This document shows positions 1 through 64,000 of a DNA stretch of 64,000 bases, in pieces (within the stretch, counting starts at the first letter, position 1; every line of letters starts with the position of its first letter). Origin of the DNA: Candidatus Micrarchaeota archaeon. Its GTDB lineage: Archaea; Micrarchaeota; Micrarchaeia; Norongarragalinales; SBBD01. Location: contig JAHJQN010000007.1 of assembly GCA_018819225.1 (NCBI GenBank), positions 64,001 through 128,000 on the forward strand. Reading direction: 5' to 3'. The notes beneath the pieces were generated by a model. The model saw only the letters and a program-made list of their open reading frames with translations. It ran no database searches and was not told the origin of the DNA. The translations under genes and the position numbers were made by a program.

Positions 1-375
1 CGCGAGCACGTGAATGAATTCCGCGAGCTTTTCTTCAGAATCAAAATGAAAAATCGGAATGCGGAAATCCGTTGCTAACGCGATCTCCGCTCCCAAAAGT
101 GCGCGGGGTTGCAGGCGACCGTATTTTGCGCCCACGATGGCCATAATAGGAGACTCGAATTGAGCGGCAAGATCTTTCGCCTGAAAAAAGAGGCGGCCGT
201 CGATAATACTGGATTCGAAATCCGCCGCGGTCTTTCGCTCGAGGGCGACTTGGTCACTGATAATATAGTCGCCGATCTCCAGGCGCGTCGACTTCAAGCG
301 AATGCCGAGTGAAAAGAGCTTTCGTGCCGTAGGGCTCTTGAGTTCGCGATCATCCATTAATATTTCCAGGTCCAT
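1..375 (-). CDS. ERCC4/XPF-family structure-specific nuclease (stand-alone; 3' part runs off the window)
   Basis: Not in ORF track; manual translation MDLEILMDDRELKS...RLEIGDYIISDQVALERKTAADFESSIIDGRLFFQ has the DxRE, GDY and ERKxxxD ERCC4 motifs. Confidence 0.9.
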   Translation of the reverse strand, partial: MDLEILMDDRELKSPTARKLFSLGIRLKSTRLEIGDYIISDQVALERKTAADFESSIIDGRLFFQAKDLAAQFESPIMAIVGAKYGRLQPRALLGAEIALATDFRIPIFHFDSEEKLAEFIHVLA

Positions 376-419
376 CCCAAAGAGCAACAAGGGGCAGGCT
401 AAAAAAACGTGCGGTCGGG

Positions 420-1175
420 TCAAAGCCATTCCTGGAAAGTGATCGAGAGTTTTTCGATTTCCTGAAGAGTCAAGGAACGCACGCGTCGGGACGCCAACGG
501 AAGTCGAGCGATACGCGTTTTCGCATCCGATGGAGAGGGGAAAGACAAGGACCGGCGGGAATGCCACAACGCATTTTTTACGGACTGGTTTTTATGCTGG
601 AATAATAGTTGAACGAGCTGGGGATCGAGATGCGCCTTCGGGTTCTTTACGAGGTGGACGAATGCGGAATCCACGCGCGGAACGGGCCGGAAGGCGGTTC
701 GGGGCACAATTCCCCATATCTCGACATCCGAAAGGCTTTGGGCCATCACGGATAGTCGCGCGTACTGAGGGGTGTCGGGGGAAGCGATCATGCGTAAAGC
801 GAACTCCTTTTGAAGGCAGAGCAGAGCATCTTGAAACGTCGAGTTTAGTATGCGGAAAAGCAAGGGAGATGAGAGGTGGTATGGAAGGAAGCCGACAATG
901 ACGGGAGCGTCCAAGGGGTGTATCCGGGCGTCCCCCATAATGACGTTTACGTTCTTCACGTCGCGCAGCCCGTTCGCGAGTTCGCGGGCCAAGCGCTCAT
1001 CCACTTCCAGAGCCGTTACCTCTTTAGCGTGTTCGGCGAGATAGCGCGTAATGACTCCCGTGCCCGCACCAATTTCGAGAACGCGTTTATCGGAAAAGTC
1101 GGCCAGATCTAAATACTCTTGAACGAACGAGATGTCGCGAAGGAAGACCTGGGAAAGGCGTTTTAATTGGCGCAT
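420..1175 (-). CDS. rsmA: 16S rRNA adenine dimethyltransferase KsgA/Dim1
   Basis: LSQVFL, VLEIGAGTG, LPY, LQKEFALRM, FRPVPRVDSA motifs. Confidence 0.93.
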   Translation of the reverse strand: MRQLKRLSQVFLRDISFVQEYLDLADFSDKRVLEIGAGTGVITRYLAEHAKEVTALEVDERLARELANGLRDVKNVNVIMGDARIHPLDAPVIVGFLPYHLSSPLLFRILNSTFQDALLCLQKEFALRMIASPDTPQYARLSVMAQSLSDVEIWGIVPRTAFRPVPRVDSAFVHLVKNPKAHLDPQLVQLLFQHKNQSVKNALWHSRRSLSFPSPSDAKTRIARLPLASRRVRSLTLQEIEKLSITFQEWL

Positions 1176-1237
1176 TAAAAATCAGTAGAGCACGTGGTGG
1201 AAAGAATATATTAAACGAAAGGGGCATACCTCGGGAT

Positions 1238-1993
1238 ATGGCAAGGAAACGGTTGCGGCCCGTAAACCCAAATTACGAAAGGATTGGCGGGCTATCGCCC
1301 AACGACCCAATATTTCAAGAAATAAAAAAAACACTACCTCCGCATCTGAAAAAAGCATCGGAGTGGGCGTGGTTTACGTCGGCTCATCACATAAAATGGT
1401 TGGTTCTAAACAAGTCCTTCCGGGAGGGTATAACGCCTCAATCAAGAGTGTTAGAGTTGGGTGCCGGAACCGGCCGATTGGGGGATTGGCTTTTGAAAAA
1501 AACGGCGTTACGGCCCGAGGGATATGTTGCAGTGGACCAAATATATGGCGAGCGACCGGAAGTGTTTATGAAAGCACGCGTATGGAAACAAGCCAAGAGA
1601 GGAAAAATACGGTTATTAAAAGGAAATATTTGGAAACCCGGCCCGATTCATAGGGCGTTAACGGGTGAGACATTCGACCATATATTGATTCCAGAAGGGC
1701 TAATGGAGCCCGGATGGGAACGGCCTCCAGTAGAATTAGAAGAACCGAGAAAAGCCGGGCGGGTTTTCGCTCGTATCCTCGTTAAAAAACTAAAACAAGG
1801 AGGAACGCTGCGATTTTCACACGCCCAACCGATATTCAACGAACGGGCCTCTCGGCAAGTGCGCGAACGCAACCCCTTCAAGACGGGGTTTGAAGCGGGA
1901 TTAAAGCACGAAATGGATAGGGGCCATGCGGAACTCGTGGAGAGAACGATTGGCGGATGGGGGGTTAGTGGCGTCATCATCCGACGAACATAA
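1238..1993 (+). CDS. Class I SAM-dependent methyltransferase, Arg/Lys-rich orphan
   Basis: VLELGAGTG motif I, YVAVD, FDHIL, LKQGG. Confidence 0.7.
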   Translation: MARKRLRPVNPNYERIGGLSPNDPIFQEIKKTLPPHLKKASEWAWFTSAHHIKWLVLNKSFREGITPQSRVLELGAGTGRLGDWLLKKTALRPEGYVAVDQIYGERPEVFMKARVWKQAKRGKIRLLKGNIWKPGPIHRALTGETFDHILIPEGLMEPGWERPPVELEEPRKAGRVFARILVKKLKQGGTLRFSHAQPIFNERASRQVRERNPFKTGFEAGLKHEMDRGHAELVERTIGGWGVSGVIIRRT

Positions 1994-2000
1994 GCGAGCC

Positions 2001-3113
2001 CTACAACAGACTCAGAAGGCGTGCGAACTCCTCAGCGGGCATGAGATTGAGGGGTAGTACGTGCCAGACGTGCAGGTACGCGCCGAAAAGAAAGGGAACC
2101 AACGGGTATTTTACGAGTTTGTTCGACCAGATATCTTCAAATGCGATGAGCAACGCGAATGGAAACGCGGGAAGTAAATACCGGGCGACATCGTTATGGG
2201 AAAGAAATAAGGCCGGCAAATAGAGAATCAACGCGAATAGCACGAGATCGAACCGCCGTTGCTGATAGAGCCGTGCGATTCCTGCTCCATAAAGCAAGTA
2301 GAGCAGCATCCAATATTCTCCGACCGCAGCACCCCCATAACCAATAACCGCTTGAAACGGAAGCCATTGAAGAACAAAGCTGTTGACGGACGCGTAAACG
2401 AAGAAGTCGCCGTACACGAAGTGATAGTAGAGAAAGTGAAGGAAGAGTGCGAGTGGAATGAGCAGGTAAGGAAGCGCAGACCGCCATTGAACGCGGCGCT
2501 TCCATAAAAAGTAAAGGGCGTAAAACGCGAAAAGCGTGACGCCAAAGACGCGCGTGGTTGCCGCCAGAGCACCGAATGCTGCAGACAGCCAGTACTGATT
2601 TCTTTTAAAGAAATAAAAGGAAGCTAAAACCAAGAAAATGAAGGGGGCCTCGGTGGCGCCGACGCTGTGGTAAATGAGCCAGCGAACCGGAAAAAACACG
2701 AAGATCACGGAAAGAAACAAGGGATGTTTCGTGTACTTGAATTCCTTGACGAGGAAGTAGAAAGTGATTACGGAAAGAACAGCGAAGAAGAGCGTGGCGA
2801 GAAGCATCGCATCGAACGGAAACAACACGAAAGAGAATAGCCGTATGAACGCGGGGTAGAACACGAGATGCGCGGAATAGTAGTAGGGGGGGAGGGACCC
2901 GAATTCTAATAGCGGCGTAGACTCGTAGAGGGTTTGAGAAACGACTACGTAGAGCGGGCCGTCCCAATAACGGTATAGCACGTCCATGGAGGTAATGGAA
3001 ATCGAGGAGCTCAAGAAAGAGGTTTCGTTTAACCAAAACGGGAGGTAAACGAGGAGACTCGAAAGGATCATGAGTAGCGCGAGAAACAACGCGTTACGGT
3101 GATCAACATGCAT
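2001..3113 (-). CDS. GT-C membrane glycosyltransferase (PIG-V/PMT-like)
   Basis: Multi-TM protein with YWDGPLY, FYP, TEAPF and TRVFG motifs; ATG at 3113 chosen. Confidence 0.7.
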   Translation of the reverse strand: MHVDHRNALFLALLMILSSLLVYLPFWLNETSFLSSSISITSMDVLYRYWDGPLYVVVSQTLYESTPLLEFGSLPPYYYSAHLVFYPAFIRLFSFVLFPFDAMLLATLFFAVLSVITFYFLVKEFKYTKHPLFLSVIFVFFPVRWLIYHSVGATEAPFIFLVLASFYFFKRNQYWLSAAFGALAATTRVFGVTLFAFYALYFLWKRRVQWRSALPYLLIPLALFLHFLYYHFVYGDFFVYASVNSFVLQWLPFQAVIGYGGAAVGEYWMLLYLLYGAGIARLYQQRRFDLVLFALILYLPALFLSHNDVARYLLPAFPFALLIAFEDIWSNKLVKYPLVPFLFGAYLHVWHVLPLNLMPAEEFARLLSLL

Positions 3114-3197
3114 ATGAAAAAAAATATACCAGGGGCATAATAAAGGATAGGGAAAGCGCGCAAGGAACAACCGGAACCATTTAGGGATATGGAAAAA

Positions 3198-5246
3198 CTA
3201 AAGATATCGGGGGGTTGAAGTCAAACGCACGCGTTTTCCCTTCAAAATGGCGGTTAATTGAGCCGAGCGCAATCGTTGGGAGGCATTCGAAAGAGAATAT
3301 TCCGCGGTGAAGGAGCGTTCGACGAACGGGATGCACCATTGAAGCTGCATGCCGAGCACCGTATCGTCCATGGCACTCGGTGAGGGGACGCACGAGACAA
3401 CGGAAGGCGCAAAGTCTTCAATCATTAACGCGTGAAGCGGCTCGCGGGTTTTAAGATAAAGTGTCACGCGGGAATCTCGAACGGTTTTCGTAAAGTGAAT
3501 AGGGGGTTGGGGGAAACGATGGAGAGCGATGGCAAGCAATAGCAAGGGAATGAGTAAGAAATAGTGCCAAGAAAAGGAAAGAGCCAACAGACCCGAGACC
3601 CGCGAAGGAACGGAAGAGGGGTATGGAGAAGACGAGGGACGGGGAAGCACGCGGAACCAAAACGAATGGTTTGAATACTGGAGTTTCCAGTAACCGGGTT
3701 CGGAAAAGTTGAATGAACGAGATTCGGAGAGAAGAACGCGATACGGACGGCCAGACGGACTGGAAATATGAATCGGGGATTTGGGAGGAACGCCGTCATC
3801 CAGAAGAGTGATTGGGTATACCCCTAACGGAATAGAAGCCGGCATGAGAAAAATAACGAGGGGGACGCGGGCGTATTGGAGGGGAATGCTGGAGGGAGCC
3901 GCAGAGGGGAAAAAAGAGGGGGAGGGGAGAATGGTAGGAGTAGGAGAATTGACAACGGGAATTATCGGAGATGAGGAATAGGTGGAAGTTGAACTGGAAG
4001 AAGGGGGAATGGAGGGGGGAGGAGTTGGAGAAGGAATAGGAAGTTGTAGAAGAATGGGGAGGGAGTGATTCAGAAAGGAATTGTTTTCAGAAAAAGCGAA
4101 GACCGTGCAATTGAGAGCGAACGAAACGTTTTCGAGATTGAGGAAGAACGAGGCATTTGAATGCGAAGGACATGCAACAGAGGTATTGACACCCGAATGA
4201 TTAGTGCAGGAGAGCTGAAGGGAAAACGTATCGTCCACGAAACCAATGTTTTCAAGGGACGCGGAATAATCGAAAAATAAGCCGTCGAGTATAGGGTGCT
4301 TGGAAACATTGAGAATACGGGGATTCCCATGAAGAAAAAGAAAGGGAACCGCGGAGTCATTGAGTCTAGCGGATAAATGAGCGGAAACCCACGAGTCCGG
4401 TGGCGAAAAGTCGTAGTAATTAGAATAGTTTCCGGAACGCGTTTCAATCAATAGGTGATACGCCGCCGTTAATTGCGAGGTGGAAGCAACGGCGTCTGGA
4501 ATGGATAGGAAATAATGGGATTGGTAGTAGGCCCATGCACTCAAATAGTTTTGAAAATAGGTTGGAGAAAGCAAACCGAAGGTATCGGAAAGATTGATAA
4601 AGGAATGGTTCGGTTGAGAGGTATTGAGAGAGTAGTTGATGAGAGTGAGGGAATGAGAGGAGTCGTTGCAGGAGGAATGATTTACTGAAGCGGTACAAGA
4701 GGAATTGAGGGCATTGAGTTGAATGGAGAAATCGAACGATAGTAATTCAGAAAGATTGGAATAGTTAGTGGAAACAAAAGGACGGTAACGGTAACACCAA
4801 TCCTTCAGATAGTAATTCCCACAGTTCGGATTAAAATAATCGCATTCGTCACACCAAGAAAAATCACCGGGACCGGTAAACCCGGCTCGCTCGCATAGAT
4901 CCTGGCCGTAATAGTCCGTACAACCGTCCTCGATCACCAACGCAAGCCCGCCGGAAGCCGAATACAAGGGAAAGGAGGCATTAGAAATGAGATACGAGGC
5001 GTTCTGGGAAAGGGAGGTATTGAGAAGAAAAGGAGAGAGAAGGGACACTTCGCCGTGGGTAAGAAGAGATAGGTTAGAGGCGGGTATTTCGATTGAAGCG
5101 TTCGTTTGAATAAGGAATAGGTTGAAAGAAAGCGCGGGAACCCGCGAGAAATTCAGAAGCGAAACGTCAAGCGCAAAAGGAGAAGGGAAAAAAATGGTTA
5201 GTGACAGCACAACGCAAACAACGACACCGCGCATGGGGGAAGGCAC
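3198..5246 (-). CDS. Secreted/membrane-anchored surface glycoprotein, Ser/Pro-rich linker
   Basis: Signal peptide, many N-x-S/T sequons, Cys-rich segment, PS-rich linker, TM near C-terminus. Confidence 0.65.
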   Translation of the reverse strand: MPSPMRGVVVCVVLSLTIFFPSPFALDVSLLNFSRVPALSFNLFLIQTNASIEIPASNLSLLTHGEVSLLSPFLLNTSLSQNASYLISNASFPLYSASGGLALVIEDGCTDYYGQDLCERAGFTGPGDFSWCDECDYFNPNCGNYYLKDWCYRYRPFVSTNYSNLSELLSFDFSIQLNALNSSCTASVNHSSCNDSSHSLTLINYSLNTSQPNHSFINLSDTFGLLSPTYFQNYLSAWAYYQSHYFLSIPDAVASTSQLTAAYHLLIETRSGNYSNYYDFSPPDSWVSAHLSARLNDSAVPFLFLHGNPRILNVSKHPILDGLFFDYSASLENIGFVDDTFSLQLSCTNHSGVNTSVACPSHSNASFFLNLENVSFALNCTVFAFSENNSFLNHSLPILLQLPIPSPTPPPSIPPSSSSTSTYSSSPIIPVVNSPTPTILPSPSFFPSAAPSSIPLQYARVPLVIFLMPASIPLGVYPITLLDDGVPPKSPIHISSPSGRPYRVLLSESRSFNFSEPGYWKLQYSNHSFWFRVLPRPSSSPYPSSVPSRVSGLLALSFSWHYFLLIPLLLLAIALHRFPQPPIHFTKTVRDSRVTLYLKTREPLHALMIEDFAPSVVSCVPSPSAMDDTVLGMQLQWCIPFVERSFTAEYSLSNASQRLRSAQLTAILKGKRVRLTSTPRYL

Positions 5247-5326
5247 CTTTTACAAGATGCCTCCAACCGTTTGTTTGAATAATTCCCTTAGGAATAAGGA
5301 ATGGCAGGTTAAAAAAACAAGGGGTT

Positions 5327-5497
5327 ATGTCCGCTAATGAACCTGAATCTGATTGGGGTTTTATGTTTCTGTTGATGCAACCGAAAATTGCGTTATTGCG
5401 CGGAGTGTTCCTTTTCGCGCCAACTCTTTGGCCGCAGTGGAGAATTCCATTCACCCTACTAGTTATTGCAGGACTCGTTCAATTAGTGAGCGCTTGA
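5327..5497 (+). CDS. Small hydrophobic protein (56 aa)
   Basis: Manual ORF MSANEPESDWGFMFLL...LLVIAGLVQLVSA, preceded by GGGGT. Confidence 0.4.
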   Translation: MSANEPESDWGFMFLLMQPKIALLRGVFLFAPTLWPQWRIPFTLLVIAGLVQLVSA

Positions 5498-5547
5498 ACC
5501 ATAGGGAATAGGATAAAAGGATAACCGCCAATACTTTAGAGCGCGAT

Positions 5548-5654
5548 GGGCTCGTAGTCGAACGGTAAGACGCTGCCTTCGCAAGGCAGAGACTCCGGGT
5601 TCGATGCACAAAAAAGGCTTGAAAAAAGCCTGTGCGAAAATCCCGGCGAGTCCA
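5548..5654 (+). tRNA. tRNA-Ala(CGC) with 35-nt T-loop intron (59/60; 5606-5640)
   Basis: Acceptor GGGCTCG/CGAGTCC with G3:U70; anticodon arm CTGCC-TTCGCAA-GGCAG; perfect BHB (TTCG/CGAA, bulges ATG and AAT). Confidence 0.93.
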
Positions 5655-5694
5655 TTTTTTTATTAAGTGAGAGTACAACATAAAAACCCCCAAA

Positions 5695-6403
5695 CGCATC
5701 ACGTGATGCATTAGGGTTTGGTTTGAATGTACTATCTCCTCCAGAGGACCTAGATCTGGACGATCACGCTGCTGCCTTGCTTCGAGATAACAACTGGCTC
5801 TTGCGGCATCCTTGCCAACAACGAATCAATTTCCTTATACGACAAGCCACTTACATCAAGCCTCATAACAACCACCTACACGCATCGAAAGCGGATGAAA
5901 GGATATATGGGGTGTTGAGCACGTGATTTCCAGTAGTGCAACACATGATGCATAAATATTTTAGGTGGTTTAGCGTTTGATAATATAGATAAATAATTCG
6001 TTAAGATGACTGTGAAAAATCGGCGTTGTTGTTGTTTGTTTATTGTAAAAGTAGAATTATTATATTATTATAATGCGTCACGTGAAGCGTATGAATTTAT
6101 TATGAGTTAACATTCGTGCAATACCTGAGACAATGGGTGTTTTCTAGTGCTTCAGGTGATGCACCAATATTAAATTCAGTGCTTCACCTGTTGCGTGTAT
6201 GTTAAATCAAATGCTTCACGTGCTGCAGTTTGTTTTCATAATCCTTCAATTTACCCGATACATAGAGATGGTTGCCCGATCATTATGGTGTTAGGATAGC
6301 TAAATAGTTCAGATAGGATTATGGGTTTGTTTATGTATGTATTTGGTTTTTGTTTCTCCAAGTCACCTAAACAACTATTTACTTTAGTGCGTCACGTGTG
6401 GCA
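5695..6403. repeat. Array of ~8 16-bp palindromes TGCnTCACGTGAnGCA in an AT-rich region (candidate origin/centromere/terminus locus)
   Basis: Copies at 5695, 5937, 6074, 6117 (degenerate), 6148, 6180, 6212, 6388. Confidence 0.85.
5750..5866 (-). CDS. Small protein (38 aa) inside the repeat locus
   Basis: MRLDVSGLSYKEIDSLLARMPQEPVVISKQGSSVIVQI with GGTGGT SD-like sequence. Confidence 0.45.
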   Translation of the reverse strand: MRLDVSGLSYKEIDSLLARMPQEPVVISKQGSSVIVQI

Positions 6404-8059
6404 CTAGAAGTCCAATATATTCTTCTGATTCCCCACAATCAACTCCTCTTGCTCTTCGACTCCAATCTGCTCTTTATTCCCTATACTTTTCAACTCCTTT
6501 CTCAACTCATGCAATGTACTTCTCATCTTCTTCTCCCGTTGTTTCGAAATCCAGAAGAACGCCTCATCCTTACTTTTTCGCGTGATCAATACTATGGTGT
6601 TTCCTTCCCGAACCCTACCCGTTCTACCACGACGTTGTATCGCCCGAATTTCTGACGGCACGGCCTCAAAAAAGACCACGAGATCAACGGACGGAACATC
6701 AATTCCTTCCTCCGCCACCGACGTTGCCACCAACACATTGAACGATTTCGATTTAAACTCTTGCAACACCTGCGCCTGTTTTTTTTGGTTCATTCCCTCC
6801 TTACTTTTCCCAACAAACGCCTTTGCTTTCACGCCCGCAAATTGATTCAATTCCTCCACAATTTTCGTAACTGTATTGCGGTAGTGCGCGAACACGATAA
6901 CACTCTTTCCTTCCTGCACCGCATCCGATACCACTCCTTTCAACCTCCGGAACTTCGGGTGTTCCACTCCTTGCTTCCTCAATTCCTCGCACTTGATTCC
7001 AATTAATTTCCACCTAAAGTCCTGAAGCAATCCCTTCACTGCCTTGCTTTTCTGTTTCCTCTTCCCCATTTCCTGCATGAACCCCCACAATGCGTGAATA
7101 CCTTCTGTTTCCAACAAATCCAGCGCGTGGCTCACATTCATGGCTCTCGCTTGAACACTCAGCGCCCGATAACCTTCTGGTCGCATCGTAGACAGCTCCA
7201 ACGCCTTCCTCCGCGCATCCAACAACGCTCGCTTGTGCCGCTTTAAATCCGTGCTGTCCACGACCTCCAATTCCAACAACTCCGCTAACGCATCCTTCAA
7301 CAACTCCTCCAACACGCTCTTAATATCCATGAACGCCTTCGGCAACTCCACAAAAATCCAATCCAGTTTGACGGGCTTCGCGTATCCCTGCACATCCTTA
7401 TCGTTCTCATCCCGCACTTCAATATTCGCGATATTCAAATTCGTACAAATCTCTTGAATGACTTCTCGTTTGGAAGACGGGCTCGCGGTCAACCCCAAAA
7501 TAAACGCATGCTGTTTCGCTGCCTCTTTCGCTAGAAACGCGTACGAGTGCTCTTTCACCGCCCGATGCACTTCGTCAAACACAACGAGTCTGAACGCCTC
7601 CATTGAAACCCGTCCCGCCAACAAATCATATTCAACTGTTTGCGGTGTCGCACACACGATTTCCAAGATCGGGTTCGCCCACAACCTCTCTCTCAATGCC
7701 GGTTCCGTCTCCCCACTCAACACCATCACTTCCGTTGCCTCTTCCTTTCCCCAGTTAATCCGCGTTCCTTCAAACTCCAGCCATTCACGCAATCGCTGGC
7801 TTTGCTGAAGAGCCAGTGGCTTCGTAGGCGTCAAAAACAATATCTTTTTCTTTTTCCCTAAGCTCGAACGCTCCTCTTTCAAAAACTTGGCAATCACAAA
7901 CGCGGCCACATACGTTTTCCCTAACGCCGTCGGCATGATCACTAACGAGTTTCCATTCCTCAACACGCGCTCCGCCATCTCCACCTGGTATCCTCTCAAC
8001 TCTACTTGACCCGGCTTCAACGCCAGTTGCTTCAAAAAATCCGCGTATTTTTCCTTCAT
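6404..8059 (-). CDS. hef: Hef/Mph1/FANCM-type SF2 helicase lacking the nuclease domain
   Basis: MPTALGKT, PTKPL, DEVH, TASP, TSVAEEGIDVP, IQRRGRTGR motifs. Confidence 0.9.
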   Translation of the reverse strand: MKEKYADFLKQLALKPGQVELRGYQVEMAERVLRNGNSLVIMPTALGKTYVAAFVIAKFLKEERSSLGKKKKILFLTPTKPLALQQSQRLREWLEFEGTRINWGKEEATEVMVLSGETEPALRERLWANPILEIVCATPQTVEYDLLAGRVSMEAFRLVVFDEVHRAVKEHSYAFLAKEAAKQHAFILGLTASPSSKREVIQEICTNLNIANIEVRDENDKDVQGYAKPVKLDWIFVELPKAFMDIKSVLEELLKDALAELLELEVVDSTDLKRHKRALLDARRKALELSTMRPEGYRALSVQARAMNVSHALDLLETEGIHALWGFMQEMGKRKQKSKAVKGLLQDFRWKLIGIKCEELRKQGVEHPKFRRLKGVVSDAVQEGKSVIVFAHYRNTVTKIVEELNQFAGVKAKAFVGKSKEGMNQKKQAQVLQEFKSKSFNVLVATSVAEEGIDVPSVDLVVFFEAVPSEIRAIQRRGRTGRVREGNTIVLITRKSKDEAFFWISKQREKKMRSTLHELRKELKSIGNKEQIGVEEQEELIVGNQKNILDF

Positions 8060-8191
8060 GCTCTTTACTCCTTTTTTCTCGTTAATAGGGCTTTCTCCAC
8101 CCCCACTTCCTCAAAACACAAGCATTATAAACCCCGCTTTCGCTCAATCTAATCGTTTCTTCGGTTTTTATGTGATTTAGGGGGGTTTTTC

Positions 8192-8392
8192 ATACCGGAT
8201 TTGCCTTTAGCGGCCATAGAGCGCTTAATTCGTCGAGCGGGAGCCGAACGCGTTTCTGAAGATGCGTCGGAAGCCCTTGCCGACATTCTTGAAGAATACG
8301 CTTTGGATGTCTCTCAAAAAGCCGTTCTTCTCGCAAAACACGCTGGCCGAAAAACCATTACTGCAGAAGATATCCGTTTAGCCGGTCGGTAA
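8192..8392 (+). CDS. Archaeal histone (HMf family)
   Basis: LPLAAIERLIRRAGAERVSEDA...AKHAGRKTITAEDI; start ATA 8192 or TTG 8201. Confidence 0.95.
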   Translation: MPDLPLAAIERLIRRAGAERVSEDASEALADILEEYALDVSQKAVLLAKHAGRKTITAEDIRLAGR

Positions 8393-8398
8393 ACTAGC

Positions 8399-9172
8399 TT
8401 ATTCTTCCCGCAGGTCGCCGTAGATAATCCGGTGCACCCAATCCATGACACCGAATTTCTCCTTATAGTCCACGCCCATAATTTCCGCCGCAATTTTCTT
8501 GAAACCAATGGCCGCCGGACTCTTGGGGAACGCGGTTACCACCGGCTGCGCCATCAGCGCGGCAGTCGGAACGGCGGGATCCTCGGGAATCTTGCGAATC
8601 GGGTGATCTCCGATAATATCCCGAATCTCTTCCTCGTTCGGCTCGCCTGCATACCGTCCCACCCGGTTCAAAACAACGGCCGCAACCTCTACTCCGATGC
8701 TTTCCGCCATTTGAATCGTTTTATATGACGCGGACAGTGCCGGCAGTTCCGGATTGGTTACCACGAACATGTGGTCCGCGCTTCTCGCCGCCGAAATGAA
8801 TTCGGCTCCCAAACCCGGCGCCGAATCAATAATGAGCGTGGTTTTGCGCTTCTTCAACTGCTTCAATACTCTCGTAAAATCATCTTGCGTAATTCCTCCC
8901 AACGAATTCAGATTGATGTTCGCGGGGATGACTTTCAACCCGCTTTCATGCTCGTACGTCGCATCCTCCACACTCGACTTCCCCCGAATCACGTCATTCA
9001 ATGTATTCGTTTCGAACGGAACCGAGAAATACAGTGAAATATCCGGCACCGGCAAATTCCCGTCGACTATCGTCACGTCGCCTCCAAATTGCGATAAAGC
9101 GGTTCCCAGGTTAATGACGGTTTGCGTCTTTCCCACGCCTCCTTTACCCGAACTGACGATGAATGAAGCCAT
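8399..9172 (-). CDS. minD: MinD/ParA-family ATPase
   Basis: Deviant Walker A SGKGGVGKT, IIDSAPG, IPEDPAV, C-terminal amphipathic helix. Confidence 0.9.
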   Translation of the reverse strand: MASFIVSSGKGGVGKTQTVINLGTALSQFGGDVTIVDGNLPVPDISLYFSVPFETNTLNDVIRGKSSVEDATYEHESGLKVIPANINLNSLGGITQDDFTRVLKQLKKRKTTLIIDSAPGLGAEFISAARSADHMFVVTNPELPALSASYKTIQMAESIGVEVAAVVLNRVGRYAGEPNEEEIRDIIGDHPIRKIPEDPAVPTAALMAQPVVTAFPKSPAAIGFKKIAAEIMGVDYKEKFGVMDWVHRIIYGDLREE

Positions 9173-9173
9173 G

Positions 9174-9428
9174 TTATTCGTCCCATCCCCGTTTCCAACG
9201 CATGATTTTAATCCGGTCCACTAGATTATTTTTTGGGATGCGCCGGTATATCCGGCTACGTCTTCCCACGCCAAAAATGCCCGCGAACGGTTTCTTTTTT
9301 ATTCTCTTGGAAGCCCGTCGCTTGATATTCTTTCTCGTCTTCTTTCCTCGTTTGACGACGCGCTTCACGCGGTGCGAAACACGTCTCGCAATTTGCCTCA
9401 CGGTTTTTTGGCTTCGCGTTCTTGCCAT
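9174..9428 (-). CDS. Very basic Arg/Lys-rich small protein abutting minD
   Basis: 84 aa, dense R/K runs; stop codon 1 nt from the minD ATG. Confidence 0.65.
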   Translation of the reverse strand: MARTRSQKTVRQIARRVSHRVKRVVKRGKKTRKNIKRRASKRIKKKPFAGIFGVGRRSRIYRRIPKNNLVDRIKIMRWKRGWDE

Positions 9429-9554
9429 GAATGCGTTTCACTATGCCCCTTTCGATTACCTCTTATCACTTCCCTCCAATATAAAGCTAACGCTGCCTCG
9501 TCATTAAAAAACAATAAAAGATAAAGAAACAAAGGGGAAGGCGTTACCCGTTCG

Positions 9555-11297
9555 TTACCTTCCCCTGCTCTTCATTTTAATTTTCTTCTTGCGCTTTCCG
9601 TGGAAGAACCACGCGCTCGCCACCGCAACCGCTCCCACGGCCGCGAGCATGAACGCGAAACTAAAGCTTTTCTTCCCGTTCTTGATTTCCGCGATTTCCG
9701 CTCGCGCTTGTTGGATCGCATTCACGGCTTCCTGCGGGTTGCTGGCAGCCATCGAACGCGTTCGCGCGGCGAGTTGCTCGTACGGCGTCTTCTCTTCCAT
9801 GTTTCCTAGTCCCTGAATTTCTTGTTCGAGCTCGTTTTGTACTGTTGAAGCCAACACGCTCCATCCGCCTGCTCCTTGTTGCATGTACTTCTTCGGCGTG
9901 GTCACCATCAACGGGCTTCCGCCGCTCGATGGTTTTCGGCAATTGAATTCCGCGATATCGAAGTTGTTCGTCTCATCCGATTCTTCGATTATCTGGGTGG
10001 TGTCGGCGGTTGCATTGACATAATACGTTCCTACTCCCGGACACCGGAACGCGTACGTATTCAATTCCGCGCCGACTAAGGGTTCTAGTGGGGGGATCTC
10101 CCAGAAATAAAATTCCAACTGTTGAGTTCCCTGGCCTAATGCCGACATGGTGAAACTCGTATCAGAAGCACCTTCCCCGTTATTTCGGGTGTTAATGCTA
10201 ATTGTTATGGTTTCTCCCACGTACGGATTGCTTTTACTAATACCGACATACGCCACCAAGTCGGGAAGCAGTTCCTCGTAAGAATAGACTCCCGTCCAAG
10301 CATACGCTTCTTGACCAAACGCGCCTGGGAATACGTTGCCTGTTGATACGTTTACGCCTTCCAGAATTGTCCACTTATATTCCTCGTTAACGACAACTCC
10401 GACGTACTGGCCTTGCGGGTTGTATACTTGATACATCGCACTTTCCCCGGATCCATTTCCTCCGGATCCGCTAATATCCACCAAAACCACTTGATAGTCG
10501 TTATCTGCAAATACTTGGTCTTGTATGAACAACTGGTACCAGCCATCTCCATAATGCGTATGATTTTGTCCCGAAGAGCACTCTACGCTTCCGTAAACGA
10601 AGTTGTTCGTTTCGTCGGATTCATTGACTTCAGTCCATGCATCTACCGTTACATTCACTCCGTACGTTCCCTCTTCGAGACAGGTAAAGTTATATGAGTT
10701 GTTTTGCCCTGCTCCCGGATTCAATGACGGGACGCTAAACAAGTGGGGGTGCCCATTTTGTTCAACGGAAAGCGTGTGGCTGGCTCCCGAAGCCCCTTCT
10801 CCGAGATTGCGGGTTAAAACATATGCGATAACCGTTTCTCCCACTATTGGGTTTGATTTACTAAACCCTAAATCCGGCACCAAGTCCGCCAGAGGTGCTC
10901 CTTGCGGGCCCGTGCAATTCAACGCAACTTGTCGATAATTATTTTGTTCTTGTGATTCTACCACTTCATTGAAGATATCCGCTTTAGCGCCAATCCAGAC
11001 GATTCCGGTTTGGTTACACGTATACGTTGAAGTATTCGTATTGTTTTGCCCGCTTATCAGTCCGTTGATTCGGAAATCTTGAATGGTCCCAAAATTCGAA
11101 TAGAGCCGCGTCGTGGATTGGCTCGCCCACGTGGTCCCGTTGTTTTCCGTTGTTACCCAGATGGTAACGGGTTCTCCAACCGGCGCCTCGTTCATGCTTA
11201 GACGCATATCCGAGACCACTAAATCCGGTTCCGCGCTGACGGATGCCGTTAACATCGTCATAATTAGGGTTCCTACAAACAGGCTCAACAAACGCAT
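9555..11297 (-). CDS. Surface protein with three CARDB/Ig-like repeats and C-terminal TM anchor
   Basis: Repeated P/ADLV...VGET...N.G...ESDETNN units; signal peptide; TM plus basic tail. Confidence 0.85.
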   Translation of the reverse strand: MRLLSLFVGTLIMTMLTASVSAEPDLVVSDMRLSMNEAPVGEPVTIWVTTENNGTTWASQSTTRLYSNFGTIQDFRINGLISGQNNTNTSTYTCNQTGIVWIGAKADIFNEVVESQEQNNYRQVALNCTGPQGAPLADLVPDLGFSKSNPIVGETVIAYVLTRNLGEGASGASHTLSVEQNGHPHLFSVPSLNPGAGQNNSYNFTCLEEGTYGVNVTVDAWTEVNESDETNNFVYGSVECSSGQNHTHYGDGWYQLFIQDQVFADNDYQVVLVDISGSGGNGSGESAMYQVYNPQGQYVGVVVNEEYKWTILEGVNVSTGNVFPGAFGQEAYAWTGVYSYEELLPDLVAYVGISKSNPYVGETITISINTRNNGEGASDTSFTMSALGQGTQQLEFYFWEIPPLEPLVGAELNTYAFRCPGVGTYYVNATADTTQIIEESDETNNFDIAEFNCRKPSSGGSPLMVTTPKKYMQQGAGGWSVLASTVQNELEQEIQGLGNMEEKTPYEQLAARTRSMAASNPQEAVNAIQQARAEIAEIKNGKKSFSFAFMLAAVGAVAVASAWFFHGKRKKKIKMKSRGR

Positions 11298-11409
11298 GCG
11301 ATCACCTTTCTTGTGAAACTGGGTTAATTCAATGCTTTTTAATCCTATTTAAACTTATTTAATTTCGTTTCATTCGATTTAATAAGTTATTTTTCCTCGA
11401 TGTTTTCAC

Positions 11410-11482
11410 GGGCCTGTAGTCGAGTGGTTAAGACGTCGCTTTTACACAGCGAAGATCCGGAGTTCGATTCTCCGCGGGCCCA
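11410..11482 (+). tRNA. tRNA-Val(TAC), no intron
   Basis: GGGCCTG/CGGGCCC acceptor; TCGCT-TTTACAC-AGCGA; GTTCGATTC. Confidence 0.95.
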
Positions 11483-11558
11483 TTAACGTTGCATTATTTT
11501 TCGTTGAAGTCAATTCGTCGAAAAGAATTCAATGCACGCCTTCGATGTTTGATGGGGT

Positions 11559-14500
11559 TTACGCTTGCTCGTTCTCCGTTGCCTGCGTTCCATCCTCTGG
11601 GCTTCCCTCTTCTTGCGCTTCCCGTGACTCATCCGTTTTATTAGACGAATGCATCGTCGAGGAATAGTAGACGGCGCCTGCAATGATGGCGAGTGCTGCA
11701 AATCCAGCCAACCATACGTTGAAAGACGCCTTATTTTGACGCGCTTTCGCGAGCAAGACCGTCACTTTCTCTTTCGCTTTCATCCACAACGTCTTCGCTT
11801 CTTCTTTTTGCCCCGATTCCTCCAAGTCCTTTGCCTGCGTAATCATTTGGTGCGCTTCCTGCGTTTCAATATCCTCCGATGGAAGCTCAAGCAATGCGGC
11901 CTCAACTTCTTCGTTTGTCAAAGGCACTTCCACGAAAACAATGGGTGTTTCCGGAGTGGGTGACGGCTTTAGCGTTGCGGTAACTTCGGGTGTTGGCGTC
12001 CAGTACGCGCCTCCTCCGTTACCATTTCCTCCTCCGGGATTAGGAGGTTGTGTTACGATCGGGGTCGGGGACGCGCTAGGTGTTGGGGATGCCGTTGGAC
12101 TCGGCGTAGGCGACGGAATAACGCACTCGCCAACGCAACAGCGATCGGAATCCCCTGACGGCACCCAATTCCCGTTGCATTGCTCGTTCGAGCCGCACTC
12201 ATTTCCTCCTTGCTCCTCGCAAGTCGGCAATGGGACGCTCGTAATGATGAACGTTCCTCCCCCGTCACTACCGAAACCCAATACGTTGGACTTACCGAGA
12301 ACCACTATTCCTGCTTGCAGAACGTTTCCGTCGCGCGAAACCGAGTACACTCCGGGTGAGAGGTCGGCGACGAAGTGTTTGATTTGTCCGATGCCGCCTG
12401 GAAGCGTGTATGCCGCTGAAGAGTATAACCTTTCCTGCTTTCCGAACAACGCTGCGTACCGCGTGTTCTGGCTCGTGACCTGCACTCCCGCGAACTCGGT
12501 CGCGTCAATGGGTTCGACGCTCGAAGGAGCAGCAGCCATATCCGTTGGTTCGAGGACGGATAGAAATACTTCTTCCTCGTTGCTTTGCTCTGGCTCCACC
12601 TCAATTCTCCACAAGCCAGGTATTCCATCCTCCCATGCCAGTTCCCCCCACCCACTAACACTGGTCGTGAGGTTCATCGCATAATTTGTTTCACTTTCTC
12701 GGAAGTAATAGTCGAAGGACTCGTCCGAGTCGAATCGCACGCGGACGATTTCCGTTCCCTCGGGGTAGCTCGACGATCCCAGCGCGTGCTTGAATGTTAC
12801 GCTTCCGGTTCCCACGCTTTCAACTCTACGCACTTGCGTGTTTTGTACGGCTTGATCGAGGTAACTAAACAGGATCGTGTCGCCGGCCTGAACGTTTTGC
12901 GTGGAGTTGACTTGAATGGTCAGCATTCCTCCGGAGGCAGGCGCCATCAAACGCATTGCGGTCTCGGGTCGGCCGTCATATCCTCCGACGCGGAGTAATC
13001 TGCGCTGCAGGGGGAAGATAACATGCGTATACAACCTACTGGCTCCGACATCCCAGTACGTCCCTGACGCGCTCGTCGACCATTCGCCTGGCGTTCCTCC
13101 TCGGGCTCCGGGATGCGCGGGCGTTCCTCCATTGAATGTTCCATCGATCAATTCCGGGGATTCCAGGGAACGCGAGTGGAGAACAAAACTCTTTTTGAAC
13201 GACGGGTCCGCGACCTTTACCCGGTCAAGAATTGCGAGGTAGGCGTCTCCCAGCATGACGAACTGCCTAGTTGAGTAATTGACTGCCCATCCCAGAGGCC
13301 ATCCTCCTGGTCCGTCCACGGAATACGGCCAGTTGGGGTAGCTAAACGTCGTATTCATAAACACGTACCCGTAGTCCCCGCGGCTATCCGAGAATCGTTC
13401 GACGCCTCCATTCCAACACTTCATGTTCAAACGGTCTTCCAGAAACTGGTTTCCGCATCGGCGAGTCGACGGACTCGGCGGCACGTCGTAGTCGTGAAAC
13501 TGGATTCCTTCGCGAGCCATGTTGGTGTTTCCGCCGACGGGATACGCGGACTGCGGGTCAGCGATCAGCATGGTGTTGAAGGCGATACTCTTCGAATTGA
13601 AGAATTTGTTGTGCGGCGTGGACGTGTGTTCGTAAAAGCCGGCGGAAGTCGTCAATGCGTCCACTCCCCGGAATACCGCGAAGTGTCCGGTGTTCCAGCC
13701 GTGGTCGTGTCCTCCTGAGAACGGTCCGCCGAAAACGGGGACGAGGAGCGAGTCCGCAGTCATTGCTCCGAATTGGAAGTCGGAGCGCAGAAAAGAAAAC
13801 TTGGAGGAATCCAAATCCGCATGCGTCAAATCGCCTAAATGGAGCGCGTGCTCCAGCGCCTGGTCCGGGTCCTCGCGAGAAAGCATCTTATCCAAAAATA
13901 CGATATAGCGCCATCCGTCGCTTTTGAACTTCTCGTACTGGCCGCCTTGTGCTTCAGGCATCAACGCCTTGTCAACAAACCATAACGCCCATCCTTGATT
14001 GAACGCCGTGCCGTACATGCCTGCCAGCATCACGTAATCCCGGAGAATGTATCCGAATGATTCCCCGTCCCCGGTCTGGTCCGAGGAGCGAAAGTCATCG
14101 CGCGCGGAATACACGGTCCACCGGGCCACGTTTCGGAAATGGTTGGGAGCCAAGTCGAAGAAATTCGTATTCAATGCAATGGAGTTGAATGCGAACGCCA
14201 AGTCCCCGTCCTGAAGCCCTGACCGGTGCAAGTACCCGCTATATCCCCCGTAGTTGATCGCATCAAGCACCCTCAAATCCTCCATCTTGTAATTGTACGA
14301 GTCAATGAGAAGGTTAACGAACGCCTGGTCCGTGTCTATCCCCGCATCTTCATACAACAGCAAGGACATCAACAATACGGGGTTGCATGCTTGTCCGCCG
14401 GTCGACCCGAAATGCGATCCGGGTTTGTCGCACTGCCCATTTCCCTCGTTATAAAAATCGTTTTCAGCACGCAGCCAAGCCGCATACTCTTCCAACAAAC

Positions 14501-14993
14501 CAGGATCGCGCTCCTGCAAATACTCGTACATGAAGTCGTAGGCGATCGCATGCGTCAAATAATACCATTCGCGATTGTCCGAACGATACCAGTTGTTGTC
14601 CTCTAACGGCTGCGTGGCAACAATGTTTTGAATATACGCGACCACTCGCTGCGCATAGGATTCCGCACTCGCAGGATCCGCGTCTTTCAAGAGCAGGTAC
14701 ACGATAGCCCACTGTTCTTTTCTTCCATGTGGTCCGTCGGCGGTCTCTCGCAGCAACGCGTATTGTTGAGCATGCGTCTGCCACTGCGCTTGTTGTCCTT
14801 GGGGGCAATCGGTTTGCAAGCCGATTCCAGCCCGGCACCTCCAAAGCGCCAGATTGGTCTCTACCCCAAACAGTTTGGGGTGCCCGGCCTTGAACTGCAA
14901 ATCAATTTCCGGAACGTATGCCTCGTACGTAACCGCTTGCACGACTGCAGACAGGAGAAACAACGCTAACAAGGACGCAGGAACGGCTCGCAT
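11559..14993 (-). CDS. Membrane-anchored heparinase II/III-like polysaccharide lyase
   Basis: Signal peptide, helical N-domain, GGHDHGWNTGHFAVFRG, SIAFNTMLI, RQFV...ILDRV; PT linker; C-terminal TM. Confidence 0.7.
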   Translation of the reverse strand: MRAVPASLLALFLLSAVVQAVTYEAYVPEIDLQFKAGHPKLFGVETNLALWRCRAGIGLQTDCPQGQQAQWQTHAQQYALLRETADGPHGRKEQWAIVYLLLKDADPASAESYAQRVVAYIQNIVATQPLEDNNWYRSDNREWYYLTHAIAYDFMYEYLQERDPGLLEEYAAWLRAENDFYNEGNGQCDKPGSHFGSTGGQACNPVLLMSLLLYEDAGIDTDQAFVNLLIDSYNYKMEDLRVLDAINYGGYSGYLHRSGLQDGDLAFAFNSIALNTNFFDLAPNHFRNVARWTVYSARDDFRSSDQTGDGESFGYILRDYVMLAGMYGTAFNQGWALWFVDKALMPEAQGGQYEKFKSDGWRYIVFLDKMLSREDPDQALEHALHLGDLTHADLDSSKFSFLRSDFQFGAMTADSLLVPVFGGPFSGGHDHGWNTGHFAVFRGVDALTTSAGFYEHTSTPHNKFFNSKSIAFNTMLIADPQSAYPVGGNTNMAREGIQFHDYDVPPSPSTRRCGNQFLEDRLNMKCWNGGVERFSDSRGDYGYVFMNTTFSYPNWPYSVDGPGGWPLGWAVNYSTRQFVMLGDAYLAILDRVKVADPSFKKSFVLHSRSLESPELIDGTFNGGTPAHPGARGGTPGEWSTSASGTYWDVGASRLYTHVIFPLQRRLLRVGGYDGRPETAMRLMAPASGGMLTIQVNSTQNVQAGDTILFSYLDQAVQNTQVRRVESVGTGSVTFKHALGSSSYPEGTEIVRVRFDSDESFDYYFRESETNYAMNLTTSVSGWGELAWEDGIPGLWRIEVEPEQSNEEEVFLSVLEPTDMAAAPSSVEPIDATEFAGVQVTSQNTRYAALFGKQERLYSSAAYTLPGGIGQIKHFVADLSPGVYSVSRDGNVLQAGIVVLGKSNVLGFGSDGGGTFIITSVPLPTCEEQGGNECGSNEQCNGNWVPSGDSDRCCVGECVIPSPTPSPTASPTPSASPTPIVTQPPNPGGGNGNGGGAYWTPTPEVTATLKPSPTPETPIVFVEVPLTNEEVEAALLELPSEDIETQEAHQMITQAKDLEESGQKEEAKTLWMKAKEKVTVLLAKARQNKASFNVWLAGFAALAIIAGAVYYSSTMHSSNKTDESREAQEEGSPEDGTQATENEQA

Positions 14994-15174
14994 ATTAAAC
15001 GCATGTGAACTGACTATATATATTTCTATTTATTTTCCTCCAATCGACTCGCGCGTTTTAGTTGAAGGGCGTTTCAGCTTCACTTACGCTCCAGTGATTT
15101 TAACCAACGCGCCTTTCCCCATTAGCAAGAAATCGGTTACAAACCATTTAATACCGCTCTTCAGTTCTTGTTTC

Positions 15175-16818
15175 ATGCGTTACCTTCGCAAGCGCCGTGC
15201 GTTCATCGCCGCCCCGTTAGTGGGCACCATGATCTTCTTGATCAGCCTCATGCTCATCATCGCCATCAATCGCGCGGAATCCGCGCGCGTCGACGAAATC
15301 GTTTCCCAAGCCTACCACAACCGCCTGGTTTCCCTCGTGGAAATTTTCCGTTCGGATTTGGGCAGCAACTTCAATCTCGGCCTTCAGAACACGATCGAGT
15401 ACGGTCTGACCTCGCAATGCTGGTTCAATTTGGCGAACCTGCGCACGGAAGCCTCGTATTCTGATGCGCTCGGTACTGTTATTTATCCTGTAGAGGTCGA
15501 TTTTGATGGTTCGGGAGGCGTTCCCGTCAATGCCGATACGCTTTGGCTCGACAATTACTTCCCTCCAGGAGATGACCGTTTGTCAGAAGCCGAGGAGCGC
15601 TACCACGTCTGCAGACGTTTCAAGAACATCATCCGCCAAGTCGTTTGCCCTTCCGTTACCGGCATGCAGGGACTCCCGCAGTGGGTGAGCACGTTCAGTC
15701 AAACGGTCTCGTTTGAAGGCATCCATTTCGAGATTGCAAATGTCGATTCCATTGATCAGTTCCAAGTACCCCCCAGCGGAGGCGCTGGCAGCACGTGCTA
15801 CCAACTCGTTCAATCCAGCACGTTCGATTGCAGGAACTTTGCTATCAAGGGTACGGACCCCGCTTCTTCCCACGATGAACGGTTCAAATGTTGCGAGATC
15901 GGTTCTCAAAATTCGCTTACTGGAGACTGCACTGATGCAGACAGCGACGGTTCCGTTGATTATTTACCGACCGGTTCCTGTACGAACGGCAATTTCATGG
16001 TGCCCATCGACATCGTTAACCTTAACGTGTTTCAATATCTTCCCCGAATCCAGGCAACGGATAACGCCGGCAACATCATTCGCGCGGGCGCCATTGCCGA
16101 CGAATCGTTTCAAGCCTCCGTAAACTATCCCCTCTTCAAATATTTGGATGCGGCATTTATTTTCAACCGTTATTTCGCTTACGGTCCTTCGGGAACCAAG
16201 CCCTCTAACAATCAGCCTGTTGCCACTGGAATCAACCGCGGCGTGTTATTCGGGGCGTGTGACGGCAACGGCGATCATGCCAACTACGGTTGCGACACCT
16301 TAAGTAAATTCTCGGGAATGCCAAACCCTCTGAATTTCCGCGTCAACACCGACGCCAATGCCGACGCCATAAAAGCGCAAACCATTGAAGCGTTTTACAA
16401 ACCCACGGGCATGCTCCAAACGGCGTGCGGTGCCGTTGCCGCTAATCCCTATAATTTGGATACGCGTTTCTGTATTGGTTCCACGTCTGCAGACGGCTGC
16501 ATGGATATAACTTCTCAGAACCCCAATCTCTACTTCATTGCCCCTAATCATCCCGATTTGAAGGAATGCACGGATTTTGCCGGTGTCACCGTAGCGAATC
16601 TTGGCGTATTCTCTGCATTTCCTTCATATATTGATACGCAGTTCCAGATCATTTCAGATCTTTGCGGAAGTCATGGGAGTAATCCGCAGTATTGCGCAGA
16701 CATTGAGCGCATGAGCCGCGGCGTCCTGTTCTTTGACCAACAATCCGAGAACTGGGTGGATGCATTCGTTCCCAATACGTTCTGCTGGTTTTCAGGCGTC
16801 TCGTTCGATCCTCCTTAA
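15175..16818 (+). CDS. Cys-rich exported protein with pilin-like (class III) N-terminus
   Basis: MRYLRKRRA|FIAAPLVGTMIFLISL followed by a Cys-rich extracellular region. Confidence 0.6.
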   Translation: MRYLRKRRAFIAAPLVGTMIFLISLMLIIAINRAESARVDEIVSQAYHNRLVSLVEIFRSDLGSNFNLGLQNTIEYGLTSQCWFNLANLRTEASYSDALGTVIYPVEVDFDGSGGVPVNADTLWLDNYFPPGDDRLSEAEERYHVCRRFKNIIRQVVCPSVTGMQGLPQWVSTFSQTVSFEGIHFEIANVDSIDQFQVPPSGGAGSTCYQLVQSSTFDCRNFAIKGTDPASSHDERFKCCEIGSQNSLTGDCTDADSDGSVDYLPTGSCTNGNFMVPIDIVNLNVFQYLPRIQATDNAGNIIRAGAIADESFQASVNYPLFKYLDAAFIFNRYFAYGPSGTKPSNNQPVATGINRGVLFGACDGNGDHANYGCDTLSKFSGMPNPLNFRVNTDANADAIKAQTIEAFYKPTGMLQTACGAVAANPYNLDTRFCIGSTSADGCMDITSQNPNLYFIAPNHPDLKECTDFAGVTVANLGVFSAFPSYIDTQFQIISDLCGSHGSNPQYCADIERMSRGVLFFDQQSENWVDAFVPNTFCWFSGVSFDPP

Positions 16819-17288
16819 TTCACAACCATGCTTCTCAAGGCAATCAACACGACAGTCAGCAGCAATCCCGCTGCAAAAAACTTGAACGCGCCTCCCCAAT
16901 TCACGAAAACGGTTTCCTTTCCTCCAAAATCCCGCAGCACGCCTTGCCCCAACAATATGGCGGCATACGCGCCGAGGAGTTGCGGTATAACGAATACGTA
17001 ATCGTAAGCATGAACGGTTCCGGTTGAAAGCAGGCTCCCGAATTTTGCCCCTTCCAATCCCATGGCGATGGGCGCGCTCAACCCAAAGAACAACATGGAA
17101 AACAGGAACACGAAGAAGAACGCGTTCAATGTGCTTACCCAATCCCCTGCCTGAAACGCGTACGGCGGGTGAAAGGTTACGGCGGGGTTTTCAAGGAACG
17201 TCATGCTTCCCAAGTCAAAATTGCTGTAGGCGACGAACGTGGTTCCGATGACGAGTGCGAGAACGGATAGGATCGCCAAGAGGTTCAT
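16815..17288 (-). CDS. Integral membrane protein (SpoIIM-like)
   Basis: 4-5 TM segments; FVIPQLLGAYAA..LG. Confidence 0.55.
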   Translation of the reverse strand: MNLLAILSVLALVIGTTFVAYSNFDLGSMTFLENPAVTFHPPYAFQAGDWVSTLNAFFFVFLFSMLFFGLSAPIAMGLEGAKFGSLLSTGTVHAYDYVFVIPQLLGAYAAILLGQGVLRDFGGKETVFVNWGGAFKFFAAGLLLTVVLIALRSMVVN

Positions 17289-17338
17289 ACGTTCTTTCTT
17301 CCTCTCCCGCGGCTTAAATGCTTTTCTCTCTCCCCGAA

Positions 17339-18025
17339 TTAGTAAACGATTTCCTTGAGCCGCTTCTTGATTTCATCCAAGCTCAGTTTCGTGATCAGCA
17401 ACGGTATGCCTTCGCTTTCCGCGATCTTGACTGCGAGCTTGTCCACTTCAGTCACGCCGTGCAGGATAATGACCGCTGGTTTGATGGGGGTGACGCGCAC
17501 CGCGATCATGGGGCTTCTTCCCGTGGACACATGCATGAAGATGAGCGCCCGCTCCGAGGTTCCGCTGTAGATTTTGATGAAGCTTTCGTACGGGAGTTCG
17601 AGAATCATCTTGATGCTGTCCAGAATCGTGCACCCGAAGATGTTGCGCTGTCCGAGTTTGTCTCCTACTGCAATCACTTTCGCTTCCATCATTTTACAGA
17701 ATTCTTTCGCGTTCACGGGTTTCAGGAAGTCAATGGCCTCGTAAAGCGCCTTGGTGTCCTCCACTTCCCGGAATTTTTTCGTGACTTCCCCGCCTTTCTG
17801 TGAATCAATTTCAAACAATGCATCGACGAACCGCCGGACTACCGCGATTCCCGGGCTTTTTCTGCGGTTGCTCTCGTAATCGCTGATCGTGGACGGCGAA
17901 ATTTTCAGGTAGTGGGACAACTCGGTTTGCGAGGTTCCAAACACTTCCCTCCATTTTTTCATGGTGCTGCCGGGGTCTTTCGATAGCGAGATTTCTCCGG
18001 CGATTTTAATTTTCAGGCTTTCCAT
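17339..18025 (-). CDS. XRE-HTH transcriptional regulator with DRTGG-like domain (COG1709-like)
   Basis: IAGEI..S..PG.TMKKWRE, SPSTISDYES.RRKSPG, STGRSPMIAVRV. Confidence 0.88.
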   Translation of the reverse strand: MESLKIKIAGEISLSKDPGSTMKKWREVFGTSQTELSHYLKISPSTISDYESNRRKSPGIAVVRRFVDALFEIDSQKGGEVTKKFREVEDTKALYEAIDFLKPVNAKEFCKMMEAKVIAVGDKLGQRNIFGCTILDSIKMILELPYESFIKIYSGTSERALIFMHVSTGRSPMIAVRVTPIKPAVIILHGVTEVDKLAVKIAESEGIPLLITKLSLDEIKKRLKEIVY

Positions 18026-18093
18026 GCACTTCCTTTTTTCCGTTTCCCCTTAAAAAGACTTTGCTTCTTGTCGAAATCCAGTTCGTCATTCTT

Positions 18094-18606
18094 TTATAGT
18101 CGTTTGGTTGGCAGTCGAAACAGGCGCAATTTAGGCGTGTCCGCTGCCCCGATTTCTTGGGCTCCCCGCATGCGATAATACCTATGCAGTTTCGCATCGA
18201 GAGCATCGACATGAAAGTATGCATGCGAAAACTGTCGCGAAATACCTTCCCGTTTCACTGCTTCCAGCAACGCCCTTCCCGCGTTCGACCCTTCTTTTAC
18301 GGCTAATGCGTGGAAAAAGAAATGCGGTCCCTTTCTCCCTTTGAGTTCGCGTTCTTCAGCTGCCACGAATCCCACGACCGCGCCTTCCGTTTCCGCCACA
18401 AATCCCTTGACTCCTTCGCGCGCTAAGATATTTCGCGCTTCATCCGCTCCAGTAACCTTCCGATACCTTCCATTTTTTGGATCCGGCCTAAACACCTCAA
18501 TCTCTACATGCAATTTGCGTCTCATCGCCCTCAATCTCGGGAGTCTGAAACTCAACAATTTCCCGATTTCTTCCGCGTCTGCTCCGGTCGCTTCCCGTAT
18601 TTGCAT
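18094..18606 (-). CDS. GNAT acetyltransferase
   Basis: IREAT..D, FVAE..G.VVGF, LAV, GRALLEAV, YYR..G. Confidence 0.75.
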   Translation of the reverse strand: MQIREATGADAEEIGKLLSFRLPRLRAMRRKLHVEIEVFRPDPKNGRYRKVTGADEARNILAREGVKGFVAETEGAVVGFVAAEERELKGRKGPHFFFHALAVKEGSNAGRALLEAVKREGISRQFSHAYFHVDALDAKLHRYYRMRGAQEIGAADTPKLRLFRLPTKRL

Positions 18607-18618
18607 ATTGCGTATTCC

Positions 18619-19572
18619 CTACTGTTTCAACGGAGACGAATGCCCTTCTTCTTTAAACTCGATGAGATTGCTTCCAATCTCCATCAAATCCTCGGAATAC
18701 TCCGTAATCGCTTGCAATCGTTCCAATACGCCTTTCATTGCAATGGCATGACCGGCTTTCCGGCCATCCTTCATTAACGATTCCGTGGCCCGCTCCAGTT
18801 TTTCCTCCAATTGTTTCACGGCCACAAACCCTTTTTCAAAGTGTTTGCGCAAAAACAATGCCTCAAACCCGCTCCGGTAAACGGATTCCGCGTCATTCAA
18901 TAGCTTCAATACGTTCGGGTTCGGTGCGATGCTCTTTCCTTCCTCGCACGCCAGCTCCAACATATCCGCAATGTCTTCCAATGTTTTCGCAGCCAGTGTT
19001 TTATTCAACGCATCGTGCAAACTACCTTCCTCTTTGTGAGCGCTTCGCAACACCAGAAAATACAATCGGTCGGCTTCCTGTTCCCGACGCCTGATTTCCT
19101 CCAACCCCATCACGCGGCCCTCGAAAAACGCGTTCGCCGAATCAAACATGGCCAATACAACGGAATACAACCTGCGAATCGACTTATCCGTCGTAAACAC
19201 TTCTCCTTTGTGAAACACCTGCAGCTTGACCTCGTCACCCGCCACTTCCATGATTTCAAGCGCGCTTAAACGCAGCCTCGCTTCTTCACTTACCGCTGCC
19301 GCTAACGCTCCCTTTACTATGAGCGTATCAACCCCACTCACGTACGCGGCAATCACGTGCCTCAACGCGTTCTCTTCGTCGGTTCCCGTGTTAACGAGCC
19401 GCGTTTCCCGAACGGTTTTCCGAGAAGTCCGCATCGTCAAACTGCCGTCTGGATTCTCCCAAACATACGCGGGGCTTCCCGCGTTCAACCCCCGTGCCTC
19501 CGCCCATTTCTTCGGTAATGAAACGGTGAACGTACTCCCGCCTGTTTTCTGCACCCTACGAATATTTTCCAT
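18619..19572 (-). CDS. phoU: Phosphate uptake regulator (AbrB-like N-domain + PhoU domains)
   Basis: RRVQKTGGSTFTVSLPKKW, EADRLYFLVLR, LEDIAD. Confidence 0.9.
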   Translation of the reverse strand: MENIRRVQKTGGSTFTVSLPKKWAEARGLNAGSPAYVWENPDGSLTMRTSRKTVRETRLVNTGTDEENALRHVIAAYVSGVDTLIVKGALAAAVSEEARLRLSALEIMEVAGDEVKLQVFHKGEVFTTDKSIRRLYSVVLAMFDSANAFFEGRVMGLEEIRRREQEADRLYFLVLRSAHKEEGSLHDALNKTLAAKTLEDIADMLELACEEGKSIAPNPNVLKLLNDAESVYRSGFEALFLRKHFEKGFVAVKQLEEKLERATESLMKDGRKAGHAIAMKGVLERLQAITEYSEDLMEIGSNLIEFKEEGHSSPLKQ

Positions 19573-19590
19573 AAAATCCCCCAACCCATT

Positions 19591-19623
19591 CTATATATAT
19601 TATGGAGAAAAACTATATATATT
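19591..19623. promoter_or_regulatory. Direct repeat CTATATATATT (22-bp spacing), promoter/operator of phoU and the divergent RNA
   Basis: Copies at 19591 and 19613; related CTATATA copies at 19907 and 19926. Confidence 0.5.
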
Positions 19624-19644
19624 GCTTACTCTGAAAAGACTACT

Positions 19645-19881
19645 TGGCAGGAGAAGCCAAGAATTCGAGCGTCTCCCTCGCTAAAGAGGTAACGGGGCTT
19701 CCGCGCAAAACAAAGCCCGTCAGCATCGATATTCGGCTTTTGCTGCGAGCAATTCCGCGGGAAAAAAATAGGAATCCCCCGTGGAAGAGCCTAGGCGGTT
19801 TGGGCAGGGGAAAAACGGGTTCCGGTTCCGGGAATGAACGAACCGCGTGAAATCGGGTGCCCTCGAAGTTGCGCTCCTGCC
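19645..19881 (+). ncRNA. Unassigned multi-hairpin structured RNA (candidate)
   Basis: Ends pair (GGCAGGAG/CTCCTGCC, TTCGAG/CTCGAA); six internal hairpins; G-U pairs favour + strand; TATA-like sequence upstream. Confidence 0.5.
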
Positions 19882-20000
19882 CCCGCCGACTCCATTTCCC
19901 CCAACTCTATATACTAATTTCATTTCTATATATACTATAATCTAAAAATATATATCTCCGATTTCCGGGAATACGTTGGGGAAACCCCGAGGTGGCGGTC

Positions 20001-20078
20001 ATGGAACTTTGGTTGCTGGGCGCATTGCTGGTCGGCTGGATCATCTCCAGTAGCGACTTCGGCGAAGCCGGATTTTGA
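20001..20078 (+). CDS. Small hydrophobic peptide (25 aa)
   Basis: MELWLLGALLVGWIISSSDFGEAGF with GAGGTGG SD. Confidence 0.45.
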   Translation: MELWLLGALLVGWIISSSDFGEAGF

Positions 20079-20088
20079 GGCGGTGGGC

Positions 20089-20202
20089 ATGTTGGAAATC
20101 GCTCCTTTTCTATTGCTGCTCGCCATCATTCTGCCGAGGATGATTTCCGAACGTCGGGGAAGCGCCTCGGCCGTACGCGGAAATGATCTGACGCGGTTCT
20201 AG
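20089..20202 (+). CDS. Small single-TM peptide (37 aa)
   Basis: MLEIAPFLLLLAIILPRMISERR..., GCGGTGG SD. Confidence 0.4.
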   Translation: MLEIAPFLLLLAIILPRMISERRGSASAVRGNDLTRF

Positions 20203-20254
20203 AAAAGAAAAAAAGAGACCACGCGCCGGCTGCTGCACCGGGGATGCGGCCGGC
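20203..20254 (-). terminator. GC hairpin plus T-tract downstream of ssb
   Basis: GCCGGCTGC...GCGGCCGGC stem, then a T-run on the minus strand. Confidence 0.5.
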
Positions 20255-20262
20255 TATTCCAT

Positions 20263-20550
20263 TTAGCCGAGTACTTCCATTTTTCCGAATTTTCCTAGAG
20301 TCAACTGCGTTTTATCCTGCCACGAATTCACGTACCCGTTCGTAATCTGGATCTTGTTGCCCACCTGCACTTTGTCGATGTGGTCATTCCACAACACGAG
20401 CGTGATCGTGCCGGTCTCATCCTTCAACGTCGCGTTGGCAACGCGCAAGGTCCGTCCCGTCTTGTTGATTTCCCTGGGCGGTTCAATTTCCACGATTTCG
20501 GCTTCCAGGTCCACGTTGGACGTGCCGGTCTTCAAATCTTTAATCTGCAT
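20263..20550 (-). CDS. ssb: Single OB-fold ssDNA-binding protein (SSB/RPA)
   Basis: IKDLK...VANATLKDETGTITLVLWN...I.NGYV. Confidence 0.9.
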   Translation of the reverse strand: MQIKDLKTGTSNVDLEAEIVEIEPPREINKTGRTLRVANATLKDETGTITLVLWNDHIDKVQVGNKIQITNGYVNSWQDKTQLTLGKFGKMEVLG

Positions 20551-20618
20551 ATATCCCACCTTTTTTTTCCAAATGAGTAGCAATCGTTATTGTTTCCTGC
20601 AGAACATTTATAATCCCT

Positions 20619-21029
20619 TTACCCCCTTTTTCGAAAAATTAATTTCATCCGTTGTTCCCCGTTTCTTGCTTCCGTTTCCCATTCTCCGGGATCGAATTCC
20701 CACGAGCCGGGCTCCGTATTCGCTCGCACCCCCTCCTCAAATGAACGCCTCTTTCCCTCCCCGAATTCCATTCGCATCATCCCCTCTTCCACCGAAAGAT
20801 TCGTGGCCGTAGAAAACGATACGGTCATCCGTAGGACGGTCCCCTTACCCAACGCTTCTGATTCTTTCAACAAGGAGACGATTTGCTGCCACGCCTGTTT
20901 CTGCTGTTGAATGCCTTGCGTTTCTTTCAGTGCCTCTTGCGCGTTTCCCACCACCGGCATCCACATAACCAGCACGCCCGCTACCGCGGCCGTCAGCACC
21001 AACAGCTCGAGGCTCACCTGGCATTTCAT
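20619..21029 (-). CDS. Type IV pilin-like protein (class III signal peptide)
   Basis: MKC|QVSLELLVLTAAVAGVLV; ATGA overlap with upstream pilin. Confidence 0.75.
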   Translation of the reverse strand: MKCQVSLELLVLTAAVAGVLVMWMPVVGNAQEALKETQGIQQQKQAWQQIVSLLKESEALGKGTVLRMTVSFSTATNLSVEEGMMRMEFGEGKRRSFEEGVRANTEPGSWEFDPGEWETEARNGEQRMKLIFRKRG

Positions 21030-21205
21030 TTGATTTTGTCGACTTGGTCCCACACGGCTTTCGTTTTTTTCTCGAGCGTGGCACTCCCCTCCTTTGCACT
21101 CTTCTGCAACTGCGTCACGAGCACGAGCGCCACGGCCACGAGTGCCGCAATCACGATAATCAATTCGGCCGAAATCTGCGCTTCTTGCTCTCTCCAAAAA
21201 CCCAT
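21026..21205 (-). CDS. Small type IV pilin (59 aa)
   Basis: Not in track: MGFWREQEA|QISAELIIVIAALVAVALVLV... Confidence 0.8.
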   Translation of the reverse strand: MGFWREQEAQISAELIIVIAALVAVALVLVTQLQKSAKEGSATLEKKTKAVWDQVDKIK

Positions 21206-21309
21206 GCAGCCTCACCGTTCCGATTAGCTCTCCATCGGCCGCACGTTTGCCTTCGAATTCAAATAGTTATATCGTATCGGGTGCTAATAAATTTTTCGAA
21301 AGGGTGTTT

Positions 21310-23046
21310 TCAACCCACTTCGATGAATTCCTTGCTTTTCTTCAACGCCGCGTCCTTCCGGCTCCCCGGCTTGTTCAACTTCAACCGCTCCGTATTCCCA
21401 TCCTTTCGGTACGTCAACCCGAACTGTTTCAACAACACTTTCGCTCCTTCGTGTTTATCGTACACGTCCTTCACTTCTCCGTGCACGCCGCTTTCCCCTT
21501 CCATCACGATCACGCGATCGACCGTATTAAACAAGAACTCCAAATCATGATCCACCAACAACACCGCGCGCCCTTCTTTGACGCGTTCCCTCAGCATTTT
21601 CGACAAGCGAATTCTGCCGCTCACATCCAGCATGTTCGTGGGCTCGTCGAGAACATAAACGGATTTTTCCTGATTCAACGCCTCGTAAATGCGCAGTTTC
21701 TGCAGTTCGCCCCCGCTCAAGTCACTGGTTCGCAAAAACTCGAGGCGTTTCAAGTCCATGGTGCGCACGAAGGTTTCCGCGAACAGGTCCAATGGCGTCA
21801 ACGTATTCGCGACCAGTTCGTCATCCCGCACCAAGAGCTGCGTTTTCATGGCCGTCCGCGCCTCATTTTTTTCATGCAATGCCTGCATCCACGTGCTTTT
21901 TCCGATTCCGTTCGGTCCCGCGATGCCTATGATTTCCCCATCGCGTACCAATACCTCTTTCCGATTCTCGACTTCAAAGCTCCCGCGAGTCAACCTCGTT
22001 TTCGCAAGCGTTAACACCCCATTCTTTTTTTGCTCTTCCGCATAGTGCCTGTACGCCAACGAATCCTTTCGGAACCGCACGTTTTCGGGTCCGATGAATC
22101 CTTCGAGAAACATGTTGATGGCCCGATCCGTTCCATAGACTTGCGATACGATTCCGTATGCGGCCGGTGTCCCATACAACACGTGCGCTTGCGGGCAAAC
22201 GTACGACAATAGCGAGATGTCGTGATCCACGAGCAACACGTTTTTTTCCGCGAAGTGATTTTTCAGGTATTCGATGAGTCGGATACGATACGTGTAATCC
22301 ATGAACGCGAACGGCTCGTCCAGCAAGTACGTTTCCTTTTCCCGCAGCAACGCGGCGGCTACGGTCACTTGCTGCAATTCGCCTCCGCTCAATTCATCCA
22401 GTTTTCTTCCATAGAGCCGCTTCAAATCGAACACGCGTTCGATAGCCCTCAATCGGTCGGCCTCGTCAATGCCCTTCAATACCGCTTCCACGTTTTTTCC
22501 CGAGCGCACCGCGTTCAATTCCTGCGGCTTCCACACGACGCGCTTTTCATCCAACGCCTTGAAGTACTCTTGAATTTCTTTCGTGGGCATCCGTTGCGGC
22601 GTCAACTGCTTTGCTAACAGCTTCAAGTTCGTGCTTTTTCCGCACCCGTTTTCTCCCACGACCGCGATCAAGCCCTTTCGGGGTATCGCCATCCGATACA
22701 ATCCAAACGCGTTATATCCGTAAGAGAACACGCGCTCCTCTTCCTTGGCTTCCGCGAGATTCACGATCGTGATCGCGTGAAACGGACATACTTTAGGACA
22801 AATTCCGCACCCCGTGCACAGTCCGGGGTCGATTTCCGCCCGGCTATTCATACGCTCGTCGTTGGTATACTCGCGTTTCGTCACGTGCTCAGGCGCTTGT
22901 TCCGTTACGTCCCCTTTCTTTTTCCGCCGGTCCACTAAATAGAGGCAATCTTTTCCAACCCGGTTGACGGGACAATTCTTGACGCACTCCAAATTGCACT
23001 TCAACGGAAAGCACAGCTTGGGGTCGATCACCGCGATTCTAGGCAT
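21310..23046 (-). CDS. ABCE1/RLI ribosome recycling ATPase
   Basis: Two Fe-S Cys clusters, GENGCGKST, GPNGIGKST, two LSGGELQ signatures. Confidence 0.95.
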   Translation of the reverse strand: MPRIAVIDPKLCFPLKCNLECVKNCPVNRVGKDCLYLVDRRKKKGDVTEQAPEHVTKREYTNDERMNSRAEIDPGLCTGCGICPKVCPFHAITIVNLAEAKEEERVFSYGYNAFGLYRMAIPRKGLIAVVGENGCGKSTNLKLLAKQLTPQRMPTKEIQEYFKALDEKRVVWKPQELNAVRSGKNVEAVLKGIDEADRLRAIERVFDLKRLYGRKLDELSGGELQQVTVAAALLREKETYLLDEPFAFMDYTYRIRLIEYLKNHFAEKNVLLVDHDISLLSYVCPQAHVLYGTPAAYGIVSQVYGTDRAINMFLEGFIGPENVRFRKDSLAYRHYAEEQKKNGVLTLAKTRLTRGSFEVENRKEVLVRDGEIIGIAGPNGIGKSTWMQALHEKNEARTAMKTQLLVRDDELVANTLTPLDLFAETFVRTMDLKRLEFLRTSDLSGGELQKLRIYEALNQEKSVYVLDEPTNMLDVSGRIRLSKMLRERVKEGRAVLLVDHDLEFLFNTVDRVIVMEGESGVHGEVKDVYDKHEGAKVLLKQFGLTYRKDGNTERLKLNKPGSRKDAALKKSKEFIEVG

Positions 23047-23191
23047 ACTCCTCTCTTTCACTGCCAACATTTATTTAACGTTCTTTACCTCGTTCCTCGC
23101 AGAAACCAAATGTATTTATACTTACGCTCCCTCATTCGATAGTTTTTTAGAGCGTACCCGTAGTCTGATCAATGCTGATCGGTGGTTATCC

Positions 23192-23908
23192 ATGTATCCT
23201 CAACAACAAGCTCAATACGACCGAGCCATTACCGTGTTTTCTCCGGATGGGCGACTTTTTCAAGTCGAGTACGCTCGCGAAGCCGTACGCACTGGCACAC
23301 CGTGCGTCGGACTCGTATGCAAAGACGCCGTGTTGTTGGCGGCGTTCAAGCGCATTCCCTCGTCCCTCGTTGTGCCCGATTCGCATGAAAAGATTTTCCA
23401 GATCGACCAACACATTTCCGCAGCATCTTCAGGACTCGTGGCCGACGCACGCAAGCTCGTGGATTTCTCACGCACGGAAAGCCAAAAGCACCGCATCACG
23501 TTCGGAAACGCCATCCCGATTGAAACCCTATCCAAGAAAATCGGCGACCATATTCAAATGTACACGCAATACGGCGGCGTGCGGCCATACGGCGTTTCCT
23601 TGCTGATTGCCGGAATGAATAACGGCTACCGCTTGTTTGAAACCGATCCATCCGGCGCGTTGTTTGAGTACAAAGCGGCTGCGATTGGCTCCGGCAAGAA
23701 GGTGGTCGAGGCCATTTTCCAGAAAGAGTATAAGGACTCGTTATCCACGCACGAGGGCGTCAAACTCGCTCTCAAGGCCTTGAAGAAAGCCGTGGAAGAC
23801 AAACTTCACGCCGATAACGTGGACCTCGCCATCATCTCCAAGGAGAAGCAGGGCATGCATCTCCTCTCGAAGGAAGACGTGGCAAAGCACCTTGCGGAGT
23901 TGCGCTGA
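23192..23908 (+). CDS. psmA: Proteasome alpha subunit
   Basis: YDRAITVFSPDGRLFQVEYAREAV. Confidence 0.97.
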   Translation: MYPQQQAQYDRAITVFSPDGRLFQVEYAREAVRTGTPCVGLVCKDAVLLAAFKRIPSSLVVPDSHEKIFQIDQHISAASSGLVADARKLVDFSRTESQKHRITFGNAIPIETLSKKIGDHIQMYTQYGGVRPYGVSLLIAGMNNGYRLFETDPSGALFEYKAAAIGSGKKVVEAIFQKEYKDSLSTHEGVKLALKALKKAVEDKLHADNVDLAIISKEKQGMHLLSKEDVAKHLAELR

Positions 23909-23958
23909 AACCCGTTCAACACCCTTTTTAATTCGTGCTCTTCCCTATAGCACTAGCC

Positions 23959-24648
23959 ATGAGCCAGATTGCCAATACCCTCATCGCACGCTACGAGAAA
24001 AACAGCCAGCGCTTCGAAGTACTTATTGATCCGAAGAAGGGCCCGGATTTTAAGAGCGGTGCGAAAAAGGATTTCGATAACGTGCTCATGTTCGACGAAG
24101 TGTTCAAAGACGCGAACAAAGGCGAGCGTCAAACATCGGCGGCCATCCAAAAAGCGTTCGGGACCACGGATCCCCTGGAAGTCGCCCAGATCATCATTCG
24201 CGAGGGCGACCTGCAAATTACGACGGACCAGCGCCGCAAGCTCCTGGAAGACAAGAAGCGCAAAGTCATTGACTTAATCGCCCGCAATTGCATGGATCCG
24301 AAGGCGAAAGCCCCCCACCCGCCTCATCGCATCGAACGGGCGTTGGAGGAAGCGCGGTTCCGTTTTGATGCGTTCAAGACGCCCGAGGAACAAATGGCGG
24401 ATGCCATCGAATCCATTCGCGAGATCCTTCCCATCAGCCTCGAAAAGCTCAAGATCGCGGTGCGTATTCCTGTCGAATTCGCTCCTCGAAGCTACGGCAC
24501 GCTGAAAGAATACGGCATCCGGAAAGAGGAGTGGGGGTCGGACGGCTCACTCATGGCCGTCATCGAAATAGCGGTCGGCATTCGCGGGGAAGTCTATGAC
24601 CGCTTGAACAAGCTGACGGGCGGCCAAGTCCAGACGAAAGAACTCTGA
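23959..24648 (+). CDS. Ribosome maturation factor SBDS/Sdo1
   Basis: FEVLIDP, FGTTD, DPK...PHPP.RIE. Confidence 0.95.
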   Translation: MSQIANTLIARYEKNSQRFEVLIDPKKGPDFKSGAKKDFDNVLMFDEVFKDANKGERQTSAAIQKAFGTTDPLEVAQIIIREGDLQITTDQRRKLLEDKKRKVIDLIARNCMDPKAKAPHPPHRIERALEEARFRFDAFKTPEEQMADAIESIREILPISLEKLKIAVRIPVEFAPRSYGTLKEYGIRKEEWGSDGSLMAVIEIAVGIRGEVYDRLNKLTGGQVQTKEL

Positions 24649-24810
24649 ACGTCACCCATAGCTTTATTAAACAATTCAAGCATGAGTGTTTTCTGCTGAT
24701 ATTTGACTGCTGTAGAGCGATTCCATCAGCGTTCCCATTTCTGCATTTCTTAGGCGAAGTGATTGTTCAAGCAGGCGCGTTGCACTGCTTTTTAGAAGGT
24801 AGCAAAAACC

Positions 24811-25470
24811 ATGAAAGATTTTATTGTCCCTGGCGAAGTCGTTTATGACCAACCCCGCCGTTTCGACGGCAGCTTTGTCGACCGCGAAAAAACCTTCGCG
24901 TCCGTGCTTTCCGTCAAATACGACGACCGCGTCGTGGCGTTGAAAGGCCTGTACACGCCCGTTGTGAGCGATTACGTGATCGGAATCATTAAGCACGAGT
25001 TGTTCAGCGGTTACAAAGTCGACTTGAATTCCCCGTACATTGGCATGCTCTCTTCCCGCGACTTGCGCGAGCGCTTTGAAGTCGGCCAAGTCATTTCAGT
25101 CGTCATCCGCATGGCCGATGAAGTCAAGGAAGCGGAGCTGGTCGAGCCCCGTCGCTTGTGGGGCGGTCGCGTCATAGAAATTCCTGCGGTAAAAATTCCT
25201 CGCGTGATCGGACGCAATAACTCGATGGTGTCCTTGCTCGAACAATATACGGGCTGCCGGATTTTCGTTGGCAAGAACGGTCGCGTCTACGTTAAAGGGG
25301 ATAACACGTCGCTCGCGATTGAATCCGTCATGAAAATTGCTCGAGAAGCTCACATGCACGGTCTTACGGACCGCATCAAATCCTTTTTAGAAGACGAAAC
25401 GAAGGCCGGCCATCTCGCCAGCGAGATCGGTTCGCCGTTCCAGGCGTCGCCTTCGCCAGAAACGAAGTGA
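24811..25470 (+). CDS. rrp4: Exosome RNA-binding subunit Rrp4
   Basis: IVPGE, S1 domain, KIPRVIG, GKNGRV; operon context. Confidence 0.93.
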   Translation: MKDFIVPGEVVYDQPRRFDGSFVDREKTFASVLSVKYDDRVVALKGLYTPVVSDYVIGIIKHELFSGYKVDLNSPYIGMLSSRDLRERFEVGQVISVVIRMADEVKEAELVEPRRLWGGRVIEIPAVKIPRVIGRNNSMVSLLEQYTGCRIFVGKNGRVYVKGDNTSLAIESVMKIAREAHMHGLTDRIKSFLEDETKAGHLASEIGSPFQASPSPETK

Positions 25471-25476
25471 TCCCGT

Positions 25477-26220
25477 ATGGAAAAAGAAAAAAAGAAGTTG
25501 ATTGTGGATGGAAAGCGCGTGAACGGTCGCGGCTTTGACGATTTGCGCCCTCTGAAAGTGACGGCGGGCGTGCTCAAGCGTGCGGACGGTAGCGCCATGA
25601 TTGAATGGGGGCGCAACAAAGTGTTGGCCGCGGTTTACGGACCCCGGGAAGTCTTTCCCAAACATTTGTCGGATGTAAAAAAAGCGATTATCAACTGCCG
25701 CTATTCCATGGCTCCGTTCAGCGGCATGGAAGAACACGGCCGCTCGGGCCCGAACCGCCGCGCCATTGAAATCGGAAAGGTCGCCAAGCACGTATTCGAG
25801 AATGCGGTGTTGACGCACCAATTCCCCAAAACGCAGATTGACATTAGCATGGAGGTACTGCAAAGCGACGGCGGCACGCGTGTGGCCGCTATTACGGCTG
25901 CCAGTGTGGCTCTTGCCGATGCTGGCATTCCCATGCGCGATTTAGTGCAAGGGGTTTCGATTGGTCGCGTGGAAGGGCAACTCATCGTGGACCTTGACAA
26001 GTACGAAGACAATCTTGGCGAAGCGGATGTACCGCTTATTGTTTCTCTCCGCAGCAAGGAAGTTCTGCTGTTCCAACAGGACGGCAGGATCAGCCGCGAG
26101 GAATTGCAAAAAATGTTTGAACTCGGTTTCAAGGGCGCTGAACTCGTCCGCGACGTGCAAGTGCAGGCGCTACGCCAACGCTACTTCGAAACCGGTGACG
26201 AGTTGAATAACCATGGCTAG
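25477..26220 (+). CDS. rrp41: Exosome subunit Rrp41
   Basis: RADGSA, GPRE, QSDGGTR, DAGIPM. Confidence 0.96.
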   Translation: MEKEKKKLIVDGKRVNGRGFDDLRPLKVTAGVLKRADGSAMIEWGRNKVLAAVYGPREVFPKHLSDVKKAIINCRYSMAPFSGMEEHGRSGPNRRAIEIGKVAKHVFENAVLTHQFPKTQIDISMEVLQSDGGTRVAAITAASVALADAGIPMRDLVQGVSIGRVEGQLIVDLDKYEDNLGEADVPLIVSLRSKEVLLFQQDGRISREELQKMFELGFKGAELVRDVQVQALRQRYFETGDELNNHG

Positions 26221-27004
26221 AGAATCAGAAATCTTGGACGAAATCAAGGCGGAATACGTCAAAGATTTGTTGAAGCAAAACAAACGCGTGGATGACCGCG
26301 GTTTAATGGACTACCGCGCATTCTCCATTGAAAAAGGCGTGTTTCCGAATGCGGAAGGCAGTGCGATGGCGCATTTGGGCGACACGAAAGTCGCCGCGGG
26401 AATTAAATTCGACATTGTAAAACCGTACGCCGACCGTCCTACGGAAGGCGTTTTTACGGTGCAAGCAGAATATCTTCCATTAGCGCACCCGACGTTTGAA
26501 TCGGGTCCGCCCCGCGAAAATGCCATCGAGCTCGCGCGTCTCGTGGACCGCGGAATTCGTTCCGCGGAATGCGTGGATACGGCTTCCTTTTTTGTGGAAG
26601 AAGAGAAGGTGCTCGGCATGTTTCTCGACGTATACGTGTTGGATCACAACGGCAACCTCGCGGATTGTGCTGCACTCGCTGGAATGAGCGCATTGGCCAA
26701 CGCGAAATTCCCGAAAATTGAGGATGGCGCGATCGTTCGACAAGAATTCAAGGGCCCGCTTCCTTTGGCCCGCCACGTGGTATCCGCGACCTTTGAGAAA
26801 ATCAATGGCGTTCCGATTCTCGACGCGGTATCTGAAGAAGATACGGCTTCTGACGGCCGCATCACCTTGGCGATTAGCAGCGACGGATTTCTATGTGCTG
26901 CCCAAAAAGCGAAGAGTGCCGGCTTCACCTCCGACGAACTTCTCTCGTTGTTCGATGTCGCCAAAGAAAAGACGAAGCCGCTGTTAGACGCCGTTCAAAA
27001 GTGA
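26213..27004 (+). CDS. rrp42: Exosome subunit Rrp42
   Basis: AEGSA, FESGPP..AIELARLVDRGIR, DHNGN. Confidence 0.95.
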   Translation: MARESEILDEIKAEYVKDLLKQNKRVDDRGLMDYRAFSIEKGVFPNAEGSAMAHLGDTKVAAGIKFDIVKPYADRPTEGVFTVQAEYLPLAHPTFESGPPRENAIELARLVDRGIRSAECVDTASFFVEEEKVLGMFLDVYVLDHNGNLADCAALAGMSALANAKFPKIEDGAIVRQEFKGPLPLARHVVSATFEKINGVPILDAVSEEDTASDGRITLAISSDGFLCAAQKAKSAGFTSDELLSLFDVAKEKTKPLLDAVQK

Positions 27005-27246
27005 TGGTTATGGGTTCCCGTTACGGAGTACGCATTCGAAAACGCGAGAACGCGGTTCTGAAACAACAACATACCAAATACGCGTGTCCCTCGTGCGGTA
27101 AACGCCGGGTCAAACGCCGAGGCTTCGCGCTTTGGGAGTGTACGTTCTGCGAGAAGAAGATCGCAGGCGGCGCCTACGCACTGGAAACCGCGGTCGGAGT
27201 CACTGCCAAGAAAACCTTGATTTCTTCTCTTCAAGGAAAGAAATAG
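27004..27246 (+). CDS. rpl37ae: 50S ribosomal protein L37Ae (eL43)
   Basis: SRYG..IRK, CPSC...VKR...WEC..C...AGGAY. Confidence 0.95.
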   Translation: MVMGSRYGVRIRKRENAVLKQQHTKYACPSCGKRRVKRRGFALWECTFCEKKIAGGAYALETAVGVTAKKTLISSLQGKK

Positions 27247-27260
27247 CGTTCCTTTTTTTG

Positions 27261-28088
27261 GTGCATCCGGTGCTGCTTCTCCTCAACGCTCGCTTTCCTA
27301 AGCTTCAACTGAGTTATTCATTGAAAGGCGAGCTCACGACCAACGAAATCGCTTCCGCACTCCGCGATGCGCAATCCTTACTCCAACGCACGATTTATTC
27401 GTATGCCCCCGTCAACGAATCGGGTATAGCCGCCCACGCTAAACTCCCTGCATCTTCCATCCATAACGTAGCCCAACTCGCTTCCCACGTTCACGCACTC
27501 AAACCCAAGGCCCTCGAAGAATCCCTGCTTCCCTTTGTTAAAGATGACCGGGATCCCGAATTCTTAATTCGGAAAAAGTGCGAACCCGCGGTTCTTGTTG
27601 CACAATGCGCCTATTTCCGTGTCCTCTACGAAAACCTATTCCCCCCCGCTCCGGTTACCCCGAAGGGAACGGTTTCCAAGAACGAATTCCGTTTTGCCGC
27701 CCAACTTCCCAAATGGACGGTCGTACGCAAAGCCAATCTGGACATCGCGGAAAACAAAGAGGTTTTCGCGACGCTGGTCGCGACCTATGAAGGCGTTTCC
27801 CGCAAAGCCTTTGAATACGCGCCGGACTCCCCCGCGCCTGTTTCGACTATTGAAACGTTCTTATCCGCTTACCCTCCACGCAAGTCCCTTTCCCGCTTGT
27901 CGCAAATGCTCACCGCATTATTGGAAAAGCGCGTGCTGGACCCTCTTTCGGAGCCCGCGCGCGCTTACTTTATTCAACGAATTTTCGCGCAAGCCGGCTA
28001 TCCTATTTATGCCAGCATTGACGTCGTCAACCGCGTCTATCCCGAGCTGAAAATCCCGAAGCCCAGAGGAAGGCTTAAAAAGGACTAA
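27261..28088 (+). CDS. DUF2666-like protein
   Basis: F.A...KW.VVRK, C-terminal YPELKIPKPRGR; start uncertain. Confidence 0.6.
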   Translation: MHPVLLLLNARFPKLQLSYSLKGELTTNEIASALRDAQSLLQRTIYSYAPVNESGIAAHAKLPASSIHNVAQLASHVHALKPKALEESLLPFVKDDRDPEFLIRKKCEPAVLVAQCAYFRVLYENLFPPAPVTPKGTVSKNEFRFAAQLPKWTVVRKANLDIAENKEVFATLVATYEGVSRKAFEYAPDSPAPVSTIETFLSAYPPRKSLSRLSQMLTALLEKRVLDPLSEPARAYFIQRIFAQAGYPIYASIDVVNRVYPELKIPKPRGRLKKD

Positions 28089-28113
28089 AAATTAATGCGT
28101 GCGGTGATCCGTA

Positions 28114-28362
28114 ATGGCCAGTGGTTTTCCGTTTGATGAGAAAATTGTATTTACGGTATCGGTCTTCCTGTTTATCCTGTTGTCCGTAATTTACTTCCAG
28201 GAAACTGATTTCGCGATCTCGTACACGAGCGCGATTGGCGCCACCCTTTCGGTGCTCATGTTATACCTGATGTACAAGCTGCACACGCTCGAGAACATGC
28301 CGCACACCGTCATCACGTCGGTTCCCCGGGCGGCCAGTTCAAAGAAACGCCGACGCCGCTAA
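28114..28362 (+). CDS. Small 2-TM membrane protein with basic tail
   Basis: GGTGAT SD; two hydrophobic helices. Confidence 0.7.
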   Translation: MASGFPFDEKIVFTVSVFLFILLSVIYFQETDFAISYTSAIGATLSVLMLYLMYKLHTLENMPHTVITSVPRAASSKKRRRR

Positions 28363-28402
28363 TTTTTTCTTTATTTTCTCTTTTTTTGAACCCTATTCTT
28401 AT

Positions 28403-29266
28403 TCAGGTGCGCCGCACGTGGAAATCTCGATGCGCAAAGCGCTCGCGAGCCGCTACGGCTCTTGCGGTTCCTTCCCGCTGCCTCCACGAAAACGCGGATA
28501 CCATTTCTCCCGGCCTTGGTTGCGCTAACGATCGCATCAACCGACTACTCAAATGCCCCGTGTCCCGTAATCGTTCCCTGAACTGCTCCAACTCTTTTCT
28601 TTGAATCTCCCCCGTCTCTGCTTTCCATGCGCGTTCCAATGCGTCTAGCACGACGGGGTTCTTGCTTTGATTTAACGCTTCCAAAAACTTAATTCCGGCT
28701 TGGCGTTTATTCATGCGAGTGTCTGAAATCGTTTTTTTGAAAGAAGTTCCCGAACGTCCGTCATGCACGAGACGAAGTCTCAAATTGTCGATCCATCCTT
28801 GTTGGACTTGGGCGCGTCCGTCTCTTTTTTCCATTCTTCCGAATAGTGTTTCCAGCATATCGTACGCATTCGCGTGCTGTTCGTTATCCAGTGAATCGGC
28901 ATGCGTCCCCAACGATGCCGTGTATCCCGTTCCTTCGGCCACTTCATGAAGCGCTCGTACGTGTTTGGGTTCCAACTGCATGCGTGCAGCTAAACTCCCG
29001 AAACGCAGGCGCTCCGAGTTCGTTTGAGGCACATGCGTCTGATTCGTATATGCCGAAGCGATTTCTTTCTGCAATCCAATGGTCTGATGTTGCCGTATCG
29101 CCAAATGCGTCATCAAACCTCCTATGGCTCCGATCGCGACGGTGGTACCTATAACGGATCTCCAATTCTGCTGCCACCAATTCGGCCTCCGGTGATCCAT
29201 TACATCTCTTCCATTCCACGATTCGCCTCGGTTTTTTCCTCCAAATAATTTTACCATATGCTTCAC
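28403..29266 (-). CDS. Hypothetical basic protein, one TM
   Basis: 287-aa ORF with no recognised motif. Confidence 0.6.
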   Translation of the reverse strand: MKHMVKLFGGKNRGESWNGRDVMDHRRPNWWQQNWRSVIGTTVAIGAIGGLMTHLAIRQHQTIGLQKEIASAYTNQTHVPQTNSERLRFGSLAARMQLEPKHVRALHEVAEGTGYTASLGTHADSLDNEQHANAYDMLETLFGRMEKRDGRAQVQQGWIDNLRLRLVHDGRSGTSFKKTISDTRMNKRQAGIKFLEALNQSKNPVVLDALERAWKAETGEIQRKELEQFRERLRDTGHLSSRLMRSLAQPRPGEMVSAFSWRQREGTARAVAARERFAHRDFHVRRT

Positions 29267-29374
29267 CAGCCCCTGATTCTTTTTTTCTGTTAGTACTCCT
29301 TAATAATAACCGCGTTGCTTTCTCTCCCCTTAATCCCAAGCGCTTAAATGCTTGTTCTTTCCTCAAATAGTTTA

Positions 29375-29483
29375 GGGAGGGTGGGCTAGCCTGGCATGCT
29401 TTCAGCTTTGGGTCCTCACCTGCTTTTACGAAGCAGTACGGGCAAAACAGCTGAAGACCTGAGTTCGAATCTCAGCCCTCCCA
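29375..29483 (+). tRNA. tRNA-Pro(TGG) with 36-nt canonical intron (29413-29448)
   Basis: GGGAGGG/CCCTCCC; TCAGC-TTTGGG^A-GCTGA; BHB TTTG/CAAA. Confidence 0.93.
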
Positions 29484-29593
29484 CTGCCGGCGGCGGGAAC
29501 CCTGGGTTTCCCCTTGAGCCAACTGGTCGCCCCCATTCCTACGCAAAGCGTTTCCCGAACCCGTTTTATTCCCTTGCAAACAGAAGAAGTACC

Positions 29594-30901
29594 ATGGATT
29601 TAGGTGCCGGTGTTCGAAAGGCGCTCGCGAAAATTACGGGCGCCACGCTCGTGGACGAGAAAGCGATTCAAGCACTCGTCAAGGAGCTGCAGCGCGTCCT
29701 CATCTCCAACGATGTCAATGTCCAACTCGTATTCGAGCTCACGAAACGCATTCAGGACCGTGCTTTCAAAGAAAAGAAGGCGCAATCACTTAATTTGCGC
29801 GAGCACATCGTCAAAATCGTTTACGACGAGCTCGTCGCTATCCTCGGCGAATCCTACGAGCCTCCGATCAAAAAACAACGCATTATGATGATCGGCTTGT
29901 TCGGCAGCGGAAAAACCACGAGTATCGCCAAACTCGCCAAATTCTATCAAAGCAAGGGCTTGAAAGTCTGCGCGATTGCCTGCGATATCCACCGTCCTGC
30001 CGCCATCGAGCAACTCCAACAAATCACGGAACAAGTGCATTGCGGATTTTACGGCGAGAAAGGAAAAAGTGCGGAAGAGATCGCGGCCGAAAGTCGCATT
30101 CTCGAGAAAAAATACGACGTACTCATTCTGGATACGGCGGGGCGGAGCGCGTTCGATCCCGACCTCGCCTCCGAACTCAAGAATCTTTCCAGCATATTCG
30201 AACCTCAAGAAACCTATCTAGTGGTTTCCGCGGACTTGGGGCAAGTGGCCGGAAAACAAGCCGACCAATTCCGTAAAGCCGTTGGCATCACCGGCGTCAT
30301 CATCACGAAAATGGACGGCAGCGGAAAAGGGGGAGGCGCGCTTTCGGCGGTTCACGCCAGCCGAGCCAAAATCGCATTCATTACACTCGGTGAAAAACCC
30401 GACGCTCTCGAATCTTTCGACGCGAAAAAATTCGTTTCCCGGCTTGTGGGTTTCCCGGACTTACCGACCTTGCTCGAGAAAGTGCAAGAGATTTCCGACG
30501 AAGAAGCGATGCAGCGCGTCATGGAGGAAGGCAAACTCGACTATGGCACGTTCTTATCCCAACTCCGCAGCATGAAGAAAATGGGGCCCATGAAACAAAT
30601 TCTTCAAATGCTGGGCATGTACGACGTCCCCGAAGAACTCGTGGGTAAGAGCGAGCAGAAACTCAAGCAATTCGAAGCCGCTGTTTTAAGCATGACTCCT
30701 TCCGAACGCACGAAACCCGATCTCATGAAGAACCGTTCGCGTCAAGAGCGCGTCGCGCAAGGCGCCGGCCTTTCATTATCCGATGTCCGCGAGCTCGTCA
30801 GCAACTTCGAGCGCATGAACAAGATGATGAAGGGATTGAAAGGCAACCGCGGCCTTTCCAAGAAATTCCAGCGCATGCTCCCGCAAGGATTTAAATTCTG
30901 A
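29594..30901 (+). CDS. srp54: Signal recognition particle protein SRP54
   Basis: GLFGSGKTT, DTAGR, TKMDGSGKGGGALS, Met-rich M domain. Confidence 0.97.
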   Translation: MDLGAGVRKALAKITGATLVDEKAIQALVKELQRVLISNDVNVQLVFELTKRIQDRAFKEKKAQSLNLREHIVKIVYDELVAILGESYEPPIKKQRIMMIGLFGSGKTTSIAKLAKFYQSKGLKVCAIACDIHRPAAIEQLQQITEQVHCGFYGEKGKSAEEIAAESRILEKKYDVLILDTAGRSAFDPDLASELKNLSSIFEPQETYLVVSADLGQVAGKQADQFRKAVGITGVIITKMDGSGKGGGALSAVHASRAKIAFITLGEKPDALESFDAKKFVSRLVGFPDLPTLLEKVQEISDEEAMQRVMEEGKLDYGTFLSQLRSMKKMGPMKQILQMLGMYDVPEELVGKSEQKLKQFEAAVLSMTPSERTKPDLMKNRSRQERVAQGAGLSLSDVRELVSNFERMNKMMKGLKGNRGLSKKFQRMLPQGFKF

Positions 30902-31029
30902 GCATTCGGGTTCAGAGATTCGTCCGCTCACGTCTCTCCAAGCGCGTACACGGGAATAAGGTCGAACGATTTACGATCGCATGGACCGCGAAATACATCC
31001 GCCTAAACGTCACGCGTTTGAACTCTCTG

Positions 31030-31170
31030 TCAAGCGGGCATGAGTTGTTGAACGTAGGCGAGAACCATGAAGAGTACGACTATCCCAATGAAGCTGTCTT
31101 CCCACATGTTGCTCTTCAGCATCAGGTAACCGACGAGCAACGTCATCATAGCGGCATACGTTATTGGCAT
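31030..31170 (-). CDS. Small 2-TM protein (46 aa)
   Basis: MPITYAAMMTLLVGYLML...IGIVVLFMVLAYVQQLMPA. Confidence 0.5.
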   Translation of the reverse strand: MPITYAAMMTLLVGYLMLKSNMWEDSFIGIVVLFMVLAYVQQLMPA

Positions 31171-31291
31171 GTGCCCTGCCTTCTAGTTTGGACTTCCTTC
31201 GAAATGCGGTTTTAACTATTTAATGCTTTTGTTTCCCGCTCCAATACCTTCTTTTTAAAGCATTGACTTGCCTATTCCTCGTGGTACGCGT

Positions 31292-34216
31292 ATGCCTGAC
31301 TCCATCGACTTCAAGTCCATTGAGCGGAAGTGGCAGGAGAAGTGGAGCGAAGCCCGGTGCTTCCAATCCAATATTCAAAAAGGGAAACAAAAGTTCTTCA
31401 TCACGTTTCCCTATCCTTATGTAAACGGCGCGCCGCACGTTGGTCATAGTTACTCGTGTTTTCGCGCAGACGTGTACGCGCGCTTCAAGCGCATGCAAGG
31501 CTTCAACGTATTATTTCCTCAAGGCTTTCACGCCACCGGAGAACCCATTCTCGGTGCAGTGGAACGATTGCGCAAAGGCGACGAAAAACAAATCAAGAGC
31601 TTCAAGGATTATGGAGTTACGGATGCTCAGCTTGAAGAATTCAAGAAAGGACCGGAACAAGTCGCGCGTTATTGGATGCAGCGCTGGCGCGATGATTTAA
31701 CTCTATCGGGCATTTCCATCGACTGGCGCCGCTCGTTCATCACTACCGACTTAACGCCCACGTACTCTCGCTTCATTGCGTGGCAATACCGTTCGTTAAA
31801 GAAAAAAGGTTACATCGTTCAAGGCACGCATCCCGTGGTTTATTGCCCTCACGACGATTCGCCTACTGGCGATCACGATCGCTTGGTGGGTGAAGGCGAA
31901 AGCCCCATCGAGTATACGATCCTCAAGTTTTCGATGCCGTTTGAAAACGAGTCCCTGATTCTTCCCGCGGCTACGTTACGTCCCGAAACCATTTACGGTG
32001 TCACGAACATCTGGCTCCACCCCAAAACCCCGTACGTTCGCGCGAAGGTGGATGGAGAGCTTTGGCTGCTTTCCGAACCCGCTGTACGCAAACTTTCCGA
32101 TCAAGGAAAAAAAGTGAAACGGATTGGCCCCCTTGATTTATCCACGCTCTTCGGAAAAACATGCATCAATCCCGTCACGAACGAGGACGTCTTGATCCTT
32201 CCCGCTTCCTTTGTTTCCAGTGAGAATGCGACCGGGGTTGTGATGAGCGTGCCCGGCCACGCACCCTTCGACTACGTGGCGCTCCGTGATCTAAAACGAA
32301 AAATTGAAAAATCAACCACGAACTCCTTGGCGCTCGAAGGAATCGAATTTCCTCGCACCATTCTGAAACAAATTCTCGAAATCCACCCGTTGGGTCTCAT
32401 TTCCGTTAAAGGGTACGGAGAATTTCCCGCGAAAGACGCGGTTGAAAAACTCAAAATTTATTCGCAGGATGAACGGATTAAGCTGGACAAGGCCACTTCC
32501 GAGGTCTACAAACACGAATTTCATCAAGGTCAACTGTCCAAGCGCTGCGGAAAATATGCGGGATTAACGGTTTCCTCTTGCAAAGAAGAACTCGTTGCGG
32601 ATTTCAAGGGCAGACAACTCGCGTCCAACATCTGGGAGATTACCGACGAGGTCATATGTCGCTGCACCACGAAATGTCACGTTAAAATTCTGGAAAACCA
32701 GTGGTTTCTCAAGTTTTCCGATGCGGATTGGAAGCAACAAGTGCACTCGCATTTGAAGCACATGCGTATTTTTCCCGAGGATGCCCGCATCCAGTTTACG
32801 AATACGATTGACTGGCTTCAGAATAAAGCATGCGCGCGAAAAAGCGGATTAGGCACAAAACTTCCTTGGGATAACCAATGGATCGTGGAAACGCTAAGCG
32901 ACTCCACGATTTACATGGCCTACTATACTCTTTCCCGCATCGTCAACGAACACCACTTAACCGCTGAACACTTTACCGATGAGGTATTCGATCACATATT
33001 CCTCGCCAAAAACACGCCGCAAGAGGCGCTCAAGAACTCAACACTTTCGCCCAAACTATTGGAAGAGCTCCGCAAGGAATTCGAGTACTTTTATCCCGTG
33101 GATGTACGCAGCAGCGGAAAAGATCTCTTACAAAACCACTTGACGTTCTTCCTCTTCCATCACGCGGCACTTTTCGATAGCCGACACTGGCCGCAAGGCA
33201 TTGCAGTTAATGGCTACGTCACCGTCGAAGGAGAAAAAATGAGTAAGAGCAAAGGCAATTTCATTCCCCTTCGAAATCTCTTGAACGAATACGGAACGGA
33301 TTTGACGCGTATCAATATGGTTGCTGCGGGCGAAGGATTGGATGACGCGGACTGGAAAACCGAAACCATAGCGCCCTTCCGCCGCCTCCTTGAATTCCTC
33401 TATTCCACCATTCAACATCCGCCGACCGGAGGCGATGGATACGGTCGCGAGGAAGAACTCCTTGAAAGCCGCTTGAATCGATGCAAGCGTGACTCCATGG
33501 AAGCGTACGATCGCTTTGAGTTCCGCACGGCATCTCAATGCGTCTTCTTCGAATCCTGCCATGCTCTACGGGCTTACTTGCGCCTTTCCTCTAAGGTAAA
33601 CGTCGGTCTGATGCGTCGCTCGTTAGAAGACATTGTGCGCATGATCGCTCCTCTCACTCCGCATATGGCTGAAGAGCTTTGGAGTATGCTCCAACACGAA
33701 GACTTCGCGGCATGCGCTTCCTATCCCTCGTTTAATAATGAAAAGATTCGCGAGGATCTCGAACAAGAAGAGAAAGTATTAACGGATGTCGCTTCCGATG
33801 TGGCTCGCATTCTCAAGCTCGCTAAAGTCAAGAAACCCCGGCTCGTTCGCTTGTTCACTGCTCCTCCGTGGAAACGTCGCTTGCTTCAAACGGCCATCAA
33901 TCGCGCGAAAGAAACGGGGTATTTTGATTACGCTTCTGTGTTGGCGGTCGCATTAAAAGACGAGGAACTCAAGCAACGCGTGCCGGAAGTGCAGGCTTAT
34001 ATCAAAACCCTTGCTAAGGCGGTCAACTATTACAAAACAAATCCCTTGCCAGAACTCGATGAAAGCCAATTGCTCGCGCAACAGAAAGACGTTCTGGAAC
34101 GCCTCCTTTCCTGCCCGGTTGAAGTCTGGGCAGCTGAAAACGTTCCCGCGGACAAGGATAAGGATGGTAAAGCCCGGCGCGCTTCTCCCTTCAAGCCCGC
34201 GATTTACGTGGAATGA
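31292..34216 (+). CDS. leuS: Leucyl-tRNA synthetase (archaeal type)
   Basis: PYPYVNGAPHVGH, ATLRPET, KMSKSKGN, PFKPAIYVE. Confidence 0.97.
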   Translation: MPDSIDFKSIERKWQEKWSEARCFQSNIQKGKQKFFITFPYPYVNGAPHVGHSYSCFRADVYARFKRMQGFNVLFPQGFHATGEPILGAVERLRKGDEKQIKSFKDYGVTDAQLEEFKKGPEQVARYWMQRWRDDLTLSGISIDWRRSFITTDLTPTYSRFIAWQYRSLKKKGYIVQGTHPVVYCPHDDSPTGDHDRLVGEGESPIEYTILKFSMPFENESLILPAATLRPETIYGVTNIWLHPKTPYVRAKVDGELWLLSEPAVRKLSDQGKKVKRIGPLDLSTLFGKTCINPVTNEDVLILPASFVSSENATGVVMSVPGHAPFDYVALRDLKRKIEKSTTNSLALEGIEFPRTILKQILEIHPLGLISVKGYGEFPAKDAVEKLKIYSQDERIKLDKATSEVYKHEFHQGQLSKRCGKYAGLTVSSCKEELVADFKGRQLASNIWEITDEVICRCTTKCHVKILENQWFLKFSDADWKQQVHSHLKHMRIFPEDARIQFTNTIDWLQNKACARKSGLGTKLPWDNQWIVETLSDSTIYMAYYTLSRIVNEHHLTAEHFTDEVFDHIFLAKNTPQEALKNSTLSPKLLEELRKEFEYFYPVDVRSSGKDLLQNHLTFFLFHHAALFDSRHWPQGIAVNGYVTVEGEKMSKSKGNFIPLRNLLNEYGTDLTRINMVAAGEGLDDADWKTETIAPFRRLLEFLYSTIQHPPTGGDGYGREEELLESRLNRCKRDSMEAYDRFEFRTASQCVFFESCHALRAYLRLSSKVNVGLMRRSLEDIVRMIAPLTPHMAEELWSMLQHEDFAACASYPSFNNEKIREDLEQEEKVLTDVASDVARILKLAKVKKPRLVRLFTAPPWKRRLLQTAINRAKETGYFDYASVLAVALKDEELKQRVPEVQAYIKTLAKAVNYYKTNPLPELDESQLLAQQKDVLERLLSCPVEVWAAENVPADKDKDGKARRASPFKPAIYVE

Positions 34217-34385
34217 CGTTCTATCTCGTCAATAGGTGTCCGATAGATTTATCTATTCGACTCGCATTACCTTTACTATTTTTTTGAAATATTTTTACTC
34301 CATAAACAATCGGTGTTATAAGACGCGTCAATAGGGGATGTCCGGTTCTCATTTTATGCCAGCGCGTTAAGGAGGTAGATGCAGG

Positions 34386-35597
34386 TTGCGAGTTGCGATG
34401 CTAGGCTGGGAGTTTCCTCCGTTCATTAGTGGGGGCCTAGGCGTCCACTGTTTCGAACTGACGCGAGCACTCGCTGAATCGGGCGTTCACATCGATTTTT
34501 TCATGCCTCAAATGAGTCATCGAATCACCGCACTTTCCTCTGGAATTCGAATCATTCCCGTTCCCCGTTCGATCGTCTCTCAACGGGTTCCCGGGCCGTA
34601 CGGTATGGTGTACGTTCAAACAGCTGCCCGTGGAACGTTTACTGACGCGGTATACGGGTCCGATTTTTTTGGAGCAGTATACGCATATAATCAAGCATGC
34701 GTCCAGCGCGTTATGGAGGAACACGCGCGTTCTCCTTACGATCTCATTCACGCTCACGACTGGATCACGTCCACCGCTGCTTTACGGGTCAAGACCCAGT
34801 CCGGCGTCCCCCTCGTAGCCACGATTCACAGCACGGAGCAGGACCGCACGGCTGGTTTGGGGGCGAATACCTGGATTGAAGCGCAGGAATCCGCGCTGGT
34901 TCGTGGAGCAGACGCCGTTATCACCGTCAGCAAACGCTCGAAGGCGTTGCTCGTCCAAGCGTTCGGAGTTTCCCCTGATCGCGTATTCGCCATATACAAC
35001 GGAGTCGATGCTCGCCGGTTTTCACGTTCGTTGCCGATTTTCCGAAATCCAGACGAACACATCGTGTTGTTTCACGGTCGTCTGAGCGTTCAAAAAGGGC
35101 CGTTGTTTTTCATTCGCGCCGCCAAACGAGTGATTGAACACATGCCTAACGTCCGGTTCGTCATCTCCGGCACCGGCGACTTATTGCCGGAACTCGTTTC
35201 GGAAGCACTTCAATTGGGCATTACGGACCGCATCACATTTGCCGGTTACGTTCCCGACGAGTTTCTTCCCGCATTATACGCATCCGCCGACGTATTCGTT
35301 CTTCCTTCAGTCTCCGAACCGTTCGGTATTACGACGCTGGAAGCCATGTCTGCTGGCACGCCCGCTATCATTTCGCGTTCCACGGGTGTCGGCGAAGCCC
35401 TCCACTATTGTTTATCCGCGGATTTCTGGGACACGGAGGCATTCGCGAACAAGATTTTGGGCGTGCTCTCTTATGCGCCCCTTCACAATCTGCTTCGGGA
35501 AGGCTCCCGTCAGGAAGCATCGACATTTACTTGGAAACTGGCCGCAGAGCAAACGATTCACGTTTACGAACATGCGTTAAAGAGGCGTCTAACATGA
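34386..35597 (+). CDS. GT4 glycosyltransferase (glycogen synthase-like)
   Basis: GWEFPP..SGGLG, HAHDW, SEPFG; GGAGGT upstream. Confidence 0.88.
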   Translation: MRVAMLGWEFPPFISGGLGVHCFELTRALAESGVHIDFFMPQMSHRITALSSGIRIIPVPRSIVSQRVPGPYGMVYVQTAARGTFTDAVYGSDFFGAVYAYNQACVQRVMEEHARSPYDLIHAHDWITSTAALRVKTQSGVPLVATIHSTEQDRTAGLGANTWIEAQESALVRGADAVITVSKRSKALLVQAFGVSPDRVFAIYNGVDARRFSRSLPIFRNPDEHIVLFHGRLSVQKGPLFFIRAAKRVIEHMPNVRFVISGTGDLLPELVSEALQLGITDRITFAGYVPDEFLPALYASADVFVLPSVSEPFGITTLEAMSAGTPAIISRSTGVGEALHYCLSADFWDTEAFANKILGVLSYAPLHNLLREGSRQEASTFTWKLAAEQTIHVYEHALKRRLT

Positions 35598-36832
35598 CGT
35601 CGGTTTGCCTTTATTTCCACGTTCACCAGCCACGCCGCACGCGACCGTTCACTTTCTTCTCCATCGGACCCCAGTCCGAGCAGGACCTCGGGCAATATTT
35701 CGACGATACCTTGAATCGCCATTATTTTGAGAAAGCGACGCGACAATGTTATTTACCCGCGAACGCCATCCTCCTCAACCTGTTGGAAAGCCATCCTGAA
35801 TTCAAAATAAGCTTCAGCATTACGGGCACGTTTCTTGACCAATGCCGCCGTTTTTCCCCCGACGTATTCGAGTCGTTCCAGCAACTGGTTTCCACGGGAC
35901 GCGTCGACGTACTAGGCGAAACCCATTATCATTCCCTGGCCAGCCTATACGCTTCCCCCGAAGAATTCTTCCGCCAAGTCCGGCTTCACGAATACGCGCT
36001 CAAGGACGCATTCGGAAAAACGCCGCGCGTGTTCCGCAATACGGAAGTCATTTACAACAACCGCATATCCTTCCTAGCGGAAAGCCGCGGCTATCGCGCG
36101 ATTCTCGCCGAAGGCATCGAACGCGTTCTCGGAAACCGTTCGCCCAATTACGTCTATTCGCCTCCCCAACCCGCCCGAATCAAATTGTTCTTACGCAATT
36201 ACCGTCTCTCCGACGATATCGGCTACCGATTTGCATCTCGAAGTTGGAATGAATGGCCGTTGACCGCAGAAAAATACGCTTCGTGGCTCTCCCAATCCGT
36301 TGGAGACACGCTCAATCTATTTATGGACTATGAAACGTTCGGGGAACATCATTGGAAGGATTCCGGAATCCTCTCTTTCCTACAACACTTGCCTCCCGCT
36401 ATATTGCAACACCCTCACATGCAATTCGCGACGTGCAGCGACGTCGCACGTCTTCCTTCCAAGGGGGAAATCGATTGTCATGACGCGATCTCTTGGGCCG
36501 ACCTCGAGCGCGATACGTCGGCGTGGCTCGGGAACCCGCTTCAACAGGCCTGCTTCCACGAACTCGAATCGTTAGCCCCCCACGTTTCCCGCTTGCACAA
36601 TCCGGCCGTGGAAAACGCGTACGGTCTTCTGCAGACTTCCGACCATTTGTACTATCTTTGCACGAAGAGCTGGGCCGACGGAGACGTCCATAAGTATTTT
36701 TCTCCTTACAAAGACGCCACTCCCTTCGACAACTTTATTTCTTACATGAATACGATTCAACACTTTAAGCGGTTCGTGAACCGACTGAACTCCAACGGTC
36801 CCGTTCCCGAATCGAATCCGTTATCCGGGTGA
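35594..36832 (+). CDS. GH57 alpha-amylase
   Basis: FHVHQP, ETHYH, FRNTE, MDYETFGEH, LQTSDH. Confidence 0.93.
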   Translation: MTSVCLYFHVHQPRRTRPFTFFSIGPQSEQDLGQYFDDTLNRHYFEKATRQCYLPANAILLNLLESHPEFKISFSITGTFLDQCRRFSPDVFESFQQLVSTGRVDVLGETHYHSLASLYASPEEFFRQVRLHEYALKDAFGKTPRVFRNTEVIYNNRISFLAESRGYRAILAEGIERVLGNRSPNYVYSPPQPARIKLFLRNYRLSDDIGYRFASRSWNEWPLTAEKYASWLSQSVGDTLNLFMDYETFGEHHWKDSGILSFLQHLPPAILQHPHMQFATCSDVARLPSKGEIDCHDAISWADLERDTSAWLGNPLQQACFHELESLAPHVSRLHNPAVENAYGLLQTSDHLYYLCTKSWADGDVHKYFSPYKDATPFDNFISYMNTIQHFKRFVNRLNSNGPVPESNPLSG

Positions 36833-36841
36833 AACCATACC

Positions 36842-38380
36842 ATGAACCGCGTATTATTTGCCGTTACCGAACTCCAGAAACCCGTCGGAGGACTCCATCG
36901 GTTTACGACGGAGTTGATTCCGGAATGGAGTGCTGCCTTGAAAGACGGAAAAACATTGTACGCTCCACTCCCGGTTTCCATGAAACTCCCAAGCGTTCCT
37001 AATGACGATCTCGTTCTTAGCAAGGAGTTTGCGGACTTCAATGCCCAGCAGCCGCACGTCAAAGTGTTTGAAGGCACGCGAGCTGGCACAACCGCCTATT
37101 TTCTCGAATCGAAATTTCCTCAAACGGATATGGATGCGTTTTACCGTATGCTTTGGGACGAATTCCGCATTCCCTCCCATCAGTCTTCTCACGACTCGTT
37201 TTATGCCGACCTAGCCCAATACTGGAAGGCGCTTCCGTTGTTCGCAGAGCATGCCATCCGCAGAAAAAAGTGGCGCATTGCCTTGTTTGACGCGCAAGAC
37301 TGGCTTGCCTTTCCCGCAGGCTTTTTATGCCGAAAACATTTGGGGATCCCTCTGCACTGCCGTTTTCATTCCGGCGAATTCGGGCGCTCGTTAGGCCAAC
37401 CGGACCTGCAAGCCGCCCCAGTATGGATCGAGGCCGTCGCGCTTCAAGAAGCGGACGCGATCTCCGGCGTATCTGCAAGGGAAGCGCAGTTCGAGATCTA
37501 CCGGTTGTTACCCTATAAACGAAAACTCCGTGCCATGCTTTCCGAATCCCGCGGACACGTTTGGACGCGCAAACAAGAAGATAAAGAAGAGGCCTACGAA
37601 TATTTCCTCTTATTCGAATCCGAGGATGGCATGACCATTCTTACCCAACACGTGCTCGGCATCCCAAACGGCATTCTCCTCGATGATTGGAAAAAAGTGC
37701 CTGCACGCGACATTCAGTCCGGGAAATCATTATACCGAAAACTTCTTCCGAATGCCGCTCACTATGTTTTCTTCATTGGCCGAGCGGACTGGCGCAAGGG
37801 AATCGATGCCTTGCTTCGCGCCATCTCATTCCTTAACCGGGAAGACATTCATGCCGGACTCATGGTTTCCAGCCGCATGGATCCCGAAACGCGCGCCAAT
37901 TATTCGCGCCTCGCGCATTCCCTCGGTATCACGGATCGCGTCTGCTTCTACAACGAATGGTTGTCGGAGCCCCAGAAGAAATCCTTGTTCTGTGCCGCCG
38001 ATGTGATTGCGCTCCCTTCCCTATACGAGCCGTTCGGACTCGTCACGCTGGAAGGCCTGGCCGCGGATTTGGCGTGTGAAAAAAATAAGGTTCGCGGTCC
38101 CGTGGTCGTCACCAGCGATACCGGCGGCATGTCCGGAATCATTCGGAACGGCGTGAACGGTTTCAAGGTTCCCGTAGAGGAAGACCGTTTCGACCTGCAA
38201 CCCGAGCTCCTATCCAAGATTCTCAAGCTTTCTTTGTCCGACAAACGCTTGAAAGCCCGCATGTCCAAAGGCGGCGCGGCCCGCGTGCAAAACCCTTGTT
38301 TCAGCTGGAAGCACATCGTTCCCCTCATTTTTTCGGCGTACGACCACGCTGTTGAAAACCACGCGCTTGAAAACCGGTGA
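36842..38380 (+). CDS. GT4 glycosyltransferase
   Basis: VGGL, AQDW, GR...KG, PSLYEPFG. Confidence 0.85.
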   Translation: MNRVLFAVTELQKPVGGLHRFTTELIPEWSAALKDGKTLYAPLPVSMKLPSVPNDDLVLSKEFADFNAQQPHVKVFEGTRAGTTAYFLESKFPQTDMDAFYRMLWDEFRIPSHQSSHDSFYADLAQYWKALPLFAEHAIRRKKWRIALFDAQDWLAFPAGFLCRKHLGIPLHCRFHSGEFGRSLGQPDLQAAPVWIEAVALQEADAISGVSAREAQFEIYRLLPYKRKLRAMLSESRGHVWTRKQEDKEEAYEYFLLFESEDGMTILTQHVLGIPNGILLDDWKKVPARDIQSGKSLYRKLLPNAAHYVFFIGRADWRKGIDALLRAISFLNREDIHAGLMVSSRMDPETRANYSRLAHSLGITDRVCFYNEWLSEPQKKSLFCAADVIALPSLYEPFGLVTLEGLAADLACEKNKVRGPVVVTSDTGGMSGIIRNGVNGFKVPVEEDRFDLQPELLSKILKLSLSDKRLKARMSKGGAARVQNPCFSWKHIVPLIFSAYDHAVENHALENR

Positions 38381-38447
38381 ACGATGCATGCCCGATTCAT
38401 TAATAATAACGCCTTCGAATTTTATTCGGGGCGAAAGGTGATAAACT

Positions 38448-38660
38448 ATGGTGAATACCGACGAGTATTTCGGTATGAGGGCCGGCACCGTCTGGCAAGC
38501 GTTGTGTGAGGAAGGCCCCATGACCGCGGCGCAACTGAAGCGCAAAACGAAGCTCAACGACAAGGAGCTTTTTTCAGGCGTAAGCTGGCTGGCATGCGAA
38601 CGAAAAGTCAACGTAGAGGGCGAAACGCCTTCCGAGTTCGTCATCAGCCTCAGGGAGTGA
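38448..38660 (+). CDS. Small winged-helix protein (DUF2582-like)
   Basis: G..AG.VWQAL...L.....L.....VSWLA.E.KV. Confidence 0.75.
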   Translation: MVNTDEYFGMRAGTVWQALCEEGPMTAAQLKRKTKLNDKELFSGVSWLACERKVNVEGETPSEFVISLRE

Positions 38661-38661
38661 A

Positions 38662-40677
38662 GTGCCGCTACATCAGTTAGCGAAAACGGTTTCGGGTTCC
38701 GAAAACCCGCACTGGGCCTTTATTTCCCGCGTCCTGTTGCGACGGGCTACGGCCGAGTTCAGCCAAAGCACTCATTCCGTTCAATGGAACGGATTCGTTT
38801 CTCCAAACCGAGATTACCCGTACGAAGGGTTTTCCGCTGTTTTCGGGAACGAAAACTGGAAGTTCTTGGATGCGCTCGGCCTAGCTTGTACTTGCCCGGA
38901 GACCCGTTTGACTCCCCTCCAAGTCACCGCTTTCCCGTGGAAAGTCACTTACCAATACGCCATCCATCCTTCTCGCAATACCACGCTGTCTGTAGAATAC
39001 TATTTGCTTAAGTCCAACCCATTCCCTTGCTTGCACGTTCGAATTCAACTATCCCCGGAATCGCTTCCAGAAAATCGCTTGCTTATTGCGCCTCTTCTCG
39101 ACATGCGTCCCTCCGACCAATCCGCTTTTCCATACCAATACGCCGTTTCGAACGGATCCGACCAAGTCATCATGAAAAACGTGTTTTCGCATTACTCGTT
39201 GTTAATGACGTCCCGCGGTTTGAAGAAAACAAACGAGGGGTTTTCAATGCCTTGGCAATACAAACTCGGCAGCGGCGAACGCGAGGGATCGTCGGGTTTT
39301 CCCAAGGCGTTGTCCGAGACCCGTTCGCTCTATTGTCCCGGCGTCTATTCCGTTCCTTTGAACCGCGAAACCGTTCTCCAATTCACGGCGTACCCGAGCA
39401 ATACGCCTCCTGCCCATTATTCGAGTGACGAAACCCGGGAACTCAAACAACTCGCATCTCTTATCCGTCGTCTCCGTCCCACACTGAAAAAAGCGGAGGT
39501 TCGGTGGGGTAAAGGTACTGCAGACGCCCTTGCCATCCGTTCCCTTGTTTTTCTTGACAAGTTTTCCTTCCGTTCCCCTTTCGGCGCCAAGGATGCCGGT
39601 GCGTATTGGTTCCGACAACCATGGACGCGCGACCTATTCGAAAGCACTTACATCAACTACGATGCCATTGCTTCCACAAAACCGGATTGGATGACTCGCT
39701 TGATTTCTTCGACGTGGTCCATGCAAAACAACGGGTTCCTTCCCCGTCTGCTCAATGATCCTGATTCCGGTCAAAGCGTTGACGGCACGTTGTATGCTCT
39801 GCTAACCTCCCACCGGTTCCAATCCGCGAATCAATCTCCAGCGTTCCGGGAACGCCTACTTCAAGCTGGCCATTCATTTATCGAAGCCGTCGCACGCCAA
39901 GGCATGCTCGACCCTCATTTTTCCCTCCTCAAAACGCCCGCGGATGCCTCATGGATCGACTCCCGCATTCCTTACCCCCATTCACCTGTTCCCATCATGG
40001 CTCCGTCCCGTCTTCCTGCCGAATGGGCGAACGCCCTCCTTACATCGTCAACTAATCCATCGGCCGCAATCCAAGAACCCCGTTATTACTTAGCGGAAGT
40101 CAACGCGTTATGGGTCGAATTTTTACGCGCACGCCATTCCTTGAAACCCAGCGAGGCGACGACGACATTGAAAAGTAACGCCGCCTTCCAATTCAAGCAC
40201 GTGTTTTTCGGCGAAGTTCCGTGCGGTATGGCCCGCGACGATCTCGTTCTATCCGATGAGGAAGTGGCGACGTGGATTCAGGCGGCGGCCCTTGCGCCCT
40301 CCTCTTTTACGGATCTTGAAGCCCGCGAGCTACTCGACCGCGCCGACCCGTATCTCGTCCGTCGGAACCATCAATTGTTCGGCGTCCTCGTAAAAAAAGG
40401 TCCGCGCACTCCCTTCTTCGACGACCGTCAATATCACGGCGCCGTTGCCTGGCCGAAAACGAATCCCTATCTCTATTCCCTGCTGATGCGAGCAGGAAAA
40501 ACGCGGGAAGCGGAATCTCTTTTGTTGTCCGTTCTCGATCACCAGCAGAATGAAGGCGCTTTGTTCTACACGCACGAACTCTTTTCCCCCGAAGCCCAAC
40601 CCGTTCCCGTCAAGAATCCCGCGCAACTCTTTTCCCAGTACGTTCAGCCCTACTATGATTTTCTTCAACGCGTCTAG
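38662..40677 (+). CDS. Amylo-alpha-1,6-glucosidase (glycogen debranching enzyme)
   Basis: AGAYWF..WTRD, SVDG, SWID, EVNALW, YHG..WP. Confidence 0.8.
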   Translation: MPLHQLAKTVSGSENPHWAFISRVLLRRATAEFSQSTHSVQWNGFVSPNRDYPYEGFSAVFGNENWKFLDALGLACTCPETRLTPLQVTAFPWKVTYQYAIHPSRNTTLSVEYYLLKSNPFPCLHVRIQLSPESLPENRLLIAPLLDMRPSDQSAFPYQYAVSNGSDQVIMKNVFSHYSLLMTSRGLKKTNEGFSMPWQYKLGSGEREGSSGFPKALSETRSLYCPGVYSVPLNRETVLQFTAYPSNTPPAHYSSDETRELKQLASLIRRLRPTLKKAEVRWGKGTADALAIRSLVFLDKFSFRSPFGAKDAGAYWFRQPWTRDLFESTYINYDAIASTKPDWMTRLISSTWSMQNNGFLPRLLNDPDSGQSVDGTLYALLTSHRFQSANQSPAFRERLLQAGHSFIEAVARQGMLDPHFSLLKTPADASWIDSRIPYPHSPVPIMAPSRLPAEWANALLTSSTNPSAAIQEPRYYLAEVNALWVEFLRARHSLKPSEATTTLKSNAAFQFKHVFFGEVPCGMARDDLVLSDEEVATWIQAAALAPSSFTDLEARELLDRADPYLVRRNHQLFGVLVKKGPRTPFFDDRQYHGAVAWPKTNPYLYSLLMRAGKTREAESLLLSVLDHQQNEGALFYTHELFSPEAQPVPVKNPAQLFSQYVQPYYDFLQRV

Positions 40678-41345
40678 AAGAATTCGCTCAGTTTCACTTC
40701 CGTTAACTTGAGGCGCTTCACCGTATCCCATTCCCAACGAATGTGCTTCTTCAAACGCTTGTCTCCCCCATGCTTTTTCAAGAACGAAATCGTGCGGCCA
40801 TCCGACGGATAACCGCTCCCCATTTCCTCTCCAAACATTTCCTGCAGCTCCAACACGCGCTTTTCTCTCTGGCTCTTCGCCAGAATGGACGCCGCGCCCG
40901 CCACCACGTACTTCACATCCGCCTTATTCTCGCTCACAATCTCTACGCCCTTCAACTTGAACGACAAATGTTTTCGAATACGGTGCTCGAACTTTTTAGG
41001 AACGGAATCCGGCGAGTCCACGAACACGCGTTCCACCTCCTGTTTTTTATACAGCTTCTCCAACGCCTCCGCCACTTTAATTGCTTCCACGTCGTTCAAG
41101 CTCGTCTTATTCCGCATGAACCGCGTGATCTCTTCCGCCGACACCTCCACCAGCACATGCGGATACCCCGCGAGTTTCTCCGCCAACGCTTCCCGCTTGC
41201 TATCCGAAAGCAATTTCGAGTCTTTGACGCCCCAACGCTTCAACTTCTTTTCCTCCGAAGCATGGCACGCGAACACTCCGATGATTAGCGGTCCGATAAC
41301 CGGCCCCCGGCCCGCCTCGTCGACTCCGGCAATCATTCGAATCAT
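40674..41345 (-). CDS. rnhB: Ribonuclease HII
   Basis: GVDEAGRGPVIGP, DSK, ASILAK, GSGYPSD. Confidence 0.96.
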   Translation of the reverse strand: MIRMIAGVDEAGRGPVIGPLIIGVFACHASEEKKLKRWGVKDSKLLSDSKREALAEKLAGYPHVLVEVSAEEITRFMRNKTSLNDVEAIKVAEALEKLYKKQEVERVFVDSPDSVPKKFEHRIRKHLSFKLKGVEIVSENKADVKYVVAGAASILAKSQREKRVLELQEMFGEEMGSGYPSDGRTISFLKKHGGDKRLKKHIRWEWDTVKRLKLTEVKLSEFF

Positions 41346-41372
41346 ATCGGATTCCTTTAAACCCAGCGTCTT

Positions 41373-41891
41373 TTATCGCTTCCTTCTCGCTTCTAAACGA
41401 ATGTATGCTGCCACTTTCGAAAGATAGTCTCGCGGAGCGTACATGTGGTTGGTTCCAAGATCCATTTTCCTTAAATGATTTCTTCGAACTCCGGAAACAT
41501 TGTGTTGTTCTCGATCGTGTAGGTGCACGAATAGCCGGTTCGGATAATGCCGGTTCATCCACTGCGCCATCCGCAAGTGCACCTTCGCTGCAATGCCTAT
41601 TTTATCAAGGCCTTGAATGCGATCATTCGGAAAATCCGATCCCCCGTCATTGAACGGGTGAAAGTTGCCCCAAATGAGGCGGTCTTTCTTGATTTCGAAA
41701 TGCAGTCGCCCCCAACGCTCTCCTTCCATTTGAAAGTTTGTCAGCACCGTGTGAATTCTCGGCGGTGTAAAAAACATTTTCGCGTTATTGGGGGTTCGGG
41801 TCGTTCTTAACTTGAAATGAGCAAACCTCGAATTCTCCTTTGGTATCGTTAACGGAACGACTTCGGTTCCCAACGGTTTTTCTCTTGCCAT
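41373..41891 (-). CDS. Hypothetical Arg-rich protein (possibly degenerate GNAT)
   Basis: 172-aa ORF; QGLDKIGIA resembles GNAT motif A. Confidence 0.55.
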   Translation of the reverse strand: MAREKPLGTEVVPLTIPKENSRFAHFKLRTTRTPNNAKMFFTPPRIHTVLTNFQMEGERWGRLHFEIKKDRLIWGNFHPFNDGGSDFPNDRIQGLDKIGIAAKVHLRMAQWMNRHYPNRLFVHLHDREQHNVSGVRRNHLRKMDLGTNHMYAPRDYLSKVAAYIRLEARRKR

Positions 41892-41898
41892 GCCTCTC

Positions 41899-42507
41899 TT
41901 ACTCCGTATGCGAACCGATTACTTTTTTTTCTTTTCGTTGTACGAGGCGTTGGATTCCCCTGATGACCCATCGGTCCAGGCGTCTCTCCTTTTTTTGATG
42001 CGAGGATTCCAACCAATTTCGGATGTTGGTGTCATGCACTCGCGCGACATATGTGATGTCTGGCTTCATATTCATGGATTGTAACCAACGCCGGACTCCC
42101 TTCGAAGAATCGGCTTCGTGATGCAACCCTCTGACTCCAAAATGCGTTTGGCTGAATTCGGACAAGGCAAGAAGTACGCGCGCCTTGAATTCCTTGTTCC
42201 GCAATCGGAGAGGCGCCTGGTATTCCGGCGCAAACACGGCGATGCGGCCGGTTCCCTTATCGGTCACTACCGAAAGTATTCCAAACTCCTTTCCGTTCCC
42301 GCCTTTCAAACGTTTGCTGATTTCCGGAGTTGAAATCCAGTGTTTGCCCGGCGTGTCCGTGATCCGGAGTTTCAGCTCCCGGTACCCCTCGGTTCTTCGT
42401 TCCTTATTCTCATACACTTCAATGCCTAGTCCCCGCTGTTCCTTGGGCATGCGCTTACTATCCTCGTCTGCCATTATAGCCTTTTCTGTCACCTCCCCCC
42501 GAACCAT
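41899..42507 (-). CDS. Hypothetical Arg/Lys-rich protein
   Basis: ORF in tandem with 41373-41891; start may be 42474 or 42450. Confidence 0.6.
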   Translation of the reverse strand: MVRGEVTEKAIMADEDSKRMPKEQRGLGIEVYENKERRTEGYRELKLRITDTPGKHWISTPEISKRLKGGNGKEFGILSVVTDKGTGRIAVFAPEYQAPLRLRNKEFKARVLLALSEFSQTHFGVRGLHHEADSSKGVRRWLQSMNMKPDITYVARVHDTNIRNWLESSHQKKERRLDRWVIRGIQRLVQRKEKKVIGSHTE

Positions 42508-42540
42508 TTATATTTCTTCATTGCGCCATTCTGTTGTTCT

Positions 42541-42804
42541 GGGGTCATAGTATAACTTGGCAGAACAGTAGCGACCTCTTTCTTTTCCAAAAAGAAAGAC
42601 CTCGACGAGAAAGAAAAGGGCATGCGGTCGCTGAAGCTCCAGTTCTTTCATGGCTTTTCATCAAGCCAAAAGAACGCCAAGTTAACGGCGTGAGGTAGTC
42701 TGAGCGTTAAGCGATGATTAGAGTGCCTGGAGCTCGGAATCATGAAGAGAAAACAGGCTCTACGGAGATACCTACGGATGGGGGTTCGAATCCCCCTGAC
42801 CCCA
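42541..42804 (+). tRNA. tRNA-Trp(CCA) with two introns (30/31: 42572-42635; 37/38: 42643-42769)
   Basis: GGGGTCA/TGACCCC; spliced arm GTAGG-CTCCAGA-CCTAC; both junctions fit BHB-like motifs. Confidence 0.9.
42643..42769 (+). ncRNA. Intron-encoded box C/D guide RNA (predicted Cm34 and Cm39 of tRNA-Trp)
   Basis: AGGTAGT-CTGA, GCGATGA, CTGGAGCT-CGGA; N+5 rule lands on C39 and C34. Confidence 0.75.
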
Positions 42805-42855
42805 TGTCTGCGTCGGGGCTCTGCCCCCTTGTCCAGACTGTTCGCTCCCCTTCCC

Positions 42856-43980
42856 TTATTTTGAGGGTTTCCGGAATCGACCAGTCGGATGCGATAAGAA
42901 AACTCGTCTTCTGGAAACCATGTAGTCAACGAGCGCTTTATTCATCCAAGGCGCGCCTGCTCCGACTCCGTAATTTTCATACAAGTGCGTAGATAGAATG
43001 CGTTTCCAATCGCGTGCCGAGGACGGAGCCTTCCGACTTAAATTCAAGTAGAATAGATCCACGGGAGAACTGCTTCGAACTAAATCCGCTTTCTTCTTGT
43101 ATATTGACGCGTTGGGTTCTCCTGCTCCTGAATATTCGAGGGCGGGCGATATTCCGCGGACGCCTTCCACTATCTGGAACCCGAGTTTGGCTCGGATAGC
43201 GGATGCCCTCAAGCGGTTCAGGATTTCAAGAAGCTCCGACTCCTGCTCTTCATTTCTTGTTTTCCTCTTTTTCAGAGATTCCATTCGGCCGATATCTTTC
43301 CGAGTCAGCGGTTCCCCTTCGATTAGAAAGTGTTCCGCCCCATTTTGAACGGCTTTACGAATTCGCGCATTCATCATTTCCGTTCCCAGTCCTTTCCCGA
43401 GGTATGCCGGGTTCACGGCAATATACTCTCCTACTGCCACTTTCGGTTTTCCGGGCTTCCGGCTCGTATGGGTCGTGGCGACTCCCACGATTTTCCTTTC
43501 CTCGTTGCGCGCGACCATGAAGTCATATTGGGGCCAGAATTCATGCATGCGGTTTTCTCGGAAGCTGTCGCGGAATCCGCTCAACGGCGAACGGTCTTCT
43601 CCGTGAAACGTCCTTCGAAGCAACCGGAACGCATCCGCTAATGAATTCCGTTGCGAGATTTCCTCTTTCGTCATCGTCGAATGTTTGAGCCTGCGAACGG
43701 ATGCTCCTAATCCTTTCACGGGGTTTTGCGCATTTCGAGTAAACGGAAGTCCGTATCTTCCCCTTTCGAAAGAAGCATCGTGTTGCCGCCATCCCATTCT
43801 ACGGATAAGTTCTCGCGAGTTCATGTTGCGGATCGCAGAAAAATCCGGCCGAGCGACATACGGGACGTGTTCTAACGTGATTGTTTCGCCCGTTTTCAAC
43901 CGCACGAGTTGAGGCCGCTCAAAAGAGCGTTTTCTAACGCTTGCGGGGTTGACCCGGCGAAGCGCTTCCGGCAAAGGCAT
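42856..43980 (-). CDS. GNAT-domain Arg-rich protein
   Basis: YIAVNPAYLGKGLGTEMM motif A; KLGF. Confidence 0.75.
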   Translation of the reverse strand: MPLPEALRRVNPASVRKRSFERPQLVRLKTGETITLEHVPYVARPDFSAIRNMNSRELIRRMGWRQHDASFERGRYGLPFTRNAQNPVKGLGASVRRLKHSTMTKEEISQRNSLADAFRLLRRTFHGEDRSPLSGFRDSFRENRMHEFWPQYDFMVARNEERKIVGVATTHTSRKPGKPKVAVGEYIAVNPAYLGKGLGTEMMNARIRKAVQNGAEHFLIEGEPLTRKDIGRMESLKKRKTRNEEQESELLEILNRLRASAIRAKLGFQIVEGVRGISPALEYSGAGEPNASIYKKKADLVRSSSPVDLFYLNLSRKAPSSARDWKRILSTHLYENYGVGAGAPWMNKALVDYMVSRRRVFLSHPTGRFRKPSK

Positions 43981-44015
43981 GCTAACAGAATGAGCGGTAC
44001 TCCATATAACTTTTT

Positions 44016-45542
44016 CTATATTTTCCTAACCCATCCGTTCGTCGCGTCCACGTCAACCCTTTCGCCGTCCTTCAACACTTTCGTCGCGATTTTTGTTCCG
44101 ATCAGGCATGGAATGCCGAGCTCCCTGCTCACGATGGCCGCGTGGCATGTTACGCCTCCTTGATCCGTAACAATTGCGGCTGCTTTCTTCATCGCAGGGA
44201 CCACGTCCGGGTTCGTCGCGTAAGCTACCAGAATATCGCCTTCATTCATTTTGGTCATGTCCGCAGCTTCTTGGATGATTTTAACCGTCCCTACCGCTTT
44301 ACCCAGCGAGGCGCACTGTCCTTTCAGCTCTTTCACGTCCATATCGATTTTTTCTTTCGCATCCTCCCCTTGTTTTCGGGCCGCATCCCCTATTAACACT
44401 TGACAAAATCCTTTCTCCGCATACAATGTGCAGAAGATCGTGCGTTCCCGAAGTAATGCGCGATCGATGCGCCCTTCCTTCAAAGCCATCTCGATTTCCT
44501 CAAACAACATGCAACGCATTTCGTGGTTGCTGATGTTCAACCGATCCGCGATTTCCTGAATCAACGCGTCCATGTGGTAAAGGGAAGTGATTTGCGCGTA
44601 TCTCCGGTACCATTTCGTCATCATGAATTCGGCGTATACGGCAAACAACTCGCGGTGGTACTCGTCGAATTCCAATTGTTTCTCGAGCTGTTCTTTTCTC
44701 TCGCGGTGTTCTTCAATGACTTCATCCATTTCCGCAAACGTTCTTTCCGCGTTTTTTCCGCTCTTGAAGAATTCGGCGAATTCCTTCAAGTAGTGTTCGA
44801 ATGCGTAGGGGATTCCGTAGTACATGAACCCTAACGGCTTGTACTTTTCCCAATGGGCTTCGATTTTTTTCCGTATGGCCGGAGGCAAACCCAAACGAAT
44901 GTGCTCGATGTCCTTTGAAAACAAGTTTTTCACGTATGCGTCCTTCCCGATTTCTTTCGCGATCCCCAAGAACTCTTTCGCCTGCCGGTTTTCTTCGCTT
45001 TCCGTGTCCGGAGTCGTTAAGGGCACGAGCCACGTGTTCACTTCCGTCTCATCCTTCGCTTTTTTTCGAATGTATTCCTTCAACGTATTCGTGTACTCCG
45101 GAAAAAACATGTCCGTTGAATTACTGAGCCAGCCCCATTCGTACAATCGCGTGTGCACTTCGAAGAATCCGTTCATCAACTCCCATAATTCGGCATTGCT
45201 TTTTTCTTTCAGGTTGTGTTGGTTGATCCGGGTTTTCGTGTAATCGGTCATTTCATCCGACAGTTCCACGATGTTTTTATTGATCGTGTGCCCGAATGGC
45301 GGGTCATCGGTTATTTTCTTGAGCACGTGCTTTGTAAACTCCAAGCAGTCGTTCTTCCCGTAGTAGAAACTCATGTCCACGCCATCGAATACGCCTAGTA
45401 CCTTCCGGTAGTTCCTTCCCACGGAGTTCTCCATGTTATTCGCAAAAGCACGGATCCAGATCTGGGAGAAGAAGAAGTCCATGTTCGGGATGTCTTCTGC
45501 TTTCATCCACGGGTCTTTGTTGTGTAATTCCTGAGCACCCAT
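44016..45542 (-). CDS. PEP-utilising enzyme with C-terminal phosphohistidine swivel domain, no N-terminal ATP-grasp domain
   Basis: GDILVA..TNPD.VPAMKKAAAIVTDQGGVTCHAAIVSRELGIPC. Confidence 0.88.
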   Translation of the reverse strand: MGAQELHNKDPWMKAEDIPNMDFFFSQIWIRAFANNMENSVGRNYRKVLGVFDGVDMSFYYGKNDCLEFTKHVLKKITDDPPFGHTINKNIVELSDEMTDYTKTRINQHNLKEKSNAELWELMNGFFEVHTRLYEWGWLSNSTDMFFPEYTNTLKEYIRKKAKDETEVNTWLVPLTTPDTESEENRQAKEFLGIAKEIGKDAYVKNLFSKDIEHIRLGLPPAIRKKIEAHWEKYKPLGFMYYGIPYAFEHYLKEFAEFFKSGKNAERTFAEMDEVIEEHRERKEQLEKQLEFDEYHRELFAVYAEFMMTKWYRRYAQITSLYHMDALIQEIADRLNISNHEMRCMLFEEIEMALKEGRIDRALLRERTIFCTLYAEKGFCQVLIGDAARKQGEDAKEKIDMDVKELKGQCASLGKAVGTVKIIQEAADMTKMNEGDILVAYATNPDVVPAMKKAAAIVTDQGGVTCHAAIVSRELGIPCLIGTKIATKVLKDGERVDVDATNGWVRKI

Positions 45543-45612
45543 CGCGGTCACCGATATGTTACTACTTATTGGTACTTCCAATCCTATTTAATTTTACCCG
45601 CGTATGCGCGGC

Positions 45613-46275
45613 TCATGCCCTTTGGAATTGCTGGAGTGCTACGGGCACCAACTTGGCTTCCGCCAGCCTCAAATGTTCCCTTAGCGCGGACTCCGATAAC
45701 CTTAATTTCTTGGAAAGTTGTTTGAGATTGATTTTTCTGGGGTACGTATAGTACCCGAATTCCGCGGCACGCTGCATGACGTTGAATTGTTGCTCGCTTA
45801 AACGCTGCATCACATCGGGAATAAAGAGATTCGTATTCTCTTGTTTCAAGCTCGTTAGTTCAATGGTGGCGCGTTCCGCCACCGCGTCAATTTTCTTATA
45901 GAGTCTCTGAATGCTTTCCTTATCCCAGCTTGCCACGGTCCAATACTCGAAACCGTTTTTCAGCATCTGGGGCTTAATGAAGAACACGCGCTCCTCCAGG
46001 ATCAGCGTGTGATACGAAATCGCGTCTTGCGGAATGCTGAAGAAGATGTAATTGCGTTCCGCATGGTGAATCCGATACCGCTCCATGGTTTTCAGTAATT
46101 GCTTAATGTACTTCTCCGTGTCCGGACCGTTTACCGCGAGCACTTTCGAGATGTGCGTTTCCTCCCCTTTCTTGTAGACATTCAAATAAATGCTAAGCAC
46201 CGTCACATCGTGCGTTTTCGTTAGGCGCAGCACCTCCGAGCTTTCGTGCCAGACCTTGAATTCCGCGATCCACAT
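45613..46275 (-). CDS. Bat/HTH-10 family transcriptional regulator
   Basis: LSEQQ....A...GYY.YPR.INL..L...L..S.S...EHLR.AE.KL. Confidence 0.88.
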   Translation of the reverse strand: MWIAEFKVWHESSEVLRLTKTHDVTVLSIYLNVYKKGEETHISKVLAVNGPDTEKYIKQLLKTMERYRIHHAERNYIFFSIPQDAISYHTLILEERVFFIKPQMLKNGFEYWTVASWDKESIQRLYKKIDAVAERATIELTSLKQENTNLFIPDVMQRLSEQQFNVMQRAAEFGYYTYPRKINLKQLSKKLRLSESALREHLRLAEAKLVPVALQQFQRA

Positions 46276-46378
46276 AACTAGCTGCACGTAAATCTTATTT
46301 TTAAACAAAGGGCAGATCTTTGAATACGCCAATCCTTGTTCCAAAACCCTATTAACCTATTTCGTGCGATCTAATAGT

Positions 46379-47299
46379 ATGCCCCGTCGAAAACCCGCGG
46401 AAGTTATCCCATACCATCCCCTTCGTGAGGTTCCACTTCTGGTAGCTATTGAAAATGAAGAGGGAGAACGAGCCGGATTTTCTATAGGCCATAATCACGC
46501 ATTGCTCATTTTTCCCAATTCCTTGATTCGAAGACGCCCACGCATTCTTCGCAGCTTAAGAACCGCAGTCCATCCTTCGCTTAGACCGCACATCTCGAGT
46601 TTTCCCCTAAAAAAAGCACACGAAAGACGCGTGTATTCCCTAAAATATTTAGATCCACCGCATCATACCTCCCGTGGAAGGAATAGGTATTTTCGAGAGG
46701 GTTTTTTTGCTGTTGGACTAGATCCCTTGACTAACTTTGAACTCGCTCGGCCTTCCCAAGCTCAACAATTAACAGATCACATGATTCAGACCGATGATAC
46801 GGATATCTCTCACATTCCTCCTAGAAAACTTCATTCCATACTGGGCGCGTCTTTCCGAGCCGAACAAGAACGATCGGTTCAGGTGGGAAAACATACGATG
46901 AGAATTTTGTTGGACCAATTGAAGCAGTGGCAAATTAAACGAGTCTTCATTAATCCGCCGGATTATTCTCTCCCGTATTCTACTACTCCTCCGACTATTG
47001 GCAAGGATGATGCACAAGCGACGTATGGCAATCCCGGGTTTACGCGACCCTATGTCTTATCGAAAGATATTCGAGATTCCTTTCTTCATTTTCAAAAAGA
47101 ACAAGTTTTACCTGGCGGAGTTAGAATGGATGTTCACGCGATTCATAGGAATCGGCGCCATAATTCTTTGGAACTGGAAGGTATTGCCGTAACACTCCAT
47201 CAATCGGTTTCCATTGGAAAGCTCGCTTCGGTTCTAAAGAATTTAGGCGTATATCGCAATTATAAGCCCGGAGAACGCGATTTGAAAGGCCTTCTATAA
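46379..47299 (+). CDS. Hypothetical Arg/His-rich protein
   Basis: ~306-aa ORF starting MPRRKP; more AT-rich than neighbours. Confidence 0.6.
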   Translation: MPRRKPAEVIPYHPLREVPLLVAIENEEGERAGFSIGHNHALLIFPNSLIRRRPRILRSLRTAVHPSLRPHISSFPLKKAHERRVYSLKYLDPPHHTSRGRNRYFREGFFAVGLDPLTNFELARPSQAQQLTDHMIQTDDTDISHIPPRKLHSILGASFRAEQERSVQVGKHTMRILLDQLKQWQIKRVFINPPDYSLPYSTTPPTIGKDDAQATYGNPGFTRPYVLSKDIRDSFLHFQKEQVLPGGVRMDVHAIHRNRRHNSLELEGIAVTLHQSVSIGKLASVLKNLGVYRNYKPGERDLKGLL

Positions 47300-47328
47300 C
47301 CTCCCTTCTTCAACTGACTACCGCAGAT

Positions 47329-48821
47329 TCATTCCTGATTATTTTTCAGTATGCGCACGATTCCATTTCCTGCATCCACTTCAACGCGATCCCCGTCCTT
47401 CAGCACTTTCGTAGCGATCTTCGTACCGATGACGCAAGGAATACCCAATTCCCTGCTCACAATGGCCGCCGCTTTCTTCATTGCAGGAACCACATCGGGA
47501 TTCGTCGCAATGGCCACGAGAATATCCCCTGGCTTCATTTTCATCATGTCGGATGGCGTGATGATGATTTTAACCGTCCCTACCGTTTTACCCAGCGAGG
47601 CGCACTGTCCTTTCAGCTCCCTCGCGTTCGCCTCGATTTTTTCATCAGCGCGTTCCGCCAACGTACGTGCCGCATCCCCTACGAGCACTTGACAGAATCC
47701 CTGGTATGCATACAACGTACAAAACTGTGTCCGCTCCCGCAAGAACCCTCGATCGATCGTTCCTTCCGTCAACGCCACTTCCATTTCCTCGAACAGCATA
47801 CACCGTGCTTCGTGGTTGCTGATGTTCAACCGATCCGCGATTTCCTGCAATAACGCATCCACATGGGATAATGCCGTTAGCTGTGAATACCTCCGATAAA
47901 GCTTCGTCAACATAAACTCGGCATATACGGCAAACATTTCCTTCTGATGGTCGCTCAGCTCCAACTGTTTTTCCAACTGCCTTTTTTTCGAGCGGTGTTC
48001 TTCAATGACCTTGCCGATTTCCGCAAACGTTCTTTCCGCGTCCTTCCCGCTCTTGAAGAATTCGGTGAATTCCTTCAAGTAGTGTTCGAAGGGGTAAGGC
48101 ATGCCAAAAAACATGCCTCCCAAGACGCGGTACTTTTCCCAGTATTGCTCCAACCTTCTCTTGTATTGCGGAGGCAAACCAATCCGGATATGCTCGATGT
48201 CTTTAGAAAACAAGTTTTTCACGTACGCTTCTTTCCCAATCTCCTTGGCTATTTCCAGAAAGGCCTTGCGTTGACGGTTTTCCACGCTTTCTTTTTCCGG
48301 CGTCGTCAGAGGAATGAACCACGCGTTCACTTGTTCTTCGTTATCCGTTTTCATTCGAAGATAGGACTTCAATCGCTCGGTGTATTCAGGATAGAACATG
48401 TCGGTCGCGTTGCTCAAACCCCCCCATTCATGCAGCGTCGTGTGCGCGGCCACGAATGGCTTGAGCAGCCCCAAAGCTCCTCATTCGTTTTTCGGTTCAA
48501 GTTCTTTCCATAAATGTGGTGTCGCGTGTAATCCGTCATCGCATCGGATAGCGTGACGATGTTGCGGTTGATCTCGTGGCCGAATGCCGGATCCTCGTCT
48601 ATCTTTTGAAGCACATGCCTCGCAAAATCCAGCGTATCCTGCCTTCCGTAATAGAATTTGAGGTCGGTTCCTTTGAATACGGCTAAGATCTTTTGGTAAT
48701 TCCGGCCGACGGCGTTCTCAATGCTATCCACGTACATGCGCAGCCAGATCTGCGCGGAAAAGAAGTCCATGTTTGGAATGTCTTCGGCCAGCATCCAAGG
48801 GTCTTCGTCACGTTGAACCAT
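47329..48821 (-). pseudogene. Decayed paralogue of 44016-45542
   Basis: Frameshift at G4 run (48469-48472) and 13-aa in-frame deletion removing the catalytic His (AMKKAAAIVSRELG). Confidence 0.85.
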
Positions 48822-48846
48822 GCGATTCGCCGTTTACGCCGCCAAA

Positions 48847-50502
48847 CTAGGGAGCGGTTTCGCTTGAGGACCTTTTTTGCGCAATGTGTTCCACGATCAC
48901 TCCGAACGCCGGTCTCGTTAGCCCGACTCCCAGCACGATTCCCACGATGGTCGCGAGCGCGAAACCCATCACTTCCACGATGCCCGAAAGCAGCAACGGT
49001 AGCATGCTCACGATCGCCACTCCCGCAACCGTGAAGATGATGAAGAACGCTTTTCCGATGCGATCCTTCAAACCCCTTCCATGCGCCAGTTCATCCTCTT
49101 CATCATCGCGTTTCCTGAGCACTTCGTCCGTGATAATGATTTGGTCGTCGACTCCGGATCCAATGATCGCCACAATTCCCGCAACCGCCGCCAAATCCAG
49201 TGTTCCGAATATTCCGATGAACGAGGTCGTGAGCACGATTTCCACTAAATTAACGAGAATAATGGGCACCAACAAATCCATTCGTCTGTACCGCCAAACA
49301 ATCAATCCCATTACCGCGATAATCGCCGTAAAAATGGCGATCGCGCTGAACATCAAGAACTGTTCTCCTAAGGAGGGAGCGACCACGTACGCGCTTCCAA
49401 GCACGGTACTCACGGGCAGCTTTCCTCCCGAGATCACGCTCTTCAAGAGCTTGATTTCTCCCAACGCGTTTTTCTGCGCATCCTGTTCCGTTACGCCTGA
49501 AACCGATCCGGTCACGGAATAGAATTGCGATACGTATCCGTCGGCCAGCCCGGCGGATAGCACGGGTGCGGAAATCAAGCCAATCGCCTTCCATTCGTTC
49601 ACGATTCTTCCTCGGATCTGCGAATCGTACGAGTTGATGATCATGTCCTTGTCGTCTTTGACGACGATCCGGTTTTCTGCAGCGGTTGGATCGTCCGTGA
49701 AGCCCGCGTTCTTGAGCGTTTGAATCAAATCGCTTCGTTCTTCCGCAAGACTCTTTCCAATAATGACTTCCGTCTTGTTTTCATCCACGATGCGTTCCGC
49801 CAACGGTTCCGAGCTTTGATTTTCCACAAACAATACCAGTAATTTGTCGCCCTCGATTTCCGTCAGATCTTCTATCGCCTCCTCCAGATCTTGTCGCGCG
49901 GCAAAGTTGACGCCTTGCTGCAGGTTTTCCGCGTCCACCAGGATAGCCGTATTCCGCGGCCGGTCCAAATACATGTAGACGGGGTAATTCTCTTTTCCTT
50001 CCGCGGCTTGCGCGAATCGTTCTCCTCCGGCCCTCGAGGATGCAAAATTCAATTCCCATTGCGCGGTCGTTCCTTGAGGTATAATCAATTCGCCGGAAGG
50101 ACCTCCGACCGCATTCTGAACGATATCCGTTCCCTCCAAACCGACGTTTCCGTCCACCACGGCTTCAAAACGACCTTGCTGCCTCAAAATGCGCTCGACG
50201 CTCCGGATAACGGACGCATCCGCTTGCGGAATTTCAACGATGATTTCCTTTCCGCCTAATGGGCGAACGATGCTTTGCGACAACCCGAATTTGTTGATGC
50301 GCTGCTTCAAGGTTTCAATCGTATCCGTCATTTGATCCGACGTCAAATCCTGTTCGCTAATGATTGAAATGGGAATGCGTACGCCTCCCTTGAACTCAAT
50401 GCCTAAGTTCAATCCGTTGACCGCTACGAGAACGAGCGCCAATGCTACGGCGACGATGACGAGCTGAATCCGCCGATTTTTTAGTAATTGAGTAGCGCTC
50501 AT
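48847..50502 (-). CDS. secD: Protein translocase subunit SecD
   Basis: LGIEFKGG, GKLP, APSLG, LDLAAVAG, GSGVDDQIIITDE. Confidence 0.93.
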   Translation of the reverse strand: MSATQLLKNRRIQLVIVAVALALVLVAVNGLNLGIEFKGGVRIPISIISEQDLTSDQMTDTIETLKQRINKFGLSQSIVRPLGGKEIIVEIPQADASVIRSVERILRQQGRFEAVVDGNVGLEGTDIVQNAVGGPSGELIIPQGTTAQWELNFASSRAGGERFAQAAEGKENYPVYMYLDRPRNTAILVDAENLQQGVNFAARQDLEEAIEDLTEIEGDKLLVLFVENQSSEPLAERIVDENKTEVIIGKSLAEERSDLIQTLKNAGFTDDPTAAENRIVVKDDKDMIINSYDSQIRGRIVNEWKAIGLISAPVLSAGLADGYVSQFYSVTGSVSGVTEQDAQKNALGEIKLLKSVISGGKLPVSTVLGSAYVVAPSLGEQFLMFSAIAIFTAIIAVMGLIVWRYRRMDLLVPIILVNLVEIVLTTSFIGIFGTLDLAAVAGIVAIIGSGVDDQIIITDEVLRKRDDEEDELAHGRGLKDRIGKAFFIIFTVAGVAIVSMLPLLLSGIVEVMGFALATIVGIVLGVGLTRPAFGVIVEHIAQKRSSSETAP

Positions 50503-51623
50503 TTGATTCCCCGATTGTCCGCATGCCACAATACGAGTGCGGCATTACCCGTCCACGTGGCAATAAAGTCCACGATCCCTCCGATGACTGCAACGGCTCC
50601 AATCTGCGAGTACGTTTGAATTTGTAGGATGCTCGCCACGCCGAGGAGCACGGCGAACGCGGCCACGGTCGTCGCGTTCATGAGGAACGCCGTTTTCATG
50701 GTATCGAAAATGCGTTGTCGCGCGTTTCCTTCCGATCTCTTGAGCACGCGAATGGTCAACAGCATGTCCGTATCCAACGAGAACCCCACGAGCATGAGTA
50801 ACGCCGCAACGGTAGCCAACGTCAACGGAATCTGGAACAGCCCCATCAGCCCTAACGTGATGATGAGGTCTGCGAACGCCCCGAAAATGACGGCGAGCGA
50901 CGGCAAGAAGCTTCGGAACACGAGCACAATCACGATTCCGGAAGCAACGAATGCGAACAACAGTATTTGCGTCACTTGCGAGAAGAAGAACTTACTCAAC
51001 GACGCCCCGATTTCCTTGCTGGTATACGAGTCGACTGGCACCACGGCTTCGATTTCCGACAGCACGTCTTCCCGAAAACTCGATTTTTGTTCCTGAAGCT
51101 CGGCATCCACGGCCGCGAACGCATCCATTCCATTGGTTGCGCGCGTTCCGGTCCCCAGTTTTTCCATGAGGTAGTTCGCTTCGCTCAATAGCGCTTGTTC
51201 CGATGCCTGCGCTTTGGCGCGCTGTTCCCGAATTTCATTTTCCTCGCCTTGATCGATCAATGCATCTAAGCGTAATTGTTCCGCGGAATAGTCTTCATCC
51301 AGGCGTTTGAGTGACGCCAACTGTTCCTCGACCTCGTCGAGATTCGGATTCGACTGCATTTCAATTTCGAGTCCTCGTCCCGACGGGTTCTCGAACACGC
51401 GCACGCTAATCTCCGGGGAAAGCGGGCTCAAGCGCTCTTCCAACTCCGTCACTTTCGCGTTCAAGTCGCCTTCTCCCGTATACACCGTAAACAACGCGCC
51501 TCCTTTCAGGTCGATGCCTTGCGGAATCATGGGGATAAAGAACAATGAGAGAAACATGAGCGCGAGTGGAATGATCAGTAGCTTGTGATAATCCGGCCGC
51601 TCGTATACGTTGGGGATGTTCAT
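50499..51623 (-). CDS. secF: Protein translocase subunit SecF
   Basis: GIDLKGG, IGASL, AALLMLVGFSLDTDMLLT. Confidence 0.93.
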   Translation of the reverse strand: MNIPNVYERPDYHKLLIIPLALMFLSLFFIPMIPQGIDLKGGALFTVYTGEGDLNAKVTELEERLSPLSPEISVRVFENPSGRGLEIEMQSNPNLDEVEEQLASLKRLDEDYSAEQLRLDALIDQGEENEIREQRAKAQASEQALLSEANYLMEKLGTGTRATNGMDAFAAVDAELQEQKSSFREDVLSEIEAVVPVDSYTSKEIGASLSKFFFSQVTQILLFAFVASGIVIVLVFRSFLPSLAVIFGAFADLIITLGLMGLFQIPLTLATVAALLMLVGFSLDTDMLLTIRVLKRSEGNARQRIFDTMKTAFLMNATTVAAFAVLLGVASILQIQTYSQIGAVAVIGGIVDFIATWTGNAALVLWHADNRGIK

Positions 51624-51800
51624 GAGACGTCTACCGCTAATGCTGTTAGACACGATAAGCAGCGGAAACGTTTCAGCCCCTTAATGTTAATAAGCTTATT
51701 CTTATCGAGAAGCGAGAAAATTGAAAGAAACCGAGCAGTTTGCCCGGCGGATCTCCATTGCCGGTCATTATTTTAATAAACTGTTCGAGACCCGTTTTAT

Positions 51801-52376
51801 TTAGAACAAGGGGACTTTTTGCATGATGCCCAGCAGGATCAACACGAACAATATCACGGCCGACGGAATGAACAATGACGCGAATGCCTTCGGTGTGCTT
51901 AAGCGGTGCACTTCCTCCAGCATGCGAATGTTCACGTACGCATAATACAACAGTATTCCGATTCCGATCAACCAACCGATTCCCGGAAAGAGCTTGACCA
52001 GATAGTATAATATCAGGACGGGGGCCAGGATGATCGCATTCAAATAATATTGTTCCGCGAATTTTCCTTTTCCTCCGAACGCTTTCGCGAACAAGTAGTT
52101 CAATGAAACGAGCAGCACCACGGCAAGAAACGCGGAAGCCGCGTTGATCACGATGAACAGGAAGATCGTAGATAGGTCCATGGGCTTTACTTTCGGAGAC
52201 ACGCCCGGAAGAATTTTGAACGTGAACGCAAACAATGCGCTGAAGATGAGCGCGCCCATCATCAAATGCTTGTGTCCTTCCTCGTAGGTCGCGTGCTTTT
52301 TCTGACGGGAAAACAAGTGTTTTGGGTCCGAGAGCACTTCCGCCCACAAGTCCAAGCGCTCCGCCATTTTTGACAT
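51801..52376 (-). CDS. Yip1-domain membrane protein
   Basis: LSDPK.LF, AKAFGGKG.F, EVHRLS..KA. Confidence 0.8.
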   Translation of the reverse strand: MSKMAERLDLWAEVLSDPKHLFSRQKKHATYEEGHKHLMMGALIFSALFAFTFKILPGVSPKVKPMDLSTIFLFIVINAASAFLAVVLLVSLNYLFAKAFGGKGKFAEQYYLNAIILAPVLILYYLVKLFPGIGWLIGIGILLYYAYVNIRMLEEVHRLSTPKAFASLFIPSAVILFVLILLGIMQKVPLF

Positions 52377-52465
52377 GGAGAGCTGTATTCATTCACCCAA
52401 TAAAAACCTTGTCGTTGCGTTCAAGAGAAAGCCTTTAAATAACGGACGCGCTCTTTGAATGCGGG

Positions 52466-53032
52466 GTGTTTCAAGTGCCGGAGTTACTGCTTTACGTTCC
52501 CGTTGCGCTCATCGTACTCGTTGCTATCGTATTCATCTGGATTTACAACGGCTTGGTGACGTTGCGCAACCGCATCGAGAACGCGTGGAGCCAAATCGAC
52601 GTGCAGCTGAAGAAGCGGACGGACTTGATTCCTAATCTCGTGGAAACCGTGAAAGGGTATGCGAAACACGAACGCGAGACGTTCGAACGCATTACGGATG
52701 CCCGAGCCGCAACGGTGAACGCGAAATCGGTTCGCGAGAAAGCAGTCGCCGATAACCTGCTGTCTGGAGCGCTCAAGAGCTTGTTTGCCGTTTCTGAAAA
52801 CTATCCGGATTTGAAGGCGAACCAAAACTTTCTCCAATTGCAGGAAGAGCTTTCGGGCGTGGAGAGCAAAATTGCCTATGCCCGACAATTCTATAACGAT
52901 TCCGTTCTCGCTTTCAACACGAAGATTCAGGTGTTTCCCTCCAATCTCGTGGCCGGCATGCTGGGCTTCCTGAAGAACGATTACTTCCGAGTGGAAGGCA
53001 AGGAGCGCGAGAACGTCCAAGTCAGGTTTTAA
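52466..53032 (+). CDS. lemA: LemA family protein
   Basis: YN.LV, AWSQIDVQLKKR.DLIPNLVETVKGY, ENYPDLKA. Confidence 0.95.
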   Translation: MFQVPELLLYVPVALIVLVAIVFIWIYNGLVTLRNRIENAWSQIDVQLKKRTDLIPNLVETVKGYAKHERETFERITDARAATVNAKSVREKAVADNLLSGALKSLFAVSENYPDLKANQNFLQLQEELSGVESKIAYARQFYNDSVLAFNTKIQVFPSNLVAGMLGFLKNDYFRVEGKERENVQVRF

Positions 53033-53131
53033 TGACGCGTTCTTCGTGCGGTATTGGGACGCTCATTCGGTAGGCGTTCAATCGAAAGCCATATATAGCT
53101 GAATTTCGAGGTATACTTGCGTGCTCATTTT

Positions 53132-53515
53132 ATGAACGCCGACCACTTGGACTTATTATTAGCCTTCATCCTTCGTGAGAAGCGCTTCCTGAAAAAACGG
53201 GAAACGAGTTTCACGGACCAGGAGCTCCGCGACGGAGAACAGTTGCTTAAGCGTGCGCTCAAGGTCATGACGGCCAAAAAGCTCACGGATGAGGAACTCA
53301 GGGCACTCGCTGTCAATGAGAATAAGGCCAAGCGAATGGTTTTAGATCTTCGCAAGCGCGTCAAGAGCCTGTCTCCCAAACAGCTCCTTATTATTGTTCA
53401 AAACTATGAGCTCGTCTATTCGGTCATTGAGAAGAAACACAAGGAGCACAAAATCGTGATCGAGTCATTAAAGGGAGACCGATTCTACAATCCGCGTCGC
53501 CGGGTTTACGCGTAA
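53132..53515 (+). CDS. Hypothetical protein
   Basis: 127-aa helical, basic ORF. Confidence 0.6.
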   Translation: MNADHLDLLLAFILREKRFLKKRETSFTDQELRDGEQLLKRALKVMTAKKLTDEELRALAVNENKAKRMVLDLRKRVKSLSPKQLLIIVQNYELVYSVIEKKHKEHKIVIESLKGDRFYNPRRRVYA

Positions 53516-53525
53516 CGTGCATTGC

Positions 53526-53855
53526 ATGACGGAAACGGTTTCTTTTTCAGATTTTGCGAAGCTCGAGCTCCGCATCGGCAAGATCATGGCCGTGGAGCCC
53601 GTAGAGGGAACGGACAAGCTCTACAAGCTGTCGGTGCGTCTCGGTGAGGAAACGCGGACTCTCGTAGCCGGTCTCGCCGAATCGTATGCCGCGGACGAGC
53701 TCATGGGCATGAAAATCGTAGTGGTCGCCAATCTCGAGCCCAAATCGTTGAAAGGCATTGAGTCCCAAGGCATGTTGCTGGCAGCCGATGAAAACGGAAC
53801 GCCGGTTCTCCTGACCCCCGAAAAAGACGTCTCCGACGGAACCCCGATCCGTTAA
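53526..53855 (+). CDS. Stand-alone tRNA-binding OB domain (Trbp111/CsaA/MetRS C-domain)
   Basis: DFAKLELRIG, DKL, VANLEP..LKGIESQGMLLAA. Confidence 0.9.
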   Translation: MTETVSFSDFAKLELRIGKIMAVEPVEGTDKLYKLSVRLGEETRTLVAGLAESYAADELMGMKIVVVANLEPKSLKGIESQGMLLAADENGTPVLLTPEKDVSDGTPIR

Positions 53856-53922
53856 TTACTCTTTTTCGAGTATTTACTCTTTTTTAAGAACTTTTATAAA
53901 TTCAGGGCGCGTACGTTTGGGT

Positions 53923-54720
53923 ATGCGCACTTATGCACTCGTGGCCGCTGCATTGCTTGCGGCCATCGGCATGCTGTTTCAATTCGCCAATTCCATTATC
54001 GGTATTCCAACGGGTTTTGGCATGACGATCGATCTCGTTGCCGTTCCCGTGCTCCTCGCGTTTTTTGTGCTGGGTTACGAAGTCGCCTTATACGTTCTCG
54101 TTCTTTTGGCGCTCCTCATCACGTTCGCTTCGCCGACCTCTTTCGTGGGCGCGATCATGAAGTTTTCTGCCACGCTTCCCATGTTCTTTATCCCTACTTT
54201 GTATCTCATGGCCCGCAAGCGGGGATTCGATGCCGTCAAGCTATTCGGTATTCTCGTGCTCGCCGTCATCCTGTTAGGCGTCCTATTTGCCTTAGGCGGC
54301 TATTCGTACGCGTTTTCGGAGACGCTATTTGAGAATGCGTTGCTGATCGGCGTTCTGCCGTTCCTCGTACTCGTCGCGTTCTCGTATTTCCTGCTGCATA
54401 TCTGGAAGCGCTATGGCGCCGATTTAACCCTTTCTTCTCTAGCGTCCTGGAAGAGCGCGCTATTCGTTCTCGCCCTCGCCCTATTGTTGCGCGGCATCTT
54501 GATGATTTTCACGAACTTCTATTTCGCCGGACCCCTTTTCTTCAAGATTTCTCCTCAAGAATTCACGTCGTTTGTCGAATCCGTTCCCCTCCCGTTTTTA
54601 GGGTCCAACTCGTGGTATTTCGTCGTGTTCTTCTGGAATGCCTTGCAGGGCGCGATGGAGTTTACTATCGCATGGCTCATTGCATTCCGCTTCGGTTTCG
54701 CCCGAAAATACGGTGCGTGA
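53923..54720 (+). CDS. ECF transporter S component
   Basis: Multi-TM, IDLVAVP; upstream of ECF A and T genes. Confidence 0.75.
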   Translation: MRTYALVAAALLAAIGMLFQFANSIIGIPTGFGMTIDLVAVPVLLAFFVLGYEVALYVLVLLALLITFASPTSFVGAIMKFSATLPMFFIPTLYLMARKRGFDAVKLFGILVLAVILLGVLFALGGYSYAFSETLFENALLIGVLPFLVLVAFSYFLLHIWKRYGADLTLSSLASWKSALFVLALALLLRGILMIFTNFYFAGPLFFKISPQEFTSFVESVPLPFLGSNSWYFVVFFWNALQGAMEFTIAWLIAFRFGFARKYGA

Positions 54721-54721
54721 C

Positions 54722-55465
54722 ATGCCGCTTCTTTCCTTCGAGCAATTCAGCCTACGCTTCGGTTCCCAACTCGTTTTGAACGAGATCTCCCTCTCCATAG
54801 AAAAAGGGGAATTCATTGGGTTAATGGGAGGCATCGGCTCCGGCAAAACCTCGTTCTTGTTAAGCATTAACGGGGTCATTCCCAAACTGGTTCCAGCTCA
54901 AACGCAGGGGCGCGTGATGCTTTCCGGAAAAGAGGTTTCCAAGCACTCGGTTCAGTCATTAAGCCGCGACGTGGCCATGGTATTCCAGAATCCGTCTGAT
55001 CAACTCTTTTCCCTCACGGTCGAAGATGAAGTCGCATTCGGGCTACGCAACCAGCACCTCCCCCAAAACGTGATTACCGAGCGCGTTACTCATGCATTGA
55101 ATGACGTCGGCCTCTCCGCGTTTACCGCTCGCGATCCCTCTTCGCTTTCCCACGGTCAAAAACAAAAAGTCGCCATTGCCAGCGCGCTGGCGCTTCAAAC
55201 CCCTCTAATCGTTCTCGATGAACCCACCTCCAATCTCGATTTTTCCAGCAGCGTCGCCCTATATACCCTGCTGGAAAAACTCCATGCGGATGGGAATTCC
55301 ATTCTCGTCGTAGACCACGACACCGACCTTCTTTCACGATACGCGAAACGCTTCATCGTATTATACGGGCAGCGCGTTATTGCGGATGGCGATCCATCTG
55401 TTTTTATTAACGGAGCAGCGGAACGCGCGGGATTAAAGGTTCCGTGCCGTATGCGAGGCGAATAA
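54722..55465 (+). CDS. ECF transporter ATPase
   Basis: GGIGSGKT, VFQNP..Q, LSHGQKQ, LDEPT. Confidence 0.9.
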   Translation: MPLLSFEQFSLRFGSQLVLNEISLSIEKGEFIGLMGGIGSGKTSFLLSINGVIPKLVPAQTQGRVMLSGKEVSKHSVQSLSRDVAMVFQNPSDQLFSLTVEDEVAFGLRNQHLPQNVITERVTHALNDVGLSAFTARDPSSLSHGQKQKVAIASALALQTPLIVLDEPTSNLDFSSSVALYTLLEKLHADGNSILVVDHDTDLLSRYAKRFIVLYGQRVIADGDPSVFINGAAERAGLKVPCRMRGE

Positions 55466-55466
55466 C

Positions 55467-56024
55467 ATGGCCGACTCGCCTCTTCACAAACTTTCTGCGG
55501 TTTACGCGCTCCCTGCATTCGTTCTCCTCACCATCTCATTAGTGCTCTTCCCCCTAGAATACGCGCTCGCATTTCTCGCTTTACTTATCCCGCTCTATTG
55601 GATTTCCCACCTTTCCCTCTTTCAAACGCTTTCCCATCATCGCTTCCTCCTTGTTTTCGCTATCGTCGCTTTTCTTTTCCGTTTAATTCTTACGGGGCAA
55701 TGGCCGGAATCCGTGCTAAGCGCACTCTATTTGACGGATCTCTTCCTCTTATCCCTCCTCTTCTGGTTCACCACGACGCCGGCTCAGTTGCGCGATGCCC
55801 TGCACTTCTATCGAGTCCCCCGTTCTCTCACGTTTATGTTCCTCCTCGCTTTTTCCGCTCTCCCATTACTTCAACAGCAATTGCAACGCGTGCGAATCGC
55901 GCAAGCCTCTCGCGGAAACACGCGCGCCGTTTTCCCCTTACTTCTTCCATTACTTCACTCCGTATTCGATCGCTCGCGGAAACTCGCCATATCGTTGGAA
56001 AGCCGGGGTTTCCAGCCCGAATAG
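55467..56024 (+). CDS. ECF transporter T component
   Basis: TTTP, AQASRG, LESRGF. Confidence 0.88.
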   Translation: MADSPLHKLSAVYALPAFVLLTISLVLFPLEYALAFLALLIPLYWISHLSLFQTLSHHRFLLVFAIVAFLFRLILTGQWPESVLSALYLTDLFLLSLLFWFTTTPAQLRDALHFYRVPRSLTFMFLLAFSALPLLQQQLQRVRIAQASRGNTRAVFPLLLPLLHSVFDRSRKLAISLESRGFQPE

Positions 56025-56058
56025 TTAGCTTTTAATTCCGCTAACGAGAAACGCATCC

Positions 56059-56358
56059 ATGCGCCCATTCCTCATCCTATTATGGTCCGCGGCTCTAATG
56101 GGCTGGTCTCTCCCAACCCGCTCCAGCTCCCGCATCGCGTCCGGCAGGGATCGATTATACCGCCATTCTTCCGGGTACAACGTGCGATGCCAATACTCCT
56201 TGTCCCGAATCCCGCGAATGCATTTCCATTTCCTCGTTGGATCCCGTATACCGGCATCCCGTATGCATTCAATCCCCTACGCCGATTACGTTCAATGCCC
56301 CGTGGGTAAAACAATGGTCGCCGAAAAGTCCCTTCCCATCCAATTGAGCTGCATCTAG
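56059..56358 (+). CDS. Hypothetical small protein (frame uncertain)
   Basis: 99-aa ORF with hydrophobic N-terminus fills the gap; two + frames partly open. Confidence 0.3.
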   Translation: MRPFLILLWSAALMGWSLPTRSSSRIASGRDRLYRHSSGYNVRCQYSLSRIPRMHFHFLVGSRIPASRMHSIPYADYVQCPVGKTMVAEKSLPIQLSCI

Positions 56359-56403
56359 CGCTCGCGCAAAAGCCTCTTATTGCTTTACCTTCCCATACTT
56401 ATC

Positions 56404-57057
56404 ATGCATTCCCCGCATCCCGGAGTTTATCGTGTCAACGGCCGGTTAGCTACTTGCAATCTGGCTCCCGGTCACAAAGTATACGGAGAGGACCTCGTCA
56501 AGCAAAACGGTAAGGAATTGCGGTCGTGGGACGCAAAACGCAGCAAGCTGGCCGCGGCTCTCGTAAACGGACTGCGTCTTTTTCCGTTCCAGGACGGGGC
56601 GCGCATCCTCTACTTAGGCGCCGCTTCCGGCACCACTCCTTCTCATGTCAGCGATCTCGTGGGGAAAAAAGGGGTCGTGTATTGCGTCGAGTTTTCGGCT
56701 ACGGTCGCGCGGGACTTGATTGCGGTCTGCGAAACGCGCGAGAACATGCTGCCTATCGTGGATGACGCTCGTTTTCCCGAACGCTATTCCGACGTCGGAG
56801 AAGTGGACGTGATTTATGAGGATGTGGCGGATCGCGAACAAGTATTGATTCTGGAAGAGAACGCCAAACGATTCCTGAAGGACGGCGGGCTGGCATTTTT
56901 TGCCGTAAAATCGCGCTCCATTGATTCCACGCGTCCTCCCAAACAAGTCTATTCCGAAGTCATTACGCGTTTGCTGCGCTCTTTCGATGTTCTGGAGAAA
57001 ATCCGCATCGATCCGTTCCATCGCGACCACTTGTTCTTAGTGCTTCGCAAGCGGTAG
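56404..57057 (+). CDS. flpA: Fibrillarin-like rRNA/tRNA 2'-O-methyltransferase
   Basis: VYGE, RSKLAA, LYLGAASGTTPSHVSD, KSRSID. Confidence 0.96.
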   Translation: MHSPHPGVYRVNGRLATCNLAPGHKVYGEDLVKQNGKELRSWDAKRSKLAAALVNGLRLFPFQDGARILYLGAASGTTPSHVSDLVGKKGVVYCVEFSATVARDLIAVCETRENMLPIVDDARFPERYSDVGEVDVIYEDVADREQVLILEENAKRFLKDGGLAFFAVKSRSIDSTRPPKQVYSEVITRLLRSFDVLEKIRIDPFHRDHLFLVLRKR

Positions 57058-57111
57058 TCTGCGATGTAATGGCGCAACGCTTTTATTCCGGTTTCGCTTA
57101 GAGCAAACGAA

Positions 57112-57198
57112 ATGGCTTCTAAAAGCAAGATGTCTGCCAACGATTGGGCGTTCATCGTCATTCTCATATCAACGCTTTACGTGCTATTCGCTCATTAG
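57112..57198 (+). CDS. Small single-TM peptide (28 aa)
   Basis: MASKSKMSANDWAFIVILISTLYVLFAH. Confidence 0.35.
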   Translation: MASKSKMSANDWAFIVILISTLYVLFAH

Positions 57199-57224
57199 GC
57201 AGCCCGTTCCAGTTTCATGCACGC

Positions 57225-58067
57225 CTATTTTTTCGCCAGCGTGAGTTCTTTCAGCGTGCTCGAGATGTGCGGGTTCTTGATCCACAAGCCCACTTCATCT
57301 TCCGGGAGCGTGTGATCGTTCGTCAAGAACAGCATCGCTTCGTCGTCCGTCAATATCATGCGCGTTGGCACGTGCCGATCCATTAAGGTCGTCACAATCT
57401 TACTGACATGGGAATTCGGTGAATGTAGTGCGTGTCGTTTATCTAGGAGTTTCGAGATCGGGGACAACACGTGCACTTTCACGCCTCGGTTCTTCGCTTT
57501 CTCGAAGTGCGGTAAGTTGTCATTGATTTTTCGGGCAATATTGTCGGGAGGCGAGCTCAAGATCACGTGGTGCTTGCTGCGGTCCACCATTTGCGCGAGC
57601 CTTGAATAAATCGCGTTTCGGCCGCGCAACGTCCACACGTTTTCCTCGATATTATAGCGTTTACTGGTTCCAGACGTGCTCAACTGTTTCGCAAGTCTCC
57701 CACTCATCTCATCGATTTTGCTAATTTCATCCATCAAGCGATCTTCTTTATGCTTTTTGAGCGTCGTGATGGCCTCTTCCAACGGCATGGCCGCGTATTT
57801 CACGGGCCTTCCGCTTTTAAGCGATGCAAATCCCTTCTGCTGGAGCTTGTCTAGCACATCATATACGCGCGGTCTTGCGATGTTGCCTATATCGGCAACC
57901 TCGCCTGCGGATTTTGGGCCGCCTTGAGTCAAGGCCAAGTAGGCCTGTGCTTCGTATTGGTTAAGCCCCAACGTGCGAAGTTGTCCAACTAGTTCCGTAT
58001 TCATAGCTTCACTAGTCGTCACTGCGGAGTGGTTTTTAAAGCTTTCTTTAATGGGGGCCTGATCCAT
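57225..58067 (-). CDS. TrmB-family transcriptional regulator
   Basis: LGLNQYEAQAYLAL, RPRVYDVL..L..KG, RGVKV. Confidence 0.9.
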   Translation of the reverse strand: MDQAPIKESFKNHSAVTTSEAMNTELVGQLRTLGLNQYEAQAYLALTQGGPKSAGEVADIGNIARPRVYDVLDKLQQKGFASLKSGRPVKYAAMPLEEAITTLKKHKEDRLMDEISKIDEMSGRLAKQLSTSGTSKRYNIEENVWTLRGRNAIYSRLAQMVDRSKHHVILSSPPDNIARKINDNLPHFEKAKNRGVKVHVLSPISKLLDKRHALHSPNSHVSKIVTTLMDRHVPTRMILTDDEAMLFLTNDHTLPEDEVGLWIKNPHISSTLKELTLAKK

Positions 58068-58123
58068 TGTGATCCCGTTTTAACTCGCTTTTGACTATGC
58101 CTTTCCACCTATATAAATGTATC

Positions 58124-58138
58124 TACTATGTGATAGTA
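58124..58138. promoter_or_regulatory. Palindrome TACTATGTGATAGTA, candidate TrmB operator
   Basis: TACTAT-N3-ATAGTA between divergent TATA-like sequences. Confidence 0.55.
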
Positions 58139-58214
58139 ACATCTACAAAAAGCTTATATATTAGCTATTCCATATTGTTACTACTCTGTAATTGCGATAT
58201 TGGTGGTCGATTTC

Positions 58215-59897
58215 ATGGACAAACATCTGCGTCATGCGGCTCTGGGTCTATTGGTATTGCTGATTGCCGCCTATTCCGCAACCGCTTTAGAGATCAAGGC
58301 CTCCAGCGATTTGATCTACCTTTCTTCAACGGAAGGTCAAGCCTATGTTTACGCCACGAATCCGTTCGATGAACCGGCTACGATCAGTTTCTCCGCCACG
58401 AGCTCGTATCTAAACGCTTACTTTGACGCGCATACCACGCGCGTTCTCTCCGGCGCTTCTTCAGGTGCGCTATTGAATGTCCGCTCTCCGGATTGTTTCC
58501 GTGGAAACGATGTCGTGCGCGTATACGCACAAGTCTGCACCGACCGCGAATGCCGAAGCGATTCCACGACCATTCGCGTCACCGTAACGCCCGCACGCGC
58601 CTGCGATGCCTACGTTGAAGGCCTGGCGCCACAAGAGAGCTACGTTCCCCACACGCTTTGCGATGAAGACGGCTGCCGTTACTTGGTGCCGAAACCCCGC
58701 AGCAAGATCATTGAATCGACCTCGTTCGAACCCACGGAATACTCGGTCAGCATCCGCGACGCCGACGAATGTTTTTCCGTAAAACGCGGAACCGTCGAAT
58801 CCGTTCAACTCCAATTACGCAATCGCGGGGCTGCCGGAAGTTTTGATGTCCGCGCGCTCGGAGTCGACACGCAAATTTATGCCTCCCCGAATCGCGACTA
58901 CATTTCGCTATCGCGTTCTGGCGTTGATTCACTTCGCCTGGATCTGAAAGCCCTTCCCGATGCGGAAGAAGGCCGTCACTTCATTACCTTGCAATTGTTA
59001 CATCGCGCGGACCTCGTTGCCGAGACCGATCTCTGCATTAATCTGGTGGATGATCACGCGAGTCGCTTGTCGGCTCCTGAATCCGCGCTTGTCGATCCCA
59101 ATACGGAAACCCTTGTTGACGTAGAACTCGAGAATCTGGGAACCTACCGCGAGGGCTACCATATCATGCTCTTAGGCGTTCCGGGCGGCATTAACGTGGC
59201 CCCTCAAGGATTCTTCCTCGAACCCGGCGAAGTCCAAGAGCTATCCATCACGTTTACTCCGCGTGCCTTGAAAGCCAAGGAATCGGTTCTCGAGGTTATC
59301 GCGCTCGGCGACCATTCGGAAGCGCGCGCCAGCATTCATTTGACGCGCAAAGAAGCCGAGGTTCCCGCAACGATTTCCGAACCGTTGGAAAAGGAATCGG
59401 GGAACCAACTCTTCACGTACGCGATCATTGTCACGAACGAACTCGATGAATCATTACACGCTACTTTCGAGATCGAGGGATTGCCGGAAAACTGGAAAGC
59501 CACGCTTCCGGACGCATTTGACCTTCCTGCTAGAGGCGAAGTCGAAGTTCCCGTAGAAATCCGTTCGGGTTCCTCGGAAACCGCTCACCCCGTCTTGCTC
59601 GTCAAACGCGATGGTGAAGTCATTGGACGTCAACCCCTGCCAACTATTACGGGTTCTTCAAGCGGGCTCACGGGCTTCTTGACGATCGCGTTTTCGGAAG
59701 GCGGCCAGTTCATCGTGATCTTGCTGCTGATCGCGTTTCTCGTCATCCTCATGTTTTCGCGTCAAACCATGAATCAAGGCAGCGCGGAAAATCTGGCCAA
59801 CATCAAGAGCGAAGTCGACGGTGCTTCAACGGATCATAATTACCGTGCGGAGTTTTCTCAATCATTGCAGCGCATGAAAGACGGCATGAATCAATAA
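58215..59897 (+). CDS. Exported Ig-like repeat surface protein with C-terminal TM
   Basis: Signal peptide, repeated L.N.G and L.PGE Ig motifs, GLTGF then TM. Confidence 0.75.
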   Translation: MDKHLRHAALGLLVLLIAAYSATALEIKASSDLIYLSSTEGQAYVYATNPFDEPATISFSATSSYLNAYFDAHTTRVLSGASSGALLNVRSPDCFRGNDVVRVYAQVCTDRECRSDSTTIRVTVTPARACDAYVEGLAPQESYVPHTLCDEDGCRYLVPKPRSKIIESTSFEPTEYSVSIRDADECFSVKRGTVESVQLQLRNRGAAGSFDVRALGVDTQIYASPNRDYISLSRSGVDSLRLDLKALPDAEEGRHFITLQLLHRADLVAETDLCINLVDDHASRLSAPESALVDPNTETLVDVELENLGTYREGYHIMLLGVPGGINVAPQGFFLEPGEVQELSITFTPRALKAKESVLEVIALGDHSEARASIHLTRKEAEVPATISEPLEKESGNQLFTYAIIVTNELDESLHATFEIEGLPENWKATLPDAFDLPARGEVEVPVEIRSGSSETAHPVLLVKRDGEVIGRQPLPTITGSSSGLTGFLTIAFSEGGQFIVILLLIAFLVILMFSRQTMNQGSAENLANIKSEVDGASTDHNYRAEFSQSLQRMKDGMNQ

Positions 59898-59908
59898 GGT
59901 GGTAGCCG

Positions 59909-61069
59909 ATGGTCAAAACCCACACCAAAAACGTGGTCCACAACAGCTTGTCGGACATCGAGGCCACTCTCTCCAAGAACGTAGGCGCCCATCAATTGCG
60001 CGTCCATGAACACATGTCGGACGAAGAATTCAGAACCGTTTCCCGAAAATTGACGGAAGACATCCAAACCGGATTCGACGAAGCCAAAAAGCGTGCGTTC
60101 GAGGAAGGCTTTGCCGCTGGGGTCAAGAGTCATCAATCCACGATACGCGACGGCTTGTTAACGGCCATGGCTTCAGGCGAACTCCCCCGATCCAACGTTT
60201 CCGCTCGGAGTCCTCCAGTAGCCCCTCACAACGCGGAATCGTGCGAATCCGTTCGTGACGACCTGAAACGCGTCTTTAAAACCCTCTCTGAACAAATTGA
60301 AACGCTTTCAAACGATCTACAGAAACCTGCTTCTCCTTCCGATGCGCTCGAGTCCGTGTCTTTCGAGTTGGATCAAATCAAAAAGCGAACGCTCATTCAG
60401 CAAGAGGCGTTCGAAAATCTGTTATCCGAACAACGCGATCTGACCGTCCAACAAAATGCCAAGCTGGAAACCGTTTCGCGCATGCAGGAATCGTTGGATG
60501 CCAAGCTGTACGCGCTGACGTCCACGGAACAACAACTTCAAACGCTTTCTTCGCAACTCCAGTCCCAAAGCGATTCCCTTTCCCAGCTGCAACTTCATCG
60601 CGAAGAAGTGGAACGGGCACTGGAAGGAGCGGCCAACCGTCTCGACGAACTCCAGCAACGTTCACCCTCCGCGGGCGGAGAGGATTTGGGCGGCTTGCTC
60701 GACATGGTTTCCGACAATACGACGCGCGTGAATACGTTGAAACGCCAGTTGACCCGTTTCAGCAAGAAGATTTCGCGTCACGGTGCTCACATCACACGCG
60801 TCTATAAGCTGTCTGCTCGCCGGAAACAAACGCGGAATGCCATCCGGTCCGTGCGTCGACTGGCCGAAAAGAAAGCGACCAAAAAAAAGGCCGGCCGCAA
60901 GACCCAACCGAAAACGGTATCCAAAACCATCCGAACCGTTCGCACGATCAAGCGATCCGCTCGGAAAAAAACCGTGAAACCGCTAGCGCCCGCAAAAGCC
61001 ATTCCATCCAAGAATAAGATGGTCGTTGAAAAAACGACGGTCACCAAAACAACGGCGGGTACCCCCTAG
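59909..61069 (+). CDS. Coiled-coil protein with histone-H1-like basic C-tail
   Basis: Q/E/L heptads followed by a K/R/T/A-rich tail. Confidence 0.7.
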   Translation: MVKTHTKNVVHNSLSDIEATLSKNVGAHQLRVHEHMSDEEFRTVSRKLTEDIQTGFDEAKKRAFEEGFAAGVKSHQSTIRDGLLTAMASGELPRSNVSARSPPVAPHNAESCESVRDDLKRVFKTLSEQIETLSNDLQKPASPSDALESVSFELDQIKKRTLIQQEAFENLLSEQRDLTVQQNAKLETVSRMQESLDAKLYALTSTEQQLQTLSSQLQSQSDSLSQLQLHREEVERALEGAANRLDELQQRSPSAGGEDLGGLLDMVSDNTTRVNTLKRQLTRFSKKISRHGAHITRVYKLSARRKQTRNAIRSVRRLAEKKATKKKAGRKTQPKTVSKTIRTVRTIKRSARKKTVKPLAPAKAIPSKNKMVVEKTTVTKTTAGTP

Positions 61070-62040
61070 CGGTATTGAAGCGTTAAGCGTTCTTTCTGCA
61101 ATTCGCTCACAAACGTTTTCGCGAATCCCGTTCCGAATCCTGCAGACGTTCCGGATAGCCACTCCAACAACCCGCCTTGCGCCTTGAATTCGCAGAACGA
61201 AATCCCGTTCTCGCTATCCATTTCCGCCAGCTCCGCGGCTTTCTTTTCGGCTCGTGCCCTTCCCCCGATTTCATCCACCATACCGATACGCAACGCCTGC
61301 TTTGCCGTTAATATGCGCGCATCCAACACGTCCTCGTATCCCTCCGGATTCAGACGCTCACCGCGCGCGTTTCGCACGTCCTCCGCAAAATTATTGGCGG
61401 TTTCCCCGATGAGTTCTTCCATTAACGCTCTCTCCTCTTCCGTCATCTCACGATAACCCGCGCCAATGTCCTTCTTTTCACCGCTTTGAATGCTTTCCTG
61501 TTTCAACCCGATTTTCTCGAATAATTGCTCGTAGTTCAATAAGGTTGCGCGCGCTCCAATGGAGCCCGTAATCGTGTTCGGGTTCGCAATAATCGTGTGC
61601 GCCGGACTCGCCACATAATAGCCTCCGCTCGCGGCCACTTCCTTCAAGTACGCGACCACGGGCTTCTCGCTCTCCATCAACTCGTCATAAATTTCCTTGC
61701 TCGCGACCGCGCTGCCTCCTGGCGAGTTGATTTCAAACAGTATGGCGCCGACACGCGGATCCGCATTAGCGGTTTTGAATTGCTGCATAATCTCTTCCGC
61801 GGTATCCCCGCTTTCAAATAATCCGTTGCCGGGCCCGTACGTGATTTCTCCGTTCAATTGAATGCGCGCCACGCACGAGTTATCAAAACCGCCTACGCTC
61901 CCAACGATTAATCCGACGATGAAAATAGTGGCGAAGGCCACGACCGCAATAACGAGTAGCGTGCGCAAAAAGCTTTGCGGTTTAGGATTTTCCGACTTAT
62001 TCGCGTACTGTTTCAAACGAGGCGCGGACATGGAGCGCAT
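61066..62040 (-). CDS. sppA: Signal peptide peptidase SppA (S49)
   Basis: INSPGGS, AASGGYY, TGSIG, KDIG. Confidence 0.93.
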   Translation of the reverse strand: MRSMSAPRLKQYANKSENPKPQSFLRTLLVIAVVAFATIFIVGLIVGSVGGFDNSCVARIQLNGEITYGPGNGLFESGDTAEEIMQQFKTANADPRVGAILFEINSPGGSAVASKEIYDELMESEKPVVAYLKEVAASGGYYVASPAHTIIANPNTITGSIGARATLLNYEQLFEKIGLKQESIQSGEKKDIGAGYREMTEEERALMEELIGETANNFAEDVRNARGERLNPEGYEDVLDARILTAKQALRIGMVDEIGGRARAEKKAAELAEMDSENGISFCEFKAQGGLLEWLSGTSAGFGTGFAKTFVSELQKERLTLQYR

Positions 62041-62082
62041 TAGTGACTACCCATTATTATGTCTGTTGGTCTCCGCTTGAAC

Positions 62083-62487
62083 TTATCGGCGCTTCTTTAG
62101 TCGCGTGACGCGTTCGAGGAGTTTGCGGTGATGCTTGGTCACGCGTTCGTCGTATTCCTCGACAGGGAAAACAATTTTTCCGCTTTGGTATATGATGAGT
62201 GCGACGGTCGCGAGTCCCAACCAGAACACGAAGCCCGCCAGCGGGCCCATCATGACCCCGATGACATCCTCGTTACCAAATTCAAACGGAGCGGAAATCG
62301 CCCATCCGAACAACTGCGGGATCAAATTGGGATTCAATTGAGCGTAAACGATTTTGTTTGCGACGACGAAAATGCTGTACGAGGCTTCGGCGACCTTGAG
62401 CAAGGAGGCTGCAATGAGGAACGCGCCCGCGAGTTTCAGCAAGTGAACGCGCTGGCCGCCAATCTTGAACCACAGGATTCGGTACAT
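62083..62487 (-). CDS. Hypothetical membrane protein
   Basis: Two TM segments; GGTGA SD. Confidence 0.7.
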   Translation of the reverse strand: MYRILWFKIGGQRVHLLKLAGAFLIAASLLKVAEASYSIFVVANKIVYAQLNPNLIPQLFGWAISAPFEFGNEDVIGVMMGPLAGFVFWLGLATVALIIYQSGKIVFPVEEYDERVTKHHRKLLERVTRLKKRR

Positions 62488-62594
62488 AGGGGGATCTCAC
62501 CGATTGCATTACTCGAGGTCCGTATATAAAGATTACGATTTTCCCCATCTCTCTTGTTTGAAACCTTTTAATATCCCGTATCCGAAACGTTAAC

Positions 62595-64000
62595 ATGCGC
62601 TGGATCATTCGAAAGTCCGTGTGGCGTCCCATCCTCTTGCTTCTCCTATTTTTATTCAGCGCAGTCGTTATTGTTCAAGCGGAGTGGACGCATCGGTTGT
62701 CGGATGAGACCCGCGATCTTTCCATACCCGTTAGCAGCGCTATTGACATCAACAGCGAGCGCTGGCTGCGCGACGTCTACAGACCGTACACGCTCGTGGA
62801 ACGCGGCGACTACTTTTACGGAAGTGGACGTCCATGCCCCGGGGGAGGGGTTTGCCACACTTATTTCACGAAACACGATAAAGCGTGCGGAAACATTGTC
62901 TGGGGTTCGAATCCGGGCAATGCGCTCTACAACGTCGTTTCTCACAGCTACGACGTCGTCGCTCTTGGAAACCGCGTCTACAGTGTTTTGGGCGGTCAAT
63001 ATCCGAGCATCTATTACCTTGTCGAAATGGATGAAAGCAACGGCAACTTGATAGCGAATTACGAATTGGATAACATCGTGAATTACGCGGGAGTCTATCG
63101 GCTCGTGACCGACGGAACGCGCGTCTACGCCTTTACGAGTTCGGGTTCCGGGCGTGTCCGCGTGAAAGCCTTCAACCATAACACGAAAACGTTTGATTGG
63201 ACCATTGACTTTAACATTGATGATGTGAACAAGGGCGAGGTCAATTCCCAACCCGCCATCTTCCAAAACCAGCTCGTTTTCGTCGTGGATCACCATGAAG
63301 GCGGCGTAAACACTCATCACGGTCCCGCCACGTTATATTCCTTCAATAAAGATACGGGCGCTCCGCTCTGGAGCCAAGTCCTTCACAATTCGGCGGAAAA
63401 CGCGGCAACCGTTCAAATCGTTGTTCACAATAACAAAATCTTTTTGGATCGAAGACGTTCAGGTTATTGGGACAAGCTTTCCTCTTACAATCCCTTGAAC
63501 AACGGCGCATTGCTTTGGGGACCGTTCGACGATCTCGGAACGAATCTTGCCGCTTACAATAACCTATTGTATGCTCGGATTCCCGGAGCCCAAGGCGTTC
63601 GGGCATTGAACGCGAACACGGGTAGCGTCATTTGGACGAATTCAGGTACCGACTGCGACTGGGGCCTGGTCTATTTGGCTGGTCCCAACGAACTGATTTG
63701 CATGCACCGGCATACCGCTACCTCGGTGTACTTGATTCGCGTGGACGCCAGCGACGGCGACGCCATCGACACGACGGGTTTGATTCAATATAGCTCCAGC
63801 ACTTTTGTTAGCAATGAATTGTTTGTGTTTTCCCCTGCAGACCCCTTCTTGCTTTTCCATTATCAGAACGGATTGGGTTCCGTTGGCGGTTCAACGCCTG
63901 ACATCACCAGCATCTCGGTCAGCCCGCCATCCGCAACGGTTCCCGTATTCGGCACGCGCCAGTTTACGGCGACGTGCGTGACCGAATGCGGTGATACTAT
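62595..64000 (+). CDS. Secreted PQQ-like beta-propeller protein with Ig-like domain (partial)
   Basis: Not in track: MRWIIRKSVWRPILLLLLFLFSAVVIVQA, then NKDTGAPLW and ALNANTGSVIW repeats, and SVSPPSATV...QFTATC. Confidence 0.75.
   Translation, partial: MRWIIRKSVWRPILLLLLFLFSAVVIVQAEWTHRLSDETRDLSIPVSSAIDINSERWLRDVYRPYTLVERGDYFYGSGRPCPGGGVCHTYFTKHDKACGNIVWGSNPGNALYNVVSHSYDVVALGNRVYSVLGGQYPSIYYLVEMDESNGNLIANYELDNIVNYAGVYRLVTDGTRVYAFTSSGSGRVRVKAFNHNTKTFDWTIDFNIDDVNKGEVNSQPAIFQNQLVFVVDHHEGGVNTHHGPATLYSFNKDTGAPLWSQVLHNSAENAATVQIVVHNNKIFLDRRRSGYWDKLSSYNPLNNGALLWGPFDDLGTNLAAYNNLLYARIPGAQGVRALNANTGSVIWTNSGTDCDWGLVYLAGPNELICMHRHTATSVYLIRVDASDGDAIDTTGLIQYSSSTFVSNELFVFSPADPFLLFHYQNGLGSVGGSTPDITSISVSPPSATVPVFGTRQFTATCVTECGDT

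Follow-up and report, generated by a model that had tools for sequence, protein, structure and literature searches.

Does the switch in strand composition beside a cluster of palindromes in a Candidatus Micrarchaeota genome mark a pole of chromosome replication, and if so, is that pole an origin or a terminus? The window (the whole stretch of 64,000 nucleotides that was analysed) corresponds to C6:64001-128000, where C6 is a 173-kb contig of genome G000, a metagenome bin of eight contigs that is 90% complete. The initial annotation reported a + strand rich in G/A to the left of the palindromes and in C/T to their right, and proposed either a terminus or an origin with inverted skew, with a preference for the origin.

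Strand-composition flip on contig C6

The measured skew values agree with the local difference reported initially: over 500-nt steps at window positions 3251-4250, GC skew ranges from +0.30 to +0.51 and AT skew from +0.33 to +0.45, and at 6501-8000 GC skew lies between -0.37 and -0.42. The asymmetry extends across the entire contig. In 10-kb windows, the + strand of C6 is purine-rich at 1-70 kb and pyrimidine-rich at 70-173 kb, that is, A/G-rich over the 70 kb to the left of window positions 5.7-6.4 kb and T/C-rich over the 103 kb to the right. Third-position skew over the whole contig, the check proposed in the initial annotation, showed the flip to be contig-scale and far larger than described. 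Segmentation of third-codon-position skew yielded a single AT3 breakpoint on C6, at 69/70 kb (+0.24 to -0.12), accompanied by a GC3 breakpoint (+0.11 to -0.15). The step falls in the palindrome array or in the 450 nt before it (window 5247-6403); third-position skew changes sign inside this one intergenic gap whatever the gene strand, with AT3 dropping from +0.53 to -0.11 between the adjacent genes.

Transcription direction, already dismissed as a cause in the initial annotation, does not account for the flip because gene orientation on C6 is mixed and neutral overall (76 genes leaving the array, 91 approaching it). The two gene strands flip separately, both in AT3 (left versus right, p = 8e-12 for + strand genes and 1e-12 for - strand genes) and in GC3 (p = 2e-3 and 3e-6, respectively), and the flip is present in non-ORF DNA too. 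The reported extension to amino-acid usage holds across all of C6: genes coded on the strand leaving the array use more S, P, C, F and L and less E, K and M, and each of the three codon positions differs in purine content (p = 3e-9 to 1e-19). The flip in strand composition is real.

The principal features of the locus, in window coordinates, are as follows.

3198..5246, - strand: left flanking gene, encoding a 682-aa secreted or membrane-anchored protein
5548..5654, + strand: tRNA-Ala(CGC), from an Rfam tRNA match at 5548-5603 and direct sequence reading
5695..6403, no strand: array of 7-8 palindromic 16-bp boxes, consensus TGCwTCACGTGAwGCA
5695, 5937, 6074, 6117 (degenerate), 6148, 6180, 6212 and 6388, no strand: box starts, from the sequence
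5953..6073, no strand: most AT-rich spacer, 121 bp, 23% GC; candidate unwinding element
6404..8059, - strand: Hef/FANCM-type SF2 helicase (Pfam DEAD, Helicase_C and helical bundle)

The two large flanking genes are both on the minus strand, as first noted, and both are real, with homologues in relatives. The left flanking protein is rich in S/P/T/L/F and NxS/T sequons (surface glycoprotein), matches no Pfam family and has weak homologues in G005 and G006; its gene has third-position skews of +0.38 (GC3) and +0.53 (AT3), and its pyrimidine-rich coding strand boosts the local G/A excess of the + strand. The E/K-rich, purine-rich coding strand of the helicase gene boosts the local C/T excess on the other side. 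The extreme local skew (0.4-0.5) arises because the composition of these two genes amplifies the contig-scale step.

The box array and its conserved borders

The central boxes of the array are spaced 43, 31, 32 and 32 bp apart. Eight box matches were found in the window, compared with 0.89 expected from shuffles, and seven of them lie inside the array; genome-wide, 7 of the 37 matches to GCNNCANNTGNNGC in G000 fall within its 0.7 kb. The cluster occurs once in G000, and apart from it only a few isolated sites are dispersed over other contigs. Box matches are also spread across the chromosomes of the family (6-29 per genome, versus 0-3 for the reversed control) and are at background level in other families of the order. 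The initial annotation had likened the palindromes to matS organizing sites, which does not hold: matS is a short palindrome like the box, but its sites are spread over hundreds of kb, a large terminus domain, whereas seven boxes are clustered here in 0.7 kb.

The array is the third-longest ORF-free stretch of G000 and the most AT-rich among the long ones. The 5953..6073 spacer includes, right before the box at 6074, some 35 bp with close to 10% GC. In genus g4, the spacers are invariably 36, 16 and 37 bp long, mostly with 0-24% GC and two with 28-38%; across seven further genomes, spacer length is fixed and spacer GC content mostly 0-24%. In the duplex-stability comparison, no other duplex on the G005 contig is less stable than the array when windows of 100 and 200 bp are used, and the array of G000 is not the least stable DNA of its genome. 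The gap that holds the array is bounded by gene 3' ends and is therefore not required to function as a promoter.

A module consisting of tRNA-Ala(CGC), 7-8 boxes with fixed-length, very AT-rich spacers, and the Hef-type helicase was found in all 10 family genomes examined, and the order tRNA-array-helicase is maintained in three other genera. The conserved left border is the tRNA gene, which reads towards the array, carries a non-canonical intron in the T-loop and was not picked up by ARAGORN in default mode; it adjoins the array also in G005, G006, G001, G003, G007, G008 and G010. The helicase gene is the conserved right border, with its stop codon abutting the last box, and its orthologues adjoin the array in every family genome examined. 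The protein covers positions 4-524 of the 781 in the NCBIfam Hef model, without the C-terminal nuclease domain, and the solved structure closest to it is 1WP9, the helicase domain of Pyrococcus furiosus Hef (E = 1e-104). In G000, a MinD_arch ATPase gene is found 2 kb from the array, and in G006 directly beside the helicase gene; in G005, the MinD gene does not adjoin the module. No candidate initiator gene is conserved beside the array. The claim that genes point away from the site was only partly right: the nearest genes, namely tRNA-Ala, Hef, MinD and those for surface proteins within about 15 kb, read towards the array, and C6 is neutral in gene orientation over its full length. In the surroundings of the array, genes diverge only mildly in G005 and have no preferred orientation in G000 and G006.

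Two relatives with long contigs were tested for skew, and both flip at the module: GC3 goes from + to - in G005:C1 (88 kb), where this is the sole breakpoint, and in G006:C12 (42 kb), where it is the sole sign change. No skew signal other than the G-rich to C-rich polarity is common to all three genomes. Blocks that cross the array between genomes are mostly inverted, forming the X-pattern that is typical of replication poles. Thus, an orientation-independent, contig-scale flip coincides with a conserved, phased box array, and rearrangements pivot there.

Skew polarity, other candidate loci and known systems

By the bacterial rule, the G/C polarity at the array is that of a terminus and the A/T polarity that of an origin. 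The description "inverted skew" is accordingly true for G/C and false for A/T, in which T-rich strands leave the site as they do at bacterial origins. An opposite AT3 pole was detected at C2 95-116 kb, with A/T polarity opposite to that at the array; it is graded, with values of -0.22, -0.04, +0.11 and +0.21 across more than 100 kb. The sole tyrosine (Xer-type) recombinase gene of G000 is located near this pole, at C2:97.2-98.1 kb, and the region is plastic, with patchy GC3 and cassettes of orphan genes. In the G000 genome as a whole, GC skew is decoupled from AT skew, and the relation of G/C to the T-rich strand is reversed in about two thirds of it, which a replication model based on a single process does not explain.

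Long genes favour the T-rich strand leaving the array: 103 versus 70 at 500 aa or more (p = 0.015), 39 versus 17 at 800 aa or more (p = 0.005) and 16 versus 6 at 1200 aa or more, a test that used several length cut-offs and whose result varies between contigs. The trend is visible in both kinds of skew region. Giant genes in relatives show no preference for the C-rich strand, and tRNA genes have no strand preference (16 versus 16).

The sole orc1/cdc6 gene of G000 is at C2:58010-59077, on a different contig from the array, and the two are on separate contigs also in G001, G005 and G006. There is no skew change at this gene in G000 or G005. ORB-like TTTCCAGYG half-sites were found upstream of orc1, and no cluster of strict mini-ORB patterns was detected anywhere in G000.

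Among known systems, the array resembles the oriC of Pyrococcus and Methanothermobacter, where Orc1/Cdc6 binds 13-bp mini-ORB repeats (PMC1904270), in having many short dyad-symmetric boxes at one AT-rich locus and scattered singles elsewhere, a sharp skew inflection at the locus, and an expectation of cooperative multi-box binding; Pyrococcus mini-ORBs are reported to be clustered once, with scattered single copies elsewhere (PMC1904270). The box and the mini-ORB have in common the outer TTC...GAA and the central CA(C)GTG, but TGCwTCACGTGAwGCA differs from TTCCAGTGGAA, and the array lacks long ORBs. Unlike at these origins, the genes flanking the array converge, and the G/C skew polarity is opposite to that of Pyrococcus. 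Of the usual hallmarks of an archaeal oriC, the array shows a strand-composition inflection and an AT-rich stretch bracketed by putative initiator-binding sites (the g4 spacers and the 121-bp spacer of G000); it lacks an adjacent orc1/cdc6 gene, which is usual but not universal, and ORB or mini-ORB repeats with the TTCC...GAA core. Ori3 of Haloferax volcanii, an experimentally mapped origin, is where cumulative GC skew at third positions and in non-coding DNA reaches a maximum (PMC12999951), and thus shares the "inverted" G-rich to C-rich polarity where coding imposes no constraint, but haloarchaeal origins, unlike the array, have ORBs beside orc genes. Most archaeal skew follows gene orientation (PMC12999951), whereas that at the array is independent of it.

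Iteron-type plasmid origins consist of repeated Rep-binding sites next to an AT-rich unwinding region, and the array is similar to them in its helically phased repeated sites directly beside fixed-length, very AT-rich DNA; iterons are 17-22 bp direct repeats with a rep gene alongside, whereas the array consists of chromosomal palindromes. The box also resembles bacterial parS (consensus TGTTTCACGTGAAACA; PMC7022226), a 16-bp palindrome centred on CACGTG: the best boxes match the parS palindrome TGTTNCACGTGAAACA at about 12 of 16 positions, are clustered at the would-be origin region and have a deviant Walker ATPase gene nearby. Unlike in parS, positions 3 and 14 are consistently C/G instead of T/A, and the boxes are packed at 32-53 bp spacing, whereas parS sites are spread over kilobases. 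Bacterial termination systems are comparable in placing a specific protein-binding site, here a putative one, at a G-rich to C-rich switch. The dif/Xer system uses just one site, about 28 bp long (11-6-11), often with the recombinase gene near, whereas here there is an array of 16-bp palindromes and the Xer gene is at the other pole.

Origin, terminus or centromere

On balance, we favour the interpretation that, in this Micrarchaeota family of tiny DPANN archaea, chromosome replication has a fixed pole at window positions 5.25-6.4 kb and that this pole is most likely the origin. The evidence thus leans the same way as the initial annotation, without settling the question. We infer that replication causes the asymmetry and that the T-rich strand is the leading one, so that the array would be the origin and C2 95-116 kb the terminus. 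The origin is favoured because the step is sharp at the array, while the C2 pole is graded, plastic and close to the only Xer recombinase; in Thermococcales, the skew peak is sharp at the origin and broad at the terminus (PMC2958812). It is favoured also because long genes prefer the T-rich strand, because the layout of the array is of the iteron-plus-AT-rich type, because the mapped Haloferax origin has the same inverted third-position GC polarity, and because the orc1 locus is no pole. Against an origin stand the G-rich to C-rich switch, which is the bacterial terminus polarity; the conserved tRNA-Ala and Hef genes, which read inward and therefore would be head-on with departing forks and co-directional with arriving ones; boxes that are neither ORBs nor mini-ORBs, with the ORB-like half-sites at orc1 on another contig; and the neutral or mildly divergent gene orientation, the tRNA genes without strand preference, and a G000 array that is not the least stable DNA.

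Several of these observations would suit a replication terminus, a possible though rather unlikely reading in which a protein on the palindromic boxes halts or pauses converging forks as a non-polar barrier, the Hef-type helicase handles the stalled forks, and the origin is to be sought at orc1, the C2 pole or an assembly gap. The third-position polarity is classical for a terminus in three genomes, tRNA-Ala and Hef would be read with the incoming forks, the canonical ORB-like half-sites are at orc1, and a fixed barrier would likewise yield a sharp step. Hef/FANCM helicases work on stalled replication forks, which fits the right border. A terminus is harder to reconcile with T-rich strands that leave the array and are favoured by long genes, with an opposite AT-skew pole that is the graded one and has the only Xer recombinase, and with the lack of skew change at orc1. 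The Tus-Ter and RTP-Ter fork traps use asymmetric, oppositely oriented sites, whereas the boxes are palindromic, and spacers of fixed length, mostly below 25% GC and down to 0%, have no obvious use in a barrier. We know of no sequence-specific terminus in archaea.

It is improbable that the boxes are mainly a centromere or chromosome-organizing site (parS/SegB-like) used with the nearby MinD/ParA-type ATPase, with the replication pole in the same 1.1-kb gap for another reason. The parS-like single boxes, the MinD_arch gene in G000 and G006 and the dispersal of box copies over the family chromosomes are all in line with such a role, which is compatible with an origin and is no true alternative to it. 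However, no match to the ParB N-terminal domain (PF02195) was found in the whole 90%-complete G000 genome, MinD is not beside the module in G005, and the SegB motif (TCTAGA S TCTAGA) is unrelated to the box; SegB sites are scattered, mostly within genes (PMC12284271). A centromere alone also leaves the exact placement of the skew step in this gap unexplained. Hardly credible is an unremarkable locus that owes its skew to the local composition of two odd genes, or to a chimeric junction or the breakpoint of a recent inversion in a metagenome contig, even though the flanking genes do exaggerate the local skew and G000 is a bin of eight contigs. A merely local inversion, which the initial annotation named as a refutation, is contradicted by a step that persists over 70 kb on one side and 103 kb on the other, both in non-coding DNA and at third positions, and that recurs in related genomes; misassembly or a recent inversion, the other, is contradicted by a junction that is a conserved module, with the same tRNA-array-helicase order in three other genera. 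The rearrangements across the junction are inverted, which also argues against misassembly, both C6 arms are collinear with one G005 contig, and identity to G005 orthologues is uniform across contigs. An inversion would moreover flip G/C and A/T skews together everywhere, and C6:33 kb shows otherwise.

If the array is an origin, a dimeric DNA-binding initiator would bind the 16-bp palindromic boxes cooperatively; candidates are the single Orc1/Cdc6 with changed specificity or some other protein. The boxes, whose centres are 31-32 and 52-53 bp apart (about 3 and 5 turns), would lie on one helix face, and their binding may open the very AT-rich spacers, with two forks then departing in opposite directions. 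The strand made continuously away from the array would become T-rich and, within some hundreds of kb, also C-rich, and this bias would shift third codon positions, non-coding DNA and amino-acid usage, as mirror images on the two arms. In a more specific version, which we regard as unlikely, the array would be a lineage-specific replicator read by a putative dimeric box-binding protein other than Orc1/Cdc6; such a replicator, iteron-like and possibly plasmid- or virus-derived, would have replaced the ancestral orc1-linked origin in this family and would have an unusual pyrimidine-rich leading strand nearby.

The strand-composition flip on contig C6

At the array of palindromic boxes (window positions 5695-6403), the strand composition of the source genome (G000; 1.37 Mb in 8 contigs, 90% complete) flips. 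In G000, the window corresponds to C6:64001-128000. In 500-nt windows, the + strand is G/A-rich left of ~5.3 kb, with GC skew reaching +0.51 and AT skew reaching +0.45 at 3.5-4.3 kb, and C/T-rich from 6.4 kb, with GC skew of about -0.4 at 6.5-8.0 kb. Both large flanking genes, 3198-5246(-) and 6404-8059(-), are on the minus strand, as described in the initial annotation. The flip also reaches amino-acid usage, as stated there: proteins encoded on the site-leaving strand have more S, P, C, F and L and less E, K and M, and codon positions 1, 2 and 3 all differ in purine content between site-leaving and opposite-strand genes. The concern that the inversion might be only local did not materialize, as the + strand of C6 is purine-rich at 1-70 kb and pyrimidine-rich at 70-173 kb (10-kb windows).

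Genes were called as the longest non-overlapping ORFs of at least 100 aa, and A/T and G/C skews (AT3 and GC3) were taken at third codon positions and expressed on the + strand. Within one region, third-position skew is the same for + and - strand genes, the orientation-independent component being 0.1-0.3 and the orientation-dependent one about 0. On C6, binary segmentation gave one AT3 breakpoint only, at 69/70 kb (from +0.24 to -0.12), coincident with a GC3 breakpoint (+0.11 to -0.15). The left-right difference is significant for each gene strand separately (p from 2e-3 to 1e-12), and the non-ORF DNA of this contig, on which gene orientation is mixed, shows the same flip as the third positions. 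Locally, the skew values are extreme because the compositional peculiarities of the two flanking proteins add to this contig-scale step.

The array-bearing contigs of two relatives from the same family, G005 and G006, were fetched whole. In both, GC3 changes sign exactly at the array: from +0.07 to -0.12 at 88 kb of G005:C1, the sole breakpoint of that contig, and from +0.19 to -0.28 at 42 kb of G006:C12, its sole sign change. G006:C12 also carries, on the array-leaving strand, one uninterrupted open frame of ~12,370 codons (99313-136431). Both arms of C6 in G000 are collinear with G005:C1. Blocks found on one side of the array in one genome and on the other side in another are mostly inverted, a pattern that would be expected of inversions pivoting on a replication pole; one end block crossed without inversion (G000 C6:170-173 kb plus C8:4-18 kb versus G005:C1 4-17 kb). 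Orthologue identity between G000 and G005 is even across the contigs, the medians lying between 44 and 55%. Collinearity of all of C6 with one G005 contig and uniform identity therefore all but exclude misassembly, a chimeric bin and a recent inversion breakpoint as explanations. The flip in relatives likewise contradicts the misassembled junction or recent breakpoint considered in the initial annotation, and it is highly improbable that the flip at the array is an artefact.

The palindromic array and its conservation

The step coincides with an ORF-free stretch of 0.7 kb with 38% GC, versus about 51% GC for the genome. This is the third-longest ORF-free stretch of G000 and the most AT-rich among the long ones.

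Features of the array locus (window coordinates)
5548-5654, + strand: tRNA-Ala(CGC) with a T-loop intron, an Rfam match missed by default ARAGORN
starts at 5695, 5937, 6074, 6117, 6148, 6180, 6212 and 6388: seven to eight palindromic boxes of 16 bp, TGCwTCACGTGAwGCA (box as TGCTTCACGTGATGCA)
6404-8059, - strand: Hef/FANCM-type helicase without a nuclease domain, the right-hand gene

The helicase gene is followed by genes for an archaeal histone and an archaeal MinD. An 84-aa Arg/Lys-rich ORF without an above-threshold family match, 9174-9428(-), ends just upstream of the MinD gene.

The loose box pattern GCNNCANNTGNNGC has 8 matches in the window, versus 0.89 expected from shuffles, seven of the eight being inside the array. 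Genome-wide, 7 of 37 box matches fall within the 0.7 kb of the array, and the others are single sites or, once, a pair. The genes adjoining single boxes at C7:74.6 kb and C1:210 kb were rejected as candidate box-binding regulators, given that they encode small membrane proteins, not DNA binders. In a scan of all of G000 for modules of the ORB-DUE-ORB type (inverted repeats with arms of at least 18 nt and an AT-rich spacer of 40-320 bp), the array was the best match; the other four matches were shorter, isolated pairs. When the DNA of G000 is ranked by duplex stability, the array does not come out lowest. That place belongs to 200 bp at C3:83290-83490, an extremely AT-rich segment between two convergent genes that contains short inverted TTCGTA/TACGAA elements and shows no skew change.

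Orthologues of the helicase are present throughout the order. In all ten family genomes inspected (G000, G001-G008 and G010, representing four genera with about 42 to 62% GC), the helicase gene has the boxes immediately downstream, and in eight of these (G000 and seven relatives) the same tRNA-Ala borders the boxes at their other end. The layout is conserved to the base pair. Genus g4 has four core boxes with centre-to-centre distances of 52, 32 and 53 bp and spacers of 36, 16 and 37 bp, mostly with 0-24% GC (two with 28-38%), and G000 and G002 contain runs of 31-32 bp box spacings. A strict 14-mer is found 6-29 times per genome in all ten family relatives, versus 0-3 times for the reversed control, and is at background level in the order's other ten families. 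Because this enrichment is confined to the family, the box is a family-specific cis element, comprising one large phased cluster and dispersed single copies. An asymmetric variant, GCATCACGTGTTGC, occurs as dispersed single copies on many contigs of the genus g4 genomes (G003, G006-G010).

Hef orthologues of genus g4 match in two segments, residues ~3-104 and ~105-551, with some 120-230 nt between them in one long open frame (e.g. G005:C1:88784-90604, G006:C12:42615-44294), which suggests an insertion in the gene in this genus. In three genomes of two genera, a 223-aa protein is encoded directly beside the tRNA-Ala of the module.

Genes for the 223-aa protein (coordinates on fetched loci)
L023:8546-9217: G005
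L026:8438-9106: G006
L025:11527-12189: G001

Searches of Pfam and NCBIfam assigned this protein to no family, and no homologue was found in G000, so it was rejected as a necessary partner of the module. In many fragmented assemblies of the family (helicase contigs of G002, G003, G004, G007, G008 and G010), the contig stops within 1-6 kb of the array, and assembly or binning across the locus seems difficult.

Among known systems, archaeal origins made of clustered mini-ORBs are the closest to the array in function, and bacterial parS is the closest in box sequence (about 12 of 16 positions identical). Given that G000 encodes no ParB-domain protein, the array is not a member of the ParABS systems. 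SegB sites are unrelated to the boxes both in sequence and in distribution, and the array lacks a defining feature of each of Tus-Ter, RTP-Ter, matS and dif.

Genome-wide skews, the C2 pole and the orc1 locus

AT3, the cleanest skew signal in G000, switches sharply from A to T at the array. The second switch, on contig C2, goes from T to A and is graded, AT3 being -0.22 until 95 kb, -0.04 between 95 and 115 kb, +0.11 between 116 and 207 kb and +0.21 from there on. T-rich strands run from the array towards this C2 pole, whose flip has G/T-to-A/C polarity. It reads as the more terminus-like of the two poles and displays patchy GC3 and GTTC-N10-GAAC palindromes at small orphan gene junctions.

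Recombinase gene at the C2 pole
C2:97226-98146: the sole tyrosine (Xer-type) recombinase of G000, within C2:95000-117000 (loci L090 and L091)

The C2 pole also includes an ORF-poor gap of 461 bp with 39% GC (115840-116300). A DNA search of five family genomes for the C2-pole element gave nothing usable. The second pole of G005 was not found: its 400-kb contig C6 shows neither a GC3 sign change nor a flip in the vicinity of its Xer gene.

In G000, strand asymmetry at third positions is decoupled between G/C and A/T. G and T are in excess on the same strand over ~900 kb (C1, C2, C4, C7 and C6:0-33 kb), the classical G+T versus C+A type; over ~370 kb (C6:33-173 kb, C8 and C5), the T-rich strand is C-rich, the purine versus pyrimidine type. 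At C6:33 kb, GC3 changes sign and AT3 is unchanged. An inversion was rejected as the cause because it flips both skews together, and a simple relocation of the origin does not fit because both arms adjoining the array are of the purine/pyrimidine type. Within C8, a run of small ORFs (100-230 aa) at 50000-65700 has a very strong third-position excess of G on the + strand (GC3 of +0.2 to +0.6), with an abrupt start near 50 kb; a search for rRNA in this interval found none.

In a near-complete 1.30-Mb contig from another family (G016), sampled at 35 points, no replichore signal was detected and third-position skew follows gene orientation only; hence, polarity could not be calibrated against the two orc1 genes of this genome.

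No skew change was observed at the sole orc1/cdc6 gene of G000 (C2:58 kb) or in the orc1 region of G005. The gap between tRNA-Ile and orc1/cdc6 (C2:57500-57970; L001:1200-1460) contains TTCCAG, GTGGAAAC and TTTCCAGYG elements upstream of orc1 that resemble mini-ORB halves, and no AT-rich stretch. A GINS-adjacent origin (C3:66 kb) was rejected: there is no sizeable gap by the GINS gene, and a weak GC3 change nearby failed segmentation.

Origin or terminus

We read the array as a conserved, real replication pole with an undescribed cis architecture and favour, with slightly better than even confidence, its identification as the origin. The layout is that of an initiator array, in which phased boxes bracket fixed-length, very AT-rich spacers. 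The gap holding them has a gene end on either side and needs no promoter. Long genes prefer the T-rich strand, with 103 versus 70 genes of at least 500 aa (p = 0.015), 39 versus 17 of at least 800 aa (p = 0.005) and 16 versus 6 of at least 1200 aa, in the same direction in both skew region types. Head-on replication is what long genes should avoid most strongly, so this preference also argues for an origin. So does the sharpness of the step at the array, compared to the graded and weak C2 pole, with its Xer gene and gene-content plasticity; in Thermococcales, skew features are sharp at the origin and broad at the terminus (PMC2958812). The distribution of the boxes, one cluster plus scattered singles, is that reported for the mini-ORBs of Pyrococcus (PMC1904270), which points the same way. 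For the G/C polarity of the array, 'wrong' for an origin, there is a precedent: the mapped Ori3 of H. volcanii sits where the cumulative GC skew of third positions and non-coding DNA has a maximum (PMC12999951). Gene orientation near the array, tRNA orientation and the orientation of giant genes in relatives are all uninformative and lend no support to an origin.

That the array is instead a replication terminus appears rather unlikely to us, although several observations point to it. The G-to-C polarity is the only signal common to all three genomes (G000, G005 and G006), transcription of both conserved neighbours, tRNA-Ala and Hef, runs towards the array, and Hef is a stalled-fork helicase. 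Furthermore, the boxes are not ORBs, and ORB-like sites are found at orc1. A centromere or organiser, a role compatible with that of an origin, is a still less probable identity of the array.

To our knowledge, nothing is known experimentally of replication in DPANN archaea, and our literature search found no paper on replication origins of Micrarchaeota. The array provides a precise, conserved and testable candidate: ~0.7 kb of DNA with a defined 16-bp box and fixed spacing. It accompanies a strong strand asymmetry in an archaeal family that is independent of gene orientation and extends to protein composition; such asymmetry, together with decoupled G/C and A/T skews, is unusual for archaea. 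If the array is an origin, it would be an archaeal origin located away from orc1 and lacking recognisable ORBs; a terminus at the array would be the first in archaea to be defined by sequence. Under either reading, the array could serve as an anchor when growth rates of these organisms are estimated from metagenome read depth.

Follow-up and report, generated by a model that had tools for sequence, protein, structure and literature searches.

Methods that find archaeal replication origins rely on ORB boxes adjoining the orc1/cdc6 gene, and under the bacterial rule a cumulative GC-skew maximum marks the replication terminus. The Xer/dif terminus site consists of one 28-bp element in which a 6-bp spacer separates 11-bp inverted arms. 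Predicted origins in two Thermococcus species are located 349 to 453 kb from cdc6 (PMC4640148), and inverted GC skew has been described at mapped haloarchaeal origins (PMC2841640, Fig. 2 legend; also PMC12999951, section 3.2). For archaea generally, third-position and non-coding skews deviate from the bacterial pattern (PMC12999951, section 3.2). Our literature search found no publication on Micrarchaeota origins or on DPANN replication origins. Here we describe an array of palindromes that most likely represents a kind of origin not described for archaea, one that carries no standard origin boxes and does not lie beside the initiator gene.

The DNA analyzed is a stretch of 64,000 nucleotides (the window; G000:C6:64001-128000) from a 1.37-Mb genome in eight contigs (G000), and a search of sequencing runs with this stretch returned matches only to assembled contigs from groundwater metagenomes. 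A gene-free gap of 750 bp separates the tRNA-Ala gene from the 3′ end of the Hef helicase gene (Table 1). Because these two genes are convergent, the gap is not their promoter. Within 5695-6403 it holds eight copies of TGCNTCACGTGANGCA, seven of them strong and one weak, and the repeats are symmetric, perfect-dyad 16-mers with a CACGTG center. When up to three mismatches to TGCNTCACGTGANGCA are allowed, 7 of the 10 matches in the window fall inside 5695-6403 (2.3 are expected in the whole window), and a total of ten was reached in none of 100 shuffles. A symmetrized weight matrix (PWM) gives 19 to 23 bits for seven of the sites and 13.7 for the site at 6117.

The first-pass annotation, made from the letters of the window, had listed eight such 16-mers, and all of them are present, including the weak one. 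The spacings of 43, 31, 32, and 32 bp that it gave for the central sites are correct, as is its remark that two successive spacers have TTAAAT in common (6170-6175 and 6202-6207). The adjoining AT-rich stretch that it pointed out corresponds to 5953-6073, where AT content reaches 77% versus 49% for the window, so that this segment ranks within the top 0.05% when every 120-bp window in the genome is compared. The palindromes at 5937 and 6074 bracket this spacer, with more copies on either side, and the same bracketing is found in the related genomes G002, G005, and G010. The annotation had also noticed no other such cluster in the window. A PWM scan bears this out for the window and for the 1.37-Mb genome, in which only eight sites of at least 17 bits lie outside the cluster, all of them singles or pairs.

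Table 1. Coordinates of the palindrome array and of the features that surround it, in window numbering.
Feature	Position	Strand	Remarks
tRNA-Ala(CGC)	5548..5654	+	T-loop intron; Rfam tRNA match plus sequence reading; left gap boundary
Palindrome 1, CGCATCACGTGATGCA	5695..5710		PWM 23.3
Tiny ORF, 41 aa, MRLDVSGLSYKEIDSLL...	5750..5875	-	38 aa from ATG at 5866; between palindromes 1 and 2
Palindrome 2, TGCAACACATGATGCA	5937..5952		PWM 20.9; left edge of AT-rich spacer
AT-rich spacer	5953..6073		77% AT; candidate DNA-unwinding element
Palindrome 3, TGCGTCACGTGAAGCG	6074..6089		Right spacer edge; almost invariant between G000 and G002
Weak palindrome 4, TGCAATACCTGAGACA	6117..6132		PWM 13.7
Three phased palindromes (6148, 6180, 6212)	6148..6227		32-bp period
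Palindrome 8, TGCGTCACGTGTGGCA	6388..6403		Abuts helicase stop codon
Hef-type helicase gene, helicase half only	6404..8059	-	NF010337, E = 7e-161; right gap boundary
Archaeal MinD gene	8399-9172		TIGR01969, 205 bits; 2 kb from array

Apart from the tRNA, an Rfam search of 5300-6500 at a permissive threshold yielded no RNA. The protein encoded by the tiny ORF in the gap is conserved in G002 and G001, with apparently many third-position changes (as read by eye and uncounted). Neither a Pfam family nor a usable Atlas match could be assigned to it, and the sole hint of its nature is a Sigma70_r4_2 match with an E value of 0.23. Assignment as a Phd/YefM antitoxin was considered and dropped, as no analysis supported it. 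Because the ORF is missing from genus g4, its product cannot be a general palindrome binder.

Several features of the neighborhood deserve mention in their own right. Hef seems to be split in this genome: the helicase half (6404-8059, minus strand) covers positions 4 to 524 of the 781-position Hef model, and an ORF at 1-567 (minus strand), which continues past the start of the window, resembles an ERCC4-type nuclease as judged by reading its sequence. The helicase half and the ERCC4-like ORF are situated on opposite sides of the array in G000. In G001, the genes for KsgA, p389, and p682 are found on the helicase side of the array, and gene order on the array sides has therefore been rearranged between genera. 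A 682-aa ORF at 3198-5246 (minus strand) encodes a Ser/Pro/Leu-rich protein with many N-x-S/T motifs and without a Pfam family, homologues of which are encoded in G001, G005, and G006. The pyrimidine-rich coding strand of this ORF produces a strong local purine excess in the plus strand to the left of the array.

The first-pass annotation had suggested that the syntenic locus be inspected in related genomes. The array is retained in all nine family relatives in which this locus is assembled, always immediately beyond the helicase gene at its 3′ end and beside tRNA-Ala, so that together with G000 four genera are represented. Synteny between the helicase gene and the array holds across the whole family, and tRNA-Ala(CGC) flanks the array in every genus. 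The only 8-mers common to the ten arrays derive from the palindrome and from AT tracts. In every relative, an AT-rich tract 100 to 350 bp long lies ahead of the core sites. The core sites are spaced by 31-32, 43, 52-53, or 73 bp, and each of these distances deviates by at most 0.1 turn from a whole number of helical turns. The 32-bp phasing recurs in G002, and genus g4 exhibits spacings of 52, 32, and 52-53 bp. A site at the position of palindrome 8 is kept in G002, G010, G005, G006, and G001. In genus g4 the array persists although the gap contains no ORF.

Beyond this family, the motif is scarce. The sequence TGCNNCACGTGNNGCA occurs in 1 to 19 copies in each of the 10 family genomes versus 0 to 2 copies in 57 genomes from the ten other families of the order, and a control pattern for this count occurs in 0 to 3 copies across all 68 genomes. 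Among family members, G003 carries 19 exact sites and G007 carries 9. The motif is thus specific to the family within its order. No arrays are present downstream of the helicase gene in five genomes of other families, and there is no skew flip at that position in G016 or G040, the two genomes that allowed this check, the contig of G018 stopping about 3 kb beyond the helicase. As a separate observation, members of genus g4 (G005, G010, G007, G006, and G008) carry an extra palindrome within the helicase coding sequence, about 340 bp from its 3′ end. This internal site (for example L017:1835-1850) encodes Q-Q-H-V-M-Q-Q, and the equivalent segment in G000 is only a partial match.

The array coincides with an abrupt change in strand composition. 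On contig C6, raw cumulative GC skew peaks at 70352 (window position 6352) and raw cumulative AT skew at 69956 (window position 5956), both of which are inside the array. The proposal that the cluster might sit at a skew extremum was borne out more broadly, since the cumulative GC-skew maximum lies at the array in four genomes representing three genera. Besides G000, these are G005 (maximum at 88290, array at 88354-88780), G006 (maximum at 42184, array at 42312-42907), and G001 (maximum at 30014, array at about 30.1 kb). At 4-fold sites in G000, AT4 falls from +0.41 to -0.32 across the single 2-kb bin at the array, where GC4 drops from +0.17 to -0.28, and the sign of 4-fold-site skew is the same for genes on either strand. 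Whole-genome scans reveal the array to be the largest step of its polarity in both G000 and G005, with the amplitude of the skew peaking right beside it. These observations establish that the array is a fixed replication landmark.

No sharp flip of the opposite polarity is present in G000 or G005. The opposite transition is instead blurred and of low amplitude, and it extends over about 40 kb (G000:C2 75-116 kb; G005:C2 80-120 kb) in regions that are roughly syntenic between the two genomes but rearranged. In G000 the opposite flip, at about 116 kb on C2, corresponds to a 462-bp gap at a synteny break and is without recognizable repeats. A sharp flip at the array together with a blurred opposite transition is the pattern expected if the origin is fixed while the zone of termination varies. 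Note that GC4 and AT4 (the latter up to 0.4) have the same sign near the array in G000 (C6 from 40 kb onward, C5, and C8) but disagree on C7, C4, C1, and C2, or about 40% of the genome. In genus g4, GC4 alone is linked to replication.

The coincidence of a conserved palindrome cluster and an AT-rich stretch with the exact position of a strand-composition flip makes a replication origin the most likely interpretation. We consider it probable that the array is the main replication origin of this Micrarchaeota family, that its palindromes are recognition sites for a dimeric protein, and that the copies dispersed elsewhere in the genome are weak secondary initiation sites. In the mechanism that we envisage, the 16-bp palindromes would be occupied by a dimeric DNA-binding protein, and both an Orc1/Cdc6 of diverged specificity and a family-specific factor remain candidates. 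The spacing by whole helical turns would place such dimers on one face of the DNA, perhaps permitting cooperative assembly beside the AT-rich spacer. The duplex may open within this 121-bp, 77% AT segment, where the helicase would be loaded, and forks departing in both directions would write the sharp flip. The flip would presumably reflect initiation rather than termination. The dispersed palindromes, and the pair upstream of the S-layer gene in particular, may be bound by the protein that would occupy the array and thereby support weak secondary initiation, possibly in addition to a regulatory function.

We surveyed the known initiator gene and its surroundings. A single orc1/cdc6 gene (TIGR02928, 292 bits) is located at about 57.8-59.1 kb on C2 of G000, in agreement with the first-pass statement that the window contains no cdc6, and its counterpart in G005 is at about 222 kb on C2. 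In both genomes this gene and the array are on separate contigs. The flanks of orc1/cdc6 exhibit neither a repeat family nor a nearby skew flip. With up to two mismatches, positions 5650-6403 contain no match to the mini-ORB consensus TTCCASTGGAAA. The array, with its eight 16-bp dyads that lack a spacer, does not have the form of a dif site. A search for Thermococcales-type dif (consensus from PMC4640148) with up to four mismatches found none in G000 or G005.

Gene orientation provides an additional line of evidence. Conserved genes in G005 read away from the array in 57.7% of cases (p = 0.018) when at least 45% identity to G000 is required, in 62.1% (p = 0.007) at 55% or more, and in 65.1% (n = 43) at 65% or more. 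The small transcription-linked skew is opposite in direction, and hence this bias is not an artifact of it. Genome-wide in G000, 49 to 53% of genes are so oriented and there is no bias, and gene directions around the array in G000 and G006 are mixed and uninformative. The rRNA, L2 r-protein, and rpoB loci of G000 also have mixed directions. Taken together, the AT-rich tract flanked by repeats, the sharp flip of maximal amplitude, the lack of a second sharp flip, the non-polar nature of the palindromes, and the orientation of genes in G005 favor an origin. The case is weakened by the lack of orientation bias and the mixed rRNA, L2, and rpoB directions in G000. Also against it are a skew maximum with the polarity of a bacterial terminus, the distance of the array from orc1/cdc6, the lack of a mini-ORB-like sequence, and the opposite signs of GC and AT skew over about 40% of G000.

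The dispersed palindromes carry information of their own. In each of the eight family genomes with an assembled S-layer locus, one or two strong palindromes precede the S-layer gene (PF05124) at a distance of 430 to 800 bp, and other copies in G005 lie near the genes for polyprenyl synthetase and undecaprenyl-diphosphate synthase. The S-layer sites, which map to G000:C1:209995-210100, to G005:C6:399803-400013, and to corresponding positions in six further family genomes, are situated about 150 to 250 bp upstream of a conserved promoter-like block. At 5 of 5 non-array loci in G000 and at 5 of 6 in G005, the dispersed strong palindromes are accompanied by a skew step whose polarity matches that of the step at the array. 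Permutation p values for these steps range from 0.0004 to 0.046 in G000 (GC4 and AT4, three window sizes) and are at most 0.0001 in G005 (GC4), and the result is unchanged when gene strands are weighted equally. AT skew in G005, which is not linked to replication, gives no step signal at the dispersed sites.

The size of the step grows with the number of sites, from single copies to pairs to the array. When steps are ranked genome-wide, the S-layer pair takes second place in G000 as well as in G005, and two single sites occupy the third and fourth places in G005. At the S-layer locus of G000, the local change in GC4 peaks about 4 kb from the sites and is noisy at the 2.5-kb resolution used. 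We also considered that the palindromes might be inversion breakpoints, and this was rejected because step polarity is shared across the loci of G000 and G005. One further copy merits a separate comment. A strong palindrome at 193801 on C7 of G000 falls within the coding sequence of a 349-aa protein (G000:C7:193500-194549, minus strand), the G005 orthologue of which (31% identity) lacks the site. From its sequence, this protein appears to combine an extracellular domain and a winged-helix-like segment at its C terminus with a signal peptide and a single membrane helix.

These observations invite a bolder proposal, which we offer only tentatively. The CACGTG palindrome could be the recognition element of an initiation system that, in this one family, has replaced the ORB-based, orc1-adjacent origin. 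The eight-site array would be the main origin, and each of the strong dispersed copies, including the S-layer pair in eight genomes, would be a secondary origin that fires less often. The binding protein might then be an Orc1/Cdc6 with a new target or else a novel initiator that also regulates cell-envelope genes.

The leading alternative reverses the direction of events. The palindromes might be tight protein-binding sites that stop or pause forks arriving from both sides, in which case the array would be a fixed terminus, the dispersed copies would be weaker convergence sites, initiation would be diffuse or located elsewhere, and the leading strand would be G-rich, as it is in bacteria. We think this unlikely. 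A skew profile is identical under time reversal, and therefore skew by itself does not separate fixed origins and diffuse termini from fixed sites of fork convergence and diffuse initiation. The location of the cumulative GC-skew maximum at the array in four genomes is the polarity of a bacterial terminus, steps at dispersed sites that share one polarity and grow with site number are what graded barriers would give, and the SSU rRNA gene and L2 r-protein operon of G000 would be on the leading strand that this alternative assigns. However, because of the inverted skew of haloarchaea and the non-bacterial skews of archaea, polarity decides nothing between origin and terminus.

Several points argue against a terminus. 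A palindrome lacks the polarity of known fork traps, and the conserved AT-rich spacer would be left without a role. If the array halted nearly all forks, none would reach the secondary barriers, and additional initiation zones would have to be assumed. Moreover, there is no sharp opposite flip in G000 or G005, and none at orc1/cdc6, and conserved genes in G005 would face replication head-on. To our knowledge, fixed termini combined with diffuse origins are not known in any prokaryote.

A less plausible alternative is that the palindromes serve as operators for an ordinary transcription factor whose regulon includes the S-layer gene, and that the array is a high-density binding hub or a control region for the tiny ORF or an unseen RNA, placed in the origin region by chance. 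The sites that precede the S-layer gene in the eight family genomes with this locus assembled would fit an ordinary transcription factor as well, as would the G005 sites near the polyprenyl synthetase and undecaprenyl-diphosphate synthase genes. The array, however, lies between two convergent gene ends, it persists in genus g4 without an ORF in the gap, and Rfam detects no RNA there other than the flanking tRNA. Seven or eight phased sites next to so AT-rich a tract are many more than an operator would require, and the skew steps at the array and at the dispersed sites would be left unexplained. The first-pass annotation had held that a motif scattered upstream of genes throughout the genome would point to an ordinary regulon. 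The dispersed copies proved to be few and to be accompanied by same-polarity skew steps, and the attempt to reduce the motif to a regulon fails. For these reasons we regard operators as quite improbable.

Resemblance to a bacterial centromere was also evaluated. The bacterial parS consensus, TGTTTCACGTGAAACA, agrees with the motif at 12 of 16 positions and has an identical dyad center, and the outer positions of the half-sites consistently differ. The earlier statement that no parB lies in the window can be extended, as a whole-genome search with PF02195 found no ParB above the family cut-off of 26.3 bits. The best match (18.5 bits) is a 135-aa ORF that contains ParB_N but no helix-turn-helix. 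The MinD gene near the array is syntenic in G001 (77% identity), whereas the best MinD match in G005 (33.6% identity) is about 59 kb from the array and the neighboring MinD-like gene in G006 is only 30% identical. A parS-like or SegAB-like centromere close to the origin, served by a partition protein and the MinD/ParA-type ATPase 2 kb away while initiation occurs at other nearby DNA, would suit the parS-like motif, the adjacent MinD gene, and the tendency of bacterial parS sites to cluster near origins, but it is very improbable given the lack of a ParB, the inconstant MinD neighbor, a gap that holds nothing else conserved to act as the origin proper, and the skew steps at dispersed sites that it leaves unexplained. 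Thus, for the first-pass proposal that a dimeric initiator or segregation protein binds beside a DNA-unwinding element, the tests bearing on an origin were favorable, whereas the ParB/parS part found no ParB to sustain it.

If the array is indeed the main origin, both marks by which archaeal origins are recognized, ORB boxes and adjacency to orc1/cdc6, are missing from it, and an archaeal origin would be specified by a different and symmetric recognition element. Origins would then have turned over inside one order. The family would also exhibit strong mutational strand asymmetry with an inverted polarity so far reported for haloarchaea. Furthermore, the copy number of a short sequence would predict the size of the local skew step, which points to graded origin strength. 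In practical terms, the 16-bp sequence could serve as a defined probe for fishing out the initiator in an uncultured lineage and for studying it in vitro.

Comparison with described systems places the array closest to archaeal origins of the Orc1/Cdc6-ORB type, with which it shares repeats on both sides of an AT stretch, a long non-coding gap, a strand-composition flip, and a single orc1/cdc6 gene in the genome. Its inverted GC-skew polarity has a haloarchaeal precedent (PMC2841640). The array is unlike those origins in that it does not adjoin orc1/cdc6, its motif is limited to one family, and its core sites are phased at 32 to 53 bp. In addition, its repeats have no polarity and no G-string, and the gap offers no match resembling the mini-ORB.

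Likeness to bacterial parS/ParB systems resides in the 16-bp palindrome, the TCACGTGA center, and a set of multiple copies located in or close to the presumed origin, along with a few dispersed ones. The genome that carries the array nevertheless has no ParB, the outer positions read TGC..GCA in the array versus TGTT..AACA in parS, and the array is tight, phased, and next to a candidate unwinding element, whereas parS sites spread over tens of kilobases. Iteron plasmid origins likewise contain directly repeated, helically phased sites (here with a 32-bp period) that abut an AT-rich region, but the sites of the array are palindromic rather than directional, have no adjacent Rep gene, and are chromosomal and conserved in four genera. 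Finally, Caulobacter Cori with its CtrA sites, and DnaA boxes that serve as operators, combine a dense cluster at the origin with scattered promoter sites for one protein. This likeness is one of logic only, as the proteins, the motifs, and the domain of life differ, and in the case of the array the promoters concerned would include those of cell-envelope genes such as the S-layer gene.
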